Source: Escherichia coli
GTDB taxonomy: Bacteria; Pseudomonadota; Gammaproteobacteria; Enterobacterales; Enterobacteriaceae
Assembly (NCBI RefSeq): GCF_003334815.1
Contig: NZ_QOWO01000001.1
Length of the DNA stretch: 64,000 bases
Reading direction: 5' to 3' (one strand)
In this document: in pieces, positions 1 to 64,000 of the stretch
How positions within the stretch are numbered: position 1 is the stretch's first letter
How the letters are laid out: the number at the start of each line of letters is the position of its first letter
The notes under the pieces: model-generated
The model's input: the letters and a program-made list of their open reading frames with translations, nothing else
Told to the model about the DNA's origin: nothing
The model's database searches: none
Made by a program: the position numbers and the translations under genes

Positions 1-11115: not shown

Positions 11116-13251
11116 TTACTCGCCCTGTTCAGCAGCCGGAGCTTCCGGTGCTGCAGCAGGTTGAGACTGCTCAGTCGCTTCTTTAATGCTCAGACGGATA
11201 CGGCCCTGGCGATCAACTTCCAGAACTTTCACCGGTACTTCCTGACCCATCTGCAGGTAATCGGTCACTTTCTCAACGCGTTTGTCAGCGATTTGAGAGA
11301 TGTGGACCAGACCTTCTTTACCGCCGCCGATGGCAACAAATGCGCCAAAGTCAACGATACGGGTCACTTTACCAGTGTAGACGCGGCCCACTTCGATTTC
11401 TGCAGTGATCTCTTCGATACGACGAATAGCATGTTTCGCTTTCTCGCCGTCGGTCGCTGCAATCTTCACAGTACCGTCATCTTCGATTTCGATGGTGGTG
11501 CCAGTTTCTTCGGTCAGAGCACGGATTACAGAACCGCCTTTACCGATAACATCTTTGATCTTGTCCGGGTTGATCTTGATGGTATGGATACGCGGTGCGA
11601 ACTCAGAGATATCGCCACGCGGCGCGTTGATCGCCTGTTCCATTACGCCCAGGATATGCAGACGCGCACCTTTAGCCTGGTTCAGCGCAACCTGCATGAT
11701 CTCTTTGGTGATACCTTCAATTTTGATATCCATCTGCAGTGCAGAGATACCGTCGCGGGAACCTGCAACTTTGAAGTCCATATCGCCCAGGTGATCTTCG
11801 TCGCCCAAAATGTCAGACAGTACAACGTAGTTGTCGCCTTCTTTCACCAGACCCATTGCGATACCCGCAACGGCAGCTTTGATCGGCACACCTGCGTCCA
11901 TCAGCGCCAGAGACGCGCCGCACACGGAAGCCATAGAAGAGGAACCGTTGGATTCAGTGATTTCAGACACAACACGTACGGTGTACGGGAATTTGTCCAT
12001 ATCCGGCATGACTGCCAGCACGCCGCGCTTCGCCAGACGACCGTGACCAATTTCACGACGCTTCGGAGAACCGACCATGCCGGTTTCGCCTACGGAGTAC
12101 GGAGGGAAGTTGTAGTGGAACAGGAAGGTATCGGTACGTTCGCCCATCAGTTCATCAAGAACCTGCGCGTCACGAGCAGTACCCAGCGTTGCGGTAACCA
12201 GCGCCTGCGTTTCACCACGGGTGAACAGCGCAGAACCGTGAGTACGCGGCAGCACGCCAGTACGCACATCCAGACCACGGATCATATCTTTTTCACGACC
12301 GTCGATACGCGGTTCGCCTGCCAGTACGCGGCTACGAACAACGTTTTTCTCGATCGCGTGCAGAATTTCACCCAGTTCGTTTTCGTCCAGGGTTTCGTCT
12401 TCAGCAAGCAGCGTCGCGATGGTTTCAGATTTGATGACATCAACCTGCGCATAACGCTCTTGTTTGTCGGTGATGCGGTAAGCATCGCTCAGGCGAGCTT
12501 CAGCCAGTGCAGCAACGCGCGCGTTTAGCGCTTCGTTTACCGGCTCCGGCTGCCAGTCCCAACGCGGTTTACCGGCTTCTTTCACCAGTTCATTGATGTT
12601 CTGAATAACAACCTGCTGTTGTTCATGACCGAACACTACTGCGCCCAGCATCTGGTCTTCGCTCAGCAGTTGAGCTTCAGATTCAACCATCAGTACAGCG
12701 GCTTCAGTACCGGCAACAACCAGATCCAGTTTGCTCTCTTTCAGCTCGTCCTGAGTCGGGTTCAGTACGTACTGGTCATTGATGTAACCTACGCGGGCAG
12801 CACCAATCGGGCCATTGAACGGAATACCAGACAGAGACAGCGCTGCGGAAGCACCAATCATCGCGACGATATCCGGGTTAACTTGCGGGTTAACAGAAAC
12901 CACGGTGGCGATAACCTGAACTTCGTTGACGAAGCCTTCCGGGAACAGCGGGCGAATCGGGCGGTCAATCAGACGCGCGATCAGGGTTTCGCCTTCGCTT
13001 GGGCGGCCTTCACGACGGAAGAAGCTACCCGGGATACGACCAGCAGCGTAGGTACGCTCCTGATAGTTAACGGTCAGTGGGAAGAAGTCCTGACCTGGTT
13101 TGGCTTTTTTCTGGCCAACAACGGTAACGAATACCGCGGTGTCATCCATGCTAACCATAACAGCGGCAGTAGCCTGACGAGCCATCATGCCGGTTTCCAG
13201 AGTCACGGTGTGTTGGCCGTACTGGAATTTACGAACGATCGGATTAAGCAA
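11116..13251 (-). CDS. pnp: Polynucleotide phosphorylase (PNPase)
   Basis: ORF track 11116..13338; start set to the TTG at 13249-13251 giving 711 aa ([12 protein letters not shown]); RNase PH, KH and S1 domains. Confidence 0.95.
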
Positions 13252-13299
13252 TGTAATATCCTTTCTCTTTCTTAGACAGTACCTTACGGCACTGGTGTT

Positions 13300-13485
13300 A
13301 ATACCCGATCTTCTGCGCATCCTCGCGACTAATGACAACCCTAACCCAGCTCTATGTGGGTAAAGCCTCTCATTAGCCGCGCGAACCTCTGCAACGGAAG
13401 ATCATTCATAGCAACAATACATTAGTTTCCAGTGAATTGCTGCCGTCAGCTTGAAAAAAGGGGCCACTCAGGCCCCCTTTTCTGA
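13300..13485 (+). ncRNA. sraG: Probable SraG (PsrO) sRNA, antisense to the pnp leader; boundaries approximate
   Basis: Placed from recall of an sRNA in the rpsO-pnp intergenic region opposite pnp; the shared hairpin at 13454-13482 could terminate a plus-strand transcript. Exact ends not determinable here. Confidence 0.3.
13454..13482 (-). terminator. rpsO Rho-independent terminator (hairpin usable on both strands)
   Basis: Minus strand AGGGGGCC-TGAGT-GGCCCCT followed by TTTTTT, directly after rpsO stop. Confidence 0.85.
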
Positions 13486-13497
13486 AACTCGCAAGAA

Positions 13498-13863
<366 letters not shown>

Positions 13864-13875
13864 TTAAGCGGCAGT

Positions 13876-13904
13876 ATTCTACTCGTAGCGACCTGTTATC
13901 GCAA
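13876..13904 (-). promoter_or_regulatory. rpsO sigma70 promoter
   Basis: Minus strand -35 TTGCGA (13899-13904), 17-bp spacer, -10 TAGAAT (13876-13881), just downstream of truB stop. Confidence 0.7.
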
Positions 13905-13915
13905 GACGGTTAACA

Positions 13916-14860
13916 TTACGCCGGGTATTCAACCACCAGGCGACGAGGCGCAACGCGGCCTTCATCGTCAATTTCGCCCATACCGATAAATTTGCCGTTC
14001 TCACCTTCCGTGACGCGAACCAGTCCTTCCAGTGGCGCACCAGATGTACGAACCGGGTTACCATTTTTGAAGTAAACAGAAGACGTTAACGGAAGATTCA
14101 CCACCGGATAGTCCGAAGCTGGACTGTCCATTGGCATCAGTAATGGATCAAGTAACTCCGCGGCTGGAATATCCTGCTGTTCAGCTTGCTCAACAAGTTC
14201 ACGCAGGTGCTCCAGGGTCACCATCCGTTCAACCGGATATTTACTTACCGCCAGACGGCGCAGGTAAATAACATGCGCGCCACAGCCGAGTTTTTCACCC
14301 AGGTCATCAATGATGGTGCGGATATAAGTGCCTTTTGAGCAGTGAATTTCCAGCTCCAGCTCATTGCCTTCATGGCGAATAAACAGCAATTCATAAACGG
14401 TAATCGGACGCGCTTCACGCGGAACTTCAATGCCCTGACGCGCATATTCGTACAGTTTTTTGCCCTGATATTTCAGTGCTGAATACATCGAAGGGATCTG
14501 TTCGATATCGCCACGGAAAGTATCCAGTGCCGCTGCCAGCTGCTCTGCGCTAAAGGTTACCGGACGTTCTTCAACGATCTGTCCGTCGGCATCAGAAGTA
14601 TCGGTACGCTGTCCAAGACGCGCAATGACCCGATAGCGTTTGTCGGAGTCCAGCAGATACTGGGAAAACTTCGTCGCTTCCCCGAGGCAAATCGGCAACA
14701 TGCCGGTCGCCAGCGGGTCCAGCGCACCGGTATGCCCGGCACGGTTGGCGTTATATATACGTTTCACTTTTTGCAGCGCATCGTTGCTGGACATACCCTG
14801 AGGTTTATCCAGCAACAAAACGCCGTTAATGTCGCGACCGCGACGACGAGGACGACTCAT
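13916..14860 (-). CDS. truB: tRNA pseudouridine-55 synthase TruB
   Basis: ORF track 314 aa. Confidence 0.95.
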
Positions 14861-15261
14861 TAGTCCTCCTTGCTGTCGTCCGGGTTAACACGACGTTCTT
14901 CGTCATGTTTGACCACGCTGGTCACCAGGTTTGACATGCGCATCCCTTCAACCAGAGAGTTGTCGTAGAAGAAGGTCAGTTCCGGCACGATACGCAGGCG
15001 CATCGCTTTCCCCAGCAGGCTGCGGATGAAACCAGAAGCTTCTTGCAACGCTTTGATGCCCGCTTTAACCGCGTCTTCATCTTTGTCGTTGAGGAACGTC
15101 ACATATACTTTGGCATACGCCAGGTCGCGAGACATTTCGACACCGGAAACGGTGGTCATCATGCCCAGGCGAGGATCTTTAATTTCACGCTGCAGGATGA
15201 GAGCGATCTCTTTTTGCATTTCCTGCGCTACGCGCTGCGGGCGACCAAATTCTTTCGCCAT
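14860..15261 (-). CDS. rbfA: Ribosome-binding factor A
   Basis: ORF track 14860..15279; start trimmed to [11 protein letters not shown] (133 aa); stop overlaps truB start by 1 nt. Confidence 0.93.
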
Positions 15262-15274
15262 AATAAATTCTCCT

Positions 15275-15303
15275 GACAAAAAAGGGGCTGTTAGCCCCTT
15301 TTT
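15275..15303 (-). terminator. Rho-independent terminator between infB and rbfA (likely partial read-through attenuator)
   Basis: Minus strand AGGGGCT-aac-AGCCCCT followed by TTTTTTGTC. Confidence 0.7.
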
Positions 15304-15337
15304 AAAATTAATTTCAGGTGGAAGGGCTGTTCACGTT

Positions 15338-15405
15338 GACCTGATAAGACGCGCCAGCGTCACATCAGGCAATCCATGCCGGATGCAGCGTAAACGCCTT
15401 ATCCC
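15338..15405. repeat. Pair of REP elements downstream of infB
   Basis: GACCTGATAAGACGCGCCAGCGTCACATCAGGC and GCCGGATGCAGCGTAAACGCCTTATCC. Confidence 0.7.
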
Positions 15406-15424
15406 GCATGGAACCCTAAAAACC

Positions 15425-18097
15425 TTAAGCAATGGTACGTTGGATCTCGATGATTTCGAATACTTCGATCACATCGCCAGTGCGGACGTCGTTGTAGTTC
15501 TTAACGCCGATACCACATTCCATACCGTTACGGACTTCGTTAACGTCATCTTTGAAGCGGCGCAGGGACTCCAGCTCGCCTTCGTAGATAACCACGTTGT
15601 CACGCAGAACGCGGATCGGGTTGTGACGTTTAACCACACCTTCGGTAACCATACAGCCTGCGATGGCACCAAATTTCGGCGATTTGAACACGTCACGAAC
15701 TTCCGCCAGACCGATAATCTGCTGTTTCAGTTCCGGAGACAGCATACCGCTCATCGCCGCTTTCACTTCGTCAATCAGGTTATAGATGACGGAGTAGTAA
15801 CGCAGATCCAGGCTTTCCGCTTCAATCACTTTACGTGCAGAGGCATCAGCACGTACGTTAAAGCCAACCAGGATGGCGTTGGACGCCGCAGCCAGGGTGG
15901 CGTCGGTTTCGGTGATACCACCTACGCCAGAACCGATGATCTTCACTTTAACTTCGTCAGTAGACAGTTTCAGCAAGGAGTCGGAGATCGCTTCGACAGA
16001 ACCCTGTACGTCTGCCTTCAGGACGATATTCACTTCGTGAACTTCGCCTTCGGTCATGTTGGCGAACATGTTCTCGAGTTTAGATTTCTGCTGACGCGCC
16101 AGTTTAACTTCGCGGAATTTACCCTGACGATAGAGTGCAACTTCACGCGCTTTCTTCTCGTCACGTACAACGGTAACTTCATCACCCGCAGCCGGTACGC
16201 CGGACAGGCCGAGGATTTCCACCGGAATGGACGGACCCGCTTCCAGCACTTCCTGACCCAGTTCGTTACGCATCGCACGAACACGACCGTATTCGAAGCC
16301 ACACAGAACGATATCGCCCTTGTGCAGAGTACCTTCACGTACCAGAACGGTAGCAACCGGACCACGACCTTTATCGAGGAAGGATTCGATAACCGCACCG
16401 CTCGCCATACCTTTACGTACCGCTTTCAGCTCCAGAACTTCCGCCTGCAGCAGGATAGCGTCCAGCAGTTCATCGATACCGGTACCCGCTTTCGCAGATA
16501 CGTGTACGAACTGGCTTTCACCGCCCCACTCTTCCGGCAGGATGCCGTACTGGGAGAGTTCGTTCTTAACGCGATCCGGATCAGCTTCTGGTTTATCGAT
16601 CTTGTTCACTGCAACCACCACCGGTACCTGCGCCGCTTTCGCGTGCTGGATTGCTTCGATGGTCTGCGGCATCACACCGTCGTCGGCAGCAACAACCAGG
16701 ACTACGATGTCCGTTGCCTGCGCACCACGAGCACGCATTGAAGTAAACGCGGCGTGCCCCGGGGTGTCCAGGAAGGTGATCATGCCGTTTTCAGTTTCAA
16801 CGTGGTATGCACCAATGTGCTGGGTAATGCCGCCCGCTTCGCCAGAGGCCACTTTCGTTGAACGAATGTAGTCCAGCAGAGAGGTTTTACCGTGGTCAAC
16901 GTGACCCATGATGGTCACAACCGGCGCGCGCGGTTCAGCCGCAGCACCCGTGTCACGGTCGCTCATTACCGCCTCTTCCAGCTCGTTTTCACGACGCAGG
17001 ATAACTTTATGGCCCATCTCTTCAGCAACCAGCTGTGCGGTTTCCTGATCGATAACCTGGTTGATGGTTGCCATTGCGCCCAGTTTCATCATCGCTTTGA
17101 TGACCTGAGAGCCTTTAACCGCCATCTTGTTCGCCAGTTCGCCAACGGTGATAGTTTCGCCGATCACAACGTCACGGTTAACGGCCTGAGCAGGCTTCTG
17201 GAAGCCTTGCTGCAGCGAAGAACCTTTACGTTTTCCGCCTTTACCGCCACGTACTGCTGCGCGTGCTTCTTCACGATCAGCTTTTGATTCAGCGTGTTTG
17301 TTGCCTTTCTTCGGACGCGCTGCTTTCGCGTTACGACCACGGCCACGGCCGCCTTCGACTTCACGATCGCTTTCGTCTTCTGCCTGGCGAGCATGTTGAG
17401 AAGTAGTGACGTGATAATCGCTGGAATCTTCAGTCGGTTCCGCGTTATCAGTCCATTTGTTTTCTTCCGCCATACGACGTGCTTCTTCAGCAACGCGACG
17501 TGCTTCTTCTTCGAGTTTACGACGCGCTTCTTCTTCAGCTTTACGCTTGAGCTCTGCAGCTTCCTGCTCACGGCGGGCTTTTTCAGCCTGGGCGTTTTTA
17601 GTCATATCGTCTTGTTGATTGCTCACTTTGTCTTTTTCCGCAGCTTCACGTTTCGCTTGTTCAGCAGCTTCACGCTTAGCTTGTTCTGCGGCCTCACGTT
17701 CAGCTTTTTGTTGCGCCTCGCGTTTAGCCGATTCTTCTGCCTCACGACGGGCTTGCTCTTCCGCTTCACGCTGCGCTTGCTCTTCCGCTGCAAGGCGTTC
17801 AGCCTCTTGCGGATCGCGTTTCACAAAGGTGCGTTTCTTGCGGACTTCGATTTGTACCGATTTGCTTTTTCCACCGGTACCAGGAATGTTAAGGGTGCTG
17901 CGTGTTTTACGTTGCAGCGTCAATTTGTCCGGGCCTGAATTTTTCTGATTCAGGTGGTCAATCAAAGTCTGTTTCTCTTGTGCAGACACAGAGTCGTCAG
18001 CAGACTTCCGGATACCTGCATCAGCAAATTGCTGTACCAGGCGTTCCACGGAGGTCTGTCGCTCTGCGGCCAGCGTTTTAATCGTTACATCTGTCAT
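15425..18097 (-). CDS. infB: Translation initiation factor IF-2 (alpha form; internal in-frame starts for beta at GTG 17624-17626 and gamma at ATG 17603-17605)
   Basis: ORF track 890 aa; G-domain motifs [17 protein letters not shown]; internal starts at codons Val158 and Met165 checked against sequence. Confidence 0.97.
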
Positions 18098-18121
18098 GCT
18101 GTTCCTTCCTGCTACAGTTTA

Positions 18122-19609
<1,488 letters not shown>

Positions 19610-19636
19610 CGCGGGCTTTTCACCTCATCCAGACTA

Positions 19637-20089
19637 TTAAAAGTGGGGAACCAGGTTCGCCTTCTGGATATTACTCAGCGCGAACACTTCATCTTTACCT
19701 TCGACGGTAACTGTGATCATTTCACCGTCTACCGCTTTGATAACGCCCTGCCATTTACGACGGTTTTGTACCGCCATACGGAGAACCAGAGTCACCTCTT
19801 CTCCGACAAAACGGGCGTAGTGTTCAGCCGTGAACAGTGGGCGATCGAGACCCGGTGAGGAGACTTCCAGGTTATAAGCAACGGTGATGGGATCTTCAAC
19901 ATCCAGCACAGCACTTACCTGGTGGCTCACATCAGCACAATCATCAACATTGATGCCATCTTCACTATCAATATAGATGCGCAGTGTGGATGTGCGACCG
20001 CGAATAAATTCGATGCCAACCAGTTCAAAACCCAGGGCCTCAACTGGCGCAGTAATCATCTCTGTTAATTTTTGCTCTAATGTGGACAA
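19637..20089 (-). CDS. rimP: Ribosome maturation factor RimP (YhbC)
   Basis: ORF track 19637..20101; start set to the TTG at 20087-20089 giving 150 aa ([11 protein letters not shown]). Confidence 0.9.
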
Positions 20090-20145
20090 GCCCACCCCCA
20101 AGACATAAAAAAAGGGCCTAAAGCCCAGTTATTCTGTAGTCAGAT

Positions 20146-20171
20146 AACAAAAAACCCCGATAAATCGGGGC
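20146..20171 (-). terminator. Rho-independent terminator/attenuator between metY and rimP
   Basis: Minus strand GCCCCGAT-tt-ATCGGGG followed by TTTTTTGT; a second weaker GC hairpin plus T7 lies at 20107-20126. Confidence 0.7.
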
Positions 20172-20295
20172 TTTATATAACTGAACCCTATAACCGCAAC
20201 TGCGGTCTGGAGCACTTTCCAGAAGGATTTTTTCAAATCCCACTACGAAGGCCGAAGTCTTCACAGTATATTTGAAAAAGGACTCTAAGGGAAAG

Positions 20296-20372
<77 letters not shown>

Positions 20373-20387
20373 CCTGAAACGTGGCAA

Positions 20388-20416
20388 ATTCTACTCGTTT
20401 TGGGTAAAAAATGCAA
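20388..20416 (-). promoter_or_regulatory. metY operon sigma70 promoter
   Basis: Minus strand -35 TTGCAT (20411-20416), 17-bp spacer, -10 TAGAAT (20388-20393), about 15 nt upstream of the tRNA 5' end. Confidence 0.75.
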
Positions 20417-20629
20417 ATACTGCTGGGATTTGGTGTACCGAGACGGGACGTAAAATCTGCAGGCATTATAGTGATCCACGCCACATTTTGTCAACGTTTA
20501 TTGCTAATCATGTGAATGAATATCCAGTTCACTTTCATTTGTTGAATACTTTTGCCTTCTCCTGCTCTCCCTTAAGCGCATTATTTTACAAAAAACACAC
20601 TAAACTCTTCCTGTCTCCGATAAAAGATG

Positions 20630-20668
20630 ATTAAATGAAAACTCATTTATTTTGCATAAAAATTCAGT
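20630..20668 (+). promoter_or_regulatory. ArgR operator (ARG boxes) in the argG promoter
   Basis: TTTGCATAAAAATTCAGT (20651-20668) matches TnTGAATwwwwATTCAnw; adjacent weaker box AATGAAAACTCATTTA. Confidence 0.55.
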
Positions 20669-20704
20669 GAGAGCGGAAATCCAGGCTCATCATCAGTTAA
20701 TTAA

Positions 20705-22063
<1,359 letters not shown>

Positions 22064-22070
22064 TTCGACA

Positions 22071-23696
22071 TCAACCCTGCCCTTCAGGGGTGGGGTTACC
22101 TTGCTTATCCTCTGTAAACTCCTTTCTGAGCATCACATAATCGAAAACATCATGGTTTGCATCCACAACCCGTGAGTCTCCTTTATAGTGTGCAATCACT
22201 TCCTCAAGCGTTTGCGGCTGTTCCGGCTTTGTTACCCCCATCCACGCATTAATAAGGTAATTATTGTAAGCTGTCGAAAAGATGTTGTTTTCCGTTGTGC
22301 GATCCACGCCATCCCCAAGAACGGGGCTATACCAGATAAACATCGGGACATGATATGCCTGCTGGCTAGCCTCCCTGCCTCCATGAAAATAGACGTTCTT
22401 CTTCGTAGGGTCACGTTCCAGGCCGTGGTCGGCAAAATACATGACCGAGGCGCGGCGATCTTTTAATAATTCAAAAACCTGACCTAGCAAACTATCTGTG
22501 TAATGAATGGAGTTGTCATAGCAGGCATCCTGATCGTCCTGCGGTTGAAACACGGCGCTGGATTGCGGATAGGCGCTACAAGCCGGTTCATGGCTTCCAT
22601 TTAAATGAAGAACAATCAGTTTCTTTTGCTGCGTATTTTGCTGTAATGCTTGCGATAAATGCGGCAACAACAATTCATCAAATCCTCTGACATAAACTGT
22701 TTCCATGGCGCGCATGGCGATACTGGTAACTGCTGTACCATTCTGCCGAAAAGCGGATTGCGAGCTTAGCCAGAAAGTCTGAAATCCTGCTTGATTAGCC
22801 ATATTAATAATGTTGTCGGGGTAATTATGAATGTCATGACTCAAAACAGAATCAGCAGTTAAAGAAAGGGGAACCGACAGCGCAGTGTAAGGTGCGCCGC
22901 TTATTGCTTGATTAAACAGTTTGATCTGTTTTCTTTGTGCTTCAACTTGCGGTGTCGTAGAGCGTGTATATCCATACAAAGACATATTGTCGACACGTAC
23001 AGACTCCCCCACAATCAACACGTAGGTATCAATACCTGTATCCCTGACTGATAATTGAAAATACGGCACCGTGTTTGCAATTGAGAGTAATCTTTGATGC
23101 TCTTTCGCTGCTAAAGCAAAATAGTTGAGATTGAAAAACGGCGTATAGGTAGCAAATCGCGACGCTAGTATATATGGACTGAACGCTTTTTTATTTTTTG
23201 CATCTTTATAAGCAAATTGACAAGCGGAAAATAAACTGCCCGAAATGACAATCAGCAATAATATTCCTGTCACTTTTTTTGTCGGCAAGGAAACATCATA
23301 TTTTATTATTACTGCCAAAAAAAGAAGGGATAAAAAAGCAAAGGCACATAGATAAGGGATATACATCCCCAGCATTTTGACAACTTCATCCGGATCACTC
23401 TGGAGCACACTAATCGCAAATCCATCATTGAAAGTTGTACCAAAGGTACACCATGAATAGAGGCTAATACTCATGTCTGCCGCAGTCAGTAACACAAATG
23501 GTGCGGCAACAAGCAGGCGAAGCGGAAGGGATGATATACGTTTTACAACCAGGATGGTCAGAACGAAGAACAGCAAGCGCTGAACCATATGCGCTCCGGA
23601 AGAAGCGACTAAGTTCGTAATACCAAAAACAATAACACAAAGATACAACAACCAATGAGATTTAAAAGTTCTAGCAAATTTGTTGAATACTGTCAT
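22071..23696 (-). CDS. yhbX: Putative phosphoethanolamine transferase YhbX (EptA/OpgE-like sulfatase-fold membrane protein)
   Basis: ORF track 22071..23729; start trimmed to MTVFNKFARTFKSHW (541 aa); N-terminal TM segments plus C-terminal sulfatase-like domain; visibly AT-rich. Confidence 0.85.
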   Translation of the reverse strand: MTVFNKFARTFKSHWLLYLCVIVFGITNLVASSGAHMVQRLLFFVLTILVVKRISSLPLRLLVAAPFVLLTAADMSISLYSWCTFGTTFNDGFAISVLQSDPDEVVKMLGMYIPYLCAFAFLSLLFLAVIIKYDVSLPTKKVTGILLLIVISGSLFSACQFAYKDAKNKKAFSPYILASRFATYTPFFNLNYFALAAKEHQRLLSIANTVPYFQLSVRDTGIDTYVLIVGESVRVDNMSLYGYTRSTTPQVEAQRKQIKLFNQAISGAPYTALSVPLSLTADSVLSHDIHNYPDNIINMANQAGFQTFWLSSQSAFRQNGTAVTSIAMRAMETVYVRGFDELLLPHLSQALQQNTQQKKLIVLHLNGSHEPACSAYPQSSAVFQPQDDQDACYDNSIHYTDSLLGQVFELLKDRRASVMYFADHGLERDPTKKNVYFHGGREASQQAYHVPMFIWYSPVLGDGVDRTTENNIFSTAYNNYLINAWMGVTKPEQPQTLEEVIAHYKGDSRVVDANHDVFDYVMLRKEFTEDKQGNPTPEGQG

Positions 23697-24116
23697 CCAG
23701 AAATCCAAGTTCACAACCAATATAAACAATTATCAACAATGTTTAATTTTATATCAGACATGTTTTTCAACTCTGATCCATATCAGAACGAAACACTGTT
23801 AGTTTTTTCTTTTTAAATGATGCGGCCATTGCGTTCTCAGTAATTAAATAACATTATCAATGCGTCTCTAAACATTACGCAGAACGTAGCCATCAGTCGT
23901 TATACTGACAGGAGCAGGATGGTTTATCGAGAAGTAAACATATCCGTATTCGTACCGGAACTGGAGTTGACACAATAAAGTGCCAATTATGTCAGTAGAA
24001 GGGAAAAATTTATAACTAAGGCGTACCGGCACCATCGTTTCAAGGTACCAGCTACGAGTAAAGCAACTGGACGAGATACAGATACCTGACAACCATTCCT
24101 CAGACCAGGACCAAAA

Positions 24117-24142
24117 CGAAAAAAGACGCTTTTCAGCGTCTC
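24117..24142 (-). terminator. Rho-independent terminator downstream of leuU (secG-leuU operon)
   Basis: Minus strand AGACGC-tgaaaa-GCGTCT followed by TTTTTTCG. Confidence 0.8.
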
Positions 24143-24154
24143 TTTTCTGGAATT

Positions 24155-24241
24155 TGGTACCGAGGACGGGACTTGAACCCGTAAGCCCTATTGGGCACTA
24201 CCACCTCAAGGTAGCGTGTCTACCAATTCCACCACCTCGGC
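24155..24241 (-). tRNA. leuU: tRNA-Leu (GAG anticodon)
   Basis: Reverse complement reads GCCGAGGTGGTGGAATTGGTAGACACGCTACCTTGAGGTGGTAGTGCCCAATAGGGCTTACGGGTTCAAGTCCCGTCCTCGGTACCA, 87 nt. Confidence 0.95.
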
Positions 24242-24255
24242 ACGGATACTACTTT

Positions 24256-24588
24256 TTAGTTCGGGATATCGCTGGTCGGCTTAGCCGGAGCAGCTGGCTG
24301 AGTTTGTTCGGTTTTCGCCGGTGCACTCAGATTTTCCCATTCGCTACCTTTATTGGTTTTGTTGCTATTGATGTTACCCAGCACCAGACTGATGATGAAG
24401 AATAACGTTGCCAGCAGCGCCGTCATGCGGGTCATGAAGTTACCAGAACCACTTGAACCAAACAGCGTAGCGGAAGCGCCTGCTCCGAAGGAGGCTCCCA
24501 TATCAGCGCCTTTACCTTGCTGCAGCATGATCAGACCAACAAGGCCAATTGCCACAATAAGGAAAACTACTAAAAGAGCTTCATACAT
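24256..24588 (-). CDS. secG: Protein-export membrane protein SecG
   Basis: ORF track 24256..24636; start trimmed to MYEALLVVFLIVAIGLV (110 aa). Confidence 0.93.
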   Translation of the reverse strand: MYEALLVVFLIVAIGLVGLIMLQQGKGADMGASFGAGASATLFGSSGSGNFMTRMTALLATLFFIISLVLGNINSNKTNKGSEWENLSAPAKTEQTQPAAPAKPTSDIPN

Positions 24589-24770
24589 AATCAACCTGTT
24601 CCTTGCGGAGTTGCCGCGTACCAATGCTTCAACCAATAAAGCGGGAGTTTTTAATCTTTCCCACTGAAGCGGGTGTGAATACTAACCAAAGCGAATGACC
24701 TTCGCAAGGGCAATTTTATCGCATTGTATCAACTGCGGAAAAAAACAGCAAAACCGATGTGTTCGCTGAG

Positions 24771-24797
24771 AAAAAAGGCGACAATCGCCGCCTTTTT
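24771..24797 (-). terminator. Rho-independent terminator downstream of glmM
   Basis: Minus strand GGCGA-ttg-TCGCC followed by TTTTTTCTC; T-run also present on plus strand. Confidence 0.65.
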
Positions 24798-24815
24798 AGC
24801 CAGTTATCTAACGCT

Positions 24816-26153
24816 TTAAACGGCTTTTACTGCATCGGCGATGCGGTGTGCAAATTCAGTCACCTGCGCTTCGTCTTCGCCTTCCACCATCACGCGAATT
24901 AACGGTTCGGTGCCGGATTTACGCAGCAACACGCGTCCACGGTTGCCCAGCGCAGCTTCAACCTCTGCGGTCACGGCTTTAACTGACTCATGCTCAAGTG
25001 GATCGCCGCTACCTGCGGTGTAACGTACGTTAACCAGAATCTGCGGGAACATTTTCATGCCGCTGCAAAGGTCGTGCAGGCTCATATGGTTACGTGCCAT
25101 CGCCGCCAGCACCTGCAAGCCAGCAACGATGCCGTCACCGGTAGTAGTTTTATCCAGCAGGATCACATGACCGGAATTCTCTGCACCGATACGCCAGCCT
25201 TTCTCCTGCATTTTTTCCAGTACGTAGCGGTCACCCACTTTCGCGCGCGCAAATGGAATTCCTAACTGTTTCAGCGCCAGTTCAAGCCCCATGTTGCTCA
25301 TCAATGTACCCACAGCGCCACCACGCAGCTGGCCCTGACGAAGACCTTCACGCGCGATGATATACATGATCTGATCGCCATCGACTTTATTGCCTTCATG
25401 GTCAACCATAATCACGCGATCGCCATCGCCGTCGAAGGCAATACCGAGATCCGCTTTTTCAGCCAGCACACGAGCCTGGAGCGCGCGAACGTCGGTAGCC
25501 CCCACTTCGGCATTGATGTTTACACCGTTTGGCTCACAACCGATAGCGATAACGTTCGCCCCCAGTTCGCGCAGCACGTTCGGCGCGATGTGATAAGTCG
25601 CACCGTTTGCACAATCCACCACAATCTTCAGTTCACTGAGGCTAAGTTCGTTCGGGAACGTGGCTTTGCAAAACTCGATATAGCGACCCGCGGCATCAAC
25701 GATACGGCTGGCTTTACCCAGTTCTGCCGAATCAACGCAGCTGATCTCCTTTTCCATTTCCGCTTCGATGGCCTCTTCTACCGCATCCGGCAGTTTGGTG
25801 CCGTCGATAGAGAAGAATTTAATGCCATTATCGTAGAACGGGTTATGCGATGCAGATATCACAATTCCGGCCTCTGCGCGGAAGGTACGCGTCAGATAAG
25901 CCACGGCCGGTGTTGGCATCGGGCCAGTGAAGAGTGCGGAAAGGCCCGCTGCCGCCAGACCCGCTTCCAGTGCTGACTCCAGCATATAGCCAGAAATACG
26001 CGTGTCTTTACCAATAATAATCTTACGGGAGCCGTGGCGCGCCAGCACTTTACCCGCGGCCCAACCCAGCTTAAGCACAAAATCAGGTGTGATCGGCGCA
26101 TCCCCTACACGACCACGAATCCCATCGGTACCGAAATATTTACGATTACTCAT
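24816..26153 (-). CDS. glmM: Phosphoglucosamine mutase
   Basis: ORF track 445 aa; active-site region SASHNP. Confidence 0.97.
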
Positions 26154-26994
26154 AGCGTTTGTTTTCCTTTGCAGACAGAGTGGCTTCCACCACCCGCATC
26201 GCTTCTACGGTTTCTTTGACGTCATGAACACGAATGATGTGCGCGCCTTGCATTGCGGCAATGACCGCACAGGCCAGACTACCGCTCAGGCGCTCGGACG
26301 GCCCCACGTTCAGCAGCTGCCCAATCATCGATTTTCGTGACATACCCACCAACAGCGGCAGGTTGAAATGGTGAAATTCAGCCAGGCGCGCCAGTAATGA
26401 ATAGTTATGGGAGAGATTTTTACCGAAACCGAATCCGGGGTCGAGCAACAATTTCTCTTTTGCGATACCCGCCTGCTCGCAACGTGCTATTTGCTCAATA
26501 AAGTAGCGATTCACTTCTGCAAAGACATCGTCATACTTCGGAGCTTCCTGCATGGTTTTTGGATTTCCCTGCATATGCATCAGACAAACCGGTAAACCGG
26601 TTTCTGCAGCCGCCTCCAGAGCGCCAGGTTCGGAAAGGGAGCGGATATCATTAATAATGTGAGCGCCAACTTTCGCTGACTCACGGATGACTTCTGGTTT
26701 GGATGTATCGACTGAGATCCAGACTTCGAAGCGTTGAGCAATTGCCTCAACCACAGGAATAACACGTTGCAACTCTTCTTCAACGCTAACTTCCGCCGCC
26801 CCTGGGCGCGTGGACTCGCCACCAACGTCAATGATCGTCGCGCCAGCGTTGATCATCAGATTCGCATGTTTCACCGCATCTATCAGCGAGTTATGCGTGC
26901 CACCATCCGAAAAGGAATCAGGCGTGACGTTGAGGATCCCCATTACGTGAGGATGGCTAAGGTCCAGTGAAGTACCCTGGGCAAAGAGTTTCAT
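26146..26994 (-). CDS. folP: Dihydropteroate synthase
   Basis: ORF track 26146..27060; start trimmed to [13 protein letters not shown] (282 aa); overlaps glmM start by 8 bp. Confidence 0.95.
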
Positions 26995-27083
26995 GATGTT
27001 ATCCCTGGTATGAATTGATAAGAAAAAACCCCGGAGCACGCCCCGGGGTTTTCGGTACAAATACAGTCATCTGATGCGGGAAC

Positions 27084-29018
27084 TTACTTGTCGCCTAACT
27101 GCTCTGACATGGTGTTACCCGGGTTCGGCGTACGCGGTTCATCAACCGGACGAGGAGCCTTTGGACTACCATTGTCGCCAGAATTGTTAGAAGCGCCTGG
27201 TTCTTCCCAGCCCGCTGGCGGACGTACATCGCGACGTGCCATCAGGTCATCAATCTGCGGTGCGTCGATAGTCTCATATTTCATGAGAGCATCTTTCATC
27301 GCATGCAGAATATCCATATTGTCGGTCAGAAGCTGACGCGCACGATTATAGTTACGCTCAATCAGTGCTTTCACTTCCTGGTCGATGATACGTGCAGTTT
27401 CATCGGACATATGTTTCGCTTTCGCTACGCTACGGCCGAGGAACACTTCACCTTCTTCTTCCGCGTACAGCAGTGGACCCAATTTCTCAGAGAAGCCCCA
27501 CTGAGTCACCATGTTACGTGCCAGGTTGGTCGCAACTTTAATATCGTTGGACGCACCGGTAGATACATGTTCCGGCCCGTAGATGATCTCTTCTGCCAGA
27601 CGACCACCGTACAGCGTAGAAATCTGGCTTTCCAGTTTCTGACGGCTGGCGCTGATTGCGTCGCCCTCAGGCAAGAAGAAAGTCACACCCAGCGCACGAC
27701 CGCGTGGGATAATCGTCACTTTGTGCACCGGATCGTGTTCCGGCACCAGGCGACCGATAATCGCATGACCCGCTTCGTGGTAAGCCGTCGATTCTTTCTG
27801 CGCTTCCGTCATCACCATGGAGCGACGTTCCGCACCCATCATGATTTTGTCTTTCGCTTTCTCGAACTCAACCATCGACACAACGCGTTTGTTGCCACGA
27901 GCAGCGAACAGTGCCGCTTCGTTCACCAGGTTCGCCAGGTCAGCACCGGAGAAACCAGGAGTACCACGGGCAATGATTGCCGCGTCGATATCGGGTGCCA
28001 ATGGTACGCGACGCATGTGAACTTTCAGGATCTGCTCACGACCGCGAACATCTGGCAAGCCGACCACAACCTGACGGTCGAAACGGCCAGGACGCAGCAG
28101 GGCCGGGTCGAGAACGTCCGGACGGTTAGTCGCGGCGATAACGATGATACCTTCGTTACCTTCGAAGCCATCCATCTCAACCAGCATCTGGTTCAGAGTC
28201 TGTTCACGTTCATCGTGACCACCGCCCAGACCAGCGCCACGCTGGCGGCCTACGGCGTCGATTTCATCGATAAAGATGATGCACGGTGCCGCTTTCTTCG
28301 CCTGTTCGAACATGTCACGAACACGGGATGCACCCACACCGACGAACATTTCTACGAAGTCAGAACCGGAGATAGTAAAGAACGGAACTTTCGCTTCGCC
28401 TGCAATCGCTTTCGCCAGCAGCGTTTTACCGGTACCCGGAGGACCGACCATCAAGACGCCTTTCGGGATCTTACCGCCGAGTTTCTGGAAGCGGCTCGGC
28501 TCGCGCAGATACTCAACCAGTTCAGCAACTTCTTCTTTTGCTTCGTCGCAGCCCGCAACGTCAGCAAAGGTCGTTTTGATCTGATCTTCCGTCAGCATGC
28601 GCGCTTTGCTCTTACCAAACGACATGGCACCTTTGCCACCGCCGCCCTGCATTTGACGCATGAAGAAGATCCAGACACCAATCAGCAACAGCATCGGGAA
28701 CCAAGAGATGAAGATAGAAGCCAGCAGGCTTGGTTCTTCAGGCGGTTCACCGACAACCTTGACGTTCTTGGTCAACAGGTTATCCAGTAATTTCGGATCC
28801 TGAACCGGAATGTAAGTGGTATAACGGTTACTATCTTTCTTGGTAACGTTGATTTCACGTCCGTTGATACGCGCTTCACGAACCTGGTCGTTATTGACCT
28901 CTTGTAGGAAGGTAGAGTAATCCACCTTACGGCCATTAGACTCGCTGGGCCCAAAGCTCTGGAATACTGACATCAGCACAACGGCAATGACCAGCCAGAG
29001 TATTAGGTTTTTCGCCAT
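27084..29018 (-). CDS. ftsH: ATP-dependent zinc metalloprotease FtsH (HflB)
   Basis: ORF track 647 aa; start trimmed to [10 protein letters not shown] (644 aa); Walker A GPPGTGKT, zinc site HEAGH. Confidence 0.96.
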
Positions 29019-29117
29019 GTCACTCAAGGGATTAACCTCTTATTACAACTGTGTTAAAAACAGCGTCAGGATACTCTATATCCAGCATCTTTCAAACTTT
29101 CGTCTGAAATCTCCCGG

Positions 29118-29747
29118 TTAGGGTTTACGCCCGGTCGCTACAATATACACTTCCCGCGAACGTGCACGAGAAGAGTCCGGCTTACGAACTTTGACCTTCG
29201 TAAACAGGGAGCGAATTTCCCTTAGATACTCATCGAAACCTTCGCCCTGGAACACCTTCACTACAAAACTGCCACCTGGCGCTAATACATCACGACACAT
29301 TTCTAGCGCCAGTTCCACCAGATACATGGCACGGGGGATATCCACCGCCGGTGTTCCGCTCATGTTTGGTGCCATATCGGACATGACAACCTGGACTTTG
29401 CTGTCGCCAACGCGCTCCAGCAGTGCTTTCATCACCAGTTCATCACGAAAATCGCCCTGAAGAAAGTCCACACCAACGATAGGATCCATAGGTAAAAGAT
29501 CGCAAGCGATGATGCGGCCTTTGCCGCCAATTTGGGTGACCACATATTGTGACCAACCACCCGGAGCAGCACCAAGGTCGACAACCGTCATTCCCGGTTT
29601 AAAGAGTTTGTCACTTTGCTGTATTTCATCAAGTTTAAACCAGGCACGGGAACGTAACCCCTTTTTCTGTGCCTGTTGAACATATTTATCGCTAAAGTGT
29701 TCCTGAAGCCAGCGGCTGGAGCTGGCAGAACGCTTCTTACCTGTCAT
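29118..29747 (-). CDS. rlmE: 23S rRNA U2552 2'-O-methyltransferase RlmE (FtsJ/RrmJ)
   Basis: ORF track 209 aa; SAM-binding [11 protein letters not shown]. Confidence 0.96.
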
Positions 29748-29872
29748 TTAACTTTCCCATGGGGATAACTCATCGTAACCAATTGCGTAAATTTTTACGC
29801 GCCTATTTGGTGATATATGGGAGATGGCGGTAGAATGACCCGTTTTCAATCCCAACGTAAGCAAAAAATACG

Positions 29873-30166
29873 ATGAATCTGAGTACTAAACAAAAACAGC
29901 ACCTGAAAGGTCTGGCACATCCGCTCAAGCCAGTTGTTCTGCTTGGCAGTAATGGTTTGACCGAAGGGGTGCTGGCCGAGATTGAACAAGCGTTAGAGCA
30001 CCATGAACTCATCAAGGTGAAAATCGCCACCGAAGATCGCGAAACTAAAACCTTGATCGTGGAAGCTATCGTGCGCGAAACCGGCGCCTGTAATGTACAG
30101 GTCATCGGTAAAACGCTGGTGCTTTATCGCCCAACTAAAGAACGTAAAATCTCGCTGCCACGCTAA
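29873..30166 (+). CDS. yhbY: CRM/YhbY-domain RNA-binding protein
   Basis: ORF track 97 aa. Confidence 0.93.
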   Translation: MNLSTKQKQHLKGLAHPLKPVVLLGSNGLTEGVLAEIEQALEHHELIKVKIATEDRETKTLIVEAIVRETGACNVQVIGKTLVLYRPTKERKISLPR

Positions 30167-30253
30167 GATTATCCTAAAGTTACACACATTTGCTGTGTAA
30201 AACGAGGGGTTTTCCGCAGGCAGGAGAGCAAAATGCCACGCTCTGTTCGTTGA

Positions 30254-30285
30254 TAAAAGGCCGCATAGCGGCCTTTTTCCTTTCT
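30254..30285. terminator. Bidirectional Rho-independent terminator between convergent yhbY and greA
   Basis: GGCCGC-ata-GCGGCC flanked by A-run upstream and TTTTTCCTTTC downstream. Confidence 0.8.
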
Positions 30286-30321
30286 TTACAATACATCAAC
30301 ATCTTGAGTATTGGGTAATTC

Positions 30322-30798
<477 letters not shown>

Positions 30799-30892
30799 TT
30801 GTTATACCTCTTGAATATTCCTGATAGGGCAAGTCTTCACCCACCCCGGCTGTTCGGCCTGCCCGGCATAACTCCTTACCGGGACCAGAAGC

Positions 30893-30926
30893 AAAAAAAT
30901 ACCGACCCGGGTACAAGTCCCAGGTC
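30893..30926 (-). terminator. graL: Hairpin plus U-run in the greA leader (probable terminator generating GraL short transcripts)
   Basis: Minus strand GACCTGGG-ACTTGTA-CCCGGGTC then GGTA and TTTTTTT, about 95-130 nt upstream of greA ATG. GraL assignment from recall. Confidence 0.5.
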
Positions 30927-31045
30927 AGCTACAATTCACATTTTGATAGTCATTTTACCCTGAAGTTCCCGAAGGGTCATCGTTTACTTTATAGGGCGTT
31001 GCGCCGTAGTATGACGGCTCGATTCCAGGTTGTTAGCGCGAGATT

Positions 31046-32479
31046 ATGCGATTTTCCAGATTTATCATCGGATTGACCAGCTGTATAGCGTTCAGTGTTC
31101 AGGCCGCAAATGTTGATGAGTACATTACTCAACTCCCCGCTGGTGCCAACCTTGCCCTGATGGTGCAAAAAGTCGGCGCGTCGGCCCCCGCTATTGATTA
31201 CCACAGTCAGCAGATGGCGCTGCCTGCCAGTACCCAGAAAGTGATTACTGCGCTGGCGGCGTTGATTCAACTCGGCCCCGATTTTCGTTTTACCACGACG
31301 CTTGAAACCAAAGGCAATGTGGAAAACGGCGTACTTAAGGGTGACTTAGTGGCGCGATTTGGTGCCGATCCGACGTTAAAACGTCAGGATATTCGCAATA
31401 TGGTCGCGACTTTGAAAAAATCTGGCGTCAACCAAATCGATGGCAATGTGTTGATAGATACCTCCATTTTCGCCAGCCACGATAAAGCCCCCGGCTGGCC
31501 ATGGAATGACATGACACAATGCTTTAGCGCTCCGCCTGCCGCCGCCATAGTTGACCGCAACTGTTTCTCCGTCTCGCTCTACAGTGCCCCAAAGCCTGGT
31601 GATATGGCTTTTATACGCGTGGCATCTTATTACCCCGTTACGATGTTCAGCCAGGTACGCACCCTCCCCCGTGGTTCTGCCGAAGCGCAATACTGCGAAC
31701 TGGATGTGGTGCCAGGCGACCTGAACCGCTTTACGCTGACGGGATGCCTGCCACAACGTTCTGAGCCGCTCCCGTTGGCTTTTGCCGTGCAGGATGGAGC
31801 CAGCTATGCCGGTGCAATTCTGAAAGATGAGTTAAAACAGGCGGGTATCACCTGGAGCGGAACACTGCTGCGCCAGACTCAGGTTAACGAACCTGGAACG
31901 GTAGTTGCCAGTAAACAGTCGGCCCCGCTGCACGATCTGCTTAAGATTATGCTGAAAAAGTCGGACAACATGATCGCCGATACGGTTTTCCGCATGATAG
32001 GCCATGCGCGCTTCAATGTGCCTGGAACATGGCGGGCCGGGTCGGACGCCGTGCGTCAGATCCTGCGCCAGCAAGCCGGTGTCGATATTGGAAACACCAT
32101 TATTGCCGATGGTTCAGGGCTTTCGCGGCATAACCTGATTGCCCCCGCCACCATGATGCAGGTGCTGCAATACATTGCCCAACACGACAATGAACTTAAC
32201 TTTATCTCCATGCTGCCGCTGGCGGGCTATGACGGCTCTTTGCAGTACCGTGCAGGTCTGCATCAGGCGGGCGTGGATGGAAAAGTCTCAGCGAAAACCG
32301 GTTCGTTGCAGGGGGTATATAACCTGGCGGGATTCATTACCACAGCGAGCGGGCAACGAATGGCGTTTGTGCAATATCTTTCTGGCTATGCAGTAGAACC
32401 TGCGGATCAGCGTAATCGCCGTATTCCGTTAGTGCGTTTTGAAAGCCGTTTGTATAAAGATATTTATCAGAACAATTAG
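31046..32479 (+). CDS. dacB: D-alanyl-D-alanine carboxypeptidase/endopeptidase PBP4
   Basis: ORF track 477 aa; signal peptide; active-site STQK. Confidence 0.96.
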   Translation: MRFSRFIIGLTSCIAFSVQAANVDEYITQLPAGANLALMVQKVGASAPAIDYHSQQMALPASTQKVITALAALIQLGPDFRFTTTLETKGNVENGVLKGDLVARFGADPTLKRQDIRNMVATLKKSGVNQIDGNVLIDTSIFASHDKAPGWPWNDMTQCFSAPPAAAIVDRNCFSVSLYSAPKPGDMAFIRVASYYPVTMFSQVRTLPRGSAEAQYCELDVVPGDLNRFTLTGCLPQRSEPLPLAFAVQDGASYAGAILKDELKQAGITWSGTLLRQTQVNEPGTVVASKQSAPLHDLLKIMLKKSDNMIADTVFRMIGHARFNVPGTWRAGSDAVRQILRQQAGVDIGNTIIADGSGLSRHNLIAPATMMQVLQYIAQHDNELNFISMLPLAGYDGSLQYRAGLHQAGVDGKVSAKTGSLQGVYNLAGFITTASGQRMAFVQYLSGYAVEPADQRNRRIPLVRFESRLYKDIYQNN

Positions 32480-32481
32480 TC

Positions 32482-32520
32482 AAAAAGAAACCCCGGCACA
32501 TGGCCGGGGCTTCAGATTAT
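32482..32520. terminator. Bidirectional terminator between convergent dacB and obgE
   Basis: CCCCGGC-acatg-GCCGGGG; minus strand followed by TTTCTTTTT. Confidence 0.7.
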
Positions 32521-32542
32521 TGACAAAGTGCGCTTTGTTTAT

Positions 32543-32640
<98 letters not shown>

Positions 32641-32664
32641 TGATTTGGCGTTTATCATCAGTGA

Positions 32665-33852
<1,188 letters not shown>

Positions 33853-34818
33853 TCATTCGCCTGCGCGGGGTTGCGATACCACCGTTGTATGCTTACGTAA
33901 TCCGCCCCAAATACGATGACCAATGGCGGAATACATCGCGCCCGCAACCACGACAAACGCACCGAGATAACCTAAAAGGTTTAACATCGGTCTGGCGAAG
34001 AAATCGGGCCAGGCCAGTGATAAAAGATCTGAAAAAAACAGCGTAAACAGTGGGGTGAGCGTGATGATCGCGCTCACCTGCGCTGCCTGCCAGCGAGCCA
34101 TCGCTTCCGCCAGGGCGCCATATCCTACCAAGGTATTCAGTCCGCAAAAAATTAAACATGCGAGCTGCCAGTGGCTAAGCTGCGCTATCACTCCAGGCTT
34201 TGCCAGAGGGAAGAGCGCAATTGTACATAAAGTGTACAGTAAAAACAGGATCTGCGGTGAGGCCAGCCGACGCAATAAAACCTTTTGCGCCACGCCATAA
34301 CTCACCCAAACCGTCGCCGCACCGACCCCAAAGATAACTCCCCAGGTGTAATCGGTGAGCTTTGTAAATATCTCGACCAGACTGGTGTTAAAAAACATCA
34401 CCAGGCCGCTCAGGAGCATCAATGCCCCTACAACCTGAGTGCTGCGCATTTTCTCTTTGAGGATAAATACGCTGGCAACCATCATGCCAACTGGCGAGAG
34501 TTGCCCAATCACCTGCGAAGCGGTCGGACTCAGGTATTGCAAGGATGAGCTGAACAGGATGAAGTTCCCAAACAGCCCGGCGGTCGCCACTGCCAACAAA
34601 ATCAACCAGCGTGGCTTACGAAACACGCGTAATGGCGGCAACCTCTTCTTCACCGCAAGAATGGCACCCAGGCCAATACTCGCCATCAAGAAACGGTAAA
34701 ACACGATTGTCGGAGGTTCCATCACCTCCAGCACCTGCTTCATTGCGATTGGCAACGCCCCCCAGCAAATTGCTGTGGTGAGCGCCAAAAGAATGCCAAT
34801 GCCTGCCTGCTGCTTCAT
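33853..34818 (-). CDS. yhbE: EamA/DMT family inner-membrane transporter YhbE
   Basis: ORF track 321 aa, polytopic. Confidence 0.9.
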   Translation of the reverse strand: MKQQAGIGILLALTTAICWGALPIAMKQVLEVMEPPTIVFYRFLMASIGLGAILAVKKRLPPLRVFRKPRWLILLAVATAGLFGNFILFSSSLQYLSPTASQVIGQLSPVGMMVASVFILKEKMRSTQVVGALMLLSGLVMFFNTSLVEIFTKLTDYTWGVIFGVGAATVWVSYGVAQKVLLRRLASPQILFLLYTLCTIALFPLAKPGVIAQLSHWQLACLIFCGLNTLVGYGALAEAMARWQAAQVSAIITLTPLFTLFFSDLLSLAWPDFFARPMLNLLGYLGAFVVVAGAMYSAIGHRIWGGLRKHTTVVSQPRAGE

Positions 34819-34889
34819 ACCGTATTCCCTGCAAAGCGCATTTGCGGATTAACGTCGCACCATGCGCATTTTTACCGGTTATCGAATGT

Positions 34890-34918
34890 AAAAAGCCCCG
34901 CAACGTGTTGCGGGGCTT
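34890..34918 (-). terminator. Rho-independent terminator downstream of rpmA
   Basis: Minus strand GCCCCGCAAC-acg-TTGCGGGGC followed by TTTTTAC. Confidence 0.85.
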
Positions 34919-34944
34919 TCATCCGTTACCGGGACGCGAAAAAC

Positions 34945-35570
<626 letters not shown>

Positions 35571-35792
35571 TCAGAGTGCGCTATAAATATTCACAATAGG
35601 GCGCGAATATTACGCAAAACGCACGCCTTTGACAAGTGCTACAGTCAATACACGAAGAAAAAAAACACAACTTGTACGGTAACGTTTATCTGTGCCATTT
35701 TTTCAGTACAATCACCCTATATTCCTAACCATAAACCCTAAGTTGCCTTTGTTCACAGTAAGGTAATCGGGGCGAAAAGCCCGGCTTTTGCG

Positions 35793-36764
35793 ATGAATTT
35801 AGAAAAAATCAATGAGTTAACCGCGCAAGATATGGCGGGTGTTAATGCGGCAATCCTTGAGCAGCTTAATTCCGACGTCCAACTGATCAATCAGTTAGGC
35901 TATTACATCGTCAGCGGCGGCGGTAAACGTATTCGTCCGATGATTGCTGTACTGGCTGCACGAGCTGTTGGCTATGAGGGAAATGCGCATGTCACCATTG
36001 CTGCCCTGATCGAGTTTATCCACACGGCGACTCTGCTACACGACGACGTTGTGGATGAATCAGATATGCGCAGGGGTAAAGCTACCGCCAACGCCGCATT
36101 TGGCAATGCCGCCAGCGTGCTGGTAGGCGATTTTATTTATACCCGCGCTTTCCAGATGATGACCAGCCTCGGTTCGCTCAAAGTGCTGGAAGTCATGTCA
36201 GAAGCCGTAAACGTCATCGCAGAAGGTGAAGTTCTGCAACTGATGAACGTTAACGATCCGGACATCACTGAAGAAAACTACATGCGCGTTATCTATAGCA
36301 AAACCGCGCGTCTGTTTGAGGCTGCCGCGCAGTGTTCCGGGATTCTGGCTGGCTGTACGCCGGAGGAGGAGAAAGGCCTGCAGGATTATGGGCGCTATCT
36401 CGGCACTGCTTTCCAGTTGATCGACGATTTACTCGATTACAATGCCGATGGCGAACAGTTAGGTAAAAATGTCGGCGACGATCTGAACGAAGGTAAACCG
36501 ACGCTGCCGCTGCTGCATGCGATGCATCATGGCACACCAGAACAGGCACAGATGATCCGTACCGCCATCGAACAGGGTAACGGTCGCCATCTTCTGGAAC
36601 CGGTTCTGGAAGCAATGAACGCTTGTGGATCTCTTGAATGGACGCGTCAGCGTGCCGAGGAAGAAGCAGACAAAGCCATCGCAGCGTTACAGGTGCTCCC
36701 GGACACCCCTTGGCGAGAAGCACTCATCGGCCTCGCGCACATCGCTGTTCAACGCGATCGTTAA
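35793..36764 (+). CDS. ispB: Octaprenyl diphosphate synthase
   Basis: ORF track 323 aa; DDxxD motifs LLHDDVVDESD and LIDDLLD. Confidence 0.96.
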   Translation: MNLEKINELTAQDMAGVNAAILEQLNSDVQLINQLGYYIVSGGGKRIRPMIAVLAARAVGYEGNAHVTIAALIEFIHTATLLHDDVVDESDMRRGKATANAAFGNAASVLVGDFIYTRAFQMMTSLGSLKVLEVMSEAVNVIAEGEVLQLMNVNDPDITEENYMRVIYSKTARLFEAAAQCSGILAGCTPEEEKGLQDYGRYLGTAFQLIDDLLDYNADGEQLGKNVGDDLNEGKPTLPLLHAMHHGTPEQAQMIRTAIEQGNGRHLLEPVLEAMNACGSLEWTRQRAEEEADKAIAALQVLPDTPWREALIGLAHIAVQRDR

Positions 36765-36991
36765 TCCCCTCCCCTCATCCCGCGCAGCGCGCGGGATGGT
36801 TCCAGTAAGTTCCATAAAAACACTTATTCAGCTCTATAACACCTGAAAAATAGGGATGTGCATCTTTATATATTCTGAATATTCACACTCTTTACAGGAA
36901 CTTTTTAGAGCAATAGGCCATCAGGAGTATAGTGATGCTCGACAGAAGAAGTGTTCTGAATGAAAGCGACTAACTTAAGGAGTGAGGAAAA

Positions 36992-37270
36992 ATGGAAAGT
37001 AATTTCATTGACTGGCATCCCGCTGACATCATTGCGGGTTTGCGCAAGAAGGGAACGTCAATGGCGGCGGAATCTCGCAGAAATGGTTTGAGTTCCTCAA
37101 CGCTGGCGAATGCATTATCGCGCCCATGGCCGAAAGGAGAGATGATTATTGCGAAAGCCCTGGGAACTGACCCCTGGGTTATCTGGCCATCACGCTACCA
37201 TGATCCGCAGACCCATGAGTTTATCGACAGAACGCAGTTGATGCGTAGCTACACTAAACCGAAAAAATGA
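36992..37270 (+). CDS. sfsB: Ner-like DNA-binding regulator SfsB (Nlp)
   Basis: ORF track 92 aa; helix-turn-helix. Confidence 0.93.
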   Translation: MESNFIDWHPADIIAGLRKKGTSMAAESRRNGLSSSTLANALSRPWPKGEMIIAKALGTDPWVIWPSRYHDPQTHEFIDRTQLMRSYTKPKK

Positions 37271-37283
37271 GTGGTCTGGCGGT

Positions 37284-37301
37284 AGCCCCGCGAACGGGGC
37301 T
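37284..37301. terminator. GC hairpin between convergent sfsB and murA (candidate terminator, no clear U-run)
   Basis: AGCCCCG-cgaa-CGGGGCT. Confidence 0.45.
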
Positions 37302-37317
37302 GCCAGCTCTCAGACGA

Positions 37318-38577
<1,260 letters not shown>

Positions 38578-38631
38578 TTAGTTTGTTCTCAGTTAACAAT
38601 TCATATCCGCTACCGGCGAATCGCCCATAGC

Positions 38632-38886
38632 TCAAAAGCCGTTCAGTTTGCGATCGCGCGCCCACTCCGCAGGGGTATACGCTTTGATCGACACAGCATG
38701 AATGCGGTTATCCGCAATATATTCCATCAGCGGACCATAGACCGTCTGCTGTTTTTTAACCCGACTCATGCCGTCAAACAACTCACCCACGGCAATAACC
38801 TGAAAGTGGCTGCCATCGCCGGAAACGTGGACTTCCTGGAGGGAGAGAGCGTTCATCAACACGCTCTGAATTTCATTATTTTCCAT
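38632..38886 (-). CDS. ibaG: BolA-family acid-stress protein IbaG (YrbA)
   Basis: ORF track 38632..38901; start trimmed to [14 protein letters not shown] (84 aa). Confidence 0.9.
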
Positions 38887-39000
38887 GGGATCTTCAATCA
38901 TCAGTTAATAAACCAGCGAAACATCTTAGAGCAAAGTTGCGCTGGCATAAATAAGCAAAAAGCCTCGCTGATAAATCAGACAAGGCTCGACTTGCAGGCA

Positions 39001-39040
39001 GGTTTGCCGGACAGGCGGTTAACGCCATATCCGGCCTGAA
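39001..39040. repeat. REP element between mlaB and ibaG
   Basis: TGCCGGACAGGCGGTTAACGCCATATCCGGCCTG. Confidence 0.6.
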
Positions 39041-39045
39041 AAAAT

Positions 39046-39338
39046 TTAACGAGGCAGAACATCAGCAGGCAAATTATACAATTTCGCCAGGGTATACACT
39101 TTGTCGTTTACCCCCTGAAGCGTCACATTGTTGCCCTGCTTTTTCGCCAGATCGATAAGATGGAGCAGCAGTGCCAGTCCCCCCGTATCCACGCGGGAGA
39201 CACGGCTAAGATCGATGCAGGTAATCCCCTTCACCGCTTCCTCACGCATTTCCCAAAGCGGTAGCAAAACGTCCTGATCCAGCTCTCCGGATAACGCCAG
39301 CGTGTCACCCGTCTGCATCCAGCTCAGTGACTCGCTCA

Positions 39339-39339
<1 letters not shown>
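39046..39339 (-). CDS. mlaB: Mla pathway STAS-domain protein MlaB
   Basis: ORF track 39046..39435; start trimmed to MSESLSWMQTGDT (97 aa); start overlaps mlaC stop by 1 nt. Confidence 0.9.
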
Positions 39340-39992
<653 letters not shown>

Positions 39993-40544
39993 TTATTTCG
40001 TTGTACCCACAGGTTCAGTGGTTTCATTATTACCTGGCGCAGCAGCTGGCGCATCGCCACTATTCTTATTGTCATCGCCTTTACTACCGTAAAGGAACTG
40101 ACCAATGAGATCTTCCAGCACCATCGCAGACTTAGTGTCCTGAATTGTATCGCCATCCTTCAGGATAGCAGTCCCCAGTTCCGGGTCTTCAAAACCGACG
40201 TTTAATGCCAGATATTGTTCCCCCAGCAGGCCGGAAGTACGAATGCTCAGCGAACTGGTATCTGGAATGTGGTTATAACGTTGTTCAATTTCCAGCGTTA
40301 CGCGCGGCAGATAGGTTTTCGGGTCCAGCGTAATATCCGCCACCCGACCCACAACAACGCCACCAATACTGACCGGAGAGCGCGCTTTCAGGCCGCCAAT
40401 GTTATCGAACGTCGCATAAAGCGTGTAGGTCGGTTCAGTACGTATGGACGTCACGTTCGCCGCCTTCAGGCAAACAAACAGCGCCGCCAGCAGTGCTGCT
40501 AATAAAAAGATACCCACCCAAATTTCATTTTTTTTCGTTTGCAT
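39993..40544 (-). CDS. mlaD: MCE-domain protein MlaD
   Basis: ORF track 39993..40559; start trimmed to MQTKKNEIWVG (183 aa). Confidence 0.93.
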   Translation of the reverse strand: MQTKKNEIWVGIFLLAALLAALFVCLKAANVTSIRTEPTYTLYATFDNIGGLKARSPVSIGGVVVGRVADITLDPKTYLPRVTLEIEQRYNHIPDTSSLSIRTSGLLGEQYLALNVGFEDPELGTAILKDGDTIQDTKSAMVLEDLIGQFLYGSKGDDNKNSGDAPAAAPGNNETTEPVGTTK

Positions 40545-40548
40545 GAAC

Positions 40549-42148
<1,600 letters not shown>

Positions 42149-42357
42149 AATTCACCCTTCGTCTTGCGTTGATTTTCTAAGCATGGCGCTCAATTTAACC
42201 TTGAACCCAACATATTTACAGAATATTACCCGCCGTGGTTAGCGAAAGCTGGCATTTGTTTTACTTTTTAGCCGCATAAAGTCAAAATTAAGCATCCGTT
42301 ACGGCTTTCTGAAAATCTTCAGCGGACCGGCGAGTATACCTGAAGAAAGGACGTTAG

Positions 42358-43335
42358 ATGCTTTTAGCTACGGCACTGTTAATTGTTGGTTTACTTTTGG
42401 TCGTTTACAGTGCCGACCGCCTGGTTTTTGCCGCGTCTATTCTTTGCCGAACCTTTGGCATCCCGCCGCTGATCATCGGCATGACGGTGGTCAGTATTGG
42501 TACATCGTTACCAGAAGTCATCGTCTCGCTTGCCGCGTCTCTGCACGAACAACGCGATTTAGCCGTTGGTACAGCCCTCGGCTCAAACATTATCAATATA
42601 TTGCTGATCCTCGGTCTGGCTGCGCTGGTTCGTCCTTTTACCGTCCATTCTGATGTTCTACGCCGTGAATTACCCTTAATGTTGTTGGTCAGCGTGGTGG
42701 CCGGTTCCGTACTCTATGACGGACAACTTAGTCGCAGCGATGGTATCTTTCTCCTCTTTCTGGCTGTGCTATGGCTGCTGTTCATTGTTAAACTTGCACG
42801 TCAGGCTGAACGTCAGGGGACTGACAGCCTGACCAGAGAGCAGCTTGCAGAGCTGCCGCGTGACGGCGGATTGCCCGTCGCGTTTTTATGGCTCGGCATT
42901 GCGCTTATCATCATGCCAGTGGCCACGCGGATGGTGGTTGATAACGCCACGGTGCTGGCGAATTACTTTGCCATCAGCGAGTTGACGATGGGTCTGACGG
43001 CAATTGCTATCGGAACCAGCCTGCCGGAACTGGCAACCGCAATAGCGGGGGTTCGCAAAGGTGAAAACGACATTGCTGTCGGAAATATCATTGGCGCAAA
43101 CATTTTTAATATTGTCATCGTGTTGGGTTTACCCGCGCTGATAACGCCAGGAGAGATTGATCCACTGGCGTACAGTCGTGACTACAGCGTGATGTTGCTG
43201 GTGAGCATTATTTTTGCGTTGCTGTGCTGGCGGCGCTCCCCGCAACCGGGCCGTGGTGTAGGGGTATTATTAACTGGCGGATTTATCGTATGGCTGGCGA
43301 TGTTGTACTGGTTATCGCCAATACTCGTTGAATAA
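42358..43335 (+). CDS. yrbG: CaCA-family cation antiporter-like membrane protein YrbG
   Basis: ORF track 325 aa; duplicated GTSLPE alpha-repeat motifs. Confidence 0.9.
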   Translation: MLLATALLIVGLLLVVYSADRLVFAASILCRTFGIPPLIIGMTVVSIGTSLPEVIVSLAASLHEQRDLAVGTALGSNIINILLILGLAALVRPFTVHSDVLRRELPLMLLVSVVAGSVLYDGQLSRSDGIFLLFLAVLWLLFIVKLARQAERQGTDSLTREQLAELPRDGGLPVAFLWLGIALIIMPVATRMVVDNATVLANYFAISELTMGLTAIAIGTSLPELATAIAGVRKGENDIAVGNIIGANIFNIVIVLGLPALITPGEIDPLAYSRDYSVMLLVSIIFALLCWRRSPQPGRGVGVLLTGGFIVWLAMLYWLSPILVE

Positions 43336-43348
43336 CTGGAAACGCATT

Positions 43349-44335
43349 ATGTCGCACGTAGAGTTACAACCGGGTTTTGACTTTCAGCAAGCAGGTAAAG
43401 AAGTCCTGGCGATTGAACGTGAATGCCTGGCGGAGCTTGATCAATACATCAATCAGAATTTCACGCTTGCCTGTGAAAAGATGTTCTGGTGTAAAGGGAA
43501 AGTTGTCGTCATGGGGATGGGAAAATCGGGGCATATTGGGCGAAAAATGGCGGCAACGTTTGCCAGCACCGGTACACCTTCATTTTTCGTCCATCCTGGT
43601 GAAGCCGCGCATGGTGATTTAGGCATGGTTACCCCACAGGATGTGGTGATTGCTATCTCTAACTCTGGTGAATCCAGCGAAATCACGGCCTTAATTCCAG
43701 TGCTTAAGCGTCTTCACGTACCGTTAATCTGCATCACCGGTCGCCCGGAGAGCAGCATGGCGCGCGCCGCAGATGTGCATCTGTGTGTTAAAGTAGCGAA
43801 AGAAGCCTGTCCGTTAGGGCTGGCACCGACCAGCAGCACCACCGCCACGCTGGTTATGGGCGATGCCCTCGCTGTCGCGCTGTTAAAAGCACGCGGCTTT
43901 ACTGCTGAAGATTTTGCGCTCTCACACCCAGGCGGCGCACTGGGTCGTAAACTTCTGCTGCGCGTAAACGATATTATGCATACGGGCGATGAGATCCCGC
44001 ATGTTAAGAAAACGGCCAGTCTGCGTGACGCGTTGCTGGAAGTTACCCGCAAAAATCTTGGTATGACTGTCATTTGCGATGACAATATGATGATTGAAGG
44101 CATCTTTACCGACGGTGATTTACGCCGTGTCTTCGATATGGGCGTGGATGTTCGTCAGTTAAGTATTGCCGATGTGATGACGCCGGGGGGAATACGTGTG
44201 CGCCCTGGCATTCTGGCCGTTGAGGCACTGAACTTAATGCAGTCCCGCCATATCACCTCCGTGATGGTTGCCGATGGCGACCATTTACTCGGTGTGTTAC
44301 ATATGCATGATTTACTGCGTGCAGGCGTAGTGTAA
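43349..44335 (+). CDS. kdsD: D-arabinose 5-phosphate isomerase KdsD
   Basis: ORF track 43328..44335; start trimmed to MSHVELQPGFDF (328 aa); SIS plus CBS domains. Confidence 0.95.
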   Translation: MSHVELQPGFDFQQAGKEVLAIERECLAELDQYINQNFTLACEKMFWCKGKVVVMGMGKSGHIGRKMAATFASTGTPSFFVHPGEAAHGDLGMVTPQDVVIAISNSGESSEITALIPVLKRLHVPLICITGRPESSMARAADVHLCVKVAKEACPLGLAPTSSTTATLVMGDALAVALLKARGFTAEDFALSHPGGALGRKLLLRVNDIMHTGDEIPHVKKTASLRDALLEVTRKNLGMTVICDDNMMIEGIFTDGDLRRVFDMGVDVRQLSIADVMTPGGIRVRPGILAVEALNLMQSRHITSVMVADGDHLLGVLHMHDLLRAGVV

Positions 44336-44355
44336 AGATTCAAGGATAAACAACA

Positions 44356-44922
44356 ATGAGCAAAGCAGGTGCGTCGCTTGCGACCTGTTACGGCCCTGTC
44401 AGCGCCGACGTTATAGCAAAAGCAGAGAACATTCGTCTGCTGATCCTCGATGTCGATGGCGTACTGTCAGATGGCCTGATTTATATGGGCAATAATGGCG
44501 AAGAGCTGAAAGCGTTCAATGTTCGTGACGGTTATGGCATTCGTTGTGCGCTCACCTCTGATATTGAAGTCGCTATCATTACCGGGCGAAAGGCTAAACT
44601 GGTAGAAGATCGTTGTGCCACATTGGGGATCACTCACTTGTATCAGGGGCAGTCAAACAAACTGATCGCCTTTAGCGATCTGCTGGAAAAACTGGCGATT
44701 GCCCCGGAAAATGTGGCTTATGTCGGCGATGATCTCATCGACTGGCCGGTAATGGAAAAAGTGGGTTTAAGCGTCGCCGTGGCCGATGCGCATCCACTGT
44801 TGATCCCGCGCGCCGATTACGTGACGCGCATTGCTGGCGGTCGTGGCGCAGTGCGCGAAGTTTGCGACTTATTACTCCTGGCGCAGGGCAAACTGGATGA
44901 AGCCAAAGGGCAATCGATATGA
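44356..44922 (+). CDS. kdsC: KDO 8-phosphate phosphatase KdsC
   Basis: ORF track 188 aa; HAD motif LLILDVDGVL. Confidence 0.95.
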   Translation: MSKAGASLATCYGPVSADVIAKAENIRLLILDVDGVLSDGLIYMGNNGEELKAFNVRDGYGIRCALTSDIEVAIITGRKAKLVEDRCATLGITHLYQGQSNKLIAFSDLLEKLAIAPENVAYVGDDLIDWPVMEKVGLSVAVADAHPLLIPRADYVTRIAGGRGAVREVCDLLLLAQGKLDEAKGQSI

Positions 44923-45494
44923 GTAAAGCCAGACGTTGGGTTATCATTGTGCTATCACTGGCGGTTCTGGTGATGATCGGCATTAATATGGCCGAAAAAG
45001 ACGATACCGCCCAGGTGGTCGTCAACAACAATGATCCCACCTATAAAAGCGAGCATACGGACACGCTCGTCTATAACCCAGAAGGGGCACTAAGCTATCG
45101 ATTGATTGCTCAACACGTTGAATATTATTCCGATCAGGCCGTTTCGTGGTTTACGCAGCCGGTACTTACCACGTTTGATAAGGATAAAATCCCGACATGG
45201 TCCGTAAAAGCAGATAAAGCCAAGCTGACCAATGACCGGATGCTCTATTTATATGGACACGTTGAAGTCAACGCACTTGTGCCAGACTCTCAACTTCGCA
45301 GAATCACGACGGATAACGCGCAGATCAATCTGGTGACGCAGGATGTTACCTCTGAAGACCTCGTCACGTTATACGGAACAACATTTAACTCCAGCGGTCT
45401 GAAAATGCGCGGCAACTTACGCAGCAAGAACGCCGAGCTGATTGAAAAGGTTAGAACATCCTATGAAATTCAAAACAAACAAACTCAGCCTTAA
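44919..45494 (+). CDS. lptC: LPS export protein LptC
   Basis: ORF track 191 aa; 4-bp overlap with kdsC. Confidence 0.95.
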   Translation: MSKARRWVIIVLSLAVLVMIGINMAEKDDTAQVVVNNNDPTYKSEHTDTLVYNPEGALSYRLIAQHVEYYSDQAVSWFTQPVLTTFDKDKIPTWSVKADKAKLTNDRMLYLYGHVEVNALVPDSQLRRITTDNAQINLVTQDVTSEDLVTLYGTTFNSSGLKMRGNLRSKNAELIEKVRTSYEIQNKQTQP

Positions 45495-46020
45495 TCTTGT
45501 GCTTGCCAGCTCACTTCTGGCCGCCAGCATTCCGGCATTTGCCGTAACCGGAGACACTGATCAGCCGATCCACATTGAATCGGACCAGCAATCTCTTGAT
45601 ATGCAAGGCAACGTGGTTACCTTTACCGGTAATGTCATCGTCACCCAGGGCACCATCAAAATTAATGCCGACAAAGTGGTCGTTACCCGTCCGGGCGGCG
45701 AACAAGGTAAAGAAGTGATTGACGGCTACGGTAAACCGGCAACGTTCTACCAGATGCAGGACAACGGTAAACCCGTTGAAGGTCACGCTTCCCAGATGCA
45801 CTACGAACTGGCAAAAGATTTTGTCGTTCTGACGGGTAATGCTTATCTGCAGCAGGTCGATAGCAACATTAAGGGCGATAAGATCACTTACCTGGTGAAA
45901 GAGCAGAAAATGCAGGCTTTCAGCGACAAAGGCAAGCGCGTAACAACCGTTCTGGTGCCGTCGCAGCTGCAGGACAAAAACAACAAAGGCCAGACCCCGG
46001 CACAGAAGAAGGGTAATTAA
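45463..46020 (+). CDS. lptA: Periplasmic LPS transport protein LptA
   Basis: ORF track 45442..46020; start trimmed to MKFKTNKLSLNLVLA (185 aa); overlaps lptC 3' end by 32 bp. Confidence 0.93.
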   Translation: MKFKTNKLSLNLVLASSLLAASIPAFAVTGDTDQPIHIESDQQSLDMQGNVVTFTGNVIVTQGTIKINADKVVVTRPGGEQGKEVIDGYGKPATFYQMQDNGKPVEGHASQMHYELAKDFVVLTGNAYLQQVDSNIKGDKITYLVKEQKMQAFSDKGKRVTTVLVPSQLQDKNNKGQTPAQKKGN

Positions 46021-46026
46021 TTCGTT

Positions 46027-46752
46027 ATGGCAACATTAACTGCAAAGAACCTTGCAAAAGCCTATAAAGGCCGTCGCGTGGTAGAAGACGTCAGCCTGAC
46101 CGTCAACTCCGGGGAAATTGTCGGTCTGCTGGGGCCAAACGGTGCCGGTAAGACCACCACTTTCTACATGGTTGTAGGCATTGTGCCGCGCGATGCGGGC
46201 AACATCATTATTGATGATGACGATATCAGTCTGCTGCCTCTGCATGCACGCGCGCGCCGCGGTATCGGCTATCTGCCACAGGAAGCCTCCATTTTCCGTC
46301 GCCTCAGCGTTTACGATAACCTGATGGCGGTACTGCAAATTCGTGACGACTTGTCTGCTGAACAACGTGAAGACCGCGCGAACGAGCTGATGGAAGAGTT
46401 TCACATTGAGCACCTGCGTGACAGCATGGGGCAGTCACTCTCCGGGGGTGAACGTCGCCGTGTAGAAATTGCCCGCGCACTGGCTGCGAATCCGAAATTT
46501 ATTCTGCTCGACGAACCGTTTGCCGGGGTTGACCCGATCTCGGTTATCGACATTAAACGCATCATTGAGCACCTGCGCGACAGCGGCCTGGGCGTGCTGA
46601 TCACTGACCACAACGTGCGTGAAACACTGGCGGTTTGTGAACGCGCTTATATCGTCAGTCAGGGGCATTTGATCGCCCACGGCACGCCTACAGAAATCTT
46701 ACAAGACGAACACGTTAAGCGTGTATACCTTGGGGAAGACTTCAGACTCTGA
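46027..46752 (+). CDS. lptB: LPS export ABC transporter ATPase LptB
   Basis: ORF track 241 aa; Walker A GPNGAGKT. Confidence 0.97.
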
Positions 46753-46799
46753 TAGGGTAGAAGTTTGCGACGTTTTAGCAGGAGAGTACGATTCTGAAC

Positions 46800-48233
46800 A
46801 TGAAGCAAGGTTTGCAACTCAGGCTTAGCCAACAACTGGCGATGACGCCACAGCTCCAACAGGCAATTCGTCTGTTGCAGTTGTCGACGCTGGAACTTCA
46901 GCAGGAGCTACAGCAGGCGCTGGAGAGTAATCCGCTGCTTGAGCAAATCGACACTCATGAAGAAATCGACACCCGCGAAACGCAAGACAGTGAAACGCTG
47001 GACACCGCCGACGCGCTCGAACAAAAAGAGATGCCGGAAGAGCTGCCGCTCGATGCCAGTTGGGACACCATTTACACCGCTGGTACACCATCCGGCACCA
47101 GCGGTGACTACATTGACGACGAGCTGCCGGTCTACCAGGGCGAAACGACGCAGACCTTGCAGGATTACCTGATGTGGCAGGTTGAGCTGACACCGTTTTC
47201 CGACACTGACCGCGCTATTGCTACCTCTATCGTCGATGCCGTTGATGAAACCGGTTATCTGACTGTCCCGCTGGAAGATATTCTCGAAAGTATAGGCGAT
47301 GAAGAGATCGACATCGACGAAGTTGAAGCCGTCCTTAAGCGGATCCAACGGTTTGATCCGGTCGGTGTGGCGGCAAAAGATCTGCGTGACTGTCTGCTGA
47401 TCCAACTCTCCCAATTCGATAAGACCACGCCGTGGCTGGAAGAGGCCAGACTGATCATTAGCGATCATCTCGATCTGTTAGCCAATCACGACTTCCGCAC
47501 TTTAATGCGCGTCACGCGTCTGAAAGAAGATGTGCTGAAAGAAGCCGTCAATCTGATCCAGTCGCTCGATCCGCGCCCCGGGCAGTCGATCCAGACTGGC
47601 GAACCTGAGTATGTCATTCCAGATGTGCTGGTGCGTAAGCATAACGGTCACTGGACGGTAGAACTCAACAGTGACAGCATTCCGCGTCTGCAAATCAACC
47701 AGCACTACGCCTCGATGTGCAATAACGCGCGCAACGATGGTGACAGCCAGTTTATCCGCAGCAATCTGCAGGATGCCAAATGGTTGATCAAGAGTCTGGA
47801 AAGCCGTAACGATACGCTACTGCGCGTGAGTCGCTGTATCGTTGAACAGCAGCAAGCCTTCTTTGAGCAAGGTGAAGAATATATGAAACCGATGGTACTG
47901 GCCGATATCGCCCAGGCTGTCGAAATGCATGAATCGACGATATCTCGCGTGACCACGCAAAAATACCTGCATAGTCCACGAGGCATTTTTGAACTGAAGT
48001 ATTTCTTTTCCAGTCACGTCAATACCGAGGGCGGCGGCGAAGCTTCCTCCACGGCGATTCGTGCGCTGGTGAAGAAATTAATCGCGGCGGAAAACCCAGC
48101 GAAACCGTTGAGCGACAGCAAGTTAACCTCTTTGCTGTCGGAACAAGGTATCATGGTGGCACGCCGCACTGTTGCGAAGTACCGAGAGTCTTTATCCATT
48201 CCGCCGTCAAACCAGCGTAAACAACTCGTTTGA
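46800..48233 (+). CDS. rpoN: RNA polymerase sigma-54 factor
   Basis: ORF track 477 aa; Gln-rich N-terminus, RpoN box [10 protein letters not shown]. Confidence 0.97.
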
Positions 48234-48255
48234 CCCAACCGATAAGGAAGACACT

Positions 48256-48543
48256 ATGCAGCTCAACATTACCGGAAATAACGTCGAGATCACCGAGGCA
48301 CTGCGCGAATTTGTTACAGCCAAATTTGCCAAACTTGAGCAATATTTTGACCGAATCAACCAGGTCTATGTTGTTCTGAAAGTGGAGAAAGTCACCCACA
48401 CCTCAGATGCAACACTGCATGTAAACGGTGGTGAAATTCATGCCAGCGCGGAAGGTCAGGACATGTACGCTGCCATTGATGGCTTAATTGATAAGCTGGC
48501 ACGCCAGTTGACCAAACATAAAGATAAACTGAAACAACACTAA
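48256..48543 (+). CDS. hpf: Ribosome hibernation promoting factor Hpf (YhbH)
   Basis: ORF track 48172..48543; start trimmed to MQLNITGNNVEIT (95 aa). Confidence 0.93.
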   Translation: MQLNITGNNVEITEALREFVTAKFAKLEQYFDRINQVYVVLKVEKVTHTSDATLHVNGGEIHASAEGQDMYAAIDGLIDKLARQLTKHKDKLKQH

Positions 48544-48660
48544 TTGTCCGGGCAATTAGCATGTGCATGGCGGTCTGTTGTGCGGCACAACGGGCCATTT
48601 GTACGGTTAATGCTCCGAGCCTGTTCCACTGTTTGAGTGGGCAGGTTCTTAGGTGAAATT

Positions 48661-49152
48661 ATGACAAATAATGATACAACTCTACAGCTTAGCAGTGTTC
48701 TTAACAGGGAATGTACGCGAAGCCGCGTCCACTGTCAGAGCAAAAAACGCGCCCTGGAAATCATCAGCGAGCTGGCGGCGAAACAACTTAGCCTGCCGCC
48801 TCAGGTGGTTTTTGAAGCTATCCTGACGCGGGAAAAAATGGGCAGTACCGGTATCGGCAATGGTATTGCCATTCCGCATGGCAAACTGGAAGAAGATACT
48901 CTGCGCGCCGTTGGCGTTTTCGTTCAGCTCGAAACGCCTATAGCTTTCGATGCCATCGACAACCAACCGGTGGACTTACTTTTTGCCCTGCTGGTGCCGG
49001 CAGACCAAACTAAAACGCACCTGCATACTCTGTCGCTGGTGGCGAAACGTCTGGCGGACAAAACCATCTGCCGCCGTTTACGCGCAGCCCAGAGCGATGA
49101 AGAGCTGTATCAAATCATTACGGATACCGAAGGTACTCCGGATGAAGCGTAG
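48661..49152 (+). CDS. ptsN: Nitrogen-related PTS EIIA-Ntr
   Basis: ORF track 48637..49152; start trimmed to MTNNDTTLQLSS (163 aa); phospho-His region GIAIPHG. Confidence 0.95.
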   Translation: MTNNDTTLQLSSVLNRECTRSRVHCQSKKRALEIISELAAKQLSLPPQVVFEAILTREKMGSTGIGNGIAIPHGKLEEDTLRAVGVFVQLETPIAFDAIDNQPVDLLFALLVPADQTKTHLHTLSLVAKRLADKTICRRLRAAQSDEELYQIITDTEGTPDEA

Positions 49153-49197
49153 TTATTCGGTAATGTCTCTTTTAGACGTTGTGAGGAGAAACAGTAC

Positions 49198-50052
49198 ATG
49201 GTACTGATGATCGTCAGCGGACGTTCAGGTTCAGGTAAATCTGTCGCCCTGCGTGCGCTGGAAGATATGGGTTTTTACTGCGTGGATAACCTTCCCGTAG
49301 TGTTGTTACCCGATCTGGCTCGAACCCTGGCCGATCGCGAGATTTCTGCCGCCGTCAGCATTGATGTTCGTAATATGCCGGAGTCACCAGAAATATTCGA
49401 ACAGGCGATGAGTAACCTGCCTGACGCTTTCTCACCGCAACTCCTGTTCCTGGATGCCGACCGTAATACCTTAATTCGTCGTTACAGTGACACGCGCCGA
49501 CTGCATCCGCTTTCCAGCAAAAACCTGTCGCTGGAAAGTGCTATCGACAAAGAAAGCGATTTGCTGGAGCCTCTGCGTTCGCGAGCGGATCTGATTGTCG
49601 ATACCTCAGAAATGTCCGTTCACGAGCTGGCTGAAATGCTGCGTACCCGTCTGCTGGGTAAACGTGAACGCGAACTGACCATGGTCTTTGAGTCTTTCGG
49701 CTTCAAACACGGTATCCCTATCGATGCAGATTACGTCTTTGACGTGCGCTTCTTGCCGAACCCGCACTGGGATCCGAAACTGCGTCCAATGACAGGTCTT
49801 GATAAACCTGTCGCCGCGTTCCTCGACCGCCACACAGAAGTACACAATTTTATCTACCAGACGCGAAGCTATCTTGAGCTATGGTTACCTATGCTGGAAA
49901 CCAACAACCGTAGCTACTTGACGGTCGCCATTGGTTGTACCGGCGGGAAGCACCGTTCGGTGTATATTGCAGAGCAACTGGCAGACTACTTCCGCTCGCG
50001 CGGTAAAAACGTCCAGTCACGCCATCGTACGCTGGAAAAACGTAAACCATGA
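49198..50052 (+). CDS. rapZ: RNase adapter protein RapZ (YhbJ)
   Basis: ORF track 284 aa; Walker A GRSGSGKS. Confidence 0.95.
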
Positions 50053-50321
50053 CCGTCAAGCAAACTGTTGAAATCACAAACAAGCTGGGCATGCATGCCC
50101 GGCCTGCAATGAAGCTGTTTGAATTAATGCAGGGTTTTGACGCTGAAGTGCTCTTACGTAATGACGAAGGCACCGAGGCTGAAGCCAACAGCGTTATTGC
50201 GCTGCTGATGTTGGATTCTGCCAAAGGACGGCAGATTGAAGTTGAAGCGACCGGTCCACAGGAAGAGGAAGCACTGGCCGCCGTTATCGCCCTCTTTAAT
50301 TCTGGTTTTGATGAAGATTAA
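50049..50321 (+). CDS. npr: Nitrogen-related phosphocarrier protein NPr
   Basis: ORF track 90 aa; HPr-like; 4-bp overlap with rapZ. Confidence 0.95.
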
Positions 50322-50467
50322 TCTTCATCACTTTGACATACAACTCCCTTCAAACTCCCCCCGACAATAAGAAAATCACGTACTGAAATCGTTCTCAATC
50401 AACGTCATTTGTACATTTTGTGCGCTTTTCACTTTCAGAAGAACCTTAAGAAAACCTTAAGAGGCAT

Positions 50468-50484
50468 TGTTTAGGTTTTGTTTA
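50468..50484 (+). promoter_or_regulatory. PhoP box in the yrbL promoter
   Basis: TGTTTA-ggttt-TGTTTA, a perfect (T/G)GTTTA-N5-(T/G)GTTTA direct repeat about 50 nt upstream of the ATG. Confidence 0.8.
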
Positions 50485-50534
50485 AGTTAATCGACCATAC
50501 TGGAGATCGTCAGAAAATATTTCCAGGAGATGGC

Positions 50535-51167
50535 ATGATTCGCTTATCTGAACAAAGTCCCCTGGGCACCGGAAGACATCGGAAATGTTATGCGCATCCG
50601 GAAGATGCCCAACGCTGTATCAAGATTGTCTACCATCGTGGCGATGGTGGCGATAAAGAGATCCGCCGTGAGTTAAAGTACTACGCGCATCTTGGTCGCC
50701 GGTTAAAAGACTGGAGTGGAATACCGCGCTATCACGGTACCGTTGAGACGGATTGCGGAACCGGTTATGTCTACGATGTGATTGCAGATTTTGACGGCAA
50801 GCCTTCCATTACGCTGACCGAATTTGCTGAACAATGCCGTTACGAAGAAGACATTGCACAACTGCGCCAGCTACTGAAACAGCTGAAGCGTTATTTGCAG
50901 GATAACCGTATCGTGACGATGTCGCTGAAGCCGCAGAATATCCTCTGTCACCGCATCAGTGAGTCAGAGGTTATCCCGGTCGTCTGCGACAACATTGGTG
51001 AAAGCACATTGATTCCACTGGCGACCTGGTCGAAGTGGTGTTGTCTGCGTAAGCAAGAGCGGTTATGGAAACGATTTATCGCCCAACCGGCGCTGGCTAT
51101 TGCCCTGCAGAAAGATCTGCAACCTCGTGAGAGCAAAACGCTGGCCCTCACTTCGCGCGAAGCTTAA
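50535..51167 (+). CDS. yrbL: PhoP-regulon protein YrbL
   Basis: ORF track 50478..51167; start trimmed to [13 protein letters not shown] (210 aa) with SD GGAG upstream. Confidence 0.9.
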
Positions 51168-51892
51168 TCCAGCTGGTGTTGTTGCATAAACGGCTCACCG
51201 CCTAACTGATACATCTGCCGTAAAATCCACGCCTGACGGCTACGCACGTAGCCCGATGGCGAGGAGACTTTGAAACGAAGTGGATTAGGTAATACAGCTG
51301 CCAGTAATGCAGCTTCCGACCGGGTAAGTTTGCTCGCGGGTTTGTGGAAATAACGTTGTGCCGCAGCTTCGACGCCAAACACACCGTCGCCAAATTCGGC
51401 GATATTCAGGTAAACCGTCAGGATACGCTTTTTGCTCCAGACCGTTTCTATCCCCAGCGTTAATCCGGCTTCCAGCCCTTTTCGAACCCAGCTACGCCCA
51501 TCCCATAAAAAGAGATTTTTGGCTGTCTGTTGAGAAATCGTTGAAGCACCGCGAATACGGTTTTCATTGCGCTCGTTGTGCGCCAGGGCTTTCTCAATGG
51601 AAGCGACATCAAAGCCCCAGTGCTCAGGAAATTTCTGATCTTCTGCGGCAATCACCGCCAGTCCCATCCACGGCGAGATTTGATCCATACTGACCCAGTC
51701 AGAATGTGCCACGTAACGAAAATTGCCATGCAGCCAGGCGCTGACCTGTCGCTCGACCATTACCGCTGAGAAGGGAACAGGCGCAACGCTAAACAACGCG
51801 ATGCCCCCGCCCCAGAAAACGGCGAGGACAACCATTAACCGCAAAAGAAAACGGCGAACGAAACTAAACACCGTTAAGCGGCTTTTACTCAT
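51164..51892 (-). CDS. mtgA: Monofunctional biosynthetic peptidoglycan transglycosylase
   Basis: ORF track 242 aa; N-terminal TM anchor plus glycosyltransferase-51 motifs. Confidence 0.95.
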
Positions 51893-52542
51893 TCAGCCAG
51901 AACCAGCACGCGGGAAACCAGCTTATCAATGCCGCTCGCCGCTTCTGCAATGTTCTGCGCCAGCATATATGCTGGGGTGGTGACAATCTTATTGTCTTCA
52001 TCAACCACGATATCATCGACAGGACACGGCACATGCTCCGCGCCCATCTCTTCCAGCACTTCTGCGGTATCGATATCAGTACCGATGGTCAAACGCAGCG
52101 GGAAATCGAAAATTTTCGGCAGCATCGCCGGGGCAATACACATAAAACCAAGCGGTTTTCCGGCCTGATGCATCGCTTGTGCCAGCGCCTTTAATTCACG
52201 GTCAACGGTGCATTCGCTACCAAGACTGGCAAAATTGCTTAAATTCTTCGCCGCGCCAAACCCCCCCGGCACAATCAACGCATCCAGTTCAGCGGCATCG
52301 GCCTGGGCCAGAGGACGGATTTCACCGCGCGTTATTCGTGCCGCTTCAATCAGCACATTGCGCGTTTCCGTCATCGCTTCGCCAGTTAAATGGTTGATAA
52401 CATCAACCTGCTGCTTATCCGGTGCAAAGCAGACCGCCTGCGCACCGCTGCGTGAAATAGCTAACAACGTCAACACCGCTTCATGAATTTCAGAACCGTC
52501 ATAGACGCCGCATCCGCTCAGAATTACGCCAATTTTCTTCAT
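51889..52542 (-). CDS. elbB: DJ-1/PfpI-like protein ElbB (YhbL)
   Basis: ORF track 51889..52551; start trimmed to [13 protein letters not shown] (217 aa); 4-bp overlap with mtgA. Confidence 0.93.
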
Positions 52543-52659
52543 TGTGATCATCCTTTCGCAATTGACTGAAACACATTAATTTTTTTAATAAAAATGGTAC
52601 GCATCACACATTTAACTGATTCATGTAACAAATCATTTAAGTTTTGCTATCTTAACTGC

Positions 52660-52780
52660 GTGCGGCCTGAAAAACAGTGCTGTGCCCTTGTAACTCATCA
52701 TAATAATTTACGGCGCAGCCAAGATTTCCCTGGTGTTGGCGCAGTATTCGCGCACCCCGGTCTAGCCGGGGTCATTTTTT
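52660..52780 (+). ncRNA. arcZ: ArcZ (RyhA/SraH) Hfq-dependent sRNA, convergent with arcB
   Basis: Sequence GTGCGGCCTGAAAAACAGTGCTGTGCCC...GCGCACCCCGGTCTAGCCGGGGTCATTTTTT matches recalled ArcZ (121 nt) with terminal hairpin CCCCGGTCTAGCCGGGG plus T6; 3' end overlaps arcB stop. Confidence 0.9.
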
Positions 52781-55108
52781 AGTGGCTTTTGCCACCCACG
52801 CTTTCAGCACTTCTACGTCGTGACGCCACTCTTCTTTCATCTCTTCAATCCATTCACCGACGTTATCTTCCCAGGCCGGAAGGTCAGGAGACTGAATTTG
52901 CTGACCCAGCTGTTGCAGATGGCGTAACCCCACTGACCCCGCCGCACCTTTAATTTTATGTCCTTCCTCAACAATGCCTTTTTTATCCTGCGCCGTCAGA
53001 TTCGACTCCAGCACGCTGACATAGCCCGGCATCATCTTCTCAAACACCGCTAACCCGTCGGTGATCAGCTTCGGTCCTACAAGTTCGAGATACTGTTCCA
53101 GCATGGGAATATCGAGCAATGCTTCTGATTTACTGTTCTCTTCTGTCGTCACCGTACTCTCCTCATCATCCTGGGTATCCCAGAATTTCTTGATCATCGC
53201 GGTTAGCGCCGGAACAGAAAGCGGCTTACTCAGCACATCATCCATTCCAGCATTGAGGTACTCTTGTTTGTCTTTCAGCACGTTAGCGGTTAAGGCCACC
53301 AGCGGCGGTAAATCCTCGCGCGGATAACGTTTCGTCAGTTCACGAGAGATATCCAGCCCGGTCATATCTGGCAACTGAATATCCAGCAACACCAGGTCGT
53401 ATTCGCCCGGTTTAAACATCTCCAGCGCCGCCTTGCCGGTCATGGCGACATCAACGCTGTTACCTAATTTTTCCAGCACAGAACGCGCAACAATCACGTT
53501 CAGTTCAATGTCTTCCACCAGCAGCACATTCAGCGCCGGTAAAGGCATATCGTCTTCATCAAACGCATCATCGACCTCTTCTGCTACCGACGGTGCGTGG
53601 ATCGTCAACGTAAAGGTTGAACCTTTGCCCTGTTCGCTGGTAACCGTAATATCGCCGCCCATATTTTTCGCCAGACGACGAGAAACGGCCAGACCAATAC
53701 CGGTGCCGGTGGCAGGTTTACCGCCATGACTGTCTTTCACCTGGTAATACATGGCGAAAATTTTATCCAGCTCATCCTGCGGAATGCCGATACCAGAGTC
53801 TTCCACTTCAAAATGCAGCATATCGCCTTCATCGTAGCGCACGCGCACGGTAACCTGGCCTTGCTGGGTGAATTTGACGGCGTTACTGATGAGGTTCCAC
53901 AGGATCTGCCGTAAACGCGTCCCGTCGGTAATGACCTGATGCGGTAATGGCAGCGTCGGCTCCAGGTTAAAGCGCAATCCTTTTTGTTGCGCCTGCAATG
54001 CGGAGAGATTTTCCAGATCGGCAAGGAAGCTGGTGAAATCAACCGGTTGATTATCAAGCTGGACCTTGCGCCGTTCCATCTTATCCATGTCGATAATATC
54101 GTTAAAGATATTCCCCAGCGTGACGGCCGAAACATGGATGGTCTTGAGATATTTTTCCTGCTCGGCGGTGAGTTCGGTATCCAGCAGAATGCGGCTCAGA
54201 CCGACGATACCGTTCAGCGGTGTACGCAATTCGTGACTGATGGTGGAGATAAACGTCGTTTTGTCGCGGCTGGCCCGTTCAAGCGCATCCTGATACCGCT
54301 TACGCTCGGTAATGTCGCGACCAAAGCCCATCAAACCGTGACGTTTACCCACGCGGTCGTAGTACGGCACTTTACGGATTTCAAAGCAGGCTTTGCGCCC
54401 GTCCGGGTAATCCAGCCACTGTTCATAGGTCAGTGACACATTATGACGGAACACTTTTTCATCGGTTTCAATGACTTTTGCGGCGGCTTCCGGTGAGTAA
54501 ACATCAGCAGGTTTCAGGTGAACCAGTTGTTTTTCGCTTTTTCCGGTCAGCAGCTCCATCGCGCGGTTACAGCCGGAAAACTCTTTATCTTCGTTACGAT
54601 AAAAAACCAGGTCGGGTGAAGCATCAAGGAAGGAACGTAAGAATGAGGATTGCTGCTCGAGCTGAATTTGTGTCTCTTCGCGCTCTTTGATTTCAATTTT
54701 CAGTTGGCCGAAGGTTTCCTGCAGTTCTGCTTCCGCTTTTTCACGAACGGCAATTTCCTGATTTAGCTGGGCAATATTATCTTTTAACTGAACGTTGAGG
54801 CTCAAATCGCGCTCGCGCATCTCCTCCAGTTTTTGCACCAGCCGTGACAGACGTTGTCGTGACTCCTCCAGTTGCTCGACGACCACCGATAGAAAGTAGA
54901 CCGCCCACGGCGTAATCAGCAAACCAAAGAAGATAGAACGAATAACATCAATGCTTTCGACCTGACCATGCAGCACCATGGTTACCGCCATTTGTACCAC
55001 AATGGCAAGAACGACGAGGGCCAGCGCCAGCAACATTGAGAAGCGCACCAGACCTAACTTCATCATCAGGTCAACATAATACTGCGCCAGCAGACGAATT
55101 TGCTTCAT
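52772..55108 (-). CDS. arcB: Aerobic respiration control sensor histidine kinase ArcB
   Basis: ORF track 778 aa; TM anchor, PAS, kinase H-box ISHELRTPLN, receiver and HPt domains. Confidence 0.97.
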   Translation of the reverse strand: MKQIRLLAQYYVDLMMKLGLVRFSMLLALALVVLAIVVQMAVTMVLHGQVESIDVIRSIFFGLLITPWAVYFLSVVVEQLEESRQRLSRLVQKLEEMRERDLSLNVQLKDNIAQLNQEIAVREKAEAELQETFGQLKIEIKEREETQIQLEQQSSFLRSFLDASPDLVFYRNEDKEFSGCNRAMELLTGKSEKQLVHLKPADVYSPEAAAKVIETDEKVFRHNVSLTYEQWLDYPDGRKACFEIRKVPYYDRVGKRHGLMGFGRDITERKRYQDALERASRDKTTFISTISHELRTPLNGIVGLSRILLDTELTAEQEKYLKTIHVSAVTLGNIFNDIIDMDKMERRKVQLDNQPVDFTSFLADLENLSALQAQQKGLRFNLEPTLPLPHQVITDGTRLRQILWNLISNAVKFTQQGQVTVRVRYDEGDMLHFEVEDSGIGIPQDELDKIFAMYYQVKDSHGGKPATGTGIGLAVSRRLAKNMGGDITVTSEQGKGSTFTLTIHAPSVAEEVDDAFDEDDMPLPALNVLLVEDIELNVIVARSVLEKLGNSVDVAMTGKAALEMFKPGEYDLVLLDIQLPDMTGLDISRELTKRYPREDLPPLVALTANVLKDKQEYLNAGMDDVLSKPLSVPALTAMIKKFWDTQDDEESTVTTEENSKSEALLDIPMLEQYLELVGPKLITDGLAVFEKMMPGYVSVLESNLTAQDKKGIVEEGHKIKGAAGSVGLRHLQQLGQQIQSPDLPAWEDNVGEWIEEMKEEWRHDVEVLKAWVAKATKK

Positions 55109-55203
55109 TAGGGAATTCCTTCACGACAACCTGCCCCAATAATACCCAATTCTGACAGTTACGTTATAAATTGTGTGAGAAATGCGGAATTCCCCTCAAC
55201 GAC

Positions 55204-56133
55204 CTACTCCGTTGGAGGTAGCCACGGACGTCCCAGCGCCGATCCCTGTACGCCATGTTCATTCAGATAGCGATCCAGCTCGACCATTCCCGTCCATCGA
55301 TTTTCGCACCACAGCGGAGCAAGCAGCGTCGGGCGACGGGCGCTGGCGGAAATGCGGTGGTAGATCACTTCCGGTGGCGTATGGCGAATCATTTCTCCGG
55401 CAGTGAGCGTGTAATCCTCCAGTTCAATACCGTTCAAACGCCCCGCTTCCCAGGCTTTCGCCATAATGCTGCCTTTCACAATATGCAGCGGATGCAGCTT
55501 TATGCCGTCCACGCCGGTTTCAACCACTCGCTCCAGCGTTTGCAAACATTCAGCCTGCCCTTCGCCAGGCAGGCCGACAATTAAGTGGGAACACACCTTC
55601 AGCCCGCGCTGACGTGCCAGCTGGGTTGTACGCTGATAACAGGCAAAATCATGGCCGCGGTTGATGCGATGCAGTGTTTTGTCGTGGGCGGTTTGTAGCC
55701 CCAGCTCCAGCCACACTTCGTAACCCTGGTCCTTATATTCGCAAAGCAGATCCAGCACCGCATCCGGCACGCAGTCCGGGCGGGTACCCACACACAAACC
55801 GACAATATTGGCCTGGCTCACCGCCTGCTGATACATAGAACGCAGCACCTGAACTTCCGCAAAGGTGCTGGTATACGCCTGAAAGTAGGCCAGATAGCGT
55901 TTAGCGCGGTTAACTAAATTCGCCTGGTGCGCCAGTTGCTCGGCAATGGAACGATGCTGCTGCGCTTCATCGGCAAACGAGGCAACATTACAGAATGTGC
56001 AGCCACCACGCCCGATGGTACCGTCACGGTTAGGGCAGCTAAAACCGCCGTGCAGCGTCAGCTTATGCACCTTTTGCCCATAACGACGGGTGAGATCACC
56101 ACCAAACATATTGACTAATTTCTGTAACTGCAT
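55204..56133 (-). CDS. yhcC: Radical SAM protein YhcC
   Basis: ORF track 55204..56166; start trimmed to MQLQKLVNMFGG (309 aa); Cys motif CPNRDGTIGRGGCTFC. Confidence 0.9.
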   Translation of the reverse strand: MQLQKLVNMFGGDLTRRYGQKVHKLTLHGGFSCPNRDGTIGRGGCTFCNVASFADEAQQHRSIAEQLAHQANLVNRAKRYLAYFQAYTSTFAEVQVLRSMYQQAVSQANIVGLCVGTRPDCVPDAVLDLLCEYKDQGYEVWLELGLQTAHDKTLHRINRGHDFACYQRTTQLARQRGLKVCSHLIVGLPGEGQAECLQTLERVVETGVDGIKLHPLHIVKGSIMAKAWEAGRLNGIELEDYTLTAGEMIRHTPPEVIYHRISASARRPTLLAPLWCENRWTGMVELDRYLNEHGVQGSALGRPWLPPTE

Positions 56134-56807
56134 AATCTGATAGACCGCGCCTTGAAAAGAGGCCAAAGCCTGCCATTTTTAGCTCAATTCGGCGATGACC
56201 TGGATCAATCGTCCCGGCCTGCTTTTATCAACTGCATAATCAATCAAAATTACCGAAATTTCATGCATAATCACATAAATCACTTTTGCTTATCTTGTGT
56301 CAGATTTTTTTATCTCCTGATGGATTTTAGGCAAAAACAGTAGCATGAAACGTCATTACCAATTAAGGCAGTATAAAATGCTGGTTTTGTCGTCAGTTCA
56401 AGGCAGGATAAGGGTTAACACACCTTTATGACAGTCAGGAATTGACTGTTTCTCTAACGACTTCCCTTTTAGCCTTAAAGATAAAATCCATTTTAATTTC
56501 AGTCATTTAATAAAGAATTTTGCGCTAAAGCACATTTCTGTACCAATAAGCTTGCCATTTGACCTGTATCAGCTTTCCCGATAAGTTGGAAATCCGCTGG
56601 AAGCTTTCTGGATGAGCAGCCTGCTCATCATATTTATGCAGTAATTGAGATCCCCTCTTCACCGTATTAACCGATGCGAAAAGGACAACAAGGGGGCGAA
56701 TGCGAGGCGCGCGTATGACACGCAAACCCCGTCGCCACGCTCTTTCTGTGCCCGTGCGCAGCGGTTCGGAAGTGGGGTTCCCGCAGAGCCTGGGGGAGGT
56801 TCACGAT

Positions 56808-59800
56808 ATGTTGTACGATAAATCCCTTGAGAGGGATAACTGTGGTTTCGGCCTGATCGCCCACATAGAAGGCGAACCTAGCCACAAGGTAGTGCGTACT
56901 GCAATACACGCACTGGCCCGCATGCAGCACCGTGGCGCGATTCTCGCCGATGGTAAAACCGGCGACGGTTGCGGCTTGCTGTTACAAAAACCGGATCGCT
57001 TTTTTCGCATCGTTGCGCAGGAGCGCGGCTGGCGTTTAGCAAAAAACTACGCTGTCGGGATGCTCTTCCTGAATAAAGATCCTGAACTCGCCGCTGCCGC
57101 ACGCCGCATCGTTGAAGAAGAACTGCAACGCGAAACCTTGTCGATTGTGGGCTGGCGTGATGTCCCCACTAACGAAGGCGTGCTGGGTGAAATCGCCCTC
57201 TCCTCTCTGCCACGCATTGAGCAAATTTTTGTGAACGCCCCGGCAGGCTGGCGTCCACGCGATATGGAGCGCCGTCTGTTTATCGCCCGCCGCCGCATTG
57301 AAAAGCGTCTCGAAGCCGACAAAGACTTCTACGTCTGTAGCCTGTCGAATCTGGTGAACATCTATAAAGGTCTGTGTATGCCGACGGATCTGCCGCGCTT
57401 TTATCTGGATCTTGCGGACCTGCGTCTGGAATCGGCCATTTGCCTGTTCCACCAGCGCTTCTCCACTAACACCGTACCGCGCTGGCCGCTGGCGCAACCG
57501 TTCCGCTATCTGGCGCATAACGGTGAAATCAACACCATCACCGGTAACCGCCAATGGGCGCGTGCGCGTACTTATAAATTCCAGACACCGCTTATCCCTG
57601 ACCTGCACGACGCCGCACCGTTCGTCAACGAAACCGGCTCTGACTCCAGTTCGATGGATAACATGCTGGAACTGCTGCTGGCAGGCGGGATGGATATCAT
57701 CCGCGCCATGCGTCTATTAGTACCACCCGCCTGGCAGAACAACCCGGATATGGACCCGGAACTGCGTGCCTTCTTTGACTTTAACTCCATGCATATGGAG
57801 CCGTGGGATGGCCCGGCGGGCATCGTGATGTCCGACGGTCGTTTTGCCGCCTGTAACCTCGACCGTAACGGTCTGCGTCCGGCGCGCTACGTCATCACCA
57901 AAGATAAGCTCATCACCTGCGCCTCTGAAGTCGGTATCTGGGATTACCAGCCTGACGAAGTGGTCGAAAAAGGCCGCGTCGGGCCAGGCGAACTGATGGT
58001 TATCGACACCCGCAGTGGGCGTATTCTGCACTCGGCAGAAACCGATGACGATCTGAAAAGCCGCCATCCATATAAAGAGTGGATGGAGAAAAACGTCCGC
58101 CGACTGGTACCGTTTGAAGATCTGCCCGATGAAGAAGTGGGTAGCCGCGAACTGGACGACGACACGCTTGCCAGCTACCAGAAACAGTTTAACTACAGCG
58201 CGGAAGAGCTGGACTCCGTAATTCGCGTACTGGGCGAAAACGGTCAGGAAGCGGTCGGTTCGATGGGCGATGATACCCCATTCGCCGTGCTCTCCAGTCA
58301 GCCGCGCATTATTTACGACTACTTCCGCCAGCAGTTTGCCCAGGTGACTAACCCGCCAATCGACCCGCTGCGTGAAGCGCATGTTATGTCGCTCGCCACC
58401 AGTATCGGTCGTGAAATGAACGTCTTTTGCGAAGCAGAGGGCCAGGCGCACCGTTTAAGCTTTAAATCGCCGATTCTGCTCTACTCCGATTTCAAACAGC
58501 TCACGACGATGAAAGAGGAGCACTACCGCGCAGATACGCTGGATATCACCTTTGACGTCACTAAAACCACGCTCGAAGCGACAGTCAAAGAGCTGTGCGA
58601 CAAAGCCGAAAAAATGGTACGTAGCGGCACCGTGCTGCTGGTGCTCTCCGACCGGAATATCGCTAAAGATCGCCTGCCGGTTCCAGCCCCGATGGCGGTT
58701 GGCGCGATCCAGACCCGTCTGGTCGATCAAAGCCTGCGTTGCGATGCCAACATCATCGTCGAAACCGCCAGCGCCCGCGATCCGCACCACTTCGCCGTGT
58801 TGCTGGGCTTCGGCGCGACGGCTATTTATCCATACCTTGCCTATGAAACGCTGGGCCGCCTGGTAGACACCCATGCGATTGCCAAAGATTATCGTACCGT
58901 GATGCTCAACTACCGTAACGGCATCAACAAAGGCTTGTACAAAATCATGTCCAAAATGGGCATCTCCACCATCGCCTCTTACCGCTGCTCGAAACTGTTT
59001 GAAGCGGTCGGTCTACACGATGATGTAGTGGGCCTGTGCTTCCAGGGGGCGGTCAGCCGCATTGGTGGAGCAAGCTTTGAAGACTTCCAGCAGGATCTGC
59101 TGAATCTGTCGAAACGTGCCTGGCTGGCGCGTAAGCCCATCAGCCAGGGCGGTCTGCTGAAATACGTCCACGGCGGCGAATACCACGCCTACAACCCGGA
59201 CGTGGTGCGCACGCTGCAACAAGCGGTACAAAGCGGCGAGTACAGCGACTATCAGGAATACGCGAAGCTGGTTAATGAGCGTCCGGCAACCACGCTGCGC
59301 GATCTGCTGGCAATTACGCCGGGTGAAAACGCGGTCAACATTGCTGATGTTGAACCGGCAAGCGAACTGTTTAAACGCTTTGATACCGCCGCGATGTCTA
59401 TCGGCGCGTTAAGCCCGGAAGCCCACGAGGCGCTGGCGGAAGCGATGAACAGCATCGGCGGTAATTCGAACTCCGGTGAAGGCGGCGAAGACCCGGCGCG
59501 CTACGGCACCAACAAAGTGTCGCGCATCAAGCAGGTGGCTTCCGGTCGCTTTGGGGTTACTCCGGCGTATCTGGTCAATGCCGACGTCATTCAGATTAAA
59601 GTCGCCCAGGGCGCGAAGCCAGGCGAAGGCGGTCAGTTGCCGGGTGATAAAGTCACGCCTTACATCGCCAAACTGCGCTATTCGGTGCCCGGAGTGACGC
59701 TGATCTCCCCGCCGCCGCACCACGATATCTACTCTATCGAGGACTTAGCGCAGCTCATTTTCGACCTCAAGCAGGTTAACCCGAAAGCGATGATCTCCGT

Positions 59801-61268
59801 GAAGCTGGTTTCCGAACCGGGAGTAGGCACCATCGCGACTGGCGTGGCAAAAGCTTATGCGGACTTGATCACCATCGCAGGCTATGACGGCGGCACCGGC
59901 GCAAGTCCGCTTTCATCGGTGAAATACGCAGGCTGTCCGTGGGAGCTGGGGCTTGTTGAAACCCAGCAGGCGCTGGTTGCTAACGGCTTGCGTCACAAGA
60001 TCCGTTTGCAGGTCGATGGCGGCCTGAAAACGGGTGTCGATATCATCAAGGCGGCGATTCTCGGCGCAGAAAGCTTCGGCTTCGGCACTGGCCCGATGGT
60101 GGCGCTCGGCTGTAAATATCTACGTATTTGCCATCTGAACAACTGCGCAACGGGTGTAGCAACTCAGGATGACAAACTGCGTAAGAACCACTATCACGGC
60201 CTGCCATTCAAGGTGACGAATTACTTTGAGTTTATCGCCCGTGAAACCCGCGAGCTGATGGCACAGCTTGGCGTAACACGTCTGGTGGATCTGATTGGTC
60301 GCACCGACCTGCTGAAAGAGCTGGACGGTTTCACCGCCAAACAGCAGAAGCTGGCGCTGTCGAAGCTGCTGGAGACTGCCGAACCGCATCCAGGTAAGGC
60401 ACTCTACTGCACCGAAAACAACCCGCCGTTTGATAACGGCCTGCTGAACGCGCAGTTGCTGCAACAGGCGAAACCGTTTGTCGATGAGCGCCAGAGCAAA
60501 ACCTTCTGGTTCGATATTCGCAACACCGACCGTTCTGTCGGCGCGTCGCTTTCAGGCTATATCGCCCAGACGCACGGCGATCAGGGGCTGGCAGCCGATC
60601 CTATCAAAGCGTACTTCAACGGCACCGCAGGCCAGAGCTTCGGCGTGTGGAACGCGGGCGGCGTGGAACTGTACCTGACCGGTGATGCCAACGACTATGT
60701 CGGTAAAGGCATGGCGGGCGGCTTAATCGCCATTCGTCCTCCGGTTGGTTCCGCCTTCCGCAGCCATGAAGCAAGCATTATCGGCAACACCTGCCTGTAT
60801 GGCGCGACCGGTGGTCGTCTGTATGCCGCAGGCCGCGCGGGTGAACGTTTCGGCGTGCGTAACTCCGGTGCTATCACCGTGGTAGAAGGCATTGGCGACA
60901 ACGGTTGTGAATATATGACGGGTGGTATCGTCTGCATTCTGGGTAAAACCGGCGTTAACTTCGGTGCGGGCATGACCGGCGGTTTCGCTTACGTTCTCGA
61001 TGAAAGCGGCGATTTCCGCAAACGCGTTAACCCGGAACTGGTCGAGGTCTTAAGCGTTGACGCTCTGGCGATCCATGAAGAGCATCTGCGTGGTCTTATC
61101 ACCGAGCATGTGCAGCATACCGGCTCTCAGCGCGGTGAAGAGATTCTGGCGAACTGGTCAACCTTCGCCACTAAATTTGCGCTGGTTAAACCGAAGTCCA
61201 GTGATGTAAAAGCACTGCTGGGTCACCGTAGTCGTAGCGCAGCTGAGTTGCGCGTGCAGGCGCAGTAA
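56808..61268 (+). CDS. gltB: Glutamate synthase (NADPH) large subunit
   Basis: ORF track 56700..61268 (1522 aa); start set to Met37 [15 protein letters not shown] to match 1486 aa (an in-frame Met at 56715 would give 1517 aa); Ntn amidotransferase Cys follows the propeptide. Confidence 0.93.
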
Positions 61269-62699
<1,431 letters not shown>

Positions 62700-62714
62700 G
62701 CGAGGTAACAATGA

Positions 62715-62739
62715 ATTCGCCAGACTGTGTCTGGCGAAT
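62715..62739 (+). terminator. Strong hairpin immediately downstream of gltD (candidate terminator/attenuator before gltF)
   Basis: Perfect 11-bp stem ATTCGCCAGAC-tgt-GTCTGGCGAAT starting 16 nt after gltD stop; weak U-tract. Confidence 0.5.
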
Positions 62740-63258
62740 CAAATTACTGACGAAGTGCGCGTTGTTTTCTGGCAAATGCGGCATGAGCGTTTGACCTTTC
62801 CTATAATAGGGATAATTTTCAATAAATTGTGCTTTGTTCACCAAGTCTGATGAGTGAAGCACATCAAGCAATTTCTCATTTACAATCCGTCTCAATTACT
62901 TGTTAACACCTCTGACAATACCGATTCTGCAAGCTATTCAGTCTTTTCATTCCATGTAAATTGTCTCGATATTAATATACAAAATATGAATATAAAAAAC
63001 CAATATATTATCCTTAATTATCTATATATTTTCCTATTTTTCAGCGCAAACATTCATGTAATGAATAATTGTCACCACAAACCACCTCACCAGCACCTTA
63101 TTATTCACATGATCGTAACTATAAAATTCATTAAATAAATACATCCCAGCAAGTTGGCTATTTCTGAACGAGTTATTTATTTACATTCACAAACAGATAT
63201 ATATACTGCTTCAGCTTTTTATTTTAAAAAATAAATTTGTTATTAAGGATATGTTCAT

Positions 63259-64000
63259 ATGTTTTTCAAAAAGAACCTCACAACAGCTGCTATTTGTGCA
63301 GCACTTTCTGTTGCAGCATTCAGTGCCATGGCAACAGATTCAACTGATACAGAATTAACTATCATCGGCGAGTATACCCCTGGTGCATGTACCCCAGTTG
63401 TTACGGGCGGCGGCATTGTTGACTATGGGAAACATCATAACAGTGCGCTGAATCCGACCGGTAAAAGTAATAAACTGGTTCAACTGGGCCGCAAAAACAG
63501 CACATTAAATATAACCTGCACAGCACCAACGCTAATTGCTGTAACCTCCAAGGATAACCGTCAGTCGACCATTGTAGCGTTAAACGACACATCCTATATT
63601 GAAAAAGCTTATGATACTCTCGTAGATATGAAGGGAACGAAAAACGCCTTTGGTTTAGGTTCTGCGCCTAATGGACAAAAAATTGGCGCTGCATCCATTG
63701 GTATTGACAGGTCTAATGGTGGGATTCACGCGGCGGACGATACAGGTGAAATTCCTGTCGACCTGATTCAAACTGACCACTGGTCAGCAGCGACCCCCAC
63801 ATGGAAAGCCTCATCTAATGGCGCATTCTGCTCGCTGACAAGTTGCTCAGCAATCGAGCGCGGTTATTCTGTTGCAAAAACAGGGGAACTGACACCTGTT
63901 GCCATTACAGCGGTCACCTTCCCGTTACTGATTGATGCTGCGGTAAATGACAATACTATTCTTGGTTCTGATGAAACGATCAAACTGGATGGTAACGTCA
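63259..64000 (+). CDS. gltF: Periplasmic protein GltF (fimbrial-like), C-terminally truncated by window end
   Basis: ATG at 63259 with SD AAGGA 9 nt upstream; frame open to window end; signal-peptide N-terminus MFFKKNLTTAAICAALSVAAFSAMA. Absent from ORF track because no stop in window. Confidence 0.85.
   Translation, partial: MFFKKNLTTAAICAALSVAAFSAMATDSTDTELTIIGEYTPGACTPVVTGGGIVDYGKHHNSALNPTGKSNKLVQLGRKNSTLNITCTAPTLIAVTSKDNRQSTIVALNDTSYIEKAYDTLVDMKGTKNAFGLGSAPNGQKIGAASIGIDRSNGGIHAADDTGEIPVDLIQTDHWSAATPTWKASSNGAFCSLTSCSAIERGYSVAKTGELTPVAITAVTFPLLIDAAVNDNTILGSDETIKLDGNV

Follow-up and report, generated by a model that had tools for sequence, protein, structure and literature searches.

The sraG antisense RNA in the rpsO-pnp interval of Escherichia coli and its bidirectional terminator

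Genes and features of the rpsO-pnp interval

The window, that is, the whole stretch of 64,000 nucleotides of E. coli DNA analyzed here (contig NZ_QOWO01000001.1), carries rpsO and pnp on the minus strand, separated by an intergenic stretch of 246 bp (positions 13252-13497). To place this interval on a reference map, positions 13230-13520 were aligned with the genome of E. coli K-12 MG1655 (NC_000913.3), which gave 291 identical columns out of 291 (100%); window coordinates are those of the MG1655 record minus 3297917. At this locus the record lists nlpI, pnp, the ncRNA gene sraG (b4449), rpsO, truB, and rbfA (RefSeq). An 801-bp segment around the interval was present in all 5426 complete E. 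coli genomes, with at least 99% identity in 5407 of them. The identity and coordinates of the features, as well as the family match, the folds, and the conservation described below, come from the present analysis (Table 1).

The reading frame of pnp opens with TTG CTT AAT CCG on the minus strand (translated as M L N P I V R K). The TTG start at 13249-13251 given in a preliminary description of this DNA agrees with the sequence, the translation, and the RefSeq CDS. In the list of open reading frames, pnp is stretched to an in-frame upstream TTG at 13338 (11116-13338, minus strand, 740 aa); we rejected this start as an artefact of a frame that is open through the leader, since annotation and conservation both point to 13251. 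The preliminary description also placed a 245-bp leader before pnp. The leader is there, but the gap measures 246 bp, and because the pnp promoter P2 lies inside it, the whole gap is the leader only of rpsO-pnp transcripts that read through from P1.

Several other elements were recorded along the window. The S15 leader (RF00114) scored 117.6 bits at 13711-13825 on the minus strand, upstream of and into rpsO, and the Term-seq table holds a minus-strand 3' end at 3311707-3311708 (window 13790-13791) labelled "S15 binding". A naRNA4 or REP-type element (RF02564) in the rbfA-infB part of the operon, at 15338-15408, scored 68.1 bits on the minus strand and 27.1 bits on the plus strand, the latter under the threshold of 59.5. 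In keeping with the MG1655 map, Rfam and ARAGORN placed the rimP leader at 20107-20207, tRNA-Met (metY) at 20296-20372, tRNA-Leu (leuU) at 24155-24241, the greA leader at 30894-31015, and the ArcZ sRNA at 52660-52767. A promoter-like site (TTAACA-16 bp-TAACCT) was seen on the plus strand at 12890-12917, within the pnp coding region.

Table 1. Positions of the features of the rpsO-pnp interval in the window.
Feature	Position	Strand	Basis and remarks
rpsO	13767-13498	-	89 aa; sequence, translation, RefSeq
rpsO stop codon TAA	13500-13498	-	Sequence, RefSeq
Bidirectional intrinsic terminator (T1 for rpsO on -; T for sraG on +)	13454-13481	both	Sequence, scan, energies, PMC5029454
pnp P2 -10 region: TAATGT 13424-13419 or TATTGT 13419-13414	13408-13424, including predicted start	-	Hexamer scan
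RNase III hairpin R (core)	13316-13393	-	Folds; RNAalifold, 37 species; mirrored more weakly in SraG
Strong RNA 3' end	13370	-	Adams et al. 2021 Term-seq, coordinate 3311287
Second leader hairpin	13277-13294	-	Just 5' of the SD; folds
pnp Shine-Dalgarno (SD) AAGGA	13259-13263	-	7 nt upstream of UUG; read from sequence
pnp start TTG (UUG)	13251-13249	-	Sequence and translation; RefSeq CDS end at same base
sraG (psrO, b4449) primary transcript	13266-13481	+	216 nt; RefSeq 3311183-3311398; circular RT-PCR, Northern blots (PMC5029454)
Rfam RF00082 SraG match	13310-13481	+	Roughly the older 174-nt annotation 13308-13481
PSraG -10 hexamer TAATAT	13254-13259	+	-12 to -7 of the mapped +1 at 13266
PSraG candidate -35 TTACGA	13229-13234	+	19-bp spacer, within the pnp coding region; weak, predicted

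The SraG transcript and the bidirectional terminator

A plus-strand match to the Rfam family SraG (RF00082) lies between rpsO and pnp, both of which are on the minus strand; it scored 164.3 bits (E = 6e-31; gathering score 50) and covered model positions 1-177 of 177. Northern blots have detected SraG RNAs of approximately 215 and 190 nt (Fontaine et al. 2016, RNA 22:1560, PMC5029454), and circular RT-PCR with and without polyphosphatase showed that the primary transcript begins 42 nt before the 174-nt RNA of the older annotation (Argaman 2001), at whose start none of the clones began (PMC5029454). The mapped start is a T, as is window position 13266; adding 42 to 13266 gives 13308, and 13308-13481 spans 174 nt, so the positions agree with both published lengths. 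The RF00082 model keeps to the older annotation, and its match therefore begins 44 nt downstream of the 5' end mapped for the primary transcript. Since the Rfam and the mapped 5' ends differ, boundaries taken from an alignment to "annotated sraG" depend on the source of the annotation. The preliminary description had named SraG as a plus-strand RNA antisense to the pnp leader and had left its ends unfixed. The RefSeq entry, the Rfam score, and the published work (PMC5029454) bear out this assignment, and alignment to the annotated gene, at 100% identity, now sets the ends at 13266 and 13481.

The -10 hexamer of the SraG promoter (PSraG) occupies the spacer between the SD and the start codon of pnp and overlaps the last base of the SD. 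When this hexamer is mutated, the 216-nt RNA is gone and the shorter forms are down ninefold (PMC5029454). A lack of any plus-strand start would have spoken against the antisense RNA; this point is answered by the primary start demonstrated in PMC5029454, where the circular RT-PCR and the mutant devoid of the RNA concur. The candidate -35 element has 7 of 12 matches in a permissive hexamer scan. A strict sigma-70 consensus scan recovered neither PSraG nor pnp P2, and both appear in the permissive scan only, which makes promoter calls from sequence alone weak at this locus. SraG is poorly expressed in standard media (PMC5029454). Among the entries listed, the Cappable-seq supplement has no transcription start at 3311183 or 3309205, and the Term-seq data of Adams et al. 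2021 have no sraG entry.

When compared with shuffled sequences, the SraG fold gave a z of -2.88. We also considered whether the plus strand encodes a small protein instead of a non-coding RNA. Three ORFs of 14 to 23 codons do lie within 13266-13481, but the 14 nt before each of the 3 hold nothing resembling an SD, and all 3 run into the apex of hairpin R, where species differ by indels, so that their reading frames are not kept. With neither an SD nor a conserved frame, a small protein in SraG is extremely improbable and was rejected.

On the plus strand, the terminator reads A6 (13454-13459), GGGGCC (13460-13465), ACTCA (13466-13470), GGCCCC (13471-13476), C (13477), and T4 (13478-13481). 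It thus consists of a stem of 6 G-C pairs with the loop ACTCA (13460-13476), followed by UUUUUU on the minus strand and CUUUUC on the plus strand; because an A tract precedes the stem and a T tract follows it, each strand yields a hairpin and then a U run. The hairpin with its tracts had an energy of -19.9 kcal/mol on the minus strand and -15.7 kcal/mol on the plus strand. A consensus scan of 13100-13950 returned 5 terminator-like sites, against 0.8 expected, and the rpsO/sraG terminator is one of the 5. The preliminary description had seen U-tracts on both sides of the rpsO hairpin; A6 and CTTTT indeed flank the stem, and bidirectional use is published: the rpsO terminator T1 and the sraG terminator are the same, and the major SraG 3' end is there (PMC5029454). 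Among the entries listed in the Term-seq data of Adams et al. 2021, neither strand shows a 3' end at 33113xx-33114xx.

Altogether, the interval almost certainly is the published sraG gene, whose product is a cis-antisense RNA that has the rpsO terminator in common with rpsO and fine-tunes pnp. No evidence contradicting this identification was found. The locus is already known, being annotated in RefSeq and Rfam with its mechanism published in 2016, and it therefore raises no new question. A reader without any tools was nevertheless able to recover a real antisense sRNA and the common terminator from the letters of the DNA.

Structure and conservation of the pnp leader

On the minus strand, the 271-nt leader had a folding energy of -100.9 kcal/mol (z = -5.87), and none of 200 shuffles was as stable. 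Within the fold lie the terminator, hairpin R, a small hairpin that covers the region of P2, and the hairpin at 13277-13294 before the SD. The RNase III hairpin, for which folding of the leader had been proposed as a check, is thus present. The hairpin at 13277-13294 falls within the 42-nt 5' part of SraG required for repression. A hairpin of 7 to 11 bp close to the SD occurs in nearly all of the 51 Enterobacterales described below, with differing sequences and a mean energy of -14.5 kcal/mol, compared with -9.4 kcal/mol for shuffles.

The strong minus-strand 3' end at 13370, which the Term-seq data label as antisense to psrO, maps to the 5' arm of hairpin R, 119 nt ahead of the pnp start. Two RNase III sites have been located in the leader, RIII1 at +39 and RIII2 at +77, RIII1 being counted from the P2 start (PMC5029454). 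The 3' end fits RIII1, and from this assignment, which we infer, and the +39 position of the site, the P2 start would lie near 13408-13409. The P2 leader would then measure about 157-158 nt and overlap SraG over about 143-144 nt. The P2 block GCAACAATACATTAG is conserved in the Enterobacteriaceae alignment.

Species-representative genomes were scanned with a conserved rpsO word, which returned 120 loci, 104 of them with both genes. Among these 104 loci, 51 are from Enterobacterales, including the MG1655 reference, and the rpsO-pnp gap is present in all 51. The pnp start codon is TTG or GTG in every one of them, and the pnp SD, TCCTT on the plus strand, is nearly invariant in their alignment. 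From Escherichia to Providencia, hardly any change is seen in the lower stem of hairpin R (CCTCGCGACTAATGA ... TCATTAGCCGCGCGAA). The terminator stem GGGGCC/GGCCCC was identical in all 49 species, of the 51, in which a pattern search located it. RF00082 exceeded its threshold at each of the 14 tested Enterobacterales loci whose gap lay inside the fetched DNA (lowest in Plesiomonas, 60.9 bits) and gave no score in Aeromonas. As to the length of the gap, five loci with gaps of 335-397 bp carry insertions of approximately 100-150 bp, and 2382 bp separate rpsO from pnp in Shewanella indica, which may be due to an inserted element. An IS at the rpsO-pnp site has been reported in Yersinia pestis (PMC5029454).

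The structure differs between the 2 strands. Hairpin R, with 26 pairs of which 7 show compensatory changes on the pnp strand (RNAalifold, 37 species), had a lower folding energy as pnp RNA than as SraG RNA in all 51 species, by a mean of 14.9 kcal/mol. In the consensus helix, 97.9% of the cells are paired on the pnp strand versus 82.1% on the SraG strand, and 151 cells are G.U on the pnp strand versus 1 A.C, a count that leans to the pnp strand because the structure was derived on that strand. A consensus fold computed independently for each strand gave 15 pairs and -11.9 kcal/mol for the reverse complement versus 26 pairs and -26.2 kcal/mol for the pnp strand. The signals that serve only the antisense RNA vary more. 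The -10 hexamer of PSraG is an exact TAATAT in 21 of the 51 Enterobacterales, among them representatives of Citrobacter, Yersinia, and Photorhabdus; TTCTAT (as in Klebsiella or Kluyvera), TTCTGT (as in Enterobacter cloacae), TTTTAC, or TCTTTT replaces it in several members of Enterobacter, Klebsiella, Kluyvera, and Pluralibacter. Within 8 nt past the terminator stem, the SraG side has 4 to 6 T in Enterobacteriaceae; only TTT adjoins the stem in Yersiniaceae, Pectobacteriaceae, Hafniaceae, Budviciaceae, and Morganellaceae. The tract on the rpsO side always has at least 6 T in 8.

Taken together, the strand-asymmetric hairpin, the -10 box intact in a minority of species, and the shrinking T tract suggest that conservation is driven mainly by the sense-strand mRNAs. 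Judged by these comparisons, 2 sense-strand RNAs look sufficient to explain most of the conservation of the region and most of the score of the Rfam model. It is conceivable, and we put it forward only tentatively, that the "SraG family" is largely the reverse complement of the rpsO terminator and the pnp RNase III hairpin, that the antisense promoter is lineage-specific, and that genera with a degraded -10 (in our sample, for example, Enterobacter, Klebsiella, Kluyvera, and Pluralibacter) make little or no SraG despite their membership in the Rfam family. Since the sense mRNAs explain the conservation of RF00082 at least as well, a match elsewhere is not proof of antisense expression, and a caution of wider use follows: an Rfam SraG match in another genus does not mean that the antisense RNA is expressed there.

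A stronger reading of the same data is that SraG itself is a by-product, in which case constraints on the sense mRNAs would account for both the conservation and the Rfam match and the RNA would be a low-level antisense transcript with little selected function. The greater stability of hairpin R on the pnp strand, the excess of G.U over A.C cells, the 26 pairs found by RNAalifold versus 15 on the SraG strand, the -10 hexamer intact in only a minority of species, and the TTT tract outside Enterobacteriaceae are all in line with this reading, as are the small published effects, the lack of any trans target found in E. coli (PMC5029454), and a study of Dickeya with APERO in which SraG was not detected under the conditions used. 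On the other hand, the -10 mutation raises pnp mRNA and PNPase 1.3-fold, and with the full-length RNA, but not with the form shorter by 42 nt, the 30S toeprint disappears and pnp expression falls (PMC5029454). Besides, an older autoregulation mutation lies in the same -10 box, SraG has been seen in E. coli and studied in Yersinia, and it is among the ProQ-associated antisense RNAs of a Salmonella/E. coli study (PMC5391140). We consider it unlikely that SraG is a mere by-product, and a cis-acting regulator of pnp remains the preferred reading.

Regulation of pnp by SraG and comparison with known systems

The function of SraG as a regulator of pnp is documented by published experiments. Over-expression of full-length SraG lowers pnp mRNA, pnp-lacZ activity, and PNPase, and SraG without its first 42 nt does not lower pnp expression (PMC5029454). 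In vitro, the 30S toeprint on pnp is lost with SraG but not with the form shorter by 42 nt, and RNase III acquires new cleavage sites in the duplex of SraG with pnp (PMC5029454). Conversely, the PSraG -10 mutant contains approximately 1.3-fold more pnp mRNA and PNPase, and this -10 box is also the site of the older autoregulation mutation (PMC5029454). The published regulatory effect is small, 1.3- to 2-fold (PMC5029454). The SraG 5' end sits 2 nt from the AAGGA core of the pnp SD and leaves the SD uncovered, in agreement with PMC5029454.

Another explanation is that SraG acts mainly in trans on distant mRNAs with the help of a chaperone, Hfq or ProQ, and that its effect on pnp is secondary. 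Hfq binds SraG in vitro at 0.49 nM (PMC5029454), SraG is in the list of ProQ-associated antisense RNAs mentioned above, and repression of YPK_1206-1205 has been reported in Yersinia pseudotuberculosis (PMC5029454). However, deletion of hfq in E. coli leaves both the amount of SraG and its effect on pnp-lacZ unchanged, none of ten candidate targets obtained from microarrays and target prediction was confirmed by Northern blot (PMC5029454), and the Yersinia targets have no homologues outside the genus. A mainly trans-acting role is therefore improbable, and we return to the regulation of pnp in cis.

The following scheme best accounts for this regulation; its transcript ends, promoter, toeprint block, and RNase III cuts come from published experiments. 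In order, the minus strand carries the rpsO terminator T1, pnp P2, hairpin R, whose cleavage by RNase III starts the autoregulation of PNPase, the smaller second hairpin, and finally the SD and UUG start of pnp. On the opposite strand, SraG is transcribed from T13266 under control of the -10 box at 13254-13259, crosses the whole pnp leader in antisense, and stops at U13481, at the GC hairpin flanked by an A tract and a T tract. The 216-nt RNA pairs perfectly with the pnp 5' UTR to within 2 nt of the SD, and pairing both blocks 30S loading and creates new RNase III sites in the duplex. As a result of these 2 effects, pnp mRNA and PNPase are modestly lowered, as reflected in the approximately 1.3-fold change when SraG is removed.

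Compared with known systems, the RNA described here and E. coli K-12 SraG/PsrO (b4449, RF00082) are the same gene, with 100% identity and the same position, strand, promoter, and terminator. Likewise, the minus strand carries, with no difference, the leader studied in the work on E. coli pnp and its RNase III-dependent autoregulation (Portier, Regnier, Hajnsdorf, Jarrige, Carzaniga; in PMC5029454); what the present analysis adds is that its lower stem is nearly invariant and its G.U pairs are conserved across 37 to 51 Enterobacterales. Antisense RNAs with the same neighbourhood and orientation as SraG are known, by description, at rpsO-pnpA in Listeria (RliD) and Enterococcus (ref41), with no high sequence homology to SraG reported (PMC5029454). 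The terminator resembles the bidirectional terminators between or within convergent transcription units surveyed by Ju, Li and Liu 2019 (cited in PMC7815308) in having a GC-rich hairpin with A and T tracts that functions on both strands. Here, however, the 2 RNAs that end at it are not from 2 convergent protein genes but are the mRNA of a ribosomal protein and an antisense sRNA contained entirely in the operon, and its plus-strand tract is the weaker one (CUUUU versus UUUUUU). As in the pairs SymR/symE, GadY/gadXW, and AsflhD/flhD, SraG is perfectly complementary to a 5' UTR, the duplex is cut by RNase III, and the cis effect is independent of Hfq. In contrast to SymR, GadY, and AsflhD, SraG ends 2 nt upstream of the AAGGA core and so leaves the SD uncovered, and it fine-tunes pnp on top of the autoregulation by RNase III and PNPase and of CsrA.

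Follow-up and report, generated by a model that had tools for sequence, protein, structure and literature searches.

The infB gene of Escherichia coli contains a stretch of coding DNA that repeats itself at intervals of 24 nt, next to two start codons internal to the gene and opposite long open reading frames on the other strand. Such a locus raises the question of what is actually being repeated, the DNA or the protein that it encodes, and of whether the repeats, the internal starts, and the antisense frames call for any element beyond the gene itself. The locus was studied here within a 64,000-nt stretch of an E. coli genome (contig NZ_QOWO01000001.1), referred to below as the window. The answer, in which we place high confidence, is that this is a known feature: a charged helical linker of IF2 that is built from repeats, with two translation starts in an open spacer and with rare gain or loss of whole units. 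The repeats, internal starts, and antisense frames can all be explained by well-studied features of infB, with no new element. The polymorphism in unit number, of which we found no description in the literature, is a modest addition to what was already known.

In the window, infB occupies positions 15,425-18,097 on the minus strand (reading from 18,097 down to 15,425), with nusA upstream and rbfA downstream, and the open reading frame list gives a product of 890 amino acids, IF2-alpha. A preliminary description of this DNA, made from the letters alone, had identified the gene product as IF2, and this has been borne out. An 851-nt segment (17,250-18,100) is 100% identical to infB of E. coli K-12 and of many other strains, and this region is annotated as infB in all 5426 of the 5426 complete E. 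coli genomes searched. Pfam searches with IF2-alpha found an IF2_N domain at residues 1-51, IF2_assoc at residues 56-94, and a second IF2_N domain at residues 314-364, which is the architecture of an IF2 orthologue: an N-terminal IF2_N, the IF2-associated region, and another IF2_N before the GTPase domain. Residues 95-313, repeats included, gave no Pfam domain match.

Two repeat blocks and the spacer between them

The repetition is apparent when the DNA of codons 96-205 is compared with itself. Nucleotide identity at a lag of 24 is 0.572, versus 0.358 +/- 0.028 in 2000 codon shuffles, none of which reached the observed value (z = 7.6). Lags of 48 and 72 also exceed the shuffles (z = 5.4 and z = 3.2, respectively), and no other multiple of three stands out across these codons. 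The protein follows the same rhythm, with an amino-acid identity of 0.47 at lag 8 versus about 0.13 at other lags. Tandem Repeats Finder reported arrays of period 24 at 17,482-17,545 (2.7 copies), 17,632-17,706 (3.1 copies), and 17,733-17,789 (2.4 copies), along with one of period 21 at 17,462-17,509. A repeat search of the plus strand recovered six successive copies at 24-nt spacing across 17,612-17,788, each 61-77% identical to the reference copy. Coding repeats of 24 nt, or 8 amino acids, are thus a real property of this region, as had been surmised from the letters.

The layout of the repeats turned out to be different from the one first described, a single array over residues 100-200 with 17,500 as its lower coordinate. 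When the codons are arranged in a register of eight, infB contains two coding arrays with a 24-nt period. Block A (17,627-17,794, minus strand; codons 102-157) consists of seven units of 24 nt, each encoding eight residues of the type R-E-A-x-E-x-A-K, and its limits rest on the Tandem Repeats Finder arrays, the 24-nt spacing, the codon layout, and the unit changes found among strains. Block B (17,462-17,545, minus strand; approximately codons 185-212) contains units of both 24 and 21 nt, as judged from Tandem Repeats Finder and from strain alleles that differ by -24, -21, and +21 nt. The repeats therefore run about 40 nt past 17,500, down to 17,462. The two blocks are split by a non-repetitive spacer of codons 158-177 (17,567-17,626, minus strand), which is evident in the codon layout and has the same length in 25 of 25 alleles taken from different strains.

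The first and eighth codons of this spacer are the two internal starts: an in-frame GTG at codon 158 (17,624-17,626, minus strand) and an in-frame ATG at codon 165 (17,603-17,605, minus strand), exactly where the preliminary description had placed them. Three isoforms of IF2, with masses of 97.3, 79.7, and 78.8 kDa, are known to arise from in-frame starts (PMC3334882; PMC12297416). The del2/3 allele, which abolishes the short forms, combines the changes g474c (GUG to GUC) and t494c (AUG to ACG) (PMC3334882), and in the sequence at hand nt 474 of the CDS falls on position 3 of codon 158 and nt 494 on position 2 of codon 165. Retapamulin ribosome profiling (Ribo-RET) has likewise revealed a peak at an internal infB site. 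The use of GTG158 for IF2-beta (IF2-2) and of ATG165 for IF2-gamma (IF2-3), which had also been proposed for this DNA, is thereby supported by published mutations in precisely these codons. Since the internal starts lie between the two blocks, block A is found only in IF2-alpha, and block B is carried by all three isoforms.

The least-structured stretch of the infB mRNA, as measured by the minimum free energy (MFE) of sliding 60-nt windows, spans both internal starts (CDS nt 443-517; 17,581-17,655, minus strand). The two 60-nt windows over this stretch have an MFE of -2.7 kcal/mol, versus a gene mean of -14.2 +/- 4.2 kcal/mol, and 3.4% of all infB windows are at -6 kcal/mol or higher. We considered the idea that the repeat itself provides unstructured mRNA that aids internal initiation, and rejected it: windows over the repeat have MFEs of -14 to -16 kcal/mol, close to the mean for the gene, so that the open part of the message is the A-rich spacer, not the repeat. 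Neither internal start is preceded by a strong Shine-Dalgarno match in the 25 nt before it. In the mechanism favoured here, ribosomes would start at GTG158 and ATG165 as well as at codon 1, yielding IF2-alpha, -beta, and -gamma, with the internal initiation taking place in a short, A-rich, and weakly structured spacer.

A repeat of the protein or of the DNA

The 24-nt period could be a property of the DNA or a consequence of the protein, and these were distinguished with a protein-only null model, in which the amino-acid sequence is held fixed and synonymous codons are permuted among positions with the same residue. For block A, the observed lag-24 identity of 0.722 is slightly above the expectation of 0.686 +/- 0.018 (p = 0.04). 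Identical codons occur at 18 of 33 same-residue positions, versus 15.5 expected (p = 0.20), which is not above chance, and block B shows no excess over the null at all. Even the two units with the identical amino-acid sequence REAAEQAK use different codons at five of their eight positions. The 24-nt DNA periodicity is thus largely explained by the protein repeat, with synonymous sites close to random between units, and this argues that the units are old and degenerate and are not a recent minisatellite. The two REAAEQAK units may have undergone some gene conversion, or may stem from a younger duplication, which would account for the marginal excess in block A.

The same data bear on the strongest of the rival explanations, namely that the region is a young and active DNA minisatellite (a coding VNTR), in which recent duplicates are kept alike by slippage or gene conversion and the periodicity of the protein is a by-product. 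Strains do differ in copy number, and in recurrent ways (see below), as a minisatellite would predict, and the small excess of lag-24 identity in block A points the same way. Against this stand the identity of only 61-77% between units and the codon usage just described, together with the stability of the array: about 99% of the 5426 genomes have the same number of units, and most relatives among the enterobacteria, even those at about 75% identity, share the 7-unit length. We therefore regard an active minisatellite as quite improbable.

The comparison between species is a rough one, the protein search having returned mostly partial IF2 proteins. Arrays of the form R-E-A-E-E-K/Q-A-K/Q/R were found in such partial proteins from Enterobacterales and from other gamma-proteobacteria. 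Most close relatives have a distance of 64 residues from an RKKRTFVK anchor to the motif KVSNQ, the value that corresponds to seven units, and others have 32, 56, or 72, so that the differences among close relatives are multiples of 8 residues. In genera further away, this distance takes other values.

A linker made of 8-residue units of the R-E-A-x-E-x-A-K type accounts for the 24-nt period in the DNA. In this preferred explanation, a repeat of the protein, the periodicity would be maintained at the protein level as a single helix resembling those of the ER/K type, and its old units would have drifted at their synonymous sites.

Unit number among strains and the antisense frames

The preliminary description had also suggested that the copy number of the repeat may vary between strains. 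This proved true, albeit rare, in a search of 5426 complete E. coli genomes. An evenly spaced sample of the matches to the wild-type 851-nt query contained only full-length sequences, the rare alleles falling between sampling steps, and a short query of 363 nt gave uninformative identity bands, with megablast splitting the alignments. Artificial alleles were used as queries instead, with one unit deleted or duplicated in each block, such that natural variants would rank first. These searches find only changes near the edited units, and an aberrant sequence from strain Nissle, when used as a query, gave further variants. The resulting census is a lower bound, with about 34 records that are less than 99% identical to the window left out. 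From these matches, 25 loci were retrieved and compared at the level of codons.

In-frame gains or losses of whole units were found in about 56 of the 5426 genome records (approximately 1%), of which about 44 are losses and 12 are gains. Thirty of these records belong to one clone (Esc1-29 and CNR20191027), leaving roughly 26 distinct strains. All of the length changes in the alleles that were read consist of whole units, are in frame, and fall within one block or the other. Across strains, the number of units in block A lies between 5 and 9, and block B, with changes of -8, -7, or +7 residues, measures 35 to 50 residues. These unit changes fully explain the CDS lengths of 874, 882, 883, 897, 898, and 906 codons given in the annotations.

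Much of the variation involves the REAAEQAK units, which are two in number in the window (units a and b). Alleles with a single REAAEQAK exist in four DNA forms (unit a, unit b, an a/b chimera, and unit a with a CAG codon), those with three exist as a,b,b, as a,b',b, and as a,a,b, and one allele with four has the order a,b,a,b. Elsewhere in block A, one allele has a duplicated REAQQKAE unit, another has a duplicated AEEQAQRE unit along with the arrangement a,b,b, a third has lost one of the first two units, and a fourth has lost REAEESAK plus REAQQKAE. The block B alleles have lost EEEARRKL, have lost EEARRVA, or carry EEARRVA twice over. Alleles of the same length are found on different flanking haplotypes, with the one-copy and three-copy alleles occurring on four each. 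Different DNA junctions and different flanking haplotypes for the same allele indicate that the events recur. We infer that whole units are occasionally gained or lost in frame through slipped-strand mispairing, or unequal recombination, between similar units (61-77% identical).

In 25 of 25 alleles, the two internal start codons and the final unit preceding them are preserved without change. With units changing upstream and the starts retained, the IF2-beta start becomes codon 142, 150, 166, or 174 in variant strains, and residue numbering that places this start at 158 does not hold for them. Each unit gained or lost would shift the length of the linker by about 12 Å, provided that it is helical, and would leave the internal starts untouched. 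It is conceivable, if unlikely, that the rare alleles are not neutral, in that block A tunes the tether between the N1 subdomain and the ribosome-bound body of IF2-alpha, and that the recurrence of alleles reflects niche selection and not mutation alone. Were this true, tether length could affect the early coupling of transcription and translation, or the cold-induced condensation of IF2.

A literature search found no published report of variation in the number of infB repeats. In a 1997 survey of 10 clinical isolates, the N-terminal domains of IF2 were reportedly invariant in infB, which would be consistent with a variant frequency of about 1%. The same invariance could be taken to mean that the length variants are artefacts of sequencing or assembly and that the true E. 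coli infB does not vary in length. One probable artefact was encountered: the allele of Nissle 1917 in NZ_CP007799.1 was rejected as unreliable and ascribed to faulty assembly, being divergent, flagged as a pseudogene, and present as five matching places, and the infB of another Nissle assembly is of normal length. As an account of the variants in general, this explanation is very unlikely to be correct. The same alleles are found in assemblies made independently, from strains that differ in host and country, with shared RefSeq protein identifiers (WP_000133053.1 in five strains, WP_040062784.1 in three, and WP_000133055.1 in three), and one allele is identical across 30 separate assemblies of a single clone. 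Moreover, the changes are exact, whole-unit, and in frame, unlike long-read errors of the homopolymer type, and the repeats are short (24 nt), imperfect, and easily spanned by single reads.

Two open reading frames on the plus strand, one of 214 amino acids (17,294-17,938) and one of 109 amino acids (17,619-17,948), lie antisense to the repeats. The preliminary description had called both of them spurious and had held that the repeats create them. Both are present in the open reading frame list, and they are judged spurious here as well, the longer from its low-complexity translation and from codon shuffles and the shorter from the shuffles. The repetition, on the other hand, is not their cause. 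Shuffling of codons removes the order of the repeats and keeps the composition, yet in 2000 shuffles of infB codons 50-268 the longest stop-free antisense run averaged 166 +/- 31 codons. Runs of at least 109 codons occurred in 2000 of 2000 shuffles, and 214 codons were reached in 4.4%. An even longer antisense frame, of 571 amino acids, is found at 15,026-16,741, over non-repetitive infB. Given that shuffled codons keep long antisense runs and that the 571-amino-acid frame lies off the repeats, the frames owe their existence to a codon composition that is poor in T: the sense strand has 37 T among the 345 bases of codons 96-210, and the AT skew of the plus strand is about -0.6. That either frame is a real overlapping gene, with the repeat region constrained by coding on both strands, is extremely improbable: although the 214-amino-acid frame does fall in the upper tail of the shuffles, this composition normally gives long stop-free runs, which continue over the rest of infB, the translations are low-complexity strings of Ser, Ala, Arg, Phe, and Cys, and the strain indels follow the unit register of infB.

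The IF2 linker among known systems

Residues 96-216 of IF2, which include both blocks and the spacer, consist of 26% Glu, 24% Ala, 14% Arg, 10% Gln, and 10% Lys, so that 53% of the residues are charged and 6.6% are large and hydrophobic. Pairs of opposite charge at i/i+4 are abundant, with 18 acid-to-base and 20 base-to-acid pairs versus 8 +/- 2 in shuffled sequences. AlphaFold2, run on the single sequence, predicted one continuous helix over residues 96-216 with pLDDT values of 85-94; prediction of this kind favours long helices for such sequences, and the model is taken as supporting evidence only. In the picture that we favour, this charged, Ala-rich, helical linker would join the N1 subdomain (residues 1-50), which according to the literature binds NusA, to the rest of IF2.

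The segment has been described as the flexible linker of IF2 Domain I (PMC12297416). By NMR, residues 98-157, a repetitive and hydrophilic sequence, are helical, and they are mobile by relaxation (PMC4611024). This helical, repetitive part of the flexible Domain I linker goes back to Laursen et al. 2003/2004, as summarised in the same source (PMC4611024). The helix predicted here agrees with that of Laursen et al., and the prediction extends further, through the spacer with the internal starts and block B to residue 216. Against a helical linker, a preprint from 2025 treats the entire N-terminal region of IF2 as intrinsically disordered, and links this region to growth in the cold and to condensate formation (PMC11838494). 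In the literature found on the IF2 linker there is no mention of the 8-residue register, the second block, or the polymorphism in unit number. The catalogue of natural, in-frame length alleles, with block A ranging from 5 to 9 units, is a small addition that could supply natural variants for work on the Domain I linker with respect to NusA contact, cold growth, and condensates.

Charged single alpha-helices of the ER/K type serve as rigid spacers in other proteins, such as eukaryotic myosins and caldesmon. The IF2 linker resembles them in its high content of E, R, and K, its few hydrophobic residues, and its enrichment in i/i+4 pairs of opposite charge, as well as in its long, uninterrupted predicted helix. 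Like the sequences by which this class is recognised, the IF2 segment is rich in E, K, and R, has the i/i+4 pairs, and lacks a hydrophobic seam. Unlike the classic motifs of the E4K4 type, it is also rich in alanine and glutamine (24% and 10%), and a further point of difference is its reported mobility by NMR relaxation. Our search found no literature that links IF2 to the ER/K-helix class.

At the DNA level, the obvious comparison is with VNTR and contingency loci that change by slipped-strand mispairing. The infB repeats share with these loci the recurrent gain and loss of whole units at repeat junctions, the chimeric units at the breakpoints, and a unit number that is polymorphic within the species, although the variants make up only about 1% of genomes. 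The differences are considerable, however. The infB units are 24 or 21 nt, multiples of three, such that no switching of frame takes place and the variants stay in frame with the annotated CDS intact. The identity between units (61-77%) is well below that of high-identity, head-to-tail repeats, and infB is an essential housekeeping gene, neither surface-related nor phase-variable.

The closest match is the E. coli infB/IF2 system itself, with its isoforms IF2-alpha (IF2-1), IF2-beta (IF2-2, from GUG158), and IF2-gamma (IF2-3, from AUG165). The gene in the window is the same gene: the start codons and the order of domains match, no difference from the known infB was found, and the window carries the common allele of block A, with seven units.

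Loss of repeat units in IF2

Deletion of the unit EEEARRKL from block B, the array of 24- and 21-nt units at about codons 185-212 of infB, is common to 30 assemblies, namely Esc1-Esc29 and CNR20191027 (L005 among the fetched strain loci, H125-H153 among the genome search matches). Each of these genomes is about 5.156 Mb in size, and together they look like a single clone that has been sequenced repeatedly; the raw count of variant genomes is inflated by these 30 assemblies. The representative of a partial E. coli IF2 cluster from the protein search (P0002, 603 member sequences) measures 126 residues from anchor to anchor, versus 134, which is one 8-residue unit fewer, and unit-loss alleles are therefore found in the wider protein collection as well.

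A divergent infB piece in one Nissle 1917 assembly

One assembly of E. coli Nissle 1917, NZ_CP007799.1, carries an infB piece (L021, 5112336-5113222) that bears a pseudogene flag ("partial in the middle of a contig") and has a divergent block A, given as a sequence of 40 residues. There are five matching places in this record, and the infB span of a second Nissle assembly, NZ_CP022686.1, is of the normal 851 nt. The piece in NZ_CP007799.1 probably stems from an assembly error or from foreign DNA.

Antisense reading frames and RNA elements around infB

The codon composition of infB generally yields long antisense ORFs, as is demonstrated by an ORF of 571 aa (15026-16741, + strand) opposite the GTPase and C-terminal part of the gene. 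This ORF far exceeds the antisense ORFs of 214 and 109 aa in length and overlaps no repeat.

Directly 3' of the infB stop, the gap ahead of rbfA contains an Rfam match to naRNA4 (CssrE, a nucleoid-associated noncoding RNA; 15338-15408, - strand), which scores 68 bits versus a gathering score of 59.5. Elsewhere in the window lie the greA leader (30894-31015, -), the ArcZ sRNA (52660-52767, +) and tRNA-Leu(GAG) (24155-24241, -). The metY-rimP-nusA-infB-rbfA-truB-rpsO-pnp region itself contains its known RNA elements: tRNA-Met (metY; 20296-20372, -), the rimP leader (20107-20207, -), the S15 leader (13711-13825, -) and SraG (13310-13481, +).

Follow-up and report, generated by a model that had tools for sequence, protein, structure and literature searches.

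The Escherichia coli gene yhbX looks foreign in its own chromosome: it is AT-rich, it stands beside the tRNA gene leuU, and the stretch upstream of it is AT-rich as well and carries no recognisable gene. How did it come to lie between argG and leuU, did the tRNA gene have a part in its arrival, and what does the upstream stretch do? We examined a window of 64,000 nucleotides (the whole stretch of DNA that was analysed), identical in sequence to positions 3297918-3361917 of E. coli MG1655. A preliminary description, which placed yhbX, its upstream region and the tRNA correctly, had read the base composition and the tRNA neighbour as marks of old horizontal acquisition. We consider it probable that positions 22065-24112 are an anciently acquired, AT-rich replacement cassette of 2 kb that comprises yhbX and its own control region. 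The cassette is a feature of an ordinary, already catalogued kind and contains no hidden gene. Its setting is as follows.

20720-22063, plus strand: argG, the left-hand neighbour on the window.
22065-24112, no strand assigned: the yhbX cassette, a 2,048-bp indel unit made up of yhbX and a 416-bp upstream spacer, delimited by the homology breaks against strains with the XRE allele.
22071-23696, minus strand: yhbX coding sequence, from the annotation, 541 amino acids.
24118-24147, minus strand: Rho-independent terminator of the secG-leuU operon at the right cassette boundary, found by scan (fold −18.9 kcal/mol, z −5.7).
24155-24241, minus strand: leuU, tRNA-Leu(GAG), called by ARAGORN and Rfam, intact and outside the cassette.

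The greater AT-richness of yhbX relative to its neighbours is borne out by GC content and codon adaptation, which mark the gene as clearly atypical. Among the 60 complete coding sequences in the window, yhbX has the lowest GC content (43.1%, against a mean of 52.1% with s.d. 2.8; z = −3.6), the lowest GC3 (42.1% versus 55.8%) and the minimum codon adaptation index (0.33, with the highly expressed genes of the window as reference). Synonymous codon usage deviates by 0.62 per codon, compared with 0.07-0.30 in the other genes longer than 1 kb, and GC content is low at each of the three codon positions. Upstream of the gene, 23697-24154 has a GC content of 38.2%, falling to a minimum of 32% in one 300-nt window.

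Comparison with E. coli strains that carry other content between argG and leuU fixes the ends of the cassette. Homology of K-12 to the XRE-allele strains S40 and OkiPb01711 ends at 22064 and restarts at 24113, and the intervening 22065-24112 spans exactly the interval between the argG stop codon and the base of the leuU terminator. Presence of yhbX at this position is not uniform. The cassette is found in 5,166 of 5,426 complete E. coli genomes (95%), and in 237 of them (4%) a 1.2-kb gene for an XRE-family regulator takes its place, the two alleles being mutually exclusive in the slot. A contig scan with the exact leuU sequence returned 16 loci, none from a non-coli Escherichia (E. albertii, E. 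fergusonii and E. marmotae lie outside this sample), and yhbX was absent from the argG-leuU slot of every Salmonella and Citrobacter locus sampled. S. enterica diarizonae and two Citrobacter have an argG-leuU gap of just 180-210 bp, which holds the argG terminator and the leuU terminator and, in two of these three, REP-like sequence.

The XRE gene occupies the same slot in the same orientation in S. enterica (71% amino acid identity), C. koseri (73%) and a sister Escherichia (89%) with 92% flank identity to K-12, and divergence of the XRE cassette tracks divergence of the flanks. Because it sits in one and the same slot in all of these, the XRE gene appears to be the older occupant, and we infer that the yhbX cassette displaced this ancestral content (the argG terminator and the XRE-family gene) in the E. 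coli lineage. Searches of the K-12 spacer by blastn and tblastn for traces of the XRE gene, or of what Salmonella and Citrobacter have there, matched the leuU terminator only; the XRE protein matched nothing except HTH in defence-system and phage libraries. At 37-40% GC the XRE gene is AT-richer still than yhbX, and it is syntenic across three genera, so AT-richness alone is not diagnostic of foreign origin. Old acquisition is supported on other grounds: gene and spacer form one indel unit, the slot lacks yhbX in Salmonella and Citrobacter and holds another gene in 4% of E. coli, and the gene has no close relative outside E. coli.

Sequence comparison identifies YhbX as an inner-membrane phosphoethanolamine-transferase paralogue, the fifth in E. 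coli, in which a membrane domain at the N terminus precedes a periplasmic domain of sulfatase fold. The Pfam Sulfatase domain (PF00884) covers residues 224-467 (E = 3e-56), and alignment to full-length EptA (5fgn) covers residues 41-459. The GES, Thr, GSH, DHG and H-P motifs are retained against both EptA and EptC (5zzu), and appear in the EptA alignment as vGEs, ytAlsvP (with its Thr opposite the EptA Thr), GSHeP, aDHG and yHvPm; from established knowledge of EptA and MCR-1 we take these residues to be catalytic or zinc-binding. YhbX thus shares with EptA, EptB, EptC/CptA, OpgE and the MCR enzymes a multi-helix N-terminal membrane domain, a periplasmic PF00884 domain and the metal and nucleophile motifs. 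It differs from them in forming a small branch of its own, in having a chromosomal copy that only the E. coli lineage carries, and in matching the EptA, CptA and EptB NCBIfam models below every curated cut-off (156 bits versus 500 for the lipid A transferase domain model, 142 versus 404 for CptA), scores that place it in none of the named equivalogs. The branch comprises 121 clusters at 50% identity (E ≤ 1e-30), of which the closest, from Buttiauxella, Pectobacterium, Mixta and Microvirgula, are 41-48% identical and lie each in an unrelated gene context. No relative above 50% identity was found outside E. coli, bar a plasmid copy: this paralogue, 64.5% identical and with a GC content of 44% like that of yhbX, is on E. 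coli plasmid CP057032.1, and its upstream region has no similarity to the yhbX spacer. We take yhbX to be an isolated and mobile gene. Two seemingly divergent YhbX sequences were set aside, one (contig L032, gapless, 83.7% identical) that looks like chemically converted or error-laden reads and not a natural orthologue, the other (L033) a fragment from a long-read assembly full of frameshifts. YhbX had no match in defence-system and phage libraries, and no function is established for it (PMC4013655). On its relationships the enzyme most likely decorates an envelope glycolipid; our best guess for the acceptor is the LPS core, and the Pectobacterium relative is located within a waa LPS-core cluster.

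When the cassette arrived, and by what route, can be judged from the same comparisons. Four-fold-site diversity is 18% in yhbX, 16% in argG and 21% in glmM; since yhbX is as diverse at synonymous sites as the core genes that flank it, the acquisition is older than the sampled E. coli radiation. At codon positions 1 and 2, yhbX is 2-7 times more diverse than neighbouring core genes. The core-like synonymous diversity and the presence in 95% of E. coli could also be expected of a gene that was ancestral at this slot in Enterobacteriaceae and was repeatedly lost, its AT-richness reflecting membrane-protein composition and low expression; a low codon adaptation index could follow from low expression, and the syntenic XRE gene is itself an example of an AT-rich gene long established at this site. 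This history is unlikely, and we disfavour it: it is the mutually exclusive XRE gene that is syntenic across genera, the nearest relatives of YhbX, at most 48% identical and in unrelated contexts, fall far from the 80-95% expected of sister-genus orthologues, and the membrane-protein genes mtr, yhbE, mlaE and secG in the same window have 50-55% GC, whereas yhbX is low at all three codon positions. A second route, in which a phage- or ICE-type integrase put the yhbX DNA at leuU and left the spacer as a decayed integration module, draws on the adjoining tRNA gene and on a weak collinear resemblance of 24047-24028 and 23970-23952 in the spacer to, respectively, the anticodon arm and the T-arm/3′ end of leuU. 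That resemblance is no better than shuffled sequence (p = 0.13), which led us to reject a tRNA or att remnant, and neither the tRNA covariance model, taken to E ≤ 10, nor ARAGORN finds a tRNA-like match in the spacer. Across 22065-24112 in six frames there is no tyrosine or serine recombinase reading frame or remnant, yhbX being the single long reading frame, and we found neither a direct repeat flanking the cassette nor, at the junction remote from leuU, a duplicate of the tRNA 3′ end. The cassette begins at 24112, beyond the intact leuU terminator and not at the tRNA 3′ end, and the tRNA is not entered; the terminator is retained by every allele and by Salmonella and Citrobacter, and 3′ ends have been mapped experimentally beyond it (PMC2241853). 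A different gene is syntenic in the slot in three genera, which marks the site as an ordinary intergenic replacement point. Integration through leuU is thus highly improbable, and the tRNA adjacency, which the preliminary description had counted as a signature of acquisition, looks incidental. With the islands at pheV, selC and leuX the cassette has in common a tRNA neighbour, AT-rich DNA and the combination of atypical composition with variable presence among relatives; it differs in that it lacks an integrase and an att duplication and leaves the tRNA uninterrupted, and in the terminator that separates the tRNA from the insert. The replacement cassette would accordingly have arrived without site-specific integration at the tRNA.

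The rest of the cassette is the spacer, in which one reading frame deserves comment.

23697-24112, minus strand: non-coding upstream spacer of yhbX, assigned from conservation and published data as the putative promoter-leader region of the gene and a zone of Rho termination on both strands.
23868-24092, minus strand: 74-codon reading frame with a TTG start, judged non-coding from its substitution pattern and the absence of an NCBIfam match.

The spacer is single-copy and 96.6-100% identical among the full-length matches listed, and 5,169 genomes cover at least 80% of it. The view that 23697-24116 is AT-rich (38% GC) and devoid of a recognisable gene holds, with no annotated feature under 23697-24112 in 5,179 matching RefSeq E. 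coli genomes. A missed independent small RNA or small protein, encoded by the 74-codon frame or by one of 20 amino acids, would explain why the spacer varies at only 3.6% of sites when yhbX four-fold sites vary at 18% (Fisher p = 2e-8), why the longer frame is open in 7 of 7 strains behind a Shine-Dalgarno-like GAGGA, and why most of the spacer stands directly downstream of a binding peak for RNA polymerase. The purifying selection is, however, that of ordinary neighbouring promoter-bearing spacers (2.9-4.0% variable sites). For an RNA, the spacer gave only noise against Rfam at standard and permissive thresholds, no significant fold of the whole spacer on either strand (z = −1.5 and −0.8), no intrinsic terminator by scan and no Term-seq 3′ end in any sheet of the published table; the sequences, at least 96% alike, are too similar for covariation. 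The small RNA envisaged in the preliminary description is thus unsupported. For a protein, the 12 variable sites of the 74-codon frame split 6/1/5 over the first, second and third codon positions and 8 of them alter an amino acid, a pattern not biased to the third position like the 6/11/60 of yhbX; the 20-amino-acid frame is frameshifted in a B2 strain, and a cat cassette inserted mid-frame at 24008/24009 serves as a neutral linked marker. The 74-codon frame is judged non-coding on the substitution pattern and not for want of a ribosome-binding site: its earlier dismissal stands, but the remark that it has no convincing site does not, given the GAGGA 4 nt upstream of the TTG. Taken together, a hidden small gene is quite improbable.

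We favour reading the 416-bp spacer as the cassette's own non-coding control region, which would carry the promoter or promoters of yhbX, and two matches are candidates.

23729-23757, minus strand: sigma-70-like match CTGATA-17-GATAAT, 33 nt 5′ of the yhbX ATG, from a consensus scan; candidate proximal promoter.
24016-24044, minus strand: sigma-32-like motif CTTGAAA, 14 nt, CGCCTTAG (weak −10), from sequence, beneath a published RpoH-holoenzyme peak.

Matches of the first kind in the region are no more frequent than in shuffled sequence, which makes the proximal match a lead and not evidence. Genomic SELEX with RpoH holoenzyme in vitro placed a peak at 3319952 (older K-12 numbering) in the yhbX<<leuU spacer, with an intensity of 3.2 against a cut-off of 3.0; an inferred offset of about 1978, checked on two other rows of the same table, brings it to about 24013 in the window. 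This weak sigma-32-type site, some 320 nt upstream, is the sole candidate yhbX promoter with any experimental hint, from an in vitro peak barely over the cut-off, and it makes the earlier suggestion of promoters in 23697-24116 plausible. As for the H-NS silencing envisaged along with them, the cassette is 32-44% GC and has four TCGATAAATT-like sites (at most 2 mismatches) where the density across the window predicts about 2.6, with no enrichment.

In E. coli, Rho silences antisense transcription and that of horizontally acquired DNA, with bicyclomycin-sensitive regions reportedly described by Cardinale et al. in 2008 and Peters et al. in 2012. The silencing documented at the yhbX spacer is of this kind, Rho-dependent termination in published data; the Rho and Term-seq coordinates below are those of Adams et al. 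2021 (supplementary file 2) and were not computed here.

23795 (best coordinate), minus strand: Rho-dependent termination region in the sense of yhbX, 99 nt 5′ of the ATG; K-12 3321712(−), 'orphan', Adams et al. 2021.
23826 (best coordinate), plus strand: antisense Rho-dependent termination region that halts transcripts leaving yhbX for leuU; K-12 3321743(+), 'orphan', Adams et al. 2021.
22073-22097, plus strand: hairpin with an 11-bp stem in the 3′ coding end of yhbX that serves as the argG 3′ end (fold −17.3 kcal/mol).

Bicyclomycin raises the downstream read count at 3321712(−) from 114 to 552 (Rho score 5.0, with p = 6e-73) and at 3321743(+) from 22 to 76 (score 2.9, p = 2e-5; Adams et al. 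2021). Alongside these published rises, the upstream RNA is rich in C and poor in G, as expected of Rho regions: C/G is 1.2-1.6 in minus-strand RNA of 24075-23873, rut-like and just 5′ of the 23795 site, and 1.4-2.3 in plus-strand RNA of 23575-23830 by the 23826 site. The sense score derives from 800-nt windows of which the upstream one holds mostly leuU reads, so the transcripts ending at 23795 could start as leuU read-through or at a spacer promoter. Sense transcripts would mostly end through Rho about 100 nt before the yhbX start codon, by which, we propose, yhbX expression is kept low. Antisense transcripts from AT-rich yhbX would be halted before leuU-secG, with the spacer as an insulator, a role that conservation alone does not prove because the spacer is no more conserved than ordinary spacers.

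The other end of the cassette bears on argG. A canonical argG terminator is present in S40, which has the XRE allele, and in Salmonella and Citrobacter; in K-12 the hairpin within yhbX replaces it. The cassette would have taken out the canonical terminator, so that argG mRNA now ends at the hairpin, and the published argG Term-seq 3′ end at K-12 3320017(+) is window position 22100. Rho may act as a back-up, given a bicyclomycin-sensitive region at 3320019(+) where downstream reads rise from 44 to 212 (Adams et al. 2021). Bicyclomycin-sensitive regions, present in the spacer on either strand as well as at the convergent argG/yhbX junction and preceded by RNA in which C exceeds G, are what the locus shares with Rho silencing of foreign and antisense transcription; compared with such regions genome-wide it has nothing distinctive, and its three sites are 'orphan' or 'antisense' table entries that were not individually studied there.

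Two further readings are more elaborate: the spacer may act as a conditional attenuator and, independently of this, selection may have maintained yhbX and XRE in E. coli as alleles of a long-lived polymorphism. A stress-responsive promoter of sigma-32 type near 24016-24044 would yield a leader of about 320 nt, ended prematurely by Rho at about 23795, and yhbX, as a probable LPS-core phosphoethanolamine transferase, would be switched on only with Rho loading blocked, for example under heat or envelope stress, by an sRNA or by translation of the small leader reading frame. We hold both to be unlikely. As a replacement cassette, the yhbX unit has its parallels in the E. coli pan-genome, where small genomic islets and replacement alleles occupy intergenic hot spots: it shares with them an atypical composition, indel boundaries placed exactly where genes end, alternative cassettes that exclude one another and protein-level variation above that of neighbouring core genes. 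Unlike these it is near-fixed (95%), old and not strain-specific, and it is the minority allele that appears ancestral and is common to several genera.

These results account for the foreign look of a near-universal E. coli gene and, although their practical value is modest, illustrate how a tRNA neighbour and AT-rich sequence can be misleading signs, the AT-richer gene in this slot being the ancestral one. They also give an interpretation to three 'orphan' or 'antisense' Rho entries of a published genome-wide table. The argG-yhbX and leuU-yhbX spacers are both in use as 'neutral' sites for markers and synthetic operons; because these sites contain a transcript 3′ end and Rho zones, the insulation of inserted constructs could suffer. 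For the enzyme itself, the link of a YhbX relative to an LPS-core cluster offers a testable lead on YhbX, which is among the last phosphoethanolamine transferases of E. coli still to be characterised.

The window matches E. coli K-12 MG1655 positions 3297918–3361917 with 100% identity, and the features considered here and their alternative counterparts are as follows:

22071–23696 (−): yhbX (b3173), coding sequence
23697–24112: spacer upstream of yhbX, up to the secG–leuU terminator
24118–24147: secG–leuU terminator
24155–24241: leuU, the approach to the tRNA gene being part of the region
22061–22100: argG 3′ junction (counterpart in the XRE-allele E. coli sequence L002, 4065–4115)
L002 4248–5201; L034 5001–5960; L036 5001–5960; L038 1904–2857: XRE-family gene in E. 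coli (4%), S. enterica, C. koseri and a sister Escherichia

yhbX is the compositional outlier among the 60 complete coding sequences of the window, with the lowest GC content (43.1%; mean 52.1%, s.d. 2.8, z = −3.6), the lowest GC3 (42.1% versus 55.8%) and the lowest codon adaptation index (0.33, referenced to the window's own highly expressed genes), bearing out the preliminary description of an AT-rich gene. Synonymous-codon deviation per codon reaches 0.62, compared with 0.07–0.30 in all other window genes longer than 1 kb, and GC is low at codon positions 1, 2 and 3 alike. Membrane-protein composition does not explain these values, because nearby membrane-protein genes have 50–55% GC. GC content in the spacer is 38% and dips to 32% at its lowest. 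Elsewhere in the window, a rimP leader (RF01770, 102 bits) and the metY initiator tRNA at 20107–20207 (−) and 20296–20372 (−), upstream of rimP–nusA–infB, are ordinary for K-12.

Comparison of 5,426 complete E. coli genomes delimits the atypical segment precisely. At least 80% of it is present in 5,166 genomes, and in 237 it is absent and a 1.2-kb, 37% GC cassette occupies the slot, encoding a 317-aa XRE-family helix-turn-helix protein on the plus strand. Homology between the K-12 and XRE haplotypes stops at 22064, 1 base past the argG stop codon, and restarts at the base of the leuU terminator, at 24113; yhbX and the entire 416-bp upstream spacer, which is chromosomal and single-copy, therefore form one 2,048-bp indel unit. 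XRE-allele strains also differ from K-12 at 20–22 sites in the final 800 nt of argG (21264–22063), the rest of the flanks having mostly 0–2 differing sites per 200 nt, and 7% of sites in the final 364 nt of argG vary among yhbX-carrying strains too; the junction region bears linked, older divergence.

The same slot is occupied differently in related genera. In S. enterica subsp. diarizonae and two Citrobacter, argG and leuU lie just 180–210 bp apart, in a gap that contains the argG terminator hairpin, the leuU terminator and, in two of the three, REP-like sequence, and in which yhbX was not found. In Edwardsiella, Hafnia and Tenebrionibacter, rimP–nusA directly follows leuU with no intervening argG. 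The XRE gene has homologues of 71–73% identity in S. enterica, where they form a cluster of 340 sequences, and in C. koseri, and one of 89% identity in an Escherichia with flanks matching K-12 at 92%. In all three the gene has the same position and orientation between argG and leuU–secG, and cassette divergence tracks that of the flanks (cassette/flank identity 90%/92%, 74%/86–88% and 71%/86%). This synteny and scaling indicate that the XRE gene is an old resident of the slot, even though its GC content is 37–40% in every genus, so AT-richness alone would misclassify it. From these alignments we infer that the XRE gene was lost in some lineages and that the yhbX cassette took its place in the E. 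coli lineage. The XRE proteins (317–319 aa) have a large uncharacterised C-terminal part, library matches being limited to the helix-turn-helix; homologues at 50–57% identity occur across Proteobacteria, including Photorhabdus, Pseudomonas, Serratia and Acinetobacter.

Among 1.84 billion cluster representatives searched, no cluster beyond E. coli's own was more than 50% identical to YhbX and only 121 had E ≤ 1e-30. The next clusters, 41–48% identical, come from Buttiauxella, Pectobacterium, Mixta gaviniae and Microvirgula, and the gene contexts of YhbX relatives share nothing with one another or with E. coli: the Buttiauxella relative adjoins kdp, the Mixta relative is surrounded by unrelated genes, and that of Pectobacterium sp. 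B1J-3 (48% identical; L031 1–11179) lies within a waa LPS-core biosynthesis cluster containing heptosyltransferases, a WaaL-type ligase and WaaZ, where its immediate neighbours are a Kdo/WaaP-family kinase on one side and a family-8 glycosyltransferase on the other. The closest relative found away from the chromosomal locus is a 64.5% identical phosphoethanolamine transferase (L039 438–2099; 44% GC, like yhbX) on the 62-kb plasmid CP057032.1 of E. coli RHB40-C01, where it neighbours an MFS transporter and a GGDEF protein; its upstream DNA has no similarity to the yhbX spacer. Distant clusters, unrelated contexts and a plasmid copy together indicate that yhbX belongs to a small, patchy and partly plasmid-borne family. 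YhbX has been stated to be without known function (PMC4013655). PF00884 covers residues 224–467, and residues 41–459 align to full-length EptA, the match to EptC covering the catalytic domain, with the family Glu, Thr, His, Asp-His and His motifs retained in the alignment; the protein scores below every curated NCBIfam cut-off. As the Pectobacterium relative sits in a waa cluster, our best guess for the acceptor is the LPS core.

To date the cassette we used a 14-kb alignment of seven diverse strains, including O157, one labelled B2.3, and wildlife and livestock isolates. Four-fold degenerate sites vary to a similar extent in yhbX (18%), argG (16%) and glmM (21%), indicating that the cassette dates back as far as the sampled species diversity. 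At codon positions 1 and 2, 1.6% of yhbX sites vary versus 0.2–0.9% in neighbours, and protein-level variation above that of neighbouring core genes is as expected under weaker constraint. One of the seven strains carries a yhbX frameshift; the gene is a frameshifted pseudogene in bovine mastitis isolate BCE049 (L025/L043) and is broken by an IS4-like ISVsa5-family element in the laboratory strain ET12567, disruptions that fit a dispensable gene. Contig L032 (Logan SRR3359616), which runs from ftsH to argG and aligns to K-12 across 8,354 nt (83.7% identity, zero gaps) with many broken genes, was left out of comparisons and rejected as a natural relative, its appearance being that of reads with converted bases or heavy miscalling.

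Composition, replacement-cassette boundaries, absence from sampled Salmonella and Citrobacter, replacement in 237 E. coli genomes and the lack of close relatives outside E. coli support the proposed old horizontal acquisition of yhbX. Adjacency to a tRNA gene had been read as a further signature of acquisition, and this reading is not supported: the cassette contains no integrase ORF or fragment, no direct repeat flanks it, and leuU and its terminator are both intact, with secG–leuU 3′ ends mapped experimentally after the terminator at 24118–24147 (PMC2241853). Two short collinear resemblances to leuU in the spacer are no better than shuffles (p = 0.13), and a tRNA model found nothing there at E ≤ 10.

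The spacer carries no RefSeq annotation, and the small RNA suggested for it finds no support: there is no Rfam match, folding gives z-scores of −1.5 for the sense and −0.8 for the antisense strand, and neither an internal intrinsic terminator nor, in published tables, a Term-seq 3′ end was found (PMC7815308). A TTG-start ORF of 74 codons (23868–24092, −) is open in 7/7 strains and, contrary to the preliminary description, has an SD-like GAGGA. Its dismissal as a gene stands: its 12 variable sites fall on codon positions 1/2/3 as 6/1/5 (yhbX, 6/11/60), 8 change the amino acid, and no family matches. In one strain a frameshift breaks a 20-codon ORF. The spacer resembles neither the XRE cassette nor the Salmonella and Citrobacter spacers, and published strains carry a cat cassette at 24008/24009 as a neutral linked marker. 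Its variable sites (3.6%) lie far below those at yhbX four-fold sites (Fisher p = 2e-8) and resemble those of promoter-bearing neighbour spacers (metY–argG 2.9%, secG–glmM 4.0%, folP–ftsH 2.2%), the pattern of an ordinary functional intergenic region. Between yhbX and leuU, a sigma-32 holoenzyme peak was reported by genomic SELEX at 3319952 in older numbering (intensity 3.2, cut-off 3.0; PMC5493296), which our own coordinate conversion, checked on two other rows of the table, places near 24013. A candidate sigma-32-type motif lies at 24044–24016 on the yhbX-sense strand (CTTGAAA, 14 nt, weak −10 CGCCTTAG). A sigma-70-like match occurs at 23757–23729, such matches being no more frequent than in shuffles, and H-NS motif-like sites show no clear enrichment in the cassette (4, about 2.6 expected).

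Published 3′-end and Rho coordinates (Adams et al. 2021, supplementary tables; PMC7815308) place termination at the left edge of the cassette and in the spacer. The Term-seq argG 3′ end at 3320017(+), window 22100, lies within the 3′ coding end of yhbX, 3 nt past an 11-bp-stem hairpin (22073–22097, −17.3 kcal/mol), and 3320019(+) is bicyclomycin-sensitive (downstream reads rising from 44 to 212; PMC7815308). Another study lists argG–yhbX as a pair of convergent transcripts that overlap (PMC12288877). In the XRE allele, as in Salmonella and Citrobacter, argG is followed directly by a canonical terminator, a strong GC hairpin and T-run (z = −3.8), which K-12 appears to have lost to the cassette; K-12 argG ends after a hairpin of yhbX C-terminal codons, with Rho as back-up. 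In the spacer, an 'orphan' bicyclomycin-sensitive region at 3321712(−), window 23795 and 99 nt upstream of the yhbX ATG, shows downstream reads rising from 114 to 552 with bicyclomycin and a score of 5.0 (p = 6e-73), its upstream window being dominated by leuU reads, and 3321743(+), window 23826, is a second 'orphan' region, on the other strand (reads rising from 22 to 76, p = 2e-5; PMC7815308). C exceeds G in the RNA just upstream of both coordinates, with C/G maxima of 1.6 in sense RNA (24075–23873) and 2.3 in antisense RNA (23575–23830), stretches that look like Rho loading sites.

Our analysis supports a feature that is real but of an ordinary kind: a replacement cassette acquired horizontally long ago and now near-fixed, of which we infer that the non-coding part is yhbX's own control region. 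This region contains one or more weak RNA polymerase binding sites, represented by the in vitro SELEX peak, and Rho-dependent termination on both strands, which may keep yhbX expression low and shield the highly expressed secG–leuU operon against antisense transcription.

Follow-up and report, generated by a model that had tools for sequence, protein, structure and literature searches.

The hairpin and U-run in the leader of greA are almost certainly the GraL intrinsic (Rho-independent) terminator, the attenuator of E. coli greA, an element that is already known, having been published in 2010, curated in Rfam and characterised experimentally. GraL is an unusually imprecise intrinsic terminator that takes part in the feedback setting of the anti-backtracking factor GreA and is in addition the source of a small RNA, and the case mainly shows that a true attenuator can be recognised from sequence alone. 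In the window, by which the whole stretch of 64,000 nucleotides analysed is meant, the genes ftsH, rlmE, yhbY, greA, dacB and obgE mark a segment of the E. coli chromosome, and the element is found in the dacB-greA intergenic region, directly upstream of greA and on the same strand. The observations made here concern its anatomy and fold, the Rfam match, identity with MG1655, covariation and the lack of a competing structure in the transcribed leader; what is said on the size of the transcripts, their release, the efficiency of termination and the dependence on GreA comes from papers that studied the identical sequence.

30322..30798, minus strand: greA coding sequence, 158 aa (list of open reading frames; GreA annotated in MG1655)
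31046..32479, plus strand: dacB, diverging from greA (list of open reading frames; annotation in MG1655)

Read directly on the minus strand, GACCUGGG (30926..30919) pairs with CCCGGGUC (30911..30904) in an 8-bp stem with one G-U, as the original prediction had it. The pairs are G30926-C30904, A30925-U30905, C30924-G30906 and C30923-G30907 in the first half of this core and U30922-G30908 (the sole G-U), G30921-C30909, G30920-C30910 and G30919-C30911 in the second. The core is followed by GGUA (30903..30900) and then by U7 (30899..30893), the last U of which (30893) precedes the A of the greA ATG (30798) by 95 nt, so that both the predicted distance of 4 nt between the 8-bp stem and the U-run and the predicted distance of about 95 nt to the start codon (30893 - 30798 = 95) are confirmed by the sequence. 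The 8-bp stem is, however, only part of a longer one, as three more basal pairs (U30927-G30903, C30928-G30902 and G30929-U30901) extend it to 11 bp (30929..30901) with three G-U and 7 G-C pairs, a version given by both the terminator scan and RNAfold. A single A separates the full stem from U7, and the U-run thus begins 1 nt and not 4 nt past it. Positions with a plus sign are counted below as in the published work, which numbers from the P1 start as +1 and describes no start farther upstream.

30919..30929, minus strand: 5' arm of the terminator stem, GCUGACCUGGG (terminator scan and RNAfold; tested for covariation)
30912..30918, minus strand: terminator loop, ACUUGUA (RNAfold; sequence and length differ between species)
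30901..30911, minus strand: 3' arm of the terminator stem, CCCGGGUCGGU (terminator scan, RNAfold and covariation counts)
30889..30900, minus strand: A-U7-GCUU tail (+48..+59), in which release occurs imprecisely (sequence; equal to the published AU7GCU2)

The 11-bp hairpin is the minimum-energy as well as the centroid structure in RNAfold, with a folding energy of -19.6 kcal/mol and a z-score of -4.17, and none of 200 dinucleotide shuffles folded as well. A lax terminator scan of 3 kb returned 7 sites as compared to 3.6 +/- 2.3 in shuffled sequence, so that the terminator pattern alone is weak evidence; the site in the greA leader is the longest among the 7 (11 pairs, 7 of them G-C). What is present on the transcribed strand is a stable G+C-rich hairpin followed by one A and directly thereafter by U7, the arrangement of an intrinsic terminator. 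The arms GCUGACCUGGG and CCCGGGUCGGU with AUUUUUUUGCUU after them correspond to the stem of 11 bp and the subsequent AU7GCU2 (A-U7-GCUU) by which Potrykus et al. 2010 (PMC2836576) describe the terminator of GraL.

The identity of the element with GraL is further supported by its surroundings. A 401-nt query (30700..31100) shows 100% identity with E. coli K-12 MG1655 and occurs in every one of the 5426 complete E. coli genomes, with an identity of at least 99% in 5414. The MG1655 RefSeq record lists only coding genes at the greA leader and no RNA feature, which is an annotation gap and not counter-evidence. The Rfam family RF01769, "Enterobacteria greA leader", matches with 127.5 bits at a gathering score of 60 (E = 3e-24) and over positions 1-124 of the 124 in the model. 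Transcription of greA proceeds from a pair of promoters that overlap, P1 dependent on sigma-70 and P2 dependent on sigma-E (Potrykus et al. 2010, PMC2836576), and elements of both are found in the expected positions, those of P2 matching the sigma-E consensus GGAACTT N16 TCNAA as quoted in the legend to Figure 1 of the same paper.

30894..31015, minus strand: match to Rfam RF01769 (covariance model; 30894..30947 alone is transcribed from P1)
30975..30980, minus strand: -35 hexamer of the sigma-70 promoter P1, ATGACC (promoter scan; a presumed assignment of the hexamer that fits a +1 at 30947)
30952..30957, minus strand: -10 hexamer of P1, TAAAAT, after a 17-nt spacer (promoter scan; sigma-70 dependence according to PMC2836576)
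30963..30969, minus strand: -35 element of the sigma-E promoter P2, GGAACTT (sequence; match to the consensus in PMC2836576)
30942..30946, minus strand: -10 element of P2, TCAAA, 16 nt past GGAACTT (sequence; same sigma-E consensus)
30947, minus strand: P1 start (+1), A followed by U (30798 + 149, as the greA AUG is at +150; ApU priming in vitro)
30936, minus strand: P2 start (+/-1 nt), an A with another A after it, 11 nt past the P1 start (fits the use of ApA for P2)
30930..30947, minus strand: unpaired 5' segment of GraL, +1..+18, AUCAAAAUGUGAAUUGUA (scrambling weakens GreA autorepression; no competing fold)
30889..30947, minus strand: GraL small RNA, longest form from P1 (P1 +1 and published chain lengths)
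30799..30888, minus strand: remainder of the greA 5' UTR, in read-through transcripts only (sequence; deletion past +59 leaves autoregulation intact)

Counted from P1, the published coordinates are +150 for the greA AUG, +19..+48 for the arms of the hairpin and +59 for the end of the U-rich tail (Dylewski et al. 2019, PMC6829880), and this numbering fits the present sequence exactly, with +1 at 30947, +19 at 30929 (the first base of the stem), +48 at 30900 (the A) and +59 at 30889 (the U with which GCUU ends). For the P2 start an uncertainty of 1 nt is left, because the offset between the P1 and P2 starts is given as 11 bp in one paper (PMC2836576), whereas transcript lengths in the other imply 12 nt (PMC6829880). 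The element, originally described as merely GraL-like, is on the strength of stem and tail, numbering, the RF01769 match and the identity with MG1655 the GraL terminator itself. It shares with GraL of E. coli K-12 the stem, the A-U7-GCUU tail, the promoter elements, the AUG at +150 and the neighbouring dacB, and there is no difference in sequence; it is only the span of the Rfam model (30894..31015) that extends beyond the RNA. Of the 124 positions of RF01769 about 68, including three 5' hairpins (30948..31015), are located upstream of the P1 start in promoter DNA shared with dacB, and the conservation of this part is probably conservation of promoters and not of RNA structure. A possible dacB promoter, TTTACT-18-TAGTAT, was noticed by eye at 30983..31012 on the plus strand, where it is below the threshold of the scan.

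Is the hairpin also maintained in other species? With the conserved promoter block as DNA pattern, 120 loci of other Enterobacterales were retrieved from contigs representing one genome per species and covering among other genera Escherichia, Salmonella, Citrobacter, Klebsiella, Enterobacter, Kosakonia, Yersinia, Serratia, Pantoea, Erwinia, Dickeya, Pectobacterium and Brenneria. Stretches of 65 nt beginning at the P1 start gave 112 distinct leaders, in which RNAfold predicted a hairpin at the position of the terminator, and in 111 of the 112 this hairpin is followed by a U-rich tail (6 T or more in a window of 8 nt past the stem), the sole exception being Tenebrionibacter intestinalis. For the 11-bp stem of E. 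coli, pairs were counted on a plain MAFFT alignment (A1), with controls in which the partners were slid by 1-3 columns. Across the 112 leaders standard pairs are found in 91.7% of the stem cells as compared to 19-56% with slid partners, changes on both sides of a pair occur in 9 of the 11 stem pairs, and the covariation score of 0.312 was reached by none of 500 shuffles (0.211 +/- 0.009). RNAalifold retained just 6 apical pairs on the MAFFT alignment, for which reason the explicit pair counts with their controls were relied upon. The basal pairs are less regular in alignment A1, with 21-25 unpaired cells at three columns, and part of this irregularity is alignment slippage. In agreement with these counts, 17 of 18 stem substitutions among four species were found to keep the pairing (PMC2836576). 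It is the structure rather than the sequence that is conserved at the orthologous loci, as befits a terminator. The GraL segment +1..+18 is fairly well conserved in the same alignment.

Some of the leaders show features of their own. In many Enterobacterales outside Escherichia the stem has close by on its 5' side an A-rich run, AUGCAAAA, whose complementarity to the U-tract lengthens the predicted helix (leaders L003, L024, L033, L034, L040, L057 and others; columns 9-14 with 55-62 of A1). In E. coli, which has UGUGAAUUGUA, most of this pairing of the 5' A-rich run to the U-tract has been lost, a loss that may bear on the imprecise termination in E. coli. Two insect-associated species depart from the leader rule. 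Tenebrionibacter intestinalis (L101, 1026..1090) retains the hairpin and has GUAAGACUGCUG in place of the U-tract; in Serratia symbiotica (L092, 1452..1557) the stretch between the P1 -10 hexamer and AUGCAAAA is missing and the hairpin is considerably reduced in length. In both leaders attenuation may be absent or changed.

How does the terminator act on greA expression? Northern blotting and in vitro transcription, which had been proposed as checks of the attenuator, had already been published for this very sequence, and they support the prediction of an intrinsic attenuator that yields short leader transcripts, as both the short RNAs and their release were seen (PMC2836576). About two thirds of the greA transcripts end in the leader. 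In single-round transcription, purified RNA polymerase with either sigma factor produced clusters of RNAs of 50-60 nt from P1 and 40-50 nt from P2, and bead-release assays demonstrated that the short leader RNAs were set free from immobilised templates, the Gre factors being without effect (PMC2836576). In vivo, Northern blots detected clusters near 55 and 45 nt, only with the terminator present. The 3' ends were found to be spread over about 10 positions, giving P1 transcripts of 49-59 nt. Shortening of the stem from 11 to 7 bp lowered the efficiency 4-fold, and the three basal pairs, by which the full stem exceeds the 8-bp core, govern the imprecision of release (PMC2836576). In reporter fusions the terminator reduced greA-lacZ read-through about 4-fold, bringing the expression of P1P2-lacZ down to the level of the whole region (PMC2836576).

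A second study showed that GreA itself influences this termination (Dylewski et al. 2019, PMC6829880). Deletion of greA derepressed the fusion about 3-fold, and the GreA variant D41A failed to repress. GraL decreased about 4-fold in the greA deletion and was restored by GreA (PMC6829880). The effect was followed with the fusions NDS, Ter-Scr and GraL-Scr: it survived replacement of the promoter and deletion of everything past +59, and it was weakened when +1..+18 was scrambled or the arms of the hairpin were swapped (PMC6829880). It was independent of Hfq, Nus factors and sigma-E and was not seen in vitro, and the authors concluded that GreA, be it directly or indirectly, raises together with a further partner the termination at GraL (PMC6829880). 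Since the feedback was not reproduced with pure components, an additional factor is implied.

The sequence and the published data give the following course of events. Transcription starts from P1 (+1 at 30947) 18 nt and from P2 (+1 near 30936) 7 nt upstream of the hairpin, and the nascent RNA folds at once into the 11-bp G+C-rich hairpin (+19..+47) with A-U7-GCUU directly after it, whereupon RNA polymerase lets go of about two thirds of the chains, scattered over +49..+59. The released chains are the GraL RNAs, 49-59 nt long when started at P1 and about 37-48 nt when started at P2, and the remaining third is extended by read-through to the greA AUG at +150 as greA mRNA. Catalytically active GreA leads in vivo to more GraL and less read-through, closing a negative feedback that requires the GraL sequence +1..+48, with promoter and downstream leader being dispensable. 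GraL once released is reported to act in trans as well, with nudE as its likeliest target in the opinion of the authors.

This last step raises the question of whether the hairpin might serve mainly as the 3' end of the trans-acting small RNA GraL with nudE as target, the attenuation of greA being a by-product. Overproduction of GraL brought a sequence-specific gain in fitness and changed the levels of more than 100 transcripts (PMC2836576), and the authors of the second study consider that GraL acts in trans too, probably on nudE, which they name as its likely target (PMC6829880); the relatively good conservation of +1..+18 of GraL would also be in line with a trans function. Against such a ranking of the two roles stand the roughly 4-fold reduction of greA-lacZ read-through by the terminator (PMC2836576) and the finding that the terminator mediates the GreA feedback in cis with no need for Hfq or for GraL supplied in trans, and the authors themselves regard the cis role as the older one (PMC6829880). 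A mainly trans-acting hairpin therefore appears to be the less probable reading, although one that keeps some weight, and the trans small-RNA and attenuator roles are compatible and not mutually exclusive.

If GraL is an attenuator of greA, is it a structural switch or a plain terminator? In a classical switch an antiterminator formed from upstream leader RNA would compete with the terminator hairpin. Such an antiterminator was reported to be detectable in each greA/rnk leader cluster (Naville and Gautheret 2010), and the consensus of RF01769 contains three hairpins 5' of the terminator. These 5' hairpins, however, map to 31015..30948, upstream of the P1 +1 (30947), and are absent from RNA started at P1 or P2. 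The candidates of Naville and Gautheret were sought between the edge of the upstream gene and the terminator irrespective of transcription starts, a span definition that, we infer, resembles the span of the RF01769 model. Primer extension gave four signals, P1-P4, over the 250-bp intergenic region (PMC2836576), with no start described upstream of P1. In the transcribed leader the RNA ahead of the 3' arm is nearly unstructured, as no competing fold was found in +1..+29 (0 kcal/mol) or +1..+36 (-0.2 kcal/mol), compared with -18.9 kcal/mol for the terminator. Only 18 nt precede the stem in transcripts from P1 and 7 nt in those from P2, and neither a leader-peptide reading frame nor a ligand- or tRNA-binding domain nor a match to a further Rfam family is found ahead of the terminator; an AUG-UGA at +7..+12 of GraL has no Shine-Dalgarno sequence and is not conserved in the greA-leader alignment. 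An antiterminator model was rejected for E. coli on these grounds, as the 5' hairpins precede P1 +1 and no fold is formed by the 18 nt that are transcribed, and a classical switch is highly improbable. Given the lack of a competing structure in the transcribed leader, GraL is a constitutive partial terminator under the modulation of factors and no structural switch.

That the hairpin is a chance inverted repeat without function, or a terminator for the opposite (dacB) strand, has practically no probability left, because, common as the lax terminator pattern may be (7 sites as against 3.6 expected in 3 kb), the hairpin is kept with compensatory changes in 112 distinct leaders, its fold in E. 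coli has a z-score of -4.17, the plus strand continues after the hairpin with AGCTACAATTCAC and has no T-run, dacB runs away from the hairpin, and functional data on the terminator have been published (PMC2836576), with conservation and the missing T-run excluding both possibilities.

As a partial, factor-modulated terminator GraL can be compared with several known systems. With canonical terminators such as lambda tR2 and trp t it shares the G+C-rich hairpin, the directly following U-run and factor-independent release. It differs from them in its long stem, stems of 11 bp amounting to 12% of 148 surveyed terminators (PMC2836576), in release over about 10 positions instead of 1-3, in its location in a 5' leader and in an efficiency of only about 67%. 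Like the leader-peptide attenuators of trp and pyrBI, riboswitches and T-boxes, GraL sets downstream expression by premature termination in the 5' UTR. In contrast to these, it works without a transcribed antiterminator, no leader peptide fits into 18 nt, and its effector GreA raises termination instead of relieving it. Among small RNAs of dual function that derive from a 5' UTR, the authors cite the SreA riboswitch RNA of Listeria, with which GraL has in common that a leader transcript ended prematurely has a reported action in trans as well; at about 37-59 nt GraL is much the shorter of the two, and it has no ligand-binding aptamer.

Downstream of GraL a second hairpin follows right after the tail.

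30861..30882, minus strand: second leader hairpin, CCCGGUA-AGGAGUUA-UGCCGGG (E. coli sequence)

The same place is occupied in Citrobacter, Salmonella, Enterobacter and further genera by a hairpin whose sequence is unrelated (leaders L002, L022, L039, L060, L088 and others). The first 45 nt past the U-tract fold with a mean of -14.8 kcal/mol in 88 distinct leaders, compared with -11.2 kcal/mol for mononucleotide shuffles, and in many Enterobacteriaceae the structure of this second hairpin is kept and its sequence is not. Deletion of the sequence past +59 did not affect GreA autoregulation (PMC6829880), which implies that any role of the second hairpin lies elsewhere. It could be imagined that it is a functional element, for example a 5' stabiliser or a processing determinant that yields the P3/P4 5' ends of greA mRNA, but this must be considered doubtful. 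A leader reading frame starting with the ATG at 30869 (10 codons, MPGRPNSRGG*) and preceded by AAGGAG was rejected, since the spacing to the Shine-Dalgarno sequence is only 2 nt; in E. albertii the ATG is replaced by GTG, and in Citrobacter and Salmonella the sequence is unrelated and the hairpin alone persists. The AAGGAG/ATG stretch is accordingly treated as the loop of a hairpin rather than as a gene.

Other RNA elements were observed elsewhere in the window. A perfect 10-bp hairpin at 30255..30277 (both strands), AAAAGGCCGC-ATA-GCGGCCTTTT, separates greA from the convergent yhbY, flanked by an A-run and a T-run and with sub-threshold Rfam matches to the terminator part of STnc540; from its sequence it looks like a bidirectional terminator for greA and yhbY. 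Rfam families above threshold are SraG, the S15 leader, naRNA4, the rimP leader, two tRNAs and ArcZ, with matches at 13310..13481 (plus strand), 13711..13825, 15338..15408, 20107..20207, 20299..20372 and 24158..24241 (all minus strand) and 52660..52767 (plus strand), all of which are expected for this region of E. coli.

Follow-up and report, generated by a model that had tools for sequence, protein, structure and literature searches.

The direct repeat TGTTTA-GGTTT-TGTTTA that precedes yrbL on the plus strand (50468..50484) is very probably the PhoP operator of the yrbL promoter. All positions given here refer to the window, the whole 64-kb stretch of Escherichia coli DNA that was analysed. 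The yrbL promoter is a textbook PhoP-activated, PmrA-repressed promoter and is already known as such: the gene is counted among the standard members of the PhoP regulon, and the promoter serves as a model PhoP reporter. An earlier reading of this DNA, which had recognised the PhoP box, was incomplete, since a PmrA/BasR repressor box, itself already published, is present in the promoter as well.

The operator lies in the 213-bp intergenic region between npr and yrbL (50322-50534). The plus strand reads rpoN, hpf, ptsN, rapZ, npr, intergenic region and yrbL; mtgA, elbB and arcB follow beyond yrbL on the minus strand. Each of the 5,426 complete E. coli genomes contains this intergenic region, and in about 54% of them its identity to the K-12 version is 99% or higher; in the window it is 100% identical to that of K-12 derivatives such as MC4100. 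The yrbL coding sequence (50535..51167, plus strand) specifies a minimal protein-kinase-like protein of 210 aa. An upstream TTG start at 50478, which would give a 229-aa ORF, was rejected, as the RefSeq annotation uses the ATG at 50535 and frame-breaking indels fall between the two in Citrobacter. At the other end of the gene, the yrbL and mtgA coding regions are convergent and share 4 bp (51164-51167), so that the 3′ ends of the two genes must overlap at the transcript level. Reportedly, yrbL is named in a paper on excludons.

The PhoP box consists of two identical plus-strand half-sites, TGTTTA at 50468-50473 and at 50479-50484, separated by the spacer GGTTT (50474-50478), and it conforms to the direct repeat (T/G)GTTTA-N5-(T/G)GTTTA of PhoP-activated promoters. 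Its assignment draws on the exact repeat, a position weight matrix (PWM), conservation and the literature. The perfect PhoP direct repeat described earlier is present in the sequence and proved unique: the exact pattern TGTTTA-N5-TGTTTA has a single match on the two strands of the 64-kb window. A PhoP PWM scan, proposed at the same time as a check, was run with a matrix built from six literature-quoted boxes of other genes, yrbL being left out. The yrbL box scored 19.0 bits, about 5 SD above the mean, and ranked first of 127,964 positions. The runner-up at 18878 (18878-18896; 17.05 bits) is intragenic, and when one mismatch to KGTTTA-N5-KGTTTA is allowed, one further site appears in the window, at 42377, within an ORF. 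These next-best PhoP-like matches (18878-18896 and 42377-42393) are both inside long ORFs and probably not promoters. Neither the pattern search nor the PWM search revealed a second PhoP box at the yrbL promoter.

A chance repeat in AT-rich intergenic DNA, without control over yrbL, has to be weighed at this point. Intergenic DNA often contains short AT-rich repeats, and with the degenerate consensus and one mismatch, 15 of 100 shuffles yielded at least two matches in 64 kb. The exact repeat, however, occurred in none of 100 dinucleotide-preserving shuffles; the box, which is kept across genera while its flanks diverge, stands at a distance of exactly one helical turn from a -10 element that is conserved; and the identical site of Shigella flexneri binds PhoP, yrbL being about 50-fold PhoPQ-dependent in that organism. 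The published EMSA, S1 and reporter results effectively refute a coincidence, the probability of which is practically nil.

The PhoP box ends at 50484, leaving a gap of 11 nt to the -10 hexamer CATACT (50496..50501, plus strand), which falls within the stretch near 50495-50502 proposed earlier for the -10. This hexamer is the same as that of the mapped Salmonella promoter and is invariant at 6 of 6 positions in 12 aligned Escherichia, Citrobacter and Salmonella sequences. The -35 element is vestigial: TAGGTT (50472..50477, plus strand), located within the PhoP box, has four mismatches to TTGACA and stands at an 18-bp spacer from the -10, as in the Salmonella yrbL entry in Table 2 of PMC3335776. 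Moreover, a consensus promoter scan of 50250-51300 found no stand-alone sigma-70 -35/-10 pair. This, together with the very poor -35, agrees with a promoter that needs an activator in order to fire, and by both the scan and the TAGGTT hexamer the yrbL promoter has no functional -35 and is activator-dependent. A single box in the orientation of the gene, over the -35 position and 11 nt from the -10, also matches the published Salmonella geometry.

The transcription start is predicted to lie within 50504..50509 on the plus strand, judging from the Salmonella +1 and from usual spacing. The Salmonella start, 2 nt past CATACT and with a 32-nt leader, corresponds to about 50504 in the window, and the usual spacing of 6-7 nt would place it at about 50508-50509. 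A +1 only 2 nt from the -10 is unusually close, and mapping imprecision may account for it. The leader contains the Shine-Dalgarno sequence AGGAG (50525..50529, plus strand), 5 nt before the ATG, in a region with a mean majority identity of 0.87; the ATG itself (50535) is 51 nt downstream of the PhoP box. Two methylation sites were also observed in this part of the promoter. A Dam site, GATC, occupies 50505-50508 at the predicted start region, and a Dcm site, CCAGG (50523-50527), overlaps the beginning of the Shine-Dalgarno sequence. In a dcm mutant, yrbL was among the five most significantly up-expressed genes, with a log2FC of +0.83 (PMC11741368).

Published experiments on three enterobacteria bear directly on the regulation of this promoter. 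In Salmonella, where PhoP boxes were defined by DNase footprinting, yrbL heads the table of PhoP-activated promoters, with the box TCGTTTAGGTTTTGTTTAA in architecture I, the -10 CATACT, the -35 TAGGTT, an 18-bp spacer and a 32-nt leader; its 11-nt gap between box and -10 is an exception to the usual 12, and a single start was mapped by S1 nuclease, in the wild type at low Mg2+ only (PMC3335776). Architecture I promoters were predicted in the same work to be class II, an alpha-CTD-independent contact having been demonstrated for mgtA only (PMC3335776). The yrbL site of S. flexneri, tTGTTTAggtttTGTTTAa, which is identical to the sequence in the window, is shifted by PhoP-P in EMSA, and a lacZ fusion confirmed regulation; a phoPQ mutant retained 0.02 (array) or 0.07 (qRT-PCR) of the wild-type amount of yrbL mRNA, the array value being a drop of about 50-fold (PMC5775216). 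In E. coli, a yrbL reporter rises upon light-controlled (optogenetic) induction of PhoP and saturates at low PhoP levels (PMC13215669), which we regard as consistent with a consensus, high-affinity box. S1 and footprint evidence specific to E. coli is available at second hand, from works that cite Minagawa 2003 and Zwir 2005; yrbL is not mentioned in Perez 2009.

Taken together, the Salmonella S1 and footprint data, the Shigella EMSA, lacZ and mRNA data and the E. coli reporter support the control of yrbL by Mg2+ and PhoPQ that the preliminary description had proposed. That description would have been refuted by yrbL expression independent of PhoP or Mg2+; published work has already put this to the test, with the opposite outcome.

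The second operator is a PmrA/BasR repressor box, CTTAAG-AAAAC-CTTAAG (50445..50461, plus strand), identified by its exact repeat, its conservation and the literature. It conforms to the direct repeat YTTAAK-N5-YTTAAK of PmrA/BasR sites, and CTTAAG-N5-CTTAAG has its sole exact match in the window here; even with one mismatch allowed, shuffled sequences gave a mean of 0.03 matches. The box lies 6 bp upstream of the PhoP box, with a start-to-start distance of 23 bp, and a PmrA-PhoP box distance of about 24 bp is reported for Salmonella yrbL (PMC2681069). According to two works that cite Zwir 2005, the E. coli yrbL promoter contains PhoP and PmrA sites, and PmrA binds and represses it (PMC3335776, PMC2681069). 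In iron-adapted evolved lines of E. coli B, basR, eptA and the arn genes are up and yrbL is down.

The presence of PmrA next door also lends some interest to the idea that the repeat is used chiefly by another regulator of the OmpR/PhoB family, or as a repressor site over the -35. Winged-helix regulators share the direct-repeat architecture and its 11-bp periodicity, PmrA is a second such regulator, and operators that overlap a -35 can repress. Nevertheless, the half-sites follow the consensus of PhoP and not that of PmrA, RstA, CpxR or OmpR; loss of PhoPQ lowers yrbL expression instead of raising it; and there is no functional -35 to occlude. We consider this explanation extremely unlikely.

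In the preferred reading, a PhoP operator with an adjoining PmrA site, low Mg2+ or other PhoQ signals would lead PhoP-P to bind as a head-to-tail dimer to the TGTTTA half-sites of 50468-50484, which would take the place of the missing -35 element. Once bound, PhoP would recruit sigma-70 RNA polymerase in a class II manner, a contact demonstrated for mgtA and predicted for yrbL, to the weak -10 hexamer CATACT. Transcription from about 50504-50509, the start region proposed for E. coli, would yield a leader some 30 nt long that includes a strong Shine-Dalgarno sequence. At 50445-50461, the Fe3+/PmrD-responsive regulator PmrA/BasR would dampen PhoP activation, presumably through repression from its box. 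Activation by PhoP and dampening by PmrA together make yrbL a PhoP-activated, PmrA-repressed gene.

The closest known system is the orthologous promoter of Salmonella enterica yrbL (Zwir et al. 2012, PMC3335776), which shares the single direct box, the 11-nt gap, CATACT, TAGGTT, the 18-bp spacer and a roughly 32-nt leader, with a PmrA box some 24 bp upstream. The two differ in the box itself. Strain 14028s has CGTTTA-N5-TGTTTA, whereas the K-12 allele is consensus in both half-sites, and the two Salmonella loci compared here have CGTTTA-N5-TATTTA, with ATTAAG as the first PmrA half-site. The mgtA and phoP promoters are built in the same way, one (T/G)GTTTA-N5-(T/G)GTTTA direct box replacing the -35 about one helical turn from the -10, although their gap to the -10 is 12 nt versus 11 nt in yrbL. 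The mgtA leader is 264 nt long and regulatory, while that of yrbL measures about 30 nt, and the adjacent PmrA box is a feature of yrbL, unlike mgtA and phoP. In this last respect yrbL resembles the pmrD promoter (the 'bi-fan' motif), which is likewise PhoP-activated and PmrA-repressed and has its PmrA box shortly before the PhoP box on the upstream side, at a distance of about 38 bp compared with about 24 bp in yrbL. However, the product of pmrD is the connector that activates PmrA, whereas the yrbL product has no known role in the loop.

A phylogenetic footprint of the upstream region was obtained by aligning Escherichia whittamii, E. albertii, three further Escherichia lineages, four Citrobacter and Salmonella arizonae. 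Mean majority identity is 0.53 in the upstream remainder (50322-50408), 0.96 in a conserved block at 50409-50428 and 0.61 in the gap between this block and the PmrA box (50429-50444). Within the PmrA box (50445-50461), it is 0.90 in the first CTTAAG half-site, 1.00 in the spacer and 0.96 in the second half-site; it is again 0.61 in the gap to the PhoP box (50462-50467). The PhoP box (50468-50484) shows 0.90, 0.87 and 0.89 for first half-site, spacer and second half-site, followed by 0.69 between the box and the -10 (50485-50495) and 1.00 in CATACT (50496-50501). Variation of the PhoP box in the alignment is limited: each half-site begins with T or C, the second has G or A as its second base, and a single T/G difference occurs in the first. 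The 5-nt spacing of the half-sites is constant across the aligned genera. The GTTTA/TTTA cores are likewise fixed across Escherichia, Citrobacter and Salmonella, the distances from the elements to the ATG are constant within 1 nt, and the flanks are unalignable.

Further afield, Siccibacter and an Erwinia species combine a degenerate PhoP box with a retained CATACT. Pluralibacter and Cedecea have mainly the CTTAAG repeat left, their PhoP box having decayed, which indicates that PhoP control is not universal among syntenic orthologues. A separate observation concerns Enterobacter hormaechei, in which a non-syntenic copy of YrbL (192 aa, 60% identity) is preceded, upstream of locus position 1501, by a TGTTTA-N5-CATTTA box of its own, by CATAAT as the -10 and by the block-like sequence TGTACATTCTGTGC, all at the same distances from the ATG. 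This copy seems to have moved along with its promoter. A 420-bp contig of Tannerella forsythia ATCC 43037 (contig135), with 99% protein identity to E. coli yrbL, is almost certainly E. coli contamination of the assembly.

Within E. coli, the word 'perfect' used in the preliminary description holds for the K-12-type allele and not for the species, since O157 and the other divergent alleles sampled carry CGTTTA. Base 50479, with which the second half-site begins, is T in Shigella, in several Escherichia other than E. coli and in the K-12-type allele. O157:H7 has C at this position, as do four E. coli alleles of greater divergence that were taken from the range of 93-95% identity. Roughly half of the complete E. 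coli genomes have the perfect PhoP box, which is an allelic state. A different kind of change was seen in the clinical E. coli strain Ecol_AZ161, in which an IS66-family element is inserted directly after CATAC of the -10 (locus ~478-560) and parts the PhoP-dependent promoter from yrbL.

A further upstream element of the intergenic region is the 20-bp block TTGTACATTTnGTGCnCTTT (50409..50428, no strand assigned), of which 18 of 20 positions are invariant across the 12 Escherichia, Citrobacter and Salmonella sequences. Its mean majority identity of 0.96, against 0.53-0.61 in the flanks, exceeds the conservation of the PhoP box. The start-to-start distance from the block to the PmrA box is rigid at 35-36 bp (36 in the window), Pluralibacter included, and recognisable versions of the block occur in Siccibacter, in Pluralibacter and in the non-syntenic Enterobacter copy. 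No further copy was found in the window with up to three mismatches, which speaks against a repeated motif. The block has no Rfam match that would make it a structured RNA or a member of a known RNA family, the sole Rfam hit being a chance snoRNA match elsewhere (E = 0.21). Searches of the accessible literature did not find the sequence of the block or that of the PmrA box in print.

Two other identities were considered for the block and rejected. A small ORF (TTG 50409 to TAG 50472-50474) is interrupted, as a variable position gives an in-frame TAG in one Citrobacter. A 3′ UTR or terminator of npr is at odds with the location of the block downstream of a clear terminator in C. amalonaticus, Siccibacter and Pluralibacter. 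The block was also compared by eye with consensus sequences of known binding sites, with partial fits at best. An RstA box fits in its first half and spacer and not in its second half, a MarA/SoxS/Rob marbox on the minus strand fits at about 11 of 14 specified positions, and the Fis 15-mer fits at 6 of 6 specified positions of a very degenerate consensus. The GC of a sigma-54 -24/-12 element is present and the GG is not, and CRP, NtrC, MlrA and TyrR sites do not fit. None of these sites explains the invariance at 18 of 20 positions. The block may be a third operator, through which the promoter would integrate a third regulator besides PhoP and PmrA.

The same block is relevant to the proposal that yrbL is expressed mainly by read-through from rpoN-hpf-ptsN-rapZ-npr, or from an upstream promoter linked to the block, the PhoP box acting only as a modulator. 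An additional invariant element at 50409-50428 would suit such a promoter, and the scan of the K-12 allele predicts no intrinsic terminator after npr and ahead of yrbL, so that read-through from the one gene into the other is possible. C. amalonaticus, Siccibacter and Pluralibacter, for their part, have a clear hairpin and T-tract terminator 3′ of npr. Against this proposal, no sigma-70-like -35/-10 pair is tied to the block, and residual yrbL expression in the Shigella phoPQ mutant amounts to just 2-7%. Some PhoP-independent read-through into yrbL from the rpoN operon is possible; as the main source of expression, read-through or an upstream promoter is very unlikely. PhoP activation from the box at 50468-50484 is the preferred account of yrbL expression.

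The statement in the preliminary description that the biochemical function of YrbL is poorly defined is still correct: no functional literature on the YrbL family or PF10707 was found. Family membership over the full length and above the curated threshold is clear, with 398.9 bits against NCBIfam NF007671 (cutoff 227) and E = 2.3e-67 against Pfam PF10707 (residues 2-185), and there is also a weak Pkinase hit. The family comprises 1,036 clusters at 50% identity. An AF2 model of YrbL has a pLDDT of 94.8, its structural matches are kinase folds, and the protein is confidently modelled as a minimal protein-kinase-like fold without the canonical catalytic Asp. The features of the kinase clan are found in this fold, namely a Gly-loop, the VAIK Lys, the alphaC Glu, the catalytic-loop Asn and the DFG-type Asp, and the residues G13, K30, E46, N135 and D152 are conserved in 105-118 of 118 aligned family members. 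The catalytic Asp of the HRD motif, on the other hand, is replaced by Ser130 in E. coli YrbL and is Asp in only 43 of the 118 family members. RIO1/RIO2, Bud32, NleH1/OspG, HopBF1 and the LPS kinases WaaP/WaaY/InaA, all of the Pfam Pkinase clan, were compared with YrbL. The protein matches neither PF06293 nor the WaaP/InaA models, only PF10707, NF007671 and, weakly, Pkinase being found, and WaaP is not among its top structural matches.

The genomic surroundings of distant homologues provide a further view of the family. In Enterobacteriaceae, yrbL is fixed between npr and mtgA, and the E. coli gene is outside any LPS or surface-glycan cluster. Six contexts of non-enterobacterial homologues were sampled, four of which are clearly LPS or surface-glycan clusters, with a fifth that is suggestive. 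One combines a confidently identified waaP (E = 4e-121) with a GT4 gene and another YrbL paralogue; another has adjacent Wzy_C and GT25 genes; and a third has a GT2 gene and a second paralogue. A longer cluster reads GT4, GT1, Wzy_C, GT2, LicD, YrbL, NTP-transferase, APC permease and Wzz, the neighbours scoring below curated cutoffs. Here, YrbL occupies the slot that the LicA-type kinase has in the lic operon. The context that is suggestive only has a tandem pair beside a Pfam Sulfatase-family gene without an NCBIfam match, and the last is a methyltransferase fusion with no glycan genes nearby. Distant YrbL-family genes often come as paralogue pairs. In a selection for resistance to the cationic peptide TAT-RasGAP, the yrbL missense mutations V149L and E42G appeared alongside mutations in basS and rfaY/waaY.

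On these grounds, we tentatively propose that YrbL is a small ATP-dependent kinase in cell-envelope decoration, a possibility that we hold to be rather less than even. By analogy with LicA, which feeds LicC/LicD, candidate acceptors may be an LPS-core sugar or a head-group precursor. A link between YrbL and an envelope-decoration kinase was not found in the searchable literature. In an unrelated context, yrbL holds the 'yrbL consensus elemental pause' of single-molecule RNA polymerase studies (PMC11260103). The exact site is not printed in that paper, and a relaxed G(-10)...TGYG(+1) pattern alone gives candidates at 50747, 50856 and 50978.

Several consequences follow for the biology of yrbL. 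The CGTTTA half-site, present in many pathogenic lineages, could explain strain differences in the sensitivity or saturation of yrbL induction. The deep conservation of the block points to a third input into a promoter that has been regarded as completely described. Finally, the neighbourhoods of the distant homologues lead to a testable hypothesis of function for a protein under PhoP control that has been left uncharacterised for over 20 years. If YrbL is indeed an envelope kinase, its positive control by PhoP and negative control by PmrA would tune the charge of the LPS.

Follow-up and report, generated by a model that had tools for sequence, protein, structure and literature searches.

In Escherichia coli K-12 and Salmonella, the small RNA ArcZ (SraH/RyhA) and the gene arcB form a convergent pair, whose overlap and mutual repression were reportedly described by Argaman in 2001, Papenfort in 2009, and Mandin and Gottesman in 2010. 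The small RNA owes its name to this overlap with arcB. A comparable pair is GadY-gadX, reportedly the subject of work by Opdyke et al. in 2004 and 2011, in which an Hfq-binding small RNA is likewise convergent to a regulator gene, is complementary to the 3' UTR of gadX and acts in cis via a duplex and RNase processing. However, pairing with GadY has a positive effect, as it stabilises and processes the gadX-gadW mRNA, whereas a decrease of arcB mRNA is reported for ArcZ; moreover, GadY has no overlap with coding sequence, whereas ArcZ overlaps the arcB CDS and plays its main roles in trans. Another likeness is found with the bidirectional intrinsic terminators between convergent genes, said to have been mapped by Ju et al. 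in 2019 with SEnd-seq, since one G+C-rich hairpin is common to two convergent units. A bidirectional terminator requires an A-tract before the stem and a T-tract after it. The 5' flank of the ArcZ stem is the invariant core of the small RNA (GCGCA), and termination is therefore one-directional only. Finally, SdsR (RyeB) and RyeA (SraC) are also convergent, with fully complementary transcripts whose duplex is a substrate of RNase III, but both partners are non-coding there, whereas one partner is an mRNA in ArcZ-arcB and the overlap includes its stop codon. The SdsR/RyeA pair is the top double-stranded RNA (dsRNA) cluster of the p19 dataset of Huang et al. 2020 (PMC7373196), in which GadY is also found. 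As for ArcZ itself, a 2024 review (PMC11331407) describes the arcZ/arcB overlap and the reciprocal repression, and grades the antisense mechanism, in one direction, as 'speculated'. PMC3937726, citing Mandin and Gottesman 2010, states that 'ArcZ destabilizes antisense arcB mRNA'.

The locus analysed here is the published one. Indeed, positions 51583-55583 of the window (the whole stretch of 64,000 nucleotides that was analysed) are identical to E. coli K-12 MG1655 3349500-3353500 at 4001 of 4001 bases, window position 1 corresponding to MG1655 3297918. With this conversion, arcZ (b4450; RefSeq MG1655 3350577..3350697, plus strand), which encodes the primary 121-nt ArcZ small RNA, lies at 52660..52780 (+), and arcB (b3210; RefSeq MG1655 3350689..3353025, minus strand), which encodes a sensor histidine kinase of 778 amino acids identical to the MG1655 protein and is present in the ORF list, lies at 52772..55108 (-). 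The next gene 3' of arcB on the minus strand is elbB (51889-52551, -), so that arcZ is located between elbB and arcB and is convergent with the latter. The identification of ArcZ proposed by the first-pass annotation is borne out by the Rfam family RF00081, which matches 52660-52767 (+) over the full model (positions 1-106 of 106) with 120.8 bits for a gathering score of 66 (E 9.6e-28), and alignment to the reference ArcZ sequence gives an exact match. The identity and the geometry of the locus are certain; the overlap is real, but it was already annotated and published. Compared with the published ArcZ-arcB locus, sequence (100% identical), RefSeq coordinates and 9-nt overlap are the same, no difference was found, and only the species counts given below are added. 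Within the species, an 801-bp query around the site was matched in 5417 of the 5426 complete E. coli genomes, with an identity of at least 99% in 4609 of them. Nine genomes have no match, one match is carried on a plasmid, and sequence NZ_CP042892.1 (region of window position 52565) is matched only from query position 266 onward, in two places; these absent or split matches point to rare rearrangements immediately ahead of the arcZ promoter.

The terminator scan and the RNA fold place the intrinsic terminator stem-loop of ArcZ (ACCCCGG-TCTAG-CCGGGGT) at 52754..52772 (+). It is the single plus-strand site of the scan, with a stem of 8 pairs, 6 of them G-C, followed by CATTTTTT, and the fold of the 121-nt RNA has this hairpin at its 3' end. 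The U-tract (U6, the expected Hfq-binding 3' tail) occupies 52775..52780 (+). These positions uphold the earlier claims that a terminator ends ArcZ and that it covers the last arcB codons and the stop codon. On direct reading, positions 52772-52774 are TCA on the plus strand, the complement of the arcB TGA stop codon (52772..52774, -), and positions 52775-52780 are TTTTTT, the complement of the codons AAA AAA of Lys777-Lys778 (52775..52780, -), with which the ArcB C-terminus (...KATKK) ends. Of the three bases of the stop codon, the third forms the outer end of the stem (A52754-U52772 pair), and the first two make up the CA spacer ahead of the U-tract. The stop codon thus lies where the terminator stem gives way to the U-tract.

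Strand-specific 3'-end mapping is available from published Term-seq data (Adams et al. 2021, PMC7815308, supplementary file 1), in which the dominant ArcZ 3' end is MG1655 3350696, that is window position 52779, the fifth U of the U-tract, within the arcB CDS. This strong plus-strand end is in agreement with the first-pass annotation. The coordinate is entered three times in the table, which covers three growth conditions, and two of these entries carry scores of 50512 and 89664 and the class 'internal arcZ, antisense arcB'. The extent of the overlap depends on the end that is taken: the 9 nt of the annotation (52772-52780) hold as far as the annotated end at 52780 is concerned, whereas the measured end at 52779 gives 8 nt.

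Directly 3' of the arcB stop codon, the minus strand folds into the mirrored hairpin; the sequence that comes next is GCGCGAAUACUG and not a U-tract, so that arcB transcripts cannot stop there intrinsically. The terminator scan found no minus-strand intrinsic terminator between the arcB stop codon and elbB; its only minus-strand terminator-like site, at 51402-51387, is far downstream, inside mtgA. The tables of Adams et al. 2021 (PMC7815308) likewise contain no minus-strand Term-seq 3' end in MG1655 3350000-3350699. As there is no minus-strand terminator before elbB, the arcB mRNA must run antisense into arcZ, and annotation, Term-seq and the terminator scan together show that the transcribed regions of arcZ and arcB overlap on opposite strands. 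We infer that the arcB 3' UTR extends over 52552..52771 (-), antisense to all of arcZ and reaching the start of elbB. In stationary phase, a p19-captured dsRNA cluster, S-273, was assigned to arcZ with 5449 RPM (Huang et al. 2020, PMC7373196), and the same source notes that Lybecker had likewise classed it as dsRNA, and Conway as overlapping transcripts. The coordinates of this cluster are those of an older genome version; after conversion with an offset of +1978, checked on metY (same table, same window), the cluster would correspond to about 52501-52832, which takes in the whole of arcZ plus some 50 nt of arcB. The complementarity of the two transcripts at their 3' ends, which the first-pass annotation had deduced, is thus supported by both the lack of a minus-strand terminator and the dsRNA cluster.

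Upstream of ArcZ, a by-eye reading of the sequence points to TGcTATCTT (52645..52653, +), which ends 7 nt ahead of the ArcZ start site, as a putative extended -10 of the arcZ promoter; the consensus promoter scan left this promoter below its threshold and unflagged. Inactivation of arcZ by a mutation of the -10 promoter element, chosen to spare the overlapping arcB, was used by Bak et al. 2013; since a deletion of arcZ truncates arcB, promoter mutations are used instead. No match to the ArcA direct repeat TGTTA-N6-TGTTA (with at most 2 mismatches) was found at 52560-52660, in line with Park et al. 2013, where the region ahead of arcZ likewise showed no ArcA site. In the whole window, this repeat is not enriched at the same threshold (48 observed for 40.8 expected), and a resemblance to an ArcA site seen by eye at the arcZ promoter was dropped for its wrong spacing. 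The arcZ promoter of the widely used laboratory strain C600 (NZ_CP031214.1) is interrupted by an IS1A element that adds 776 bp, with an 8-bp target duplication (AAGTTTTG, window 52639-52646); the element separates the -35 region from the extended -10 and lies 14 nt ahead of the ArcZ start. This insertion should change the expression of ArcZ and hence the control of RpoS.

Within ArcZ, a match to the RNase E consensus RN/WUU (G-A/U-U-U, 52723..52727, +) predicts a cut at 52724/52725, which would release the processed active form, composed of the seed and the terminator (52725..52780, +). The predicted cut lies exactly 56 nt from the annotated 3' end, and a 56-nt active form is reported in the review (PMC11331407). 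The conserved 3' seed CCCUGGUGUUGGCGCA is found at 52728-52743, directly after the RNase E site, as quoted for this motif in the same review. The invariant core of ArcZ, GGTGTTGGCGCAGTATTCGCGC (22 nt, 52732..52753, +), which has exact matches in Enterobacterales, was used as the pattern for the species search.

The ORF list also contains a 62-amino-acid ORF at 52594..52782 (+), which the first-pass annotation had read as non-coding, and this judgement holds. The ORF starts with an ATG and runs for 62 codons, but the only mapped start site, that of ArcZ, is 66 nt downstream of this ATG, and no Shine-Dalgarno sequence precedes the codon. It is annotated neither in RefSeq MG1655 nor in the other RefSeq E. 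coli genomes among the matches listed. Its conservation is poor: among the matches listed, the frame ahead of the core is closed or startless, and so contains no ORF, in 86 of 113 species, most species have in-frame stops at a distance of 4-27 codons on the 5' side of the core, and only an internal ORF of 40 amino acids is left in Escherichia albertii. Its 3' third is nothing other than the invariant seed and terminator of the RNA. Conservation, annotation and position rule it out as a gene; it almost certainly encodes no small protein and would be better left uncalled by annotation pipelines.

The conservation of the arrangement was examined with an exact search for the 22-nt core in one genome per bacterial species, which gave at least 120 species loci, in Enterobacterales. 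The core is identical in all of these at least 120 species genomes, whose genera include Escherichia, Salmonella, Klebsiella, Citrobacter, Enterobacter, Yersinia, Rahnella, Erwinia, Pantoea, Photorhabdus, Xenorhabdus, Proteus, Providencia and Morganella; Pectobacterium and Dickeya are outside the sample, and the proportions given here hold only for the matches listed. The ArcB C-terminus is encoded directly downstream of the core in 119 of the 120 other species loci among the matches listed, the sole exception being a locus too short to be tested. As the search pattern excludes both the terminator and the stop codon, it does not predetermine how they are arranged. The arcB stop codon was placed by tblastn-anchored frames in 121 sequences including the window, of which 119 (118 other species and the window) could be evaluated.

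Among the matches listed, the stop codon is located at the junction between the stem and the U-tract in 100 of these 119 species, with an overlap of 9 nt (16 species), 10 nt (40) or 11 nt (44). The review PMC11331407 gives the overlap as 'usually ten bases' and reports its absence in Pectobacterium carotovorum; the present counts are a small refinement of this statement and do not change it. In the remaining species among the matches listed, the overlap is limited to 0-2 nt in 8 of 119 (Morganella, Pluralibacter, some Pantoea and one Enterobacteriaceae isolate), the two genes are separated by a gap of 4-78 nt in 10 of 119 (Pantoea, Mixta, Chimaeribacter), and the stop codon lies inside the hairpin loop in 1 of 119 (Pantoea sp. 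1.19, with an overlap of 23 nt). The hairpin itself varies, with 35 distinct forms across the 121 sequences (the matches listed and the window). Among the matches listed, its stem shows compensatory changes, from G-C to A-U at pairs 6 and 7, and C-G, U-A or U-G at pair 8. In Serratia sp. M24T3, the T-run falls one base short of that of its relatives, and the arcB frame reads through the whole processed ArcZ, which adds about 19 residues; this is either a real frameshift or a sequencing error in the homopolymer.

Enough flanking sequence for a re-analysis was available in 98 of the canonical species. Among the matches listed, all 98 encode an ArcB ending in KK with the codons AAAAAA, their stop codon is TGA in 68 cases, TAA in 30 and TAG in none, and the T-run is 6-8 nt long. 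The ArcB tails of the non-canonical species among the matches listed are REK, SR, RR, QDK and similar; the kinase can therefore do without the KK tail, which is most simply explained as imposed by the terminator of the small RNA.

Taken together, these data make it very probable that ArcZ ends intrinsically within the end of arcB, that the arcB mRNA is antisense to ArcZ, and that a duplex of the two RNAs leads to mutual repression. In this model, ArcZ is transcribed from 52660 on the plus strand as a 121-nt Hfq-dependent small RNA, ends at its intrinsic terminator (3' end at 52779), and could be cut by RNase E at 52724/52725 into the active 56-nt form. The arcB stop codon fills the junction between stem and U-tract, the last two lysine codons serving as the template of the U-tract. 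Transcripts of arcB would continue antisense through the terminator and the seed of ArcZ. By reading on in this way, each arcB mRNA would include a tail perfectly complementary to the 3' end of ArcZ at the least, and probably to the whole processed ArcZ. The ArcZ:arcB duplex would then be degraded by RNases, resulting in a reciprocal repression that could add to the repression of arcZ transcription attributed to ArcA-P and reinforce the ArcA-P/ArcZ switch.

Several other explanations can be set against this duplex model. The overlap could be a neutral by-product of tight packing, the terminator happening to use the A-rich end of arcB, the 9-nt coding overlap having no regulatory role of its own and ArcZ acting only in trans (on rpoS, flhDC, mutS and others). 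This is consistent with the loss of the arrangement in a number of species: the stop codon lies outside the terminator in about 18 of the 119 species among the matches listed while both genes are retained, P. carotovorum has no overlap (PMC11331407), and the gaps of 4-78 nt found among the matches listed in Pantoea, Mixta and Chimaeribacter, where the coding overlap is dispensable, also count against the duplex model. It is also consistent with reports that, in Klebsiella pneumoniae, the levels of ArcZ are independent of arcA and arcB and its phenotype is independent of arcB, and that the acid resistance induced by ArcZ in E. coli is independent of arcB. However, in every species examined among the matches listed, the mirrored hairpin of the arcB strand runs into the invariant ArcZ core, which leaves no U-tract there, and the transcripts should therefore overlap even without a coding overlap. 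The in vivo dsRNA cluster at arcZ (PMC7373196), the lowering of arcB mRNA by ArcZ reported in PMC3937726, and the retention of the junction stop in 84% of the species, in several families, among the matches listed, also argue against mere packing, which we consider rather unlikely. Another explanation would confine the RNA overlap to about 27 nt, the ArcZ terminator being bidirectional and also ending arcB. The hairpin is indeed close to a palindrome and can fold just as readily on the minus strand after the arcB stop codon, but there it lacks the U-tract, neither the scan nor the tables of Adams et al. 2021 place a minus-strand end at the locus, and the dsRNA cluster spans all of arcZ. With a U-tract on one strand only and no minus-strand terminator up to elbB, a bidirectional intrinsic terminator was rejected as very unlikely.

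Mutual repression could also result from transcriptional interference, by collision or occlusion of convergent polymerases, instead of RNA-RNA pairing. The genes are convergent and no minus-strand terminator precedes the arcZ promoter, as this would suppose, and a Rho termination region antisense to arcB (MG1655 3351461, score 15.2, p 9.7e-69; Adams et al. 2021) shows that there is plus-strand transcription downstream of arcZ, which Rho holds down. Set against this are the destabilisation of arcB mRNA by plasmid-overexpressed ArcZ, a trans effect reported in PMC3937726, and the RNase III-type dsRNA fragments captured at the locus (PMC7373196), which make interference distinctly unlikely and a duplex the more plausible cause of the repression. 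The Rho region is located at about window position 53544 (+), some 765 nt downstream of the ArcZ 3' end, and its transcript could be either ArcZ read-through or the product of an internal antisense promoter kept in check by Rho.

Elsewhere in the window, Rfam matches above the gathering score include the small RNA SraG (13310-13481, +), the ribosomal S15 leader (13711-13825, -), naRNA4 (15338-15408, -), the rimP leader (20107-20207, -) and the greA leader (30894-31015, -), all expected for this part of the K-12 chromosome. Two tRNA genes are also present, namely a tRNA-Met (CAT; metY; 20296-20372, -) and a tRNA-Leu (GAG; 24155-24241, -). In the data of Huang et al. 2020 (PMC7373196), metY ranks near the top of the p19-captured dsRNA clusters, implying that this locus has antisense or read-through transcription.

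In summary, the species counts show that the terminator of a small RNA and the C-terminus of a protein have been tightly locked together over a long evolutionary time. That the arcB stop codon sits exactly where stem and U-tract meet might even be the result of selection and not merely of inheritance, although we regard this as highly doubtful. If this were true, a ribosome terminating at the arcB stop codon would cover the mirrored hairpin and the first ArcZ-complementary part of the 3' UTR, and full translation of arcB could gate the formation of the ArcZ:arcB duplex, coupling the synthesis of the kinase to the decay of the small RNA. At the least, the terminator of the small RNA dictates the last two residues of the kinase.

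Follow-up and report, generated by a model that had tools for sequence, protein, structure and literature searches.

What fills the large stretch of DNA between the divergent Escherichia coli genes yhcC and gltB, and where does translation of gltB begin? We addressed both questions in a 64,000-nucleotide stretch of E. coli DNA (hereafter the window). An earlier note, made from the sequence alone, had read about 670 bp between the two genes as AT-rich promoter DNA for gltBDF and had left gltB with three candidate start codons. In RefSeq, the start codon of yhcC lies at 56133 and gltB starts at 56808, so the annotated spacer is 56134-56807, or 674 bp, close to the earlier estimate. We conclude, with high confidence, that this spacer is the known K-12 gltBDF control region arranged in four layers, and that gltB starts at 56808. 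The first layer, beside yhcC, combines the short yhcC 5' UTR with a divergent sRNA of ~78 nt, G0-10702 (56147-56224). The second (56230-56536) holds the ArgR, three Lrp, IHF and CRP sites; these control a weak sigma-70 promoter, from which transcription begins at 56591. The third is a 217-nt untranslated leader (56591-56807), and the fourth, translation from 56808 followed by removal of an 11-residue propeptide, which exposes the catalytic N-terminal Cys. The observation of the spacer is in itself ordinary and already known, as the promoter architecture is published and 56808 is the start in RefSeq. What the earlier note missed is the conserved structure of the leader and a candidate small-RNA gene.

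A recurrent spacer with two different parts

From 54083 to 58083, the window is identical at every base to K-12 MG1655, and window positions equal K-12 positions minus 3297917. The RefSeq annotation mapped onto the window and the list of open reading frames place yhcC, which encodes a radical SAM protein, at 55204-56133 on the minus strand, divergent from gltB. In newer records, yhcC has been renamed mnmL. Divergent yhcC-gltB pairs with a spacer of 650-715 bp occur in 33 Enterobacterales loci; the spacer measures 881 bp in one Budvicia locus and 618-619 bp in Aeromonas. This recurrence across loci indicates that the large spacer is no accident.

The AT-richness ascribed to the entire spacer holds for 56134-56590 (37.6% GC) and fails for 56591-56807 (56.7% GC, reaching 65.7% in 56700-56807), compared with 51.7% GC window-wide. 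The GC-rich third of the spacer is transcribed leader rather than promoter. Not all of the ~670 bp can be counted as promoter: promoter and regulatory DNA amount to ~460 bp, and the last 217 bp are a conserved 5' UTR.

Published regulator sites upstream of 56591

The E. coli K-12 gltBDF promoter region studied by Paul, Mishra, Blumenthal and Matthews (2007, PMC1784095) is the same DNA, with no difference in sequence. Their footprints of ArgR, three Lrp sites, IHF and CRP map to 56230-56536, in line with the complex promoter that the earlier note had supposed. The primers gltP1 (-325 = 56266) and gltP2 (+8 = 56598) of that study place the gltB transcription start at 56591. On this scale, the ArgR footprint (-361 to -318) spans 56230-56273 and includes ARG boxes at 56231-56248 and 56252-56269, which are the best consensus matches. 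The three Lrp sites (56338-56446) are centered at -246, -215 and -152 (56345, 56376 and 56439), and the best Lrp consensus match, at 56369-56383 with one mismatch, shares the center 56376. The IHF site (-113 to -75) covers 56478-56516 with a consensus match at 56497-56509, and the repressing CRP site, centered at -65.5, covers 56515-56536 with the consensus match TTTGCGCTAAAGCACA at 56519-56534 (all PMC1784095). Scans for Lrp, IHF and CRP sites had been suggested earlier; with ArgR included, the best consensus matches coincide with the published positions. Matches to the four consensus sequences were not enriched over shuffles, and the scans would not find the sites unaided.

The core promoter (56559-56591, plus strand) has a -35-like TTGACC at 56559-56564 and a weak -10-like GATAAG at 56580-56585, both hexamers read by eye. 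A strict sigma-70 scan (TTGACA, 16-18 nt, TATAAT; at least 9 of 12 matches) returned no site in 56050-56900, which fits a promoter that needs activators (PMC1784095). The published Lrp/IHF/CRP/ArgR promoter is thus already known and corresponds to 56230-56591, with binding taken from the literature. The words 'leader', 'untranslated' and 'translation' do not appear in PMC1784095, and neither the 217-nt leader nor the sRNA is covered there.

Conservation singles out the gltB start at 56808

As the earlier note had stated, the gltB frame is open from 56700 and contains ATGs at 56700 (1522 aa), 56715 (1517 aa) and 56808 (1486 aa). They are not equal options, however. Conservation speaks for 56808 alone, the RefSeq start of a 1486-aa reading frame (56808-61268, plus strand) with an 11-residue propeptide at 56808-56840 and the catalytic Cys codon at 56841-56843. 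Across 80 gammaproteobacterial gltB loci, this ATG, or one a codon away, is kept in every case together with a propeptide of 11-12 residues, and most of these loci carry in-frame stops 3-45 nt upstream of it. A conserved N-terminal extension beginning at 56700 or 56715 was not found, as neither its frame nor its start codon is conserved: 38 of 42 leaders either lack the ATG or have it in another frame. Of the 42, 23 have no counterpart of the 56700 ATG; in the other 19, this ATG is in frame with gltB four times and out of frame 15 times. Leader lengths among relatives (202 to 266 nt) are not multiples of three, the nucleotides common to leaders around the upstream ATG fall in all three reading frames, and an in-frame ATG 93 nt upstream of the gltB start is confined to E. 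coli and one Citrobacter. A separate observation is that many genera naturally carry TAG at the equivalent of CAG 56784.

The Shine-Dalgarno sequence of the 56808 start, GGGGGAGG (56792-56799, plus strand), lies inside the invariant block AGAGCCUGGGGAGGUUCAC and is unchanged in 42 leaders. With an anti-SD pairing energy of -12.0 kcal/mol and an optimal spacing of 6 nt, it is the strongest of the three and ranks among the best 0.6% of AUGs window-wide. By comparison, the Shine-Dalgarno of 56700 sits just 2 nt from its ATG, and 56715 pairs weakly (-5.9 kcal/mol).

Translation from 56715, the old 1517-aa annotation, or from 56700 would add a cleaved propeptide of 42 or 47 residues. In its favor, each of the three E. 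coli lineages examined keeps the frame open from 56700, 56715 has a GAGG 6 nt before it and a start codon predicted to be unpaired, and Azospirillum GltB has a long propeptide (residue 28 of chain 6s6s aligns to query residue 39). Yet the extension is not conserved and is interrupted by the upstream stops, the ATG of 56700 is mostly absent or out of frame and badly spaced, and both ATGs (56700-56702 and 56715-56717, plus strand) lie within a conserved RNA element, the stem P3 and its loop. We consider an upstream start very unlikely as the main one, although minor initiation at 56715 may occur in E. coli. Rather, the two ATGs are by-products of the conserved leader RNA that are in frame in Escherichia by chance, and not functional starts; by sequence comparison, gltB translation is assigned to 56808.

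The upstream start nonetheless persists in databases. The annotation used in a 2021 Term-seq study starts gltB at K-12 3354632 (window 56715), and it is because of this annotation that an RNA 3' end in the leader is labelled 'internal' to gltB there. Given the annotations in use, the start ambiguity is still live in practice. A gltB entry was not found in the supplements of two sources of initiation-site and N-terminomics data (PMC4909307 and PMC13245402).

The Pfam profile GATase_2 (PF00310, E = 3.5e-179) aligns its model positions 1-420 to residues 48-461 of the frame counted from 56700 and begins on the catalytic Cys, identifying this part of GltB as a class II (Ntn) glutamine amidotransferase domain. 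In that numbering the ATG at 56808 encodes Met37, and residue 48 is the Cys (TGT, 56841-56843), so the spacing of 11 residues given by the earlier note is exact. PurF is likewise an N-terminal-nucleophile (class II) glutamine amidotransferase with a removed propeptide. The Azospirillum and Synechocystis glutamate synthases, also N-terminal-nucleophile amidotransferases, resemble E. coli GltB in having a short propeptide before the Cys, whose length varies by organism (11 residues in E. coli GltB, longer in Azospirillum). The structurally solved homologue chains 1ea0, 2vdc and 1llw all begin at the aligned Cys, which agrees with the earlier view that the mature N-terminus is processed whichever ATG is used. 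By homology, mature E. coli GltB would begin at the Cys after propeptide removal. N-terminal proteomics of mature GltB, proposed as a check, cannot tell the starts apart, since the propeptide is lost whichever one is used.

The gltB leader is conserved and contains a covarying hairpin

The 217-nt leader (56591-56807, plus strand) is conserved across Enterobacterales in alignments and conservation profile. No other part of the spacer is as conserved, the mapped protein-binding DNA included, and three E. coli lineages differ at 2 positions in 56507-56830 versus about 50 in 56184-56506. Near its 5' end, the terminator-like hairpin P1 (56611-56629, plus strand; 8 bp with a 3-nt loop), which was flagged by a lenient terminator scan, is followed by the invariant CAUAUUUAUGCAGU. 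Compensatory changes affect five of the seven aligned P1 pairs, a score reached by none of 500 shuffles. For the whole proposed structure, 92.8% of cells are paired, compared with ~35% when the structure is slid along the alignment, and again 0 of 500 shuffles reach the score. Real covariation is confined to P1 and, in part, a helix at the 5' end; the other leader helices are conserved and uninformative.

Downstream of P1, the nearly invariant block CAUAUUUAUGCAGUAAUUGAGAUCCCCUC (56630-56657, plus strand) includes a mini-ORF, AUG-CAG-UAA (56637-56645), and a C-rich, anti-SD-like CCCCUC (56652-56657). Its pairing with the Shine-Dalgarno (UUCCCU:GGGGAG) is possible in 98.8% of cells, with a single two-sided change and no covariation. 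An alternative partner of the anti-SD, AAGAGGG, can pair in 90.5% of cells, also without covariation. Pair counts further define the stem P3 (GGCGA...UCGCC; 56690-56740, plus strand), which encloses a variable hairpin. A Term-seq RNA 3' end at K-12 3354657 (window 56740) falls after P3, just before CUCUUUCUG. The U tracts of the leader are interrupted, neither being canonical, and the 3' end lies 4 nt past the P3 stem; it may be a processing product instead of a termination site.

Other structural searches were less informative. Folded as a single sequence, the whole E. coli leader gains no stability over shuffles (z = +0.35). RNAalifold on the 42-sequence leader alignment recovered P1 and invariant helices only, owing to poor alignment in the middle of the leader. 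Rfam 15, searched over 55900-57100 with E up to 1, gave one chance-level match (E = 0.4; 17.7 bits, where the gathering score is 128). Two candidate pairings were discarded. A long-range pairing between UAUGCAGU and the start-codon region, obtained by alifold on a subset, has two invariant sides, lacks the partner U in E. coli, and is uncompensated in Hafnia. A GGCG:CGCC pairing from a column-pair scan (columns 153-156 with 234-237) was set aside in an unreliable part of the alignment. Comparative evidence argues that the leader is a structured cis-regulatory RNA whose base pairs are kept through compensatory changes, as holds for P1 and partly for the 5'-end helix.

A predicted RyhB site at the 5' end of the leader

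We infer that the leader acts after transcription, and its most likely route of action appears to be pairing with RyhB at GCUGGAAGC. In the predicted duplex (56596-56619, plus strand), GCUGGAAGC (56596-56604) pairs with RyhB nt 53-61 and UGAGCA with RyhB nt 43-48. Because unrestricted RyhB-leader duplex folding produced meaningless long-range pairings that scored worse than shuffles, we searched by 24-nt window scans instead. The duplex energy of -23.1 kcal/mol lies in the top 0.04% of 24-nt windows in the 64-kb window and is equalled by ~3% of random 330-nt segments. The 9-nt complement GCUGGAAGC is conserved, and 37 of 42 leaders have their best RyhB site there; it can also self-fold as a possible mini-hairpin with a GGA loop. 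Its RyhB counterpart for a compensatory change is GCUUCCAGU.

Upon RyhB induction, ribosome occupancy of gltB goes down (Table 1 value 1.06, p = 0.014) while its mRNA is unchanged, gltB being an unvalidated match in a study that itself reports false positives (PMC4666370). Like the iron-sparing targets of RyhB, glutamate synthase has iron-sulfur clusters, and its leader is complementary to the RyhB core. The site in E. coli gltB, however, is predicted at +6 to +29, ~200 nt upstream of the start codon, and not over the ribosome-binding site; in Aeromonas and Vibrio loci, RyhB complementarity is found at the start codon instead. Control of glutamate synthase by sRNAs is also familiar from FsrA-gltAB of B. 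subtilis, an analogous case. Further parallels are IsrR-gltB2 of S. aureus and RyhB-gltB1 of V. cholerae, the latter cited as a RyhB target.

Other readings of the leader

The conservation of the leader could have causes other than RyhB. We think it possible, if rather doubtful, that the leader is mainly a transcription attenuator or yields a stable, ~150-nt RNA with its 3' end at 56740, independent of RyhB, or else is a CsrA-binding leader as in Vibrio alginolyticus. The Term-seq 3' end between P3 and CUCUUUCUG fits the former, as do the terminator-like P1 with its tail and a CCCUCUU that can pair with AAGAGGG, the 5' strand of P3, and might serve as an anti-terminator. But there is no canonical U-tract at either site, and a 3' end 4 nt past the stem suggests trimming or processing. 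CsrA binds gltB RNA and strongly represses gltBD in V. alginolyticus, and both the GCUGGAAGC mini-hairpin and the Shine-Dalgarno contain GGA motifs. For E. coli, however, CsrA is proposed by analogy with V. alginolyticus, and the two conserved GGA motifs are ~195 nt apart. Neither attenuation nor CsrA binding is exclusive of RyhB pairing, and they may operate together.

Less likely still is conservation of the leader as DNA, with operator sites for Nac, Fnr or GadE downstream of the transcription start in place of a functional RNA. Long stretches such as CATATTTATGCAGT and AGAGCCTGGGGAGGTTCAC are indeed invariant without covariation, and further gltBDF regulators are mentioned in PMC1784095. 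P1 speaks against this explanation, as its pairing survives many two-sided changes, a pattern that marks an RNA helix rather than a protein site; moreover, the mapped upstream protein sites are far less conserved than the leader, and a discrete RNA 3' end follows P3. A conserved small upstream ORF, or leader peptide, controlling gltB is the least credible reading, close to negligible. A peptide is common to Escherichia and some Citrobacter and Enterobacter, and the two-codon AUG-CAG-UAA lies within an invariant block. The distance from the ATG to the next conserved block nevertheless falls in all three mod-3 classes, the ATG becomes ACG or ACA in four genera besides being missing in more than half of the leaders (23/42), and the mini-ORF has no Shine-Dalgarno and an unconserved stop (TTA, TTT or TCA in several genera). 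With frame, ATG and stop not kept among leaders, we rejected a conserved upstream ORF.

The candidate small RNA G0-10702 beside yhcC

On the yhcC side, the published transcription start at K-12 3354077 (window 56160; PMC7967276) gives yhcC a 5' UTR at 56134-56160 on the minus strand. The opposite strand carries the sRNA candidate G0-10702 (56147-56224, plus strand), with its start at K-12 3354064 and an annotated end at 3354169, that is 56252 (PMC7967276). A Term-seq 3' end at K-12 3354141 (window 56224) lies within its U run. Its elements are a 5' hairpin (56149-56163), the conserved AAGCCUGCCAUUUUUAG, which is single-stranded, and a terminator-like stem whose top, GCGAUGACCUGGAUCAA, is invariant and which carries a U-rich tail. 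Since MAFFT plus alifold misaligned the hairpins, homologues were folded one by one. The 5' hairpin forms in 23 of 23 Enterobacteriaceae species (19 distinct sequences), and the lower terminator stem varies yet still pairs; averaged over the 23 species, the z-score of the 5' hairpin is -2.3 and that of the terminator -1.8, the terminator being weak in E. coli itself (-9.8 kcal/mol). G0-10702 had no Rfam match, and a scan for pairing between it and the gltB leader gave GC-rich, non-specific matches only.

The same locus and strand correspond to the yhcC-gltB intergenic sRNA of Raghavan et al. 2011 (EcoCyc G0-10702), whose 5' end was confirmed by 5'-specific RNA-seq and which was removed from EcoCyc in 2019. 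At second hand, this RNA is reported to depend on Hfq, its abundance being lower in an hfq mutant. It has also been described as having no Rho-independent terminator, in contrast to the terminator-like stem and U-rich tail found here; likewise, the RNA was described as narrowly conserved, whereas its hairpins are kept in 23 Enterobacteriaceae species. G0-10702 thus has a start of its own, a terminator and conservation, as expected of an sRNA, with the start and 3' end taken from the literature.

A tentative model for iron-dependent control of glutamate synthase

We tentatively propose that the leader is an undescribed, Enterobacterales-wide riboregulatory element, and that G0-10702 is a genuine, conserved, Hfq-dependent sRNA wrongly dropped from annotation; we offer this combination as a possibility and not as the expected outcome. 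Under iron scarcity, RyhB would lower GltB synthesis by pairing with GCUGGAAGC at the leader's 5' end. Its binding would open P1 and shift the leader to sequestration of the Shine-Dalgarno by CCCUC or to the 3' end at 56740, such that the C-rich anti-SD (56652-56657), the premature 3' end, or both would provide the output.

Annotations that start gltB at 56715 misclassify features of the leader and hide its 217 nt from the windows used for sRNA target prediction. Both the leader and G0-10702 show conservation and structure, yet have received little study. A real RyhB site would directly link iron sparing to the main route of nitrogen assimilation at low ammonia in enteric bacteria: glutamate synthase, an iron-sulfur enzyme central to nitrogen assimilation, would be tuned to iron from 200 nt upstream of its start codon.

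The yhcC-gltB spacer and the gltBDF promoter

The interval 56134-56807 is exactly the 674-bp spacer that RefSeq annotates between yhcC (55204-56133, minus strand; mnmL in newer records) and gltB (plus strand, from 56808), with arcB (52772-55108, minus strand) on the far side of yhcC. In some RefSeq records of 2025-2026 yhcC has become mnmL, 'tRNA modification radical SAM protein MnmL/YtqA', so this neighbour of gltB is no longer uncharacterised in newer annotation. The stretch 55900-57100 has a match of at least 95% identity in 5417 of 5426 complete E. coli genomes, and K-12 MG1655 is identical at every base of 54083-58083 (window coordinates are K-12 coordinates minus 3297917). Divergent yhcC and gltB separated by 650-715 bp were found in 33 Enterobacterales loci, and the spacer is longer in one Budvicia locus (881 bp) and shorter in Aeromonas (618-619 bp); by this comparison of sequences, the layout is old. 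An earlier note had described about 670 bp of AT-rich DNA, which is about two-thirds right: the description fits 56134-56590 (37.6% GC) but not 56591-56807 (56.7% GC; 65.7% in 56700-56807).

The complex gltBDF promoter proposed for this DNA is borne out by published protein sites. Paul et al. 2007 (PMC1784095) state their primer ends as -325 and +8, which fixes the transcription start at 56591. The ArgR footprint (-361 to -318) then maps to 56230-56273, the Lrp site centres (-246, -215 and -152) to 56345, 56376 and 56439, IHF (-113 to -75) to 56478-56516, and CRP (-76 to -55) to 56515-56536. Consensus scans for Lrp, IHF and CRP, run together with ArgR, showed no enrichment over shuffles, but their best matches lie on the published sites (ArgR: two ARG boxes, 56231-56248 and 56252-56269; Lrp: 56369-56383; IHF: 56497-56509; CRP: 56519-56534), which validates the transfer of coordinates. 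A strict sigma-70 consensus scan of the spacer region returned no promoter, which fits the published lack of a footprint for RNA polymerase alone (PMC1784095).

Within E. coli, variation is much greater in the ArgR/Lrp/IHF region than in the core promoter and leader. One lineage (AREA_497) carries a natural 9-bp deletion at the equivalent of 56268-56276 that takes away part of the second ARG box. An exact 12-nt repeat, AACTGCATAATC, occurs at 56126-56137, spanning the yhcC start codon, and at 56230-56241, the first half of ARG box 1; its sequence hints at an additional ArgR-like half-site at the yhcC start and small-RNA promoter. Two colinear direct repeats (AAGCCTGCCATTT / AAGCTTGCCATTT and TGACCTGGATCAATCGTCCCG / TGACCTGTATCAGCTTTCCCG), offset by an 18-nt insertion, join the small-RNA gene (56166-56216) to the gltB core promoter (56548-56580) and could reflect an old duplication, a common binding site or chance.

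The gltB start codon and the mature N-terminus

As the earlier note had read, the gltB frame is open from 56700, with in-frame ATGs at 56700, 56715 and 56808, and a Cys codon (56841-56843) lies 11 residues past the third. We compared 80 gammaproteobacterial gltB loci. In all 80, the proteins become similar at the residue that 56808 encodes or at the one after it, and the start ATG opens an 11- or 12-residue propeptide ending D-N ahead of C-G-F-G; in more distant loci the ATG lies one codon further upstream. In most of the loci an in-frame stop lies 3-45 nt before this ATG (for example, *SLGRFTDM). The distance from the conserved 5' leader motif to the gltB ATG ranges from 202 to 266 nt across leaders and is not a multiple of 3. 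Of 42 Enterobacterales leaders, 19 have an ATG equivalent to 56700, only 4 of them in frame with gltB, and in four genera ACG or ACA stands in its place; the conserved nucleotides on its 3' side fall into all three reading frames.

Ribosome-binding sites were compared by predicted anti-Shine-Dalgarno pairing. The 56808 start has the strongest site (GGGGGAGG, -12.0 kcal/mol, spacing 6 nt), which ranks it in the top 0.6% of the window's AUGs. At 56700 the site AAGGGGG (-10.5 kcal/mol) is spaced by 2 nt, too short for use. Minor initiation at 56715 may occur in E. coli, where GAGG pairs at -5.9 kcal/mol with a spacing of 6 nt; an in-frame ATG at this position is confined to E. coli and one Citrobacter among the 80 loci. 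We found no initiation-profiling or nascent N-terminus data on gltB in the published data searched. The start at 56808, settled in RefSeq, now has strong comparative support. The ambiguity is still live in practice: the annotation of the Adams et al. 2021 Term-seq set starts gltB at K-12 3354632 (56715).

Position 1 of the Pfam GATase_2 model falls on the Cys at 56841-56843, and the aligned Cys is the first residue of the solved glutamate synthase chains 1ea0, 2vdc and 1llw. The point that the N-terminus is processed whichever start is used therefore holds, and N-terminal proteomics of mature GltB is thus unable to decide the start.

A conserved, structured gltB leader

The 217-nt gltB leader (56591-56807) is the best-conserved part of the spacer. 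Among 23 Enterobacteriaceae species, its 10-nt bins are mostly 70-100% identical, compared with 25-60% in the footprinted Lrp/IHF region, and three E. coli lineages differ at about 50 positions in 56184-56506 and at only 2 in 56507-56830. A recognisable leader occurs at 42 loci in the families Enterobacteriaceae, Erwiniaceae, Yersiniaceae, Pectobacteriaceae and Hafniaceae. Across this alignment, hairpin P1 (56611-56629) retains its pairing despite many two-sided changes. A five-helix model pairs 92.8% of alignment cells, compared with about 35% with slid partners, and none of 500 shuffles matched its covariation score. P1, together with one pair of the helix joining the 5' end to GAUU (56649-56652), contributes the greater part of this signal; the remaining helices are conserved and uninformative for covariation. 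The whole E. coli leader fold is not unusually stable (z = +0.35), and Rfam holds no family matching the leader.

The leader has several further features. All other genera carry a hairpin of about 15 nt (GCAAGUCCUCAACACUUGU), lost in E. coli, at about 56658-56668, and E. coli-specific changes in G- and C-runs convert CCCUC to CCCCUC, AAGAGGG to AAGGGGG and GGGGAGG to GGGGGAGG. The invariant single-stranded block contains a mini-ORF, AUG-CAG-UAA (Met-Gln-stop; 56637-56645), whose AUG and CAG are nearly invariant, whose stop is not retained in every genus, and which has no Shine-Dalgarno sequence. Adams et al. 2021 mapped an RNA 3' end to K-12 3354657 (56740), directly past stem P3 and ahead of CUCUUUCUG. 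They labelled it 'internal, 25 nt into gltB' because their gltB start is 56715; judged by the RefSeq start, this 3' end belongs to the 5' UTR, 68 nt short of the ATG.

Possible routes of leader action

A post-transcriptional role of the leader is likely; that it acts through the iron-responsive small RNA RyhB is possible, if somewhat doubtful. RyhB control would be biologically sensible for GltBD, an iron-sulfur enzyme. At the leader's 5' end, RyhB nt 53-61 would pair without a mismatch, counting one G-U pair, with the nearly invariant GCUGGAAGC (+6 to +14), and nt 43-48 with the 5' arm of P1. Among the 24-nt stretches of the 64-kb window, the predicted duplex (-23.1 kcal/mol) ranks in the top 0.04%, an energy that about 3% of random 330-nt segments also reach, and 37 of 42 leaders have their best RyhB site here. 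Photobacterium leaders have the same motif at different distances, and Aeromonas/Vibrio loci instead have GCAAUGUC at the gltB start codon, which complements a different part of the RyhB core. By these matches, RyhB complementarity at gltB recurs beyond Enterobacterales, elsewhere in the locus. In Aeromonas and Enterovibrio loci (L067, L070, L075, L076 and L081), GCAAUGUC occupies gltB -19 to +4 and is complementary to RyhB GACAUUGC, the segment that RyhB also uses against sodB. Upon RyhB induction, Wang et al. 2015 (PMC4666370) found gltB ribosome occupancy reduced (Table 1 value 1.06, p = 0.014) and gltB mRNA unchanged, and marked gltB as novel, an unvalidated candidate. The literature also cites gltB1 as a target of V. 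cholerae RyhB.

The leader might also switch between two pairings: the C-rich CCCCUC (56652-56657) would pair alternatively with the Shine-Dalgarno sequence (98.8% of cells pairable) or with AAGAGGG at the P3 foot (90.5%), both without covariation. CsrA is a further candidate regulator, because it binds gltB RNA in Vibrio alginolyticus.

A candidate small-RNA gene upstream of gltB

The small-RNA candidate G0-10702 (K-12 3354064-3354169; 56147-56252, plus strand), from Raghavan et al. 2011, runs divergently to yhcC, which is transcribed from 56160. It is reported to be Hfq-dependent and to lack a terminator; EcoCyc dropped it in 2019, but 5'-specific RNA-seq has confirmed its 5' end. Each folded separately, all 23 Enterobacteriaceae versions (19 distinct sequences) form a 5' hairpin (mean z = -2.3), and a terminator-like stem precedes a U-rich tail (mean z = -1.8). 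The lower helix of this stem varies in sequence by genus and keeps its pairing, and the top of the stem, GCGAUGAC...GAUCAA, is invariant, Yersinia, Dickeya and Pectobacterium included. E. coli itself has a weak version of this terminator. A plus-strand 3' end in the Term-seq table (K-12 3354141; 56224) falls within the U run. The ArcZ small-RNA gene (52660-52780, plus strand; K-12 3350577-3350697) adjoins arcB in the same window, and its strong Term-seq 3' end served to check our reading of the supplement coordinates. A scan for pairing between G0-10702 and the gltB leader gave nothing convincing.

What the earlier note describes is real but ordinary: the known gltBDF control region. The value for follow-up lies outside that note's interpretation, in the conserved and structured leader, with its candidate RyhB site, and in a conserved small-RNA gene, the candidate G0-10702.

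What the first reader, a model, noticed from the sequence alone, without database searches (positions are those of the whole stretch)
62700..63258. Long AT-rich gltD-gltF intergenic region with a strong hairpin after gltD
A perfect 11-bp stem (62715-62739) directly follows gltD, then about 500 bp of strongly AT-rich DNA precedes gltF, a signal-peptide protein of a fimbrial-like family. The composition contrasts with gltBD and suggests gltF is a separately regulated, possibly H-NS-silenced, later addition. The 94-aa AT-rich ORF at 62854..63138 is probably not a gene.
Basis: partly seen in the sequence, partly recalled or inferred. Interest (0 to 1): 0.3.

Follow-up and report, generated by a model that had tools for sequence, protein, structure and literature searches.

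The report
gltD–gltF spacer: operon boundary with nuclease-gene palindrome
The AT-rich gap after gltD is the ordinary, already known boundary between the glutamate synthase genes and a silent, optional fimbrial operon, but its hairpin belongs to an apparently undescribed DNA palindrome that YhcG/DUF1016 nuclease genes carry inside their coding sequence across many bacterial phyla.

Summary
A perfect 11-bp stem (62715-62739) lies 15 nt after the gltD stop, followed by 519 bp at 30.8% GC, the lowest in the window. gltF then starts, encoding a DUF1120 protein with a signal peptide.

gltF heads the accessory beta-class chaperone-usher operon gltF-yhcADEF, found in 1147 of 5426 complete E. coli genomes. 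In Enterobacter mori the operon converges on gltBD. Published Term-seq puts gltBD 3' ends at 62743 (4 nt past the stem) and 62866. A Rho-dependent termination region peaks inside gltF. The hairpin has no U-tract, so it probably protects the 3' end rather than terminating. H-NS binding is documented only 1.6 kb downstream. Gain versus loss of the operon is unresolved. The 94-aa ORF shows no sign of being a gene.

The hairpin is one copy of a palindrome (ATTC-NN-CAGAC-NNN-GTCTG-NN-GAAT) that also occurs inside and after yhcG. It marks the exact breakpoints of several rearrangements here. In 60 of 73 DUF1016 genes sampled without regard to it, a palindrome with at least 10 of 12 arm pairs occupies the same codon-phased site, while the peptide varies. 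Its function is unknown.

The parts
61281..62699 (+). gltD (glutamate synthase small subunit), the last core gene before the variable segment
   Evidence: ORF of 472 aa; RefSeq annotation in near-identical genomes.
62715..62739 (.). PAL hairpin/palindrome: arms 62715-62725 and 62729-62739, loop TGT. An orphan copy of the yhcG/DUF1016 palindrome family, and the exact right-hand limit of homology with genomes that lack the fimbrial operon.
   Evidence: Sequence. Fold -22.6 kcal/mol. Matches ATTCNNCAGACNNNGTCTGNNGAAT. Homology with Nissle-type genomes ends at query base 90 = 62739.
62743..62743 (+). Experimentally mapped 'primary' gltD mRNA 3' end, 4 nt after the stem (MG1655 coordinate 3,360,660; M63 glucose)
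   Evidence: Adams et al. 2021 Supplementary file 1. The 61-nt reported sequence is found exactly at window 62693-62753.
62828..62863 (+). Second, weaker stem-loop, with a mapped 'orphan' RNA 3' end at 62866 (MG1655 3,360,783). It has about twice the reads of the first end.
   Evidence: Fold -13.7 kcal/mol, z = -1.7. Term-seq rows. Coordinates checked.
62740..63258 (.). AT-rich spacer (30.8% GC), non-coding. Not alignable between operon alleles except at PAL and the promoter-like element.
62860..63180 (+). C-rich, G-poor untranslated RNA segment (for example C:G 22:7, 13:3 and 22:8 in 78-nt windows), a candidate Rho loading (rut) region
   Evidence: GC skew -0.46. Per-window counts. The function is inferred.
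62854..63138 (+). 94-aa GTG-start ORF, judged not to be a gene
   Evidence: Not annotated by PGAP in any record fetched that carries this spacer. No Pfam, NCBIfam or PADLOC match. All 4 amino-acid-position differences between strains are non-synonymous. The region is absent from the diverged alleles. A mapped RNA 3' end lies inside it (62866).
63180..63207 (+). Sigma-70-like promoter candidate for gltF (TTTACA, 16 nt, TATACT; 10 of 12 matches)
   Evidence: Consensus scan. The same -35/-10 geometry (TTTACA-16-TACACT) is kept in the 61%-identity allele although the spacer sequence differs. No experimental start site was found.
63259..64000 (+). gltF 5' part (runs off the window): a DUF1120 putative fimbrial subunit with a signal peptide, first gene of gltF-yhcADEF. 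A Rho termination region peaks at 63390.
   Evidence: Pfam DUF1120 1.8e-45. Operon context. Rho score 4.1, p = 2e-16 at MG1655 3,361,307.

Best explanation
The 560-bp gap is the junction between the core gltBD operon and an optional, normally silent beta-class chaperone-usher fimbrial operon, gltF-yhcADEF.

Transcripts from gltB run through gltD and end in this gap. The stable hairpin at 62715-62739 defines and protects one mapped 3' end (62743), and a weaker hairpin defines a second (62866). The hairpin lacks a U-tract, so it is probably not where RNA polymerase stops. More likely Rho loads on the untranslated, C-rich, G-poor RNA of the spacer and stops transcription in the spacer or the gltF 5' region. 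Exonucleases would then trim the RNA back to the hairpins.

gltF has its own sigma-70-like promoter about 50 nt upstream of its start codon. It sits in AT-rich DNA of the type H-NS coats, so the fimbrial operon is regulated apart from gltBD.

The hairpin is also a DNA feature. It is an orphan copy of a 25-27-bp palindrome that the neighbouring nuclease gene yhcG (DUF1016 family) carries inside its coding sequence and just after its stop codon. Such palindromes are the exact breakpoints of insertions and deletions at this locus. The hairpin is therefore the recombination joint between core DNA and the variable segment, reused as an mRNA 3'-end structure.

Shown: the structure, the 3' ends, the Rho sensitivity, the accessory distribution, the palindrome family and the breakpoints. 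Inferred: Rho loading in the spacer, trimming to the hairpin, promoter use, H-NS coverage of the spacer, and how the palindromes cause breaks.
For: Locus identity and accessory status:
- Annotation of near-identical genomes.
- Census of 5426 complete E. coli genomes: 1147 have gltD-hairpin-spacer-gltF, 947 have gltD-hairpin-nanQ, and 3141 have gltD followed directly by yhcG.
- Literature on the yhc beta-class locus, found only in phylogroup A.
- The flanking genes are 98-99% identical between alleles, but the operon proteins only 61-86%. The Enterobacter operon is convergent with gltBD.

Transcript ends:
- Term-seq 3' ends at 62743 (956 reads) and 62866 (1859 reads) in minimal medium.
- Rho termination region at 63390: -BCM 133 reads upstream and 42 downstream; +BCM 622 and 806; Rho score 4.1.
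- No U-tract; the terminator scan does not call the hairpin.
- C much greater than G across 62860-63180.
- The sister palindrome after yhcG is likewise read through, with Rho stopping transcripts about 400 nt beyond it.

Promoter and H-NS:
- Promoter-like element with conserved geometry in a 61% allele.
- H-NS-bound flag at yhcA/yhcD.

Palindrome family and breakpoints:
- Copies in yhcG and after it.
- Homology with genomes that lack the operon ends at 62739.
- Hybrid palindrome at a yhcG deletion joint in E. albertii.
- yhcG truncated at a palindrome edge in O104:H4.
- Internal yhcG deletion starting at a palindrome edge in another Escherichia lineage.
- 1, 2 or 3 tandem copies inside yhcG in different strains.
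Against: - No direct test separates termination at the hairpin from trimming back to it.
- The Rho data come from LB and the 3' ends from minimal medium.
- Some read-through into gltF may be real. The older literature (Castano et al. 1992, from memory) and RegulonDB treat gltBDF as one operon.
- No transcription start site for gltF was found in the sources I could read.
- H-NS occupancy of the spacer itself was not retrieved.
- One rare E. coli allele with the fimbrial operon has a different, unrelated hairpin after gltD, so the palindrome is not required for the arrangement.
- The breakpoints could reflect general fragility of any palindrome rather than anything specific to this family.
Confidence: 0.7

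Rival explanations
1. Classical view: gltB, gltD and gltF form one operon. gltF is expressed mainly by read-through from the gltB promoter, and the hairpin only attenuates.
For: Same orientation. RegulonDB lists gltF with gltBD as Lrp targets, and papers still call it gltBDF. Two successive 3' ends show that the first hairpin is leaky.
Against: 3' ends and a Rho termination region lie between gltD and the body of gltF. gltF is absent from 79% of E. coli genomes that keep gltBD. Its operon partners are a chaperone and an usher. It is convergent with gltBD in Enterobacter. From memory, Goss et al. 2001 found no role for gltF in nitrogen regulation; that paper is not held.
Confidence: 0.1
2. The hairpin is a conventional Rho-independent terminator, and that is its whole function. 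Its resemblance to the yhcG palindromes is incidental.
For: A strong GC-containing stem with a mapped 3' end 4 nt downstream. In genomes without the operon the same palindrome sits alone between convergent gltD and nanQ, flanked by A/T runs, like a bidirectional terminator.
Against: The tail in this window is GAAUCAAAUUAC, with no U-run, and the scan does not call it. Twice as many 3' ends lie 123 nt further on. The sister palindrome is read through on the nan side. The match to the family pattern covers 18 specified bases with complementary free positions. The Nissle copy is 27/27 identical to the internal yhcG copy of other strains.
Confidence: 0.15
3. The palindrome family works at the RNA level. 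It would be an mRNA hairpin inside DUF1016 genes that controls translation or stability, with intergenic copies acting as RNA elements, rather than at the DNA level.
For: The intergenic copy does coincide with an RNA 3' end. The arms covary as in structured RNAs.
Against: On the coding strand, G/T-type mismatches (tolerated in RNA) are no more frequent than A/C-type: 21 vs 26 and 5 vs 7. The central triplet is strand-symmetric: AGT 20, ACT 20. No Rfam family matches. The palindromes coincide with DNA rearrangement breakpoints.
Confidence: 0.2
4. The 94-aa ORF (62854-63138) or another small ORF in the spacer encodes a real protein, and the spacer is not purely regulatory.
For: The ORF is open in all four K-type sequences compared.
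Against: No family match in Pfam, NCBIfam or PADLOC. Never annotated. GTG start, and I saw no Shine-Dalgarno-like sequence upstream of it. About 30% GC. All four differences between strains change the amino acid. No counterpart in the 61% and 78% alleles. An RNA 3' end maps 12 nt into it.
Confidence: 0.03

Closest known systems
[quoted passage not shown] 2010, as cited in PMC5216030)
   Same: This is that locus. gltF is the putative major subunit, followed by the chaperone YhcA, the usher YhcD, YhcE and YhcF. It is restricted to a minority of strains and considered cryptic.
   Different: Nothing differs for the operon itself. The papers I could read do not discuss the spacer, its hairpin or the locus polymorphism.
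Rho-dependent terminators whose RNA 3' ends are trimmed back to a protective stem-loop (Dar and Sorek 2018, from memory; Adams et al. 2021, PMC7815308)
   Same: A stable hairpin without a U-tract, a 3' end a few nt past the stem, C-rich G-poor untranslated RNA downstream, and a bicyclomycin-sensitive region further on.
   Different: Trimming versus true termination was not tested for this site. The hairpin here is a repeated DNA element, not a locally evolved stem.
REP/BIME extragenic palindromes and their RAYT transposases
   Same: Short palindromes in 3' untranslated regions that can stabilise upstream mRNA, associated with a gene for a DNA-cleaving enzyme, and found at rearrangement joints.
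   Different: No sequence similarity. One to a few sites per E. coli genome, all at one locus, against hundreds for REP. The associated gene is a PD-(D/E)XK nuclease, not a Y1 transposase. The main copy lies inside the coding sequence of that gene, in a fixed codon phase.
Rickettsia palindromic elements (RPE), selfish palindromic DNA inserted in frame in protein-coding genes (Ogata et al. 2000, from memory)
   Same: Palindromic units present in frame inside an ORF in variable number: 1, 2 or 3 units of 39 bp in yhcG.
   Different: RPEs are 100-150 bp, occur in many unrelated genes and are confined to Rickettsia. Here the unit is 25-39 bp, tied to one gene family at one homologous site, and found across many phyla.
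H-NS xenogeneic silencing of AT-rich accessory DNA with Rho co-operation
   Same: 30.8% GC spacer, accessory operon, an H-NS-bound flag within the operon, and de-repression by bicyclomycin.
   Different: H-NS occupancy over the spacer and de-repression in an hns mutant were not verified here.

Membership tests
Rho-independent (intrinsic) terminator | GC-rich stem-loop of 5 or more pairs | tested here: met
   11-bp perfect stem, 6 G-C pairs, -22.6 kcal/mol in 61-nt context.
Rho-independent (intrinsic) terminator | U-rich tract (at least 5 U in 8) directly after the stem | tested here: not met
   The tail is CAAATTACTG. The scan of 62300-63600 does not report this site.
Rho-independent (intrinsic) terminator | Factor-independent release of RNA at the site | not testable with these tools
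   Term-seq shows a 3' end at 62743 but cannot separate termination from trimming. More ends lie at 62866.
Rho-dependent termination zone | Untranslated C-rich, G-poor RNA upstream of the stop region | tested here: met
   GC skew -0.46. C:G of 22:7, 13:3 and 22:8 in 78-nt windows of 62860-63117. No credible ORF.
Rho-dependent termination zone | Read-through increases when Rho is inhibited | tested here: met
   Taken from the literature, not my own experiment. Rho score 4.1, p = 2e-16 at MG1655 3,361,307 = window 63390 (Adams 2021 Supplementary file 2).
Beta-class chaperone-usher fimbrial operon (yhc) | Secreted subunit gene followed by a PapD-like chaperone and a PapC-like usher | tested here: met
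   GltF matches DUF1120 at 1.8e-45 and has a signal-peptide-like N-terminus. yhcA chaperone and yhcD usher lie downstream in L001. PapD_N, Usher and PapC domains are found in the diverged alleles. Only the gltF 5' part lies inside the window.
H-NS-silenced accessory DNA | AT-rich relative to the host, and variably present among strains | tested here: met
   30.8% GC against 51.7% for the window. Present in 21% of genomes.
H-NS-silenced accessory DNA | H-NS occupancy in vivo and de-repression in an hns mutant | tested here: inconclusive
   Position 3,362,763 (yhcA/yhcD) is flagged H-NS-bound. No data were retrieved for the spacer. Expression in an hns mutant was not found.
REP/BIME elements | REP consensus and hundreds of dispersed copies per genome | tested here: not met
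   Different sequence. Median of one site per genome and at most 5 matching places per genome; every row listed lies in yhcG or unannotated DNA.
yhcG/DUF1016 palindrome family (defined here) | Match to ATTC-NN-CAGAC-NNN-GTCTG-NN-GAAT with complementary free positions | tested here: met
   Window 62715-62739 matches exactly, and its free positions GC/GC are complementary. It is 25/27 identical to the internal yhcG copy of O157:H7 and O104:H4 over the 27-bp unit.
yhcG/DUF1016 palindrome family (defined here) | Location at the homologous, codon-phased site of a DUF1016_N coding region | tested here: not met
   This copy is intergenic, with no ORF around it. It belongs with the orphan copies: 23 of 131 pattern matches had no DUF1016 homology in the locus.

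The most novel reading that the evidence does not exclude
The hairpin may be a footprint of a cis-acting DNA element of the YhcG/DUF1016 PD-(D/E)XK nucleases, which are a candidate anti-phage defence family (PADLOC PDC-S02). This gene family would keep, at a fixed codon-phased site inside its own coding sequence in many bacterial phyla, a perfect 25-29-bp palindrome that acts as a hairpin or cruciform substrate. Candidate users are the encoded nuclease, or host hairpin nucleases such as SbcCD. The result would be breakage and rejoining that duplicates the unit, deletes or moves the gene, and leaves orphan palindromes such as the one after gltD. Alternatively the element could control the gene's own expression.
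Probability: 0.3. Interest if true: 0.8.

Novelty: new variant of a known kind. Interest (0 to 1): 0.5.

Why it matters
For the feature as flagged, the result is housekeeping. 'gltBDF' should be treated as gltBD plus a separate, optional fimbrial operon, and the hairpin as a 3'-end structure of gltBD mRNA. This matters for operon annotation and for regulon models that still list gltF as an Lrp/nitrogen target.

The wider point is the palindrome. DUF1016/YhcG proteins are very common, sit in defence islands and type I restriction loci, and have no known function or solved structure. A DNA palindrome kept in their coding sequence across phyla is a concrete, testable handle on what these nucleases act on. 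Its arms covary while the peptide drifts, and its copies mark rearrangement joints. It would also be an unusual case of a nucleic-acid-level constraint overriding protein sequence within an ORF.

Tried and rejected
- Rfam: no match at E <= 1 in 61000-64000. Only sub-threshold microRNA-like noise over the yhcG palindromes. The whole-window scan gave only known RNAs elsewhere.
- REP-like dispersed repeat: rejected. The palindrome is confined to this locus in E. coli.
- Coding explanation for the palindrome: rejected. The free arm positions are Watson-Crick in 172 of 192 cases. 57 distinct peptides occur at the site, and synonymous recoding lowers pairing from 10.3 to 5.8 of 12.
- A general 'gene plus downstream palindrome' architecture: not found in 74 viral-contig loci. 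Palindromes outside the matched gene stretch there looked like ordinary terminators or, in three loci where the stored DNA ends shortly after the match, were copies of the gene's own palindrome misclassified by my generic bounds.
- H-NS data for the spacer: the Kahramanoglou 2011 supplements are not held. Text searches for gltF or yhcA with H-NS gave only one indirect hit.
- gltF start-site data: Thomason 2015 is not held. The Ettwiller 2016 supplements have no coordinates in the range.
- Goss et al. 2001 is not held.
- The 61% and 78% operon alleles were not found in any of the 5426 complete E. coli genomes.
- No literature on a yhcG or DUF1016 palindrome.
- No PDB relative of DUF1016 by sequence.
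- I first took the gltD-yhcG arrangement to be ancestral. I withdrew this after finding fimbrial-operon alleles at the same site in other lineages.
Full report
**1. Observation**

The window ends with E. coli gltB (56700-61268) and gltD (61281-62699).

- Fifteen nucleotides after the gltD stop codon lies a perfect inverted repeat: ATTCGCCAGAC (62715-62725), TGT, GTCTGGCGAAT (62729-62739).
- About 0.015 such stems are expected by chance in 64 kb. Only four palindromes with at least 10 of 12 pairs and a 3-nt spacer occur in the window; the other three look like ordinary terminator hairpins with flanking A and T runs.
- As RNA, the region folds at -22.6 kcal/mol, z = -3.9.
- The next 519 bp (62740-63258) are 30.8% GC, against 57% for gltB and 56% for gltD. 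This is the lowest value of any 519-bp stretch in the window.
- gltF starts at 63259 behind AAGGA. Its N-terminus looks like a Sec signal peptide, and it matches Pfam DUF1120 at 1.8e-45.

**2. What the locus is**

In a near-identical K-12-like genome the gene order is gltB, gltD, gltF, yhcA (chaperone), yhcD (usher), yhcE (split by IS5), yhcF (DUF1120), yhcG (PDDEXK nuclease), then convergent nanQ.

The literature already treats gltF-yhcADEF as the 'yhc' beta-class chaperone-usher locus. gltF is the putative structural subunit, the locus is restricted to phylogroup A, and it is considered cryptic in K-12 (PMC5216030).

Junction-spanning queries against 5426 complete E. coli genomes gave three main arrangements:

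| Type | Arrangement | Genomes |
|---|---|---|
| K (this window) | gltD-hairpin-spacer-gltF | 1147 (21%) |
| N | gltD-hairpin-nanQ, only 67 bp between the convergent genes | 947 (17%) |
| Y | gltD followed directly by the yhcG upstream region and yhcG, with no such hairpin after gltD | 3141 (58%) |

About 190 genomes fit none of the three.

**3. Where transcripts end**

These data come from the literature. The supplements of Adams et al. 2021 (eLife, PMC7815308) list, for MG1655 in M63 glucose:

- a 'primary' gltD 3' end at 3,360,660 (956 reads);
- an 'orphan' 3' end at 3,360,783 (1859 reads).

Both 61-nt reported sequences occur exactly in the window. They place the ends at 62743, 4 nt after the stem, and at 62866, just after a weaker hairpin at 62828-62863.

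Their map of Rho termination regions (LB, with and without bicyclomycin) has a peak at 3,361,307, which is window 63390, inside gltF. Reads upstream/downstream were 133/42 without the drug and 622/806 with it. The Rho score is 4.1, p = 2e-16.

- The hairpin is followed by CAAATTACTG, which is not a U-tract, and the terminator scan does not call it.
- The plus-strand RNA of 62860-63180 is strongly C-rich and G-poor, as Rho loading sites are.
- The sister palindrome after yhcG behaves alike. Minus-strand transcripts pass it and meet a Rho termination region about 400 nt further on, at 3,368,581.

I therefore read the hairpin as a 3'-end-defining, protective structure for gltBD mRNA. Rho would be the main terminator in the spacer and the gltF 5' region. 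Trimming back to the hairpin is inferred, not shown.

**4. gltF regulation**

- One sigma-70-like site stands out: TTTACA-16-TATACT at 63180-63207, a 10 of 12 match.
- In the 61%-identity allele of another Escherichia lineage the same geometry is kept (TTTACA-16-TACACT). The 16-nt spacer and the rest of the intergenic region have diverged beyond alignment.
- I found no experimental start site.
- H-NS: Fitzgerald et al. 2023 flag position 3,362,763 (yhcA/yhcD) as lying in an H-NS-bound region of the Kahramanoglou 2011 data. Data for the spacer itself were not available to me.

H-NS silencing therefore remains a well-motivated inference. The bicyclomycin de-repression supports it.

**5. The 94-aa ORF**

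It has no match in Pfam, NCBIfam or PADLOC. It is not annotated in any record fetched that carries this spacer. All four amino-acid-position differences among K-type strains are non-synonymous, and it has no counterpart in the other alleles. It is not a gene.

**6. Addition or loss?**

GltF homologues are few and confined to Enterobacteriaceae. Diverged operon alleles occupy the same site:

- one in other Escherichia lineages, with GltF 61% and YhcD 67% identical while gltB and gltD are 98-99% identical;
- one rare E. coli-like allele with GltF 78% identical;
- neither allele is present in the 5426 complete E. coli genomes.

In Enterobacter mori the operon lies between sspB and gltD and converges on gltBD. 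It cannot be part of a glt transcript there.

The module is clearly independent of gltBD and evolves or is exchanged much faster than its flanks. My data do not show whether K-type E. coli gained it or the other types lost it.

**7. The hairpin is a repeated element**

The same palindrome pattern (AATTC-NN-CAGAC-NNN-GTCTG-NN-GAATT) recurs downstream, outside the window:

- three times in tandem, 39 bp apart and in frame, inside K-12 yhcG;
- once just after the yhcG stop, before nanQ.

O157:H7 yhcG has one internal copy (349 aa against 375 aa). A cryptic-clade strain has two. The arms differ between copies but stay complementary.

The single palindrome of N-type strains is 27/27 identical to the internal copy of Y-type yhcG. 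It has the left flank of the K-type gltD copy and the right flank of the nanQ-side copy. Homology between K and N types therefore ends exactly at 62739.

Other rearrangements also end at these palindromes:

- E. albertii has lost the 3' two-thirds of yhcG, and the joint lies inside a hybrid palindrome.
- O104:H4-type strains have yhcG cut at the edge of the third copy, followed by foreign DNA.
- Another Escherichia lineage has an internal deletion of about 700 bp starting at a palindrome edge.

In E. coli the family appears confined to this locus: at most 5 matching places per genome, each site counting twice because the palindrome matches both strands, and every row listed lies in yhcG or unannotated DNA.

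**8. The palindrome beyond E. coli**

About 4 matches are expected by chance. The hits come from many phyla.

- 97 of 131 matches (setting aside one array) lie in YhcG-like ORFs at the same site. They read I-x-Q-T-x-S-x-E.
- The two unspecified arm positions are Watson-Crick in 172 of 192 cases, against 25% by chance. This links codon 2 to codon 7 by base complementarity rather than by any protein logic.
- 23 matches have no DUF1016 homology nearby. About half of these lie in gaps between ORFs of 100 aa or more, several just downstream of a gene or between convergent genes, like the gltD copy.

To remove the bias of a pattern search, I collected DUF1016 genes from viral contigs through motifs of the C-terminal nuclease domain only.

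- Of 73 unique genes, 60 have a palindrome with at least 10 of 12 pairs and a 3-nt spacer at the homologous site of the DUF1016_N region. In 57 of the 60 the codon phase is the same. Elsewhere in the genes the best value is typically 8-9.
- The arms differ completely between lineages (for example gccagac, gcgtccgc, tcgtatc, cgagac) and so do the peptides, with 57 distinct nonamers. Synonymous recoding lowers pairing from 10.3 to 5.8 of 12.
- On the coding strand, G/T-type mismatches (21) are not commoner than A/C-type (26). The central triplet is strand-symmetric (AGT 20, ACT 20) and is usually itself A-S-T. These points favour a DNA-level, strand-symmetric constraint over an mRNA hairpin.

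YhcG matches the PADLOC candidate defence family PDC-S02 at 2e-131. DUF1016 is known to sit in type I restriction and inversion-prone loci (PMC9881135). No PDB relative was found by sequence. I found no paper or Rfam family describing the palindrome.

**9. Mechanism: shown and inferred**

Shown:
- the structure;
- two in vivo RNA 3' ends;
- Rho sensitivity downstream;
- accessory status and independent orientation of the fimbrial operon;
- membership of the hairpin in a palindrome family centred on DUF1016 genes;
- coincidence of family members with rearrangement joints.

Inferred:
- Rho loads in the spacer, and RNA is trimmed back to the hairpins.
- The 63180-63207 element is the gltF promoter and is H-NS-repressed.
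- The palindromes cause the breaks, by hairpin or cruciform formation cut by SbcCD-type nucleases or by YhcG itself.
- The gltD copy is a scar of such an event that now also serves as an mRNA end.

**10. Comparison with known systems**

- The spacer behaves like many junctions between core genes and H-NS/Rho-silenced accessory operons.
- The hairpin behaves like the protective stem-loops at Rho-dependent 3' ends.
- It fails the U-tract test for an intrinsic terminator, and the sequence and copy-number tests for REP.
- The palindrome family resembles REP/RAYT (palindromes linked to a DNA-cleaving enzyme gene) and Rickettsia palindromic elements (in-frame palindromic units in ORFs). It differs from both in size, in enzyme family, in being tied to one homologous site of one gene family, and in phylogenetic breadth.

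**11. Verdict**

As flagged, the finding is real and correctly read in outline, but it is ordinary and largely already known. What raises it is that the 'strong hairpin' is an orphan member of a conserved, apparently undescribed DNA palindrome of DUF1016 nuclease genes. Its function I cannot establish.

**12. Limits**

- The unbiased sample comes from viral contigs only.
- The covariation counts are not phylogeny-corrected.
- The breakpoint cases are few, and some may share ancestry.
- The literature library lacks the older glt papers and most H-NS data sets.

Noticed in passing
window 63188-63196 (strain CFS3246, locus L206 847-1616): An IS1A copy is inserted in this strain with a 9-bp target duplication, exactly between the -35 and -10 hexamers of the predicted gltF promoter. 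It could kill the promoter or replace it with an IS-borne one.
   Followed up: partly
L001 16563-16667 and 17403-17429 (K-12-like yhcG, outside the window): Three in-frame tandem palindromes 39 bp apart lie inside yhcG, plus one after its stop codon. O157:H7 has one internal copy and a cryptic-clade strain has two. The extra 78 bp add 26 residues within the DUF1016_N domain.
   Followed up: yes
L082 2472-5348 (Rhodothermales MAG): An array of 36.9 tandem copies of a 78-bp unit (two 39-bp half-units, 76% matches), each carrying the same palindrome, lies directly next to a DUF1016 gene (1198-2361, minus strand). It is open in one frame for 1012 codons but looks like a satellite rather than a gene.
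   Followed up: partly
L011 3416-3482 (Escherichia albertii NBRC 107761): yhcG is reduced to its 5' third. The deletion joint is a hybrid palindrome whose left arm resembles an internal yhcG copy and whose right arm and flank are those of the nanQ-side copy.
   Followed up: yes
L211 9001-15594 (Enterobacter mori): A homologous gltF-yhcADEF-like operon (GltF 48% identical) lies between sspB and gltD and is convergent with gltBD. The nan genes are absent from this position.
   Followed up: partly
window 62828-62866: A second, weak stem-loop is followed by a Term-seq 'orphan' 3' end (MG1655 3,360,783) that carries about twice the reads of the end at the strong hairpin. The gltBD 3' UTR may therefore be about 165 nt long in a majority of transcripts.
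   Followed up: partly
L004 4160-4192 (O157:H7, Y-type): Strains without the palindrome after gltD have a different hairpin there (CAGCGCCG...CGGCGCTG) followed by a U-rich tail. This looks more like a conventional terminator for gltD.
   Followed up: no
L001 about 16660-17060 (MG1655 3,368,581, minus strand): Adams et al. list a Rho termination region antisense to yhcG. Transcripts leaving the nan operon apparently cross the palindrome after yhcG and are stopped by Rho inside yhcG.
   Followed up: no
window 13310-13481, 52660-52767, 30894-31015, 13711-13825, 20107-20207, 15338-15408: Known RNAs found by Rfam at gathering score: SraG, ArcZ, greA leader, S15 leader, rimP leader and naRNA4, plus two tRNAs (20299-20372, 24158-24241).
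   Followed up: no
window 56100-56600: A second AT-rich stretch (35-40% GC) lies upstream of gltB. From the literature (PMC1784095) it is the gltB promoter region, with Lrp, IHF, Crp and ArgR control.
   Followed up: no
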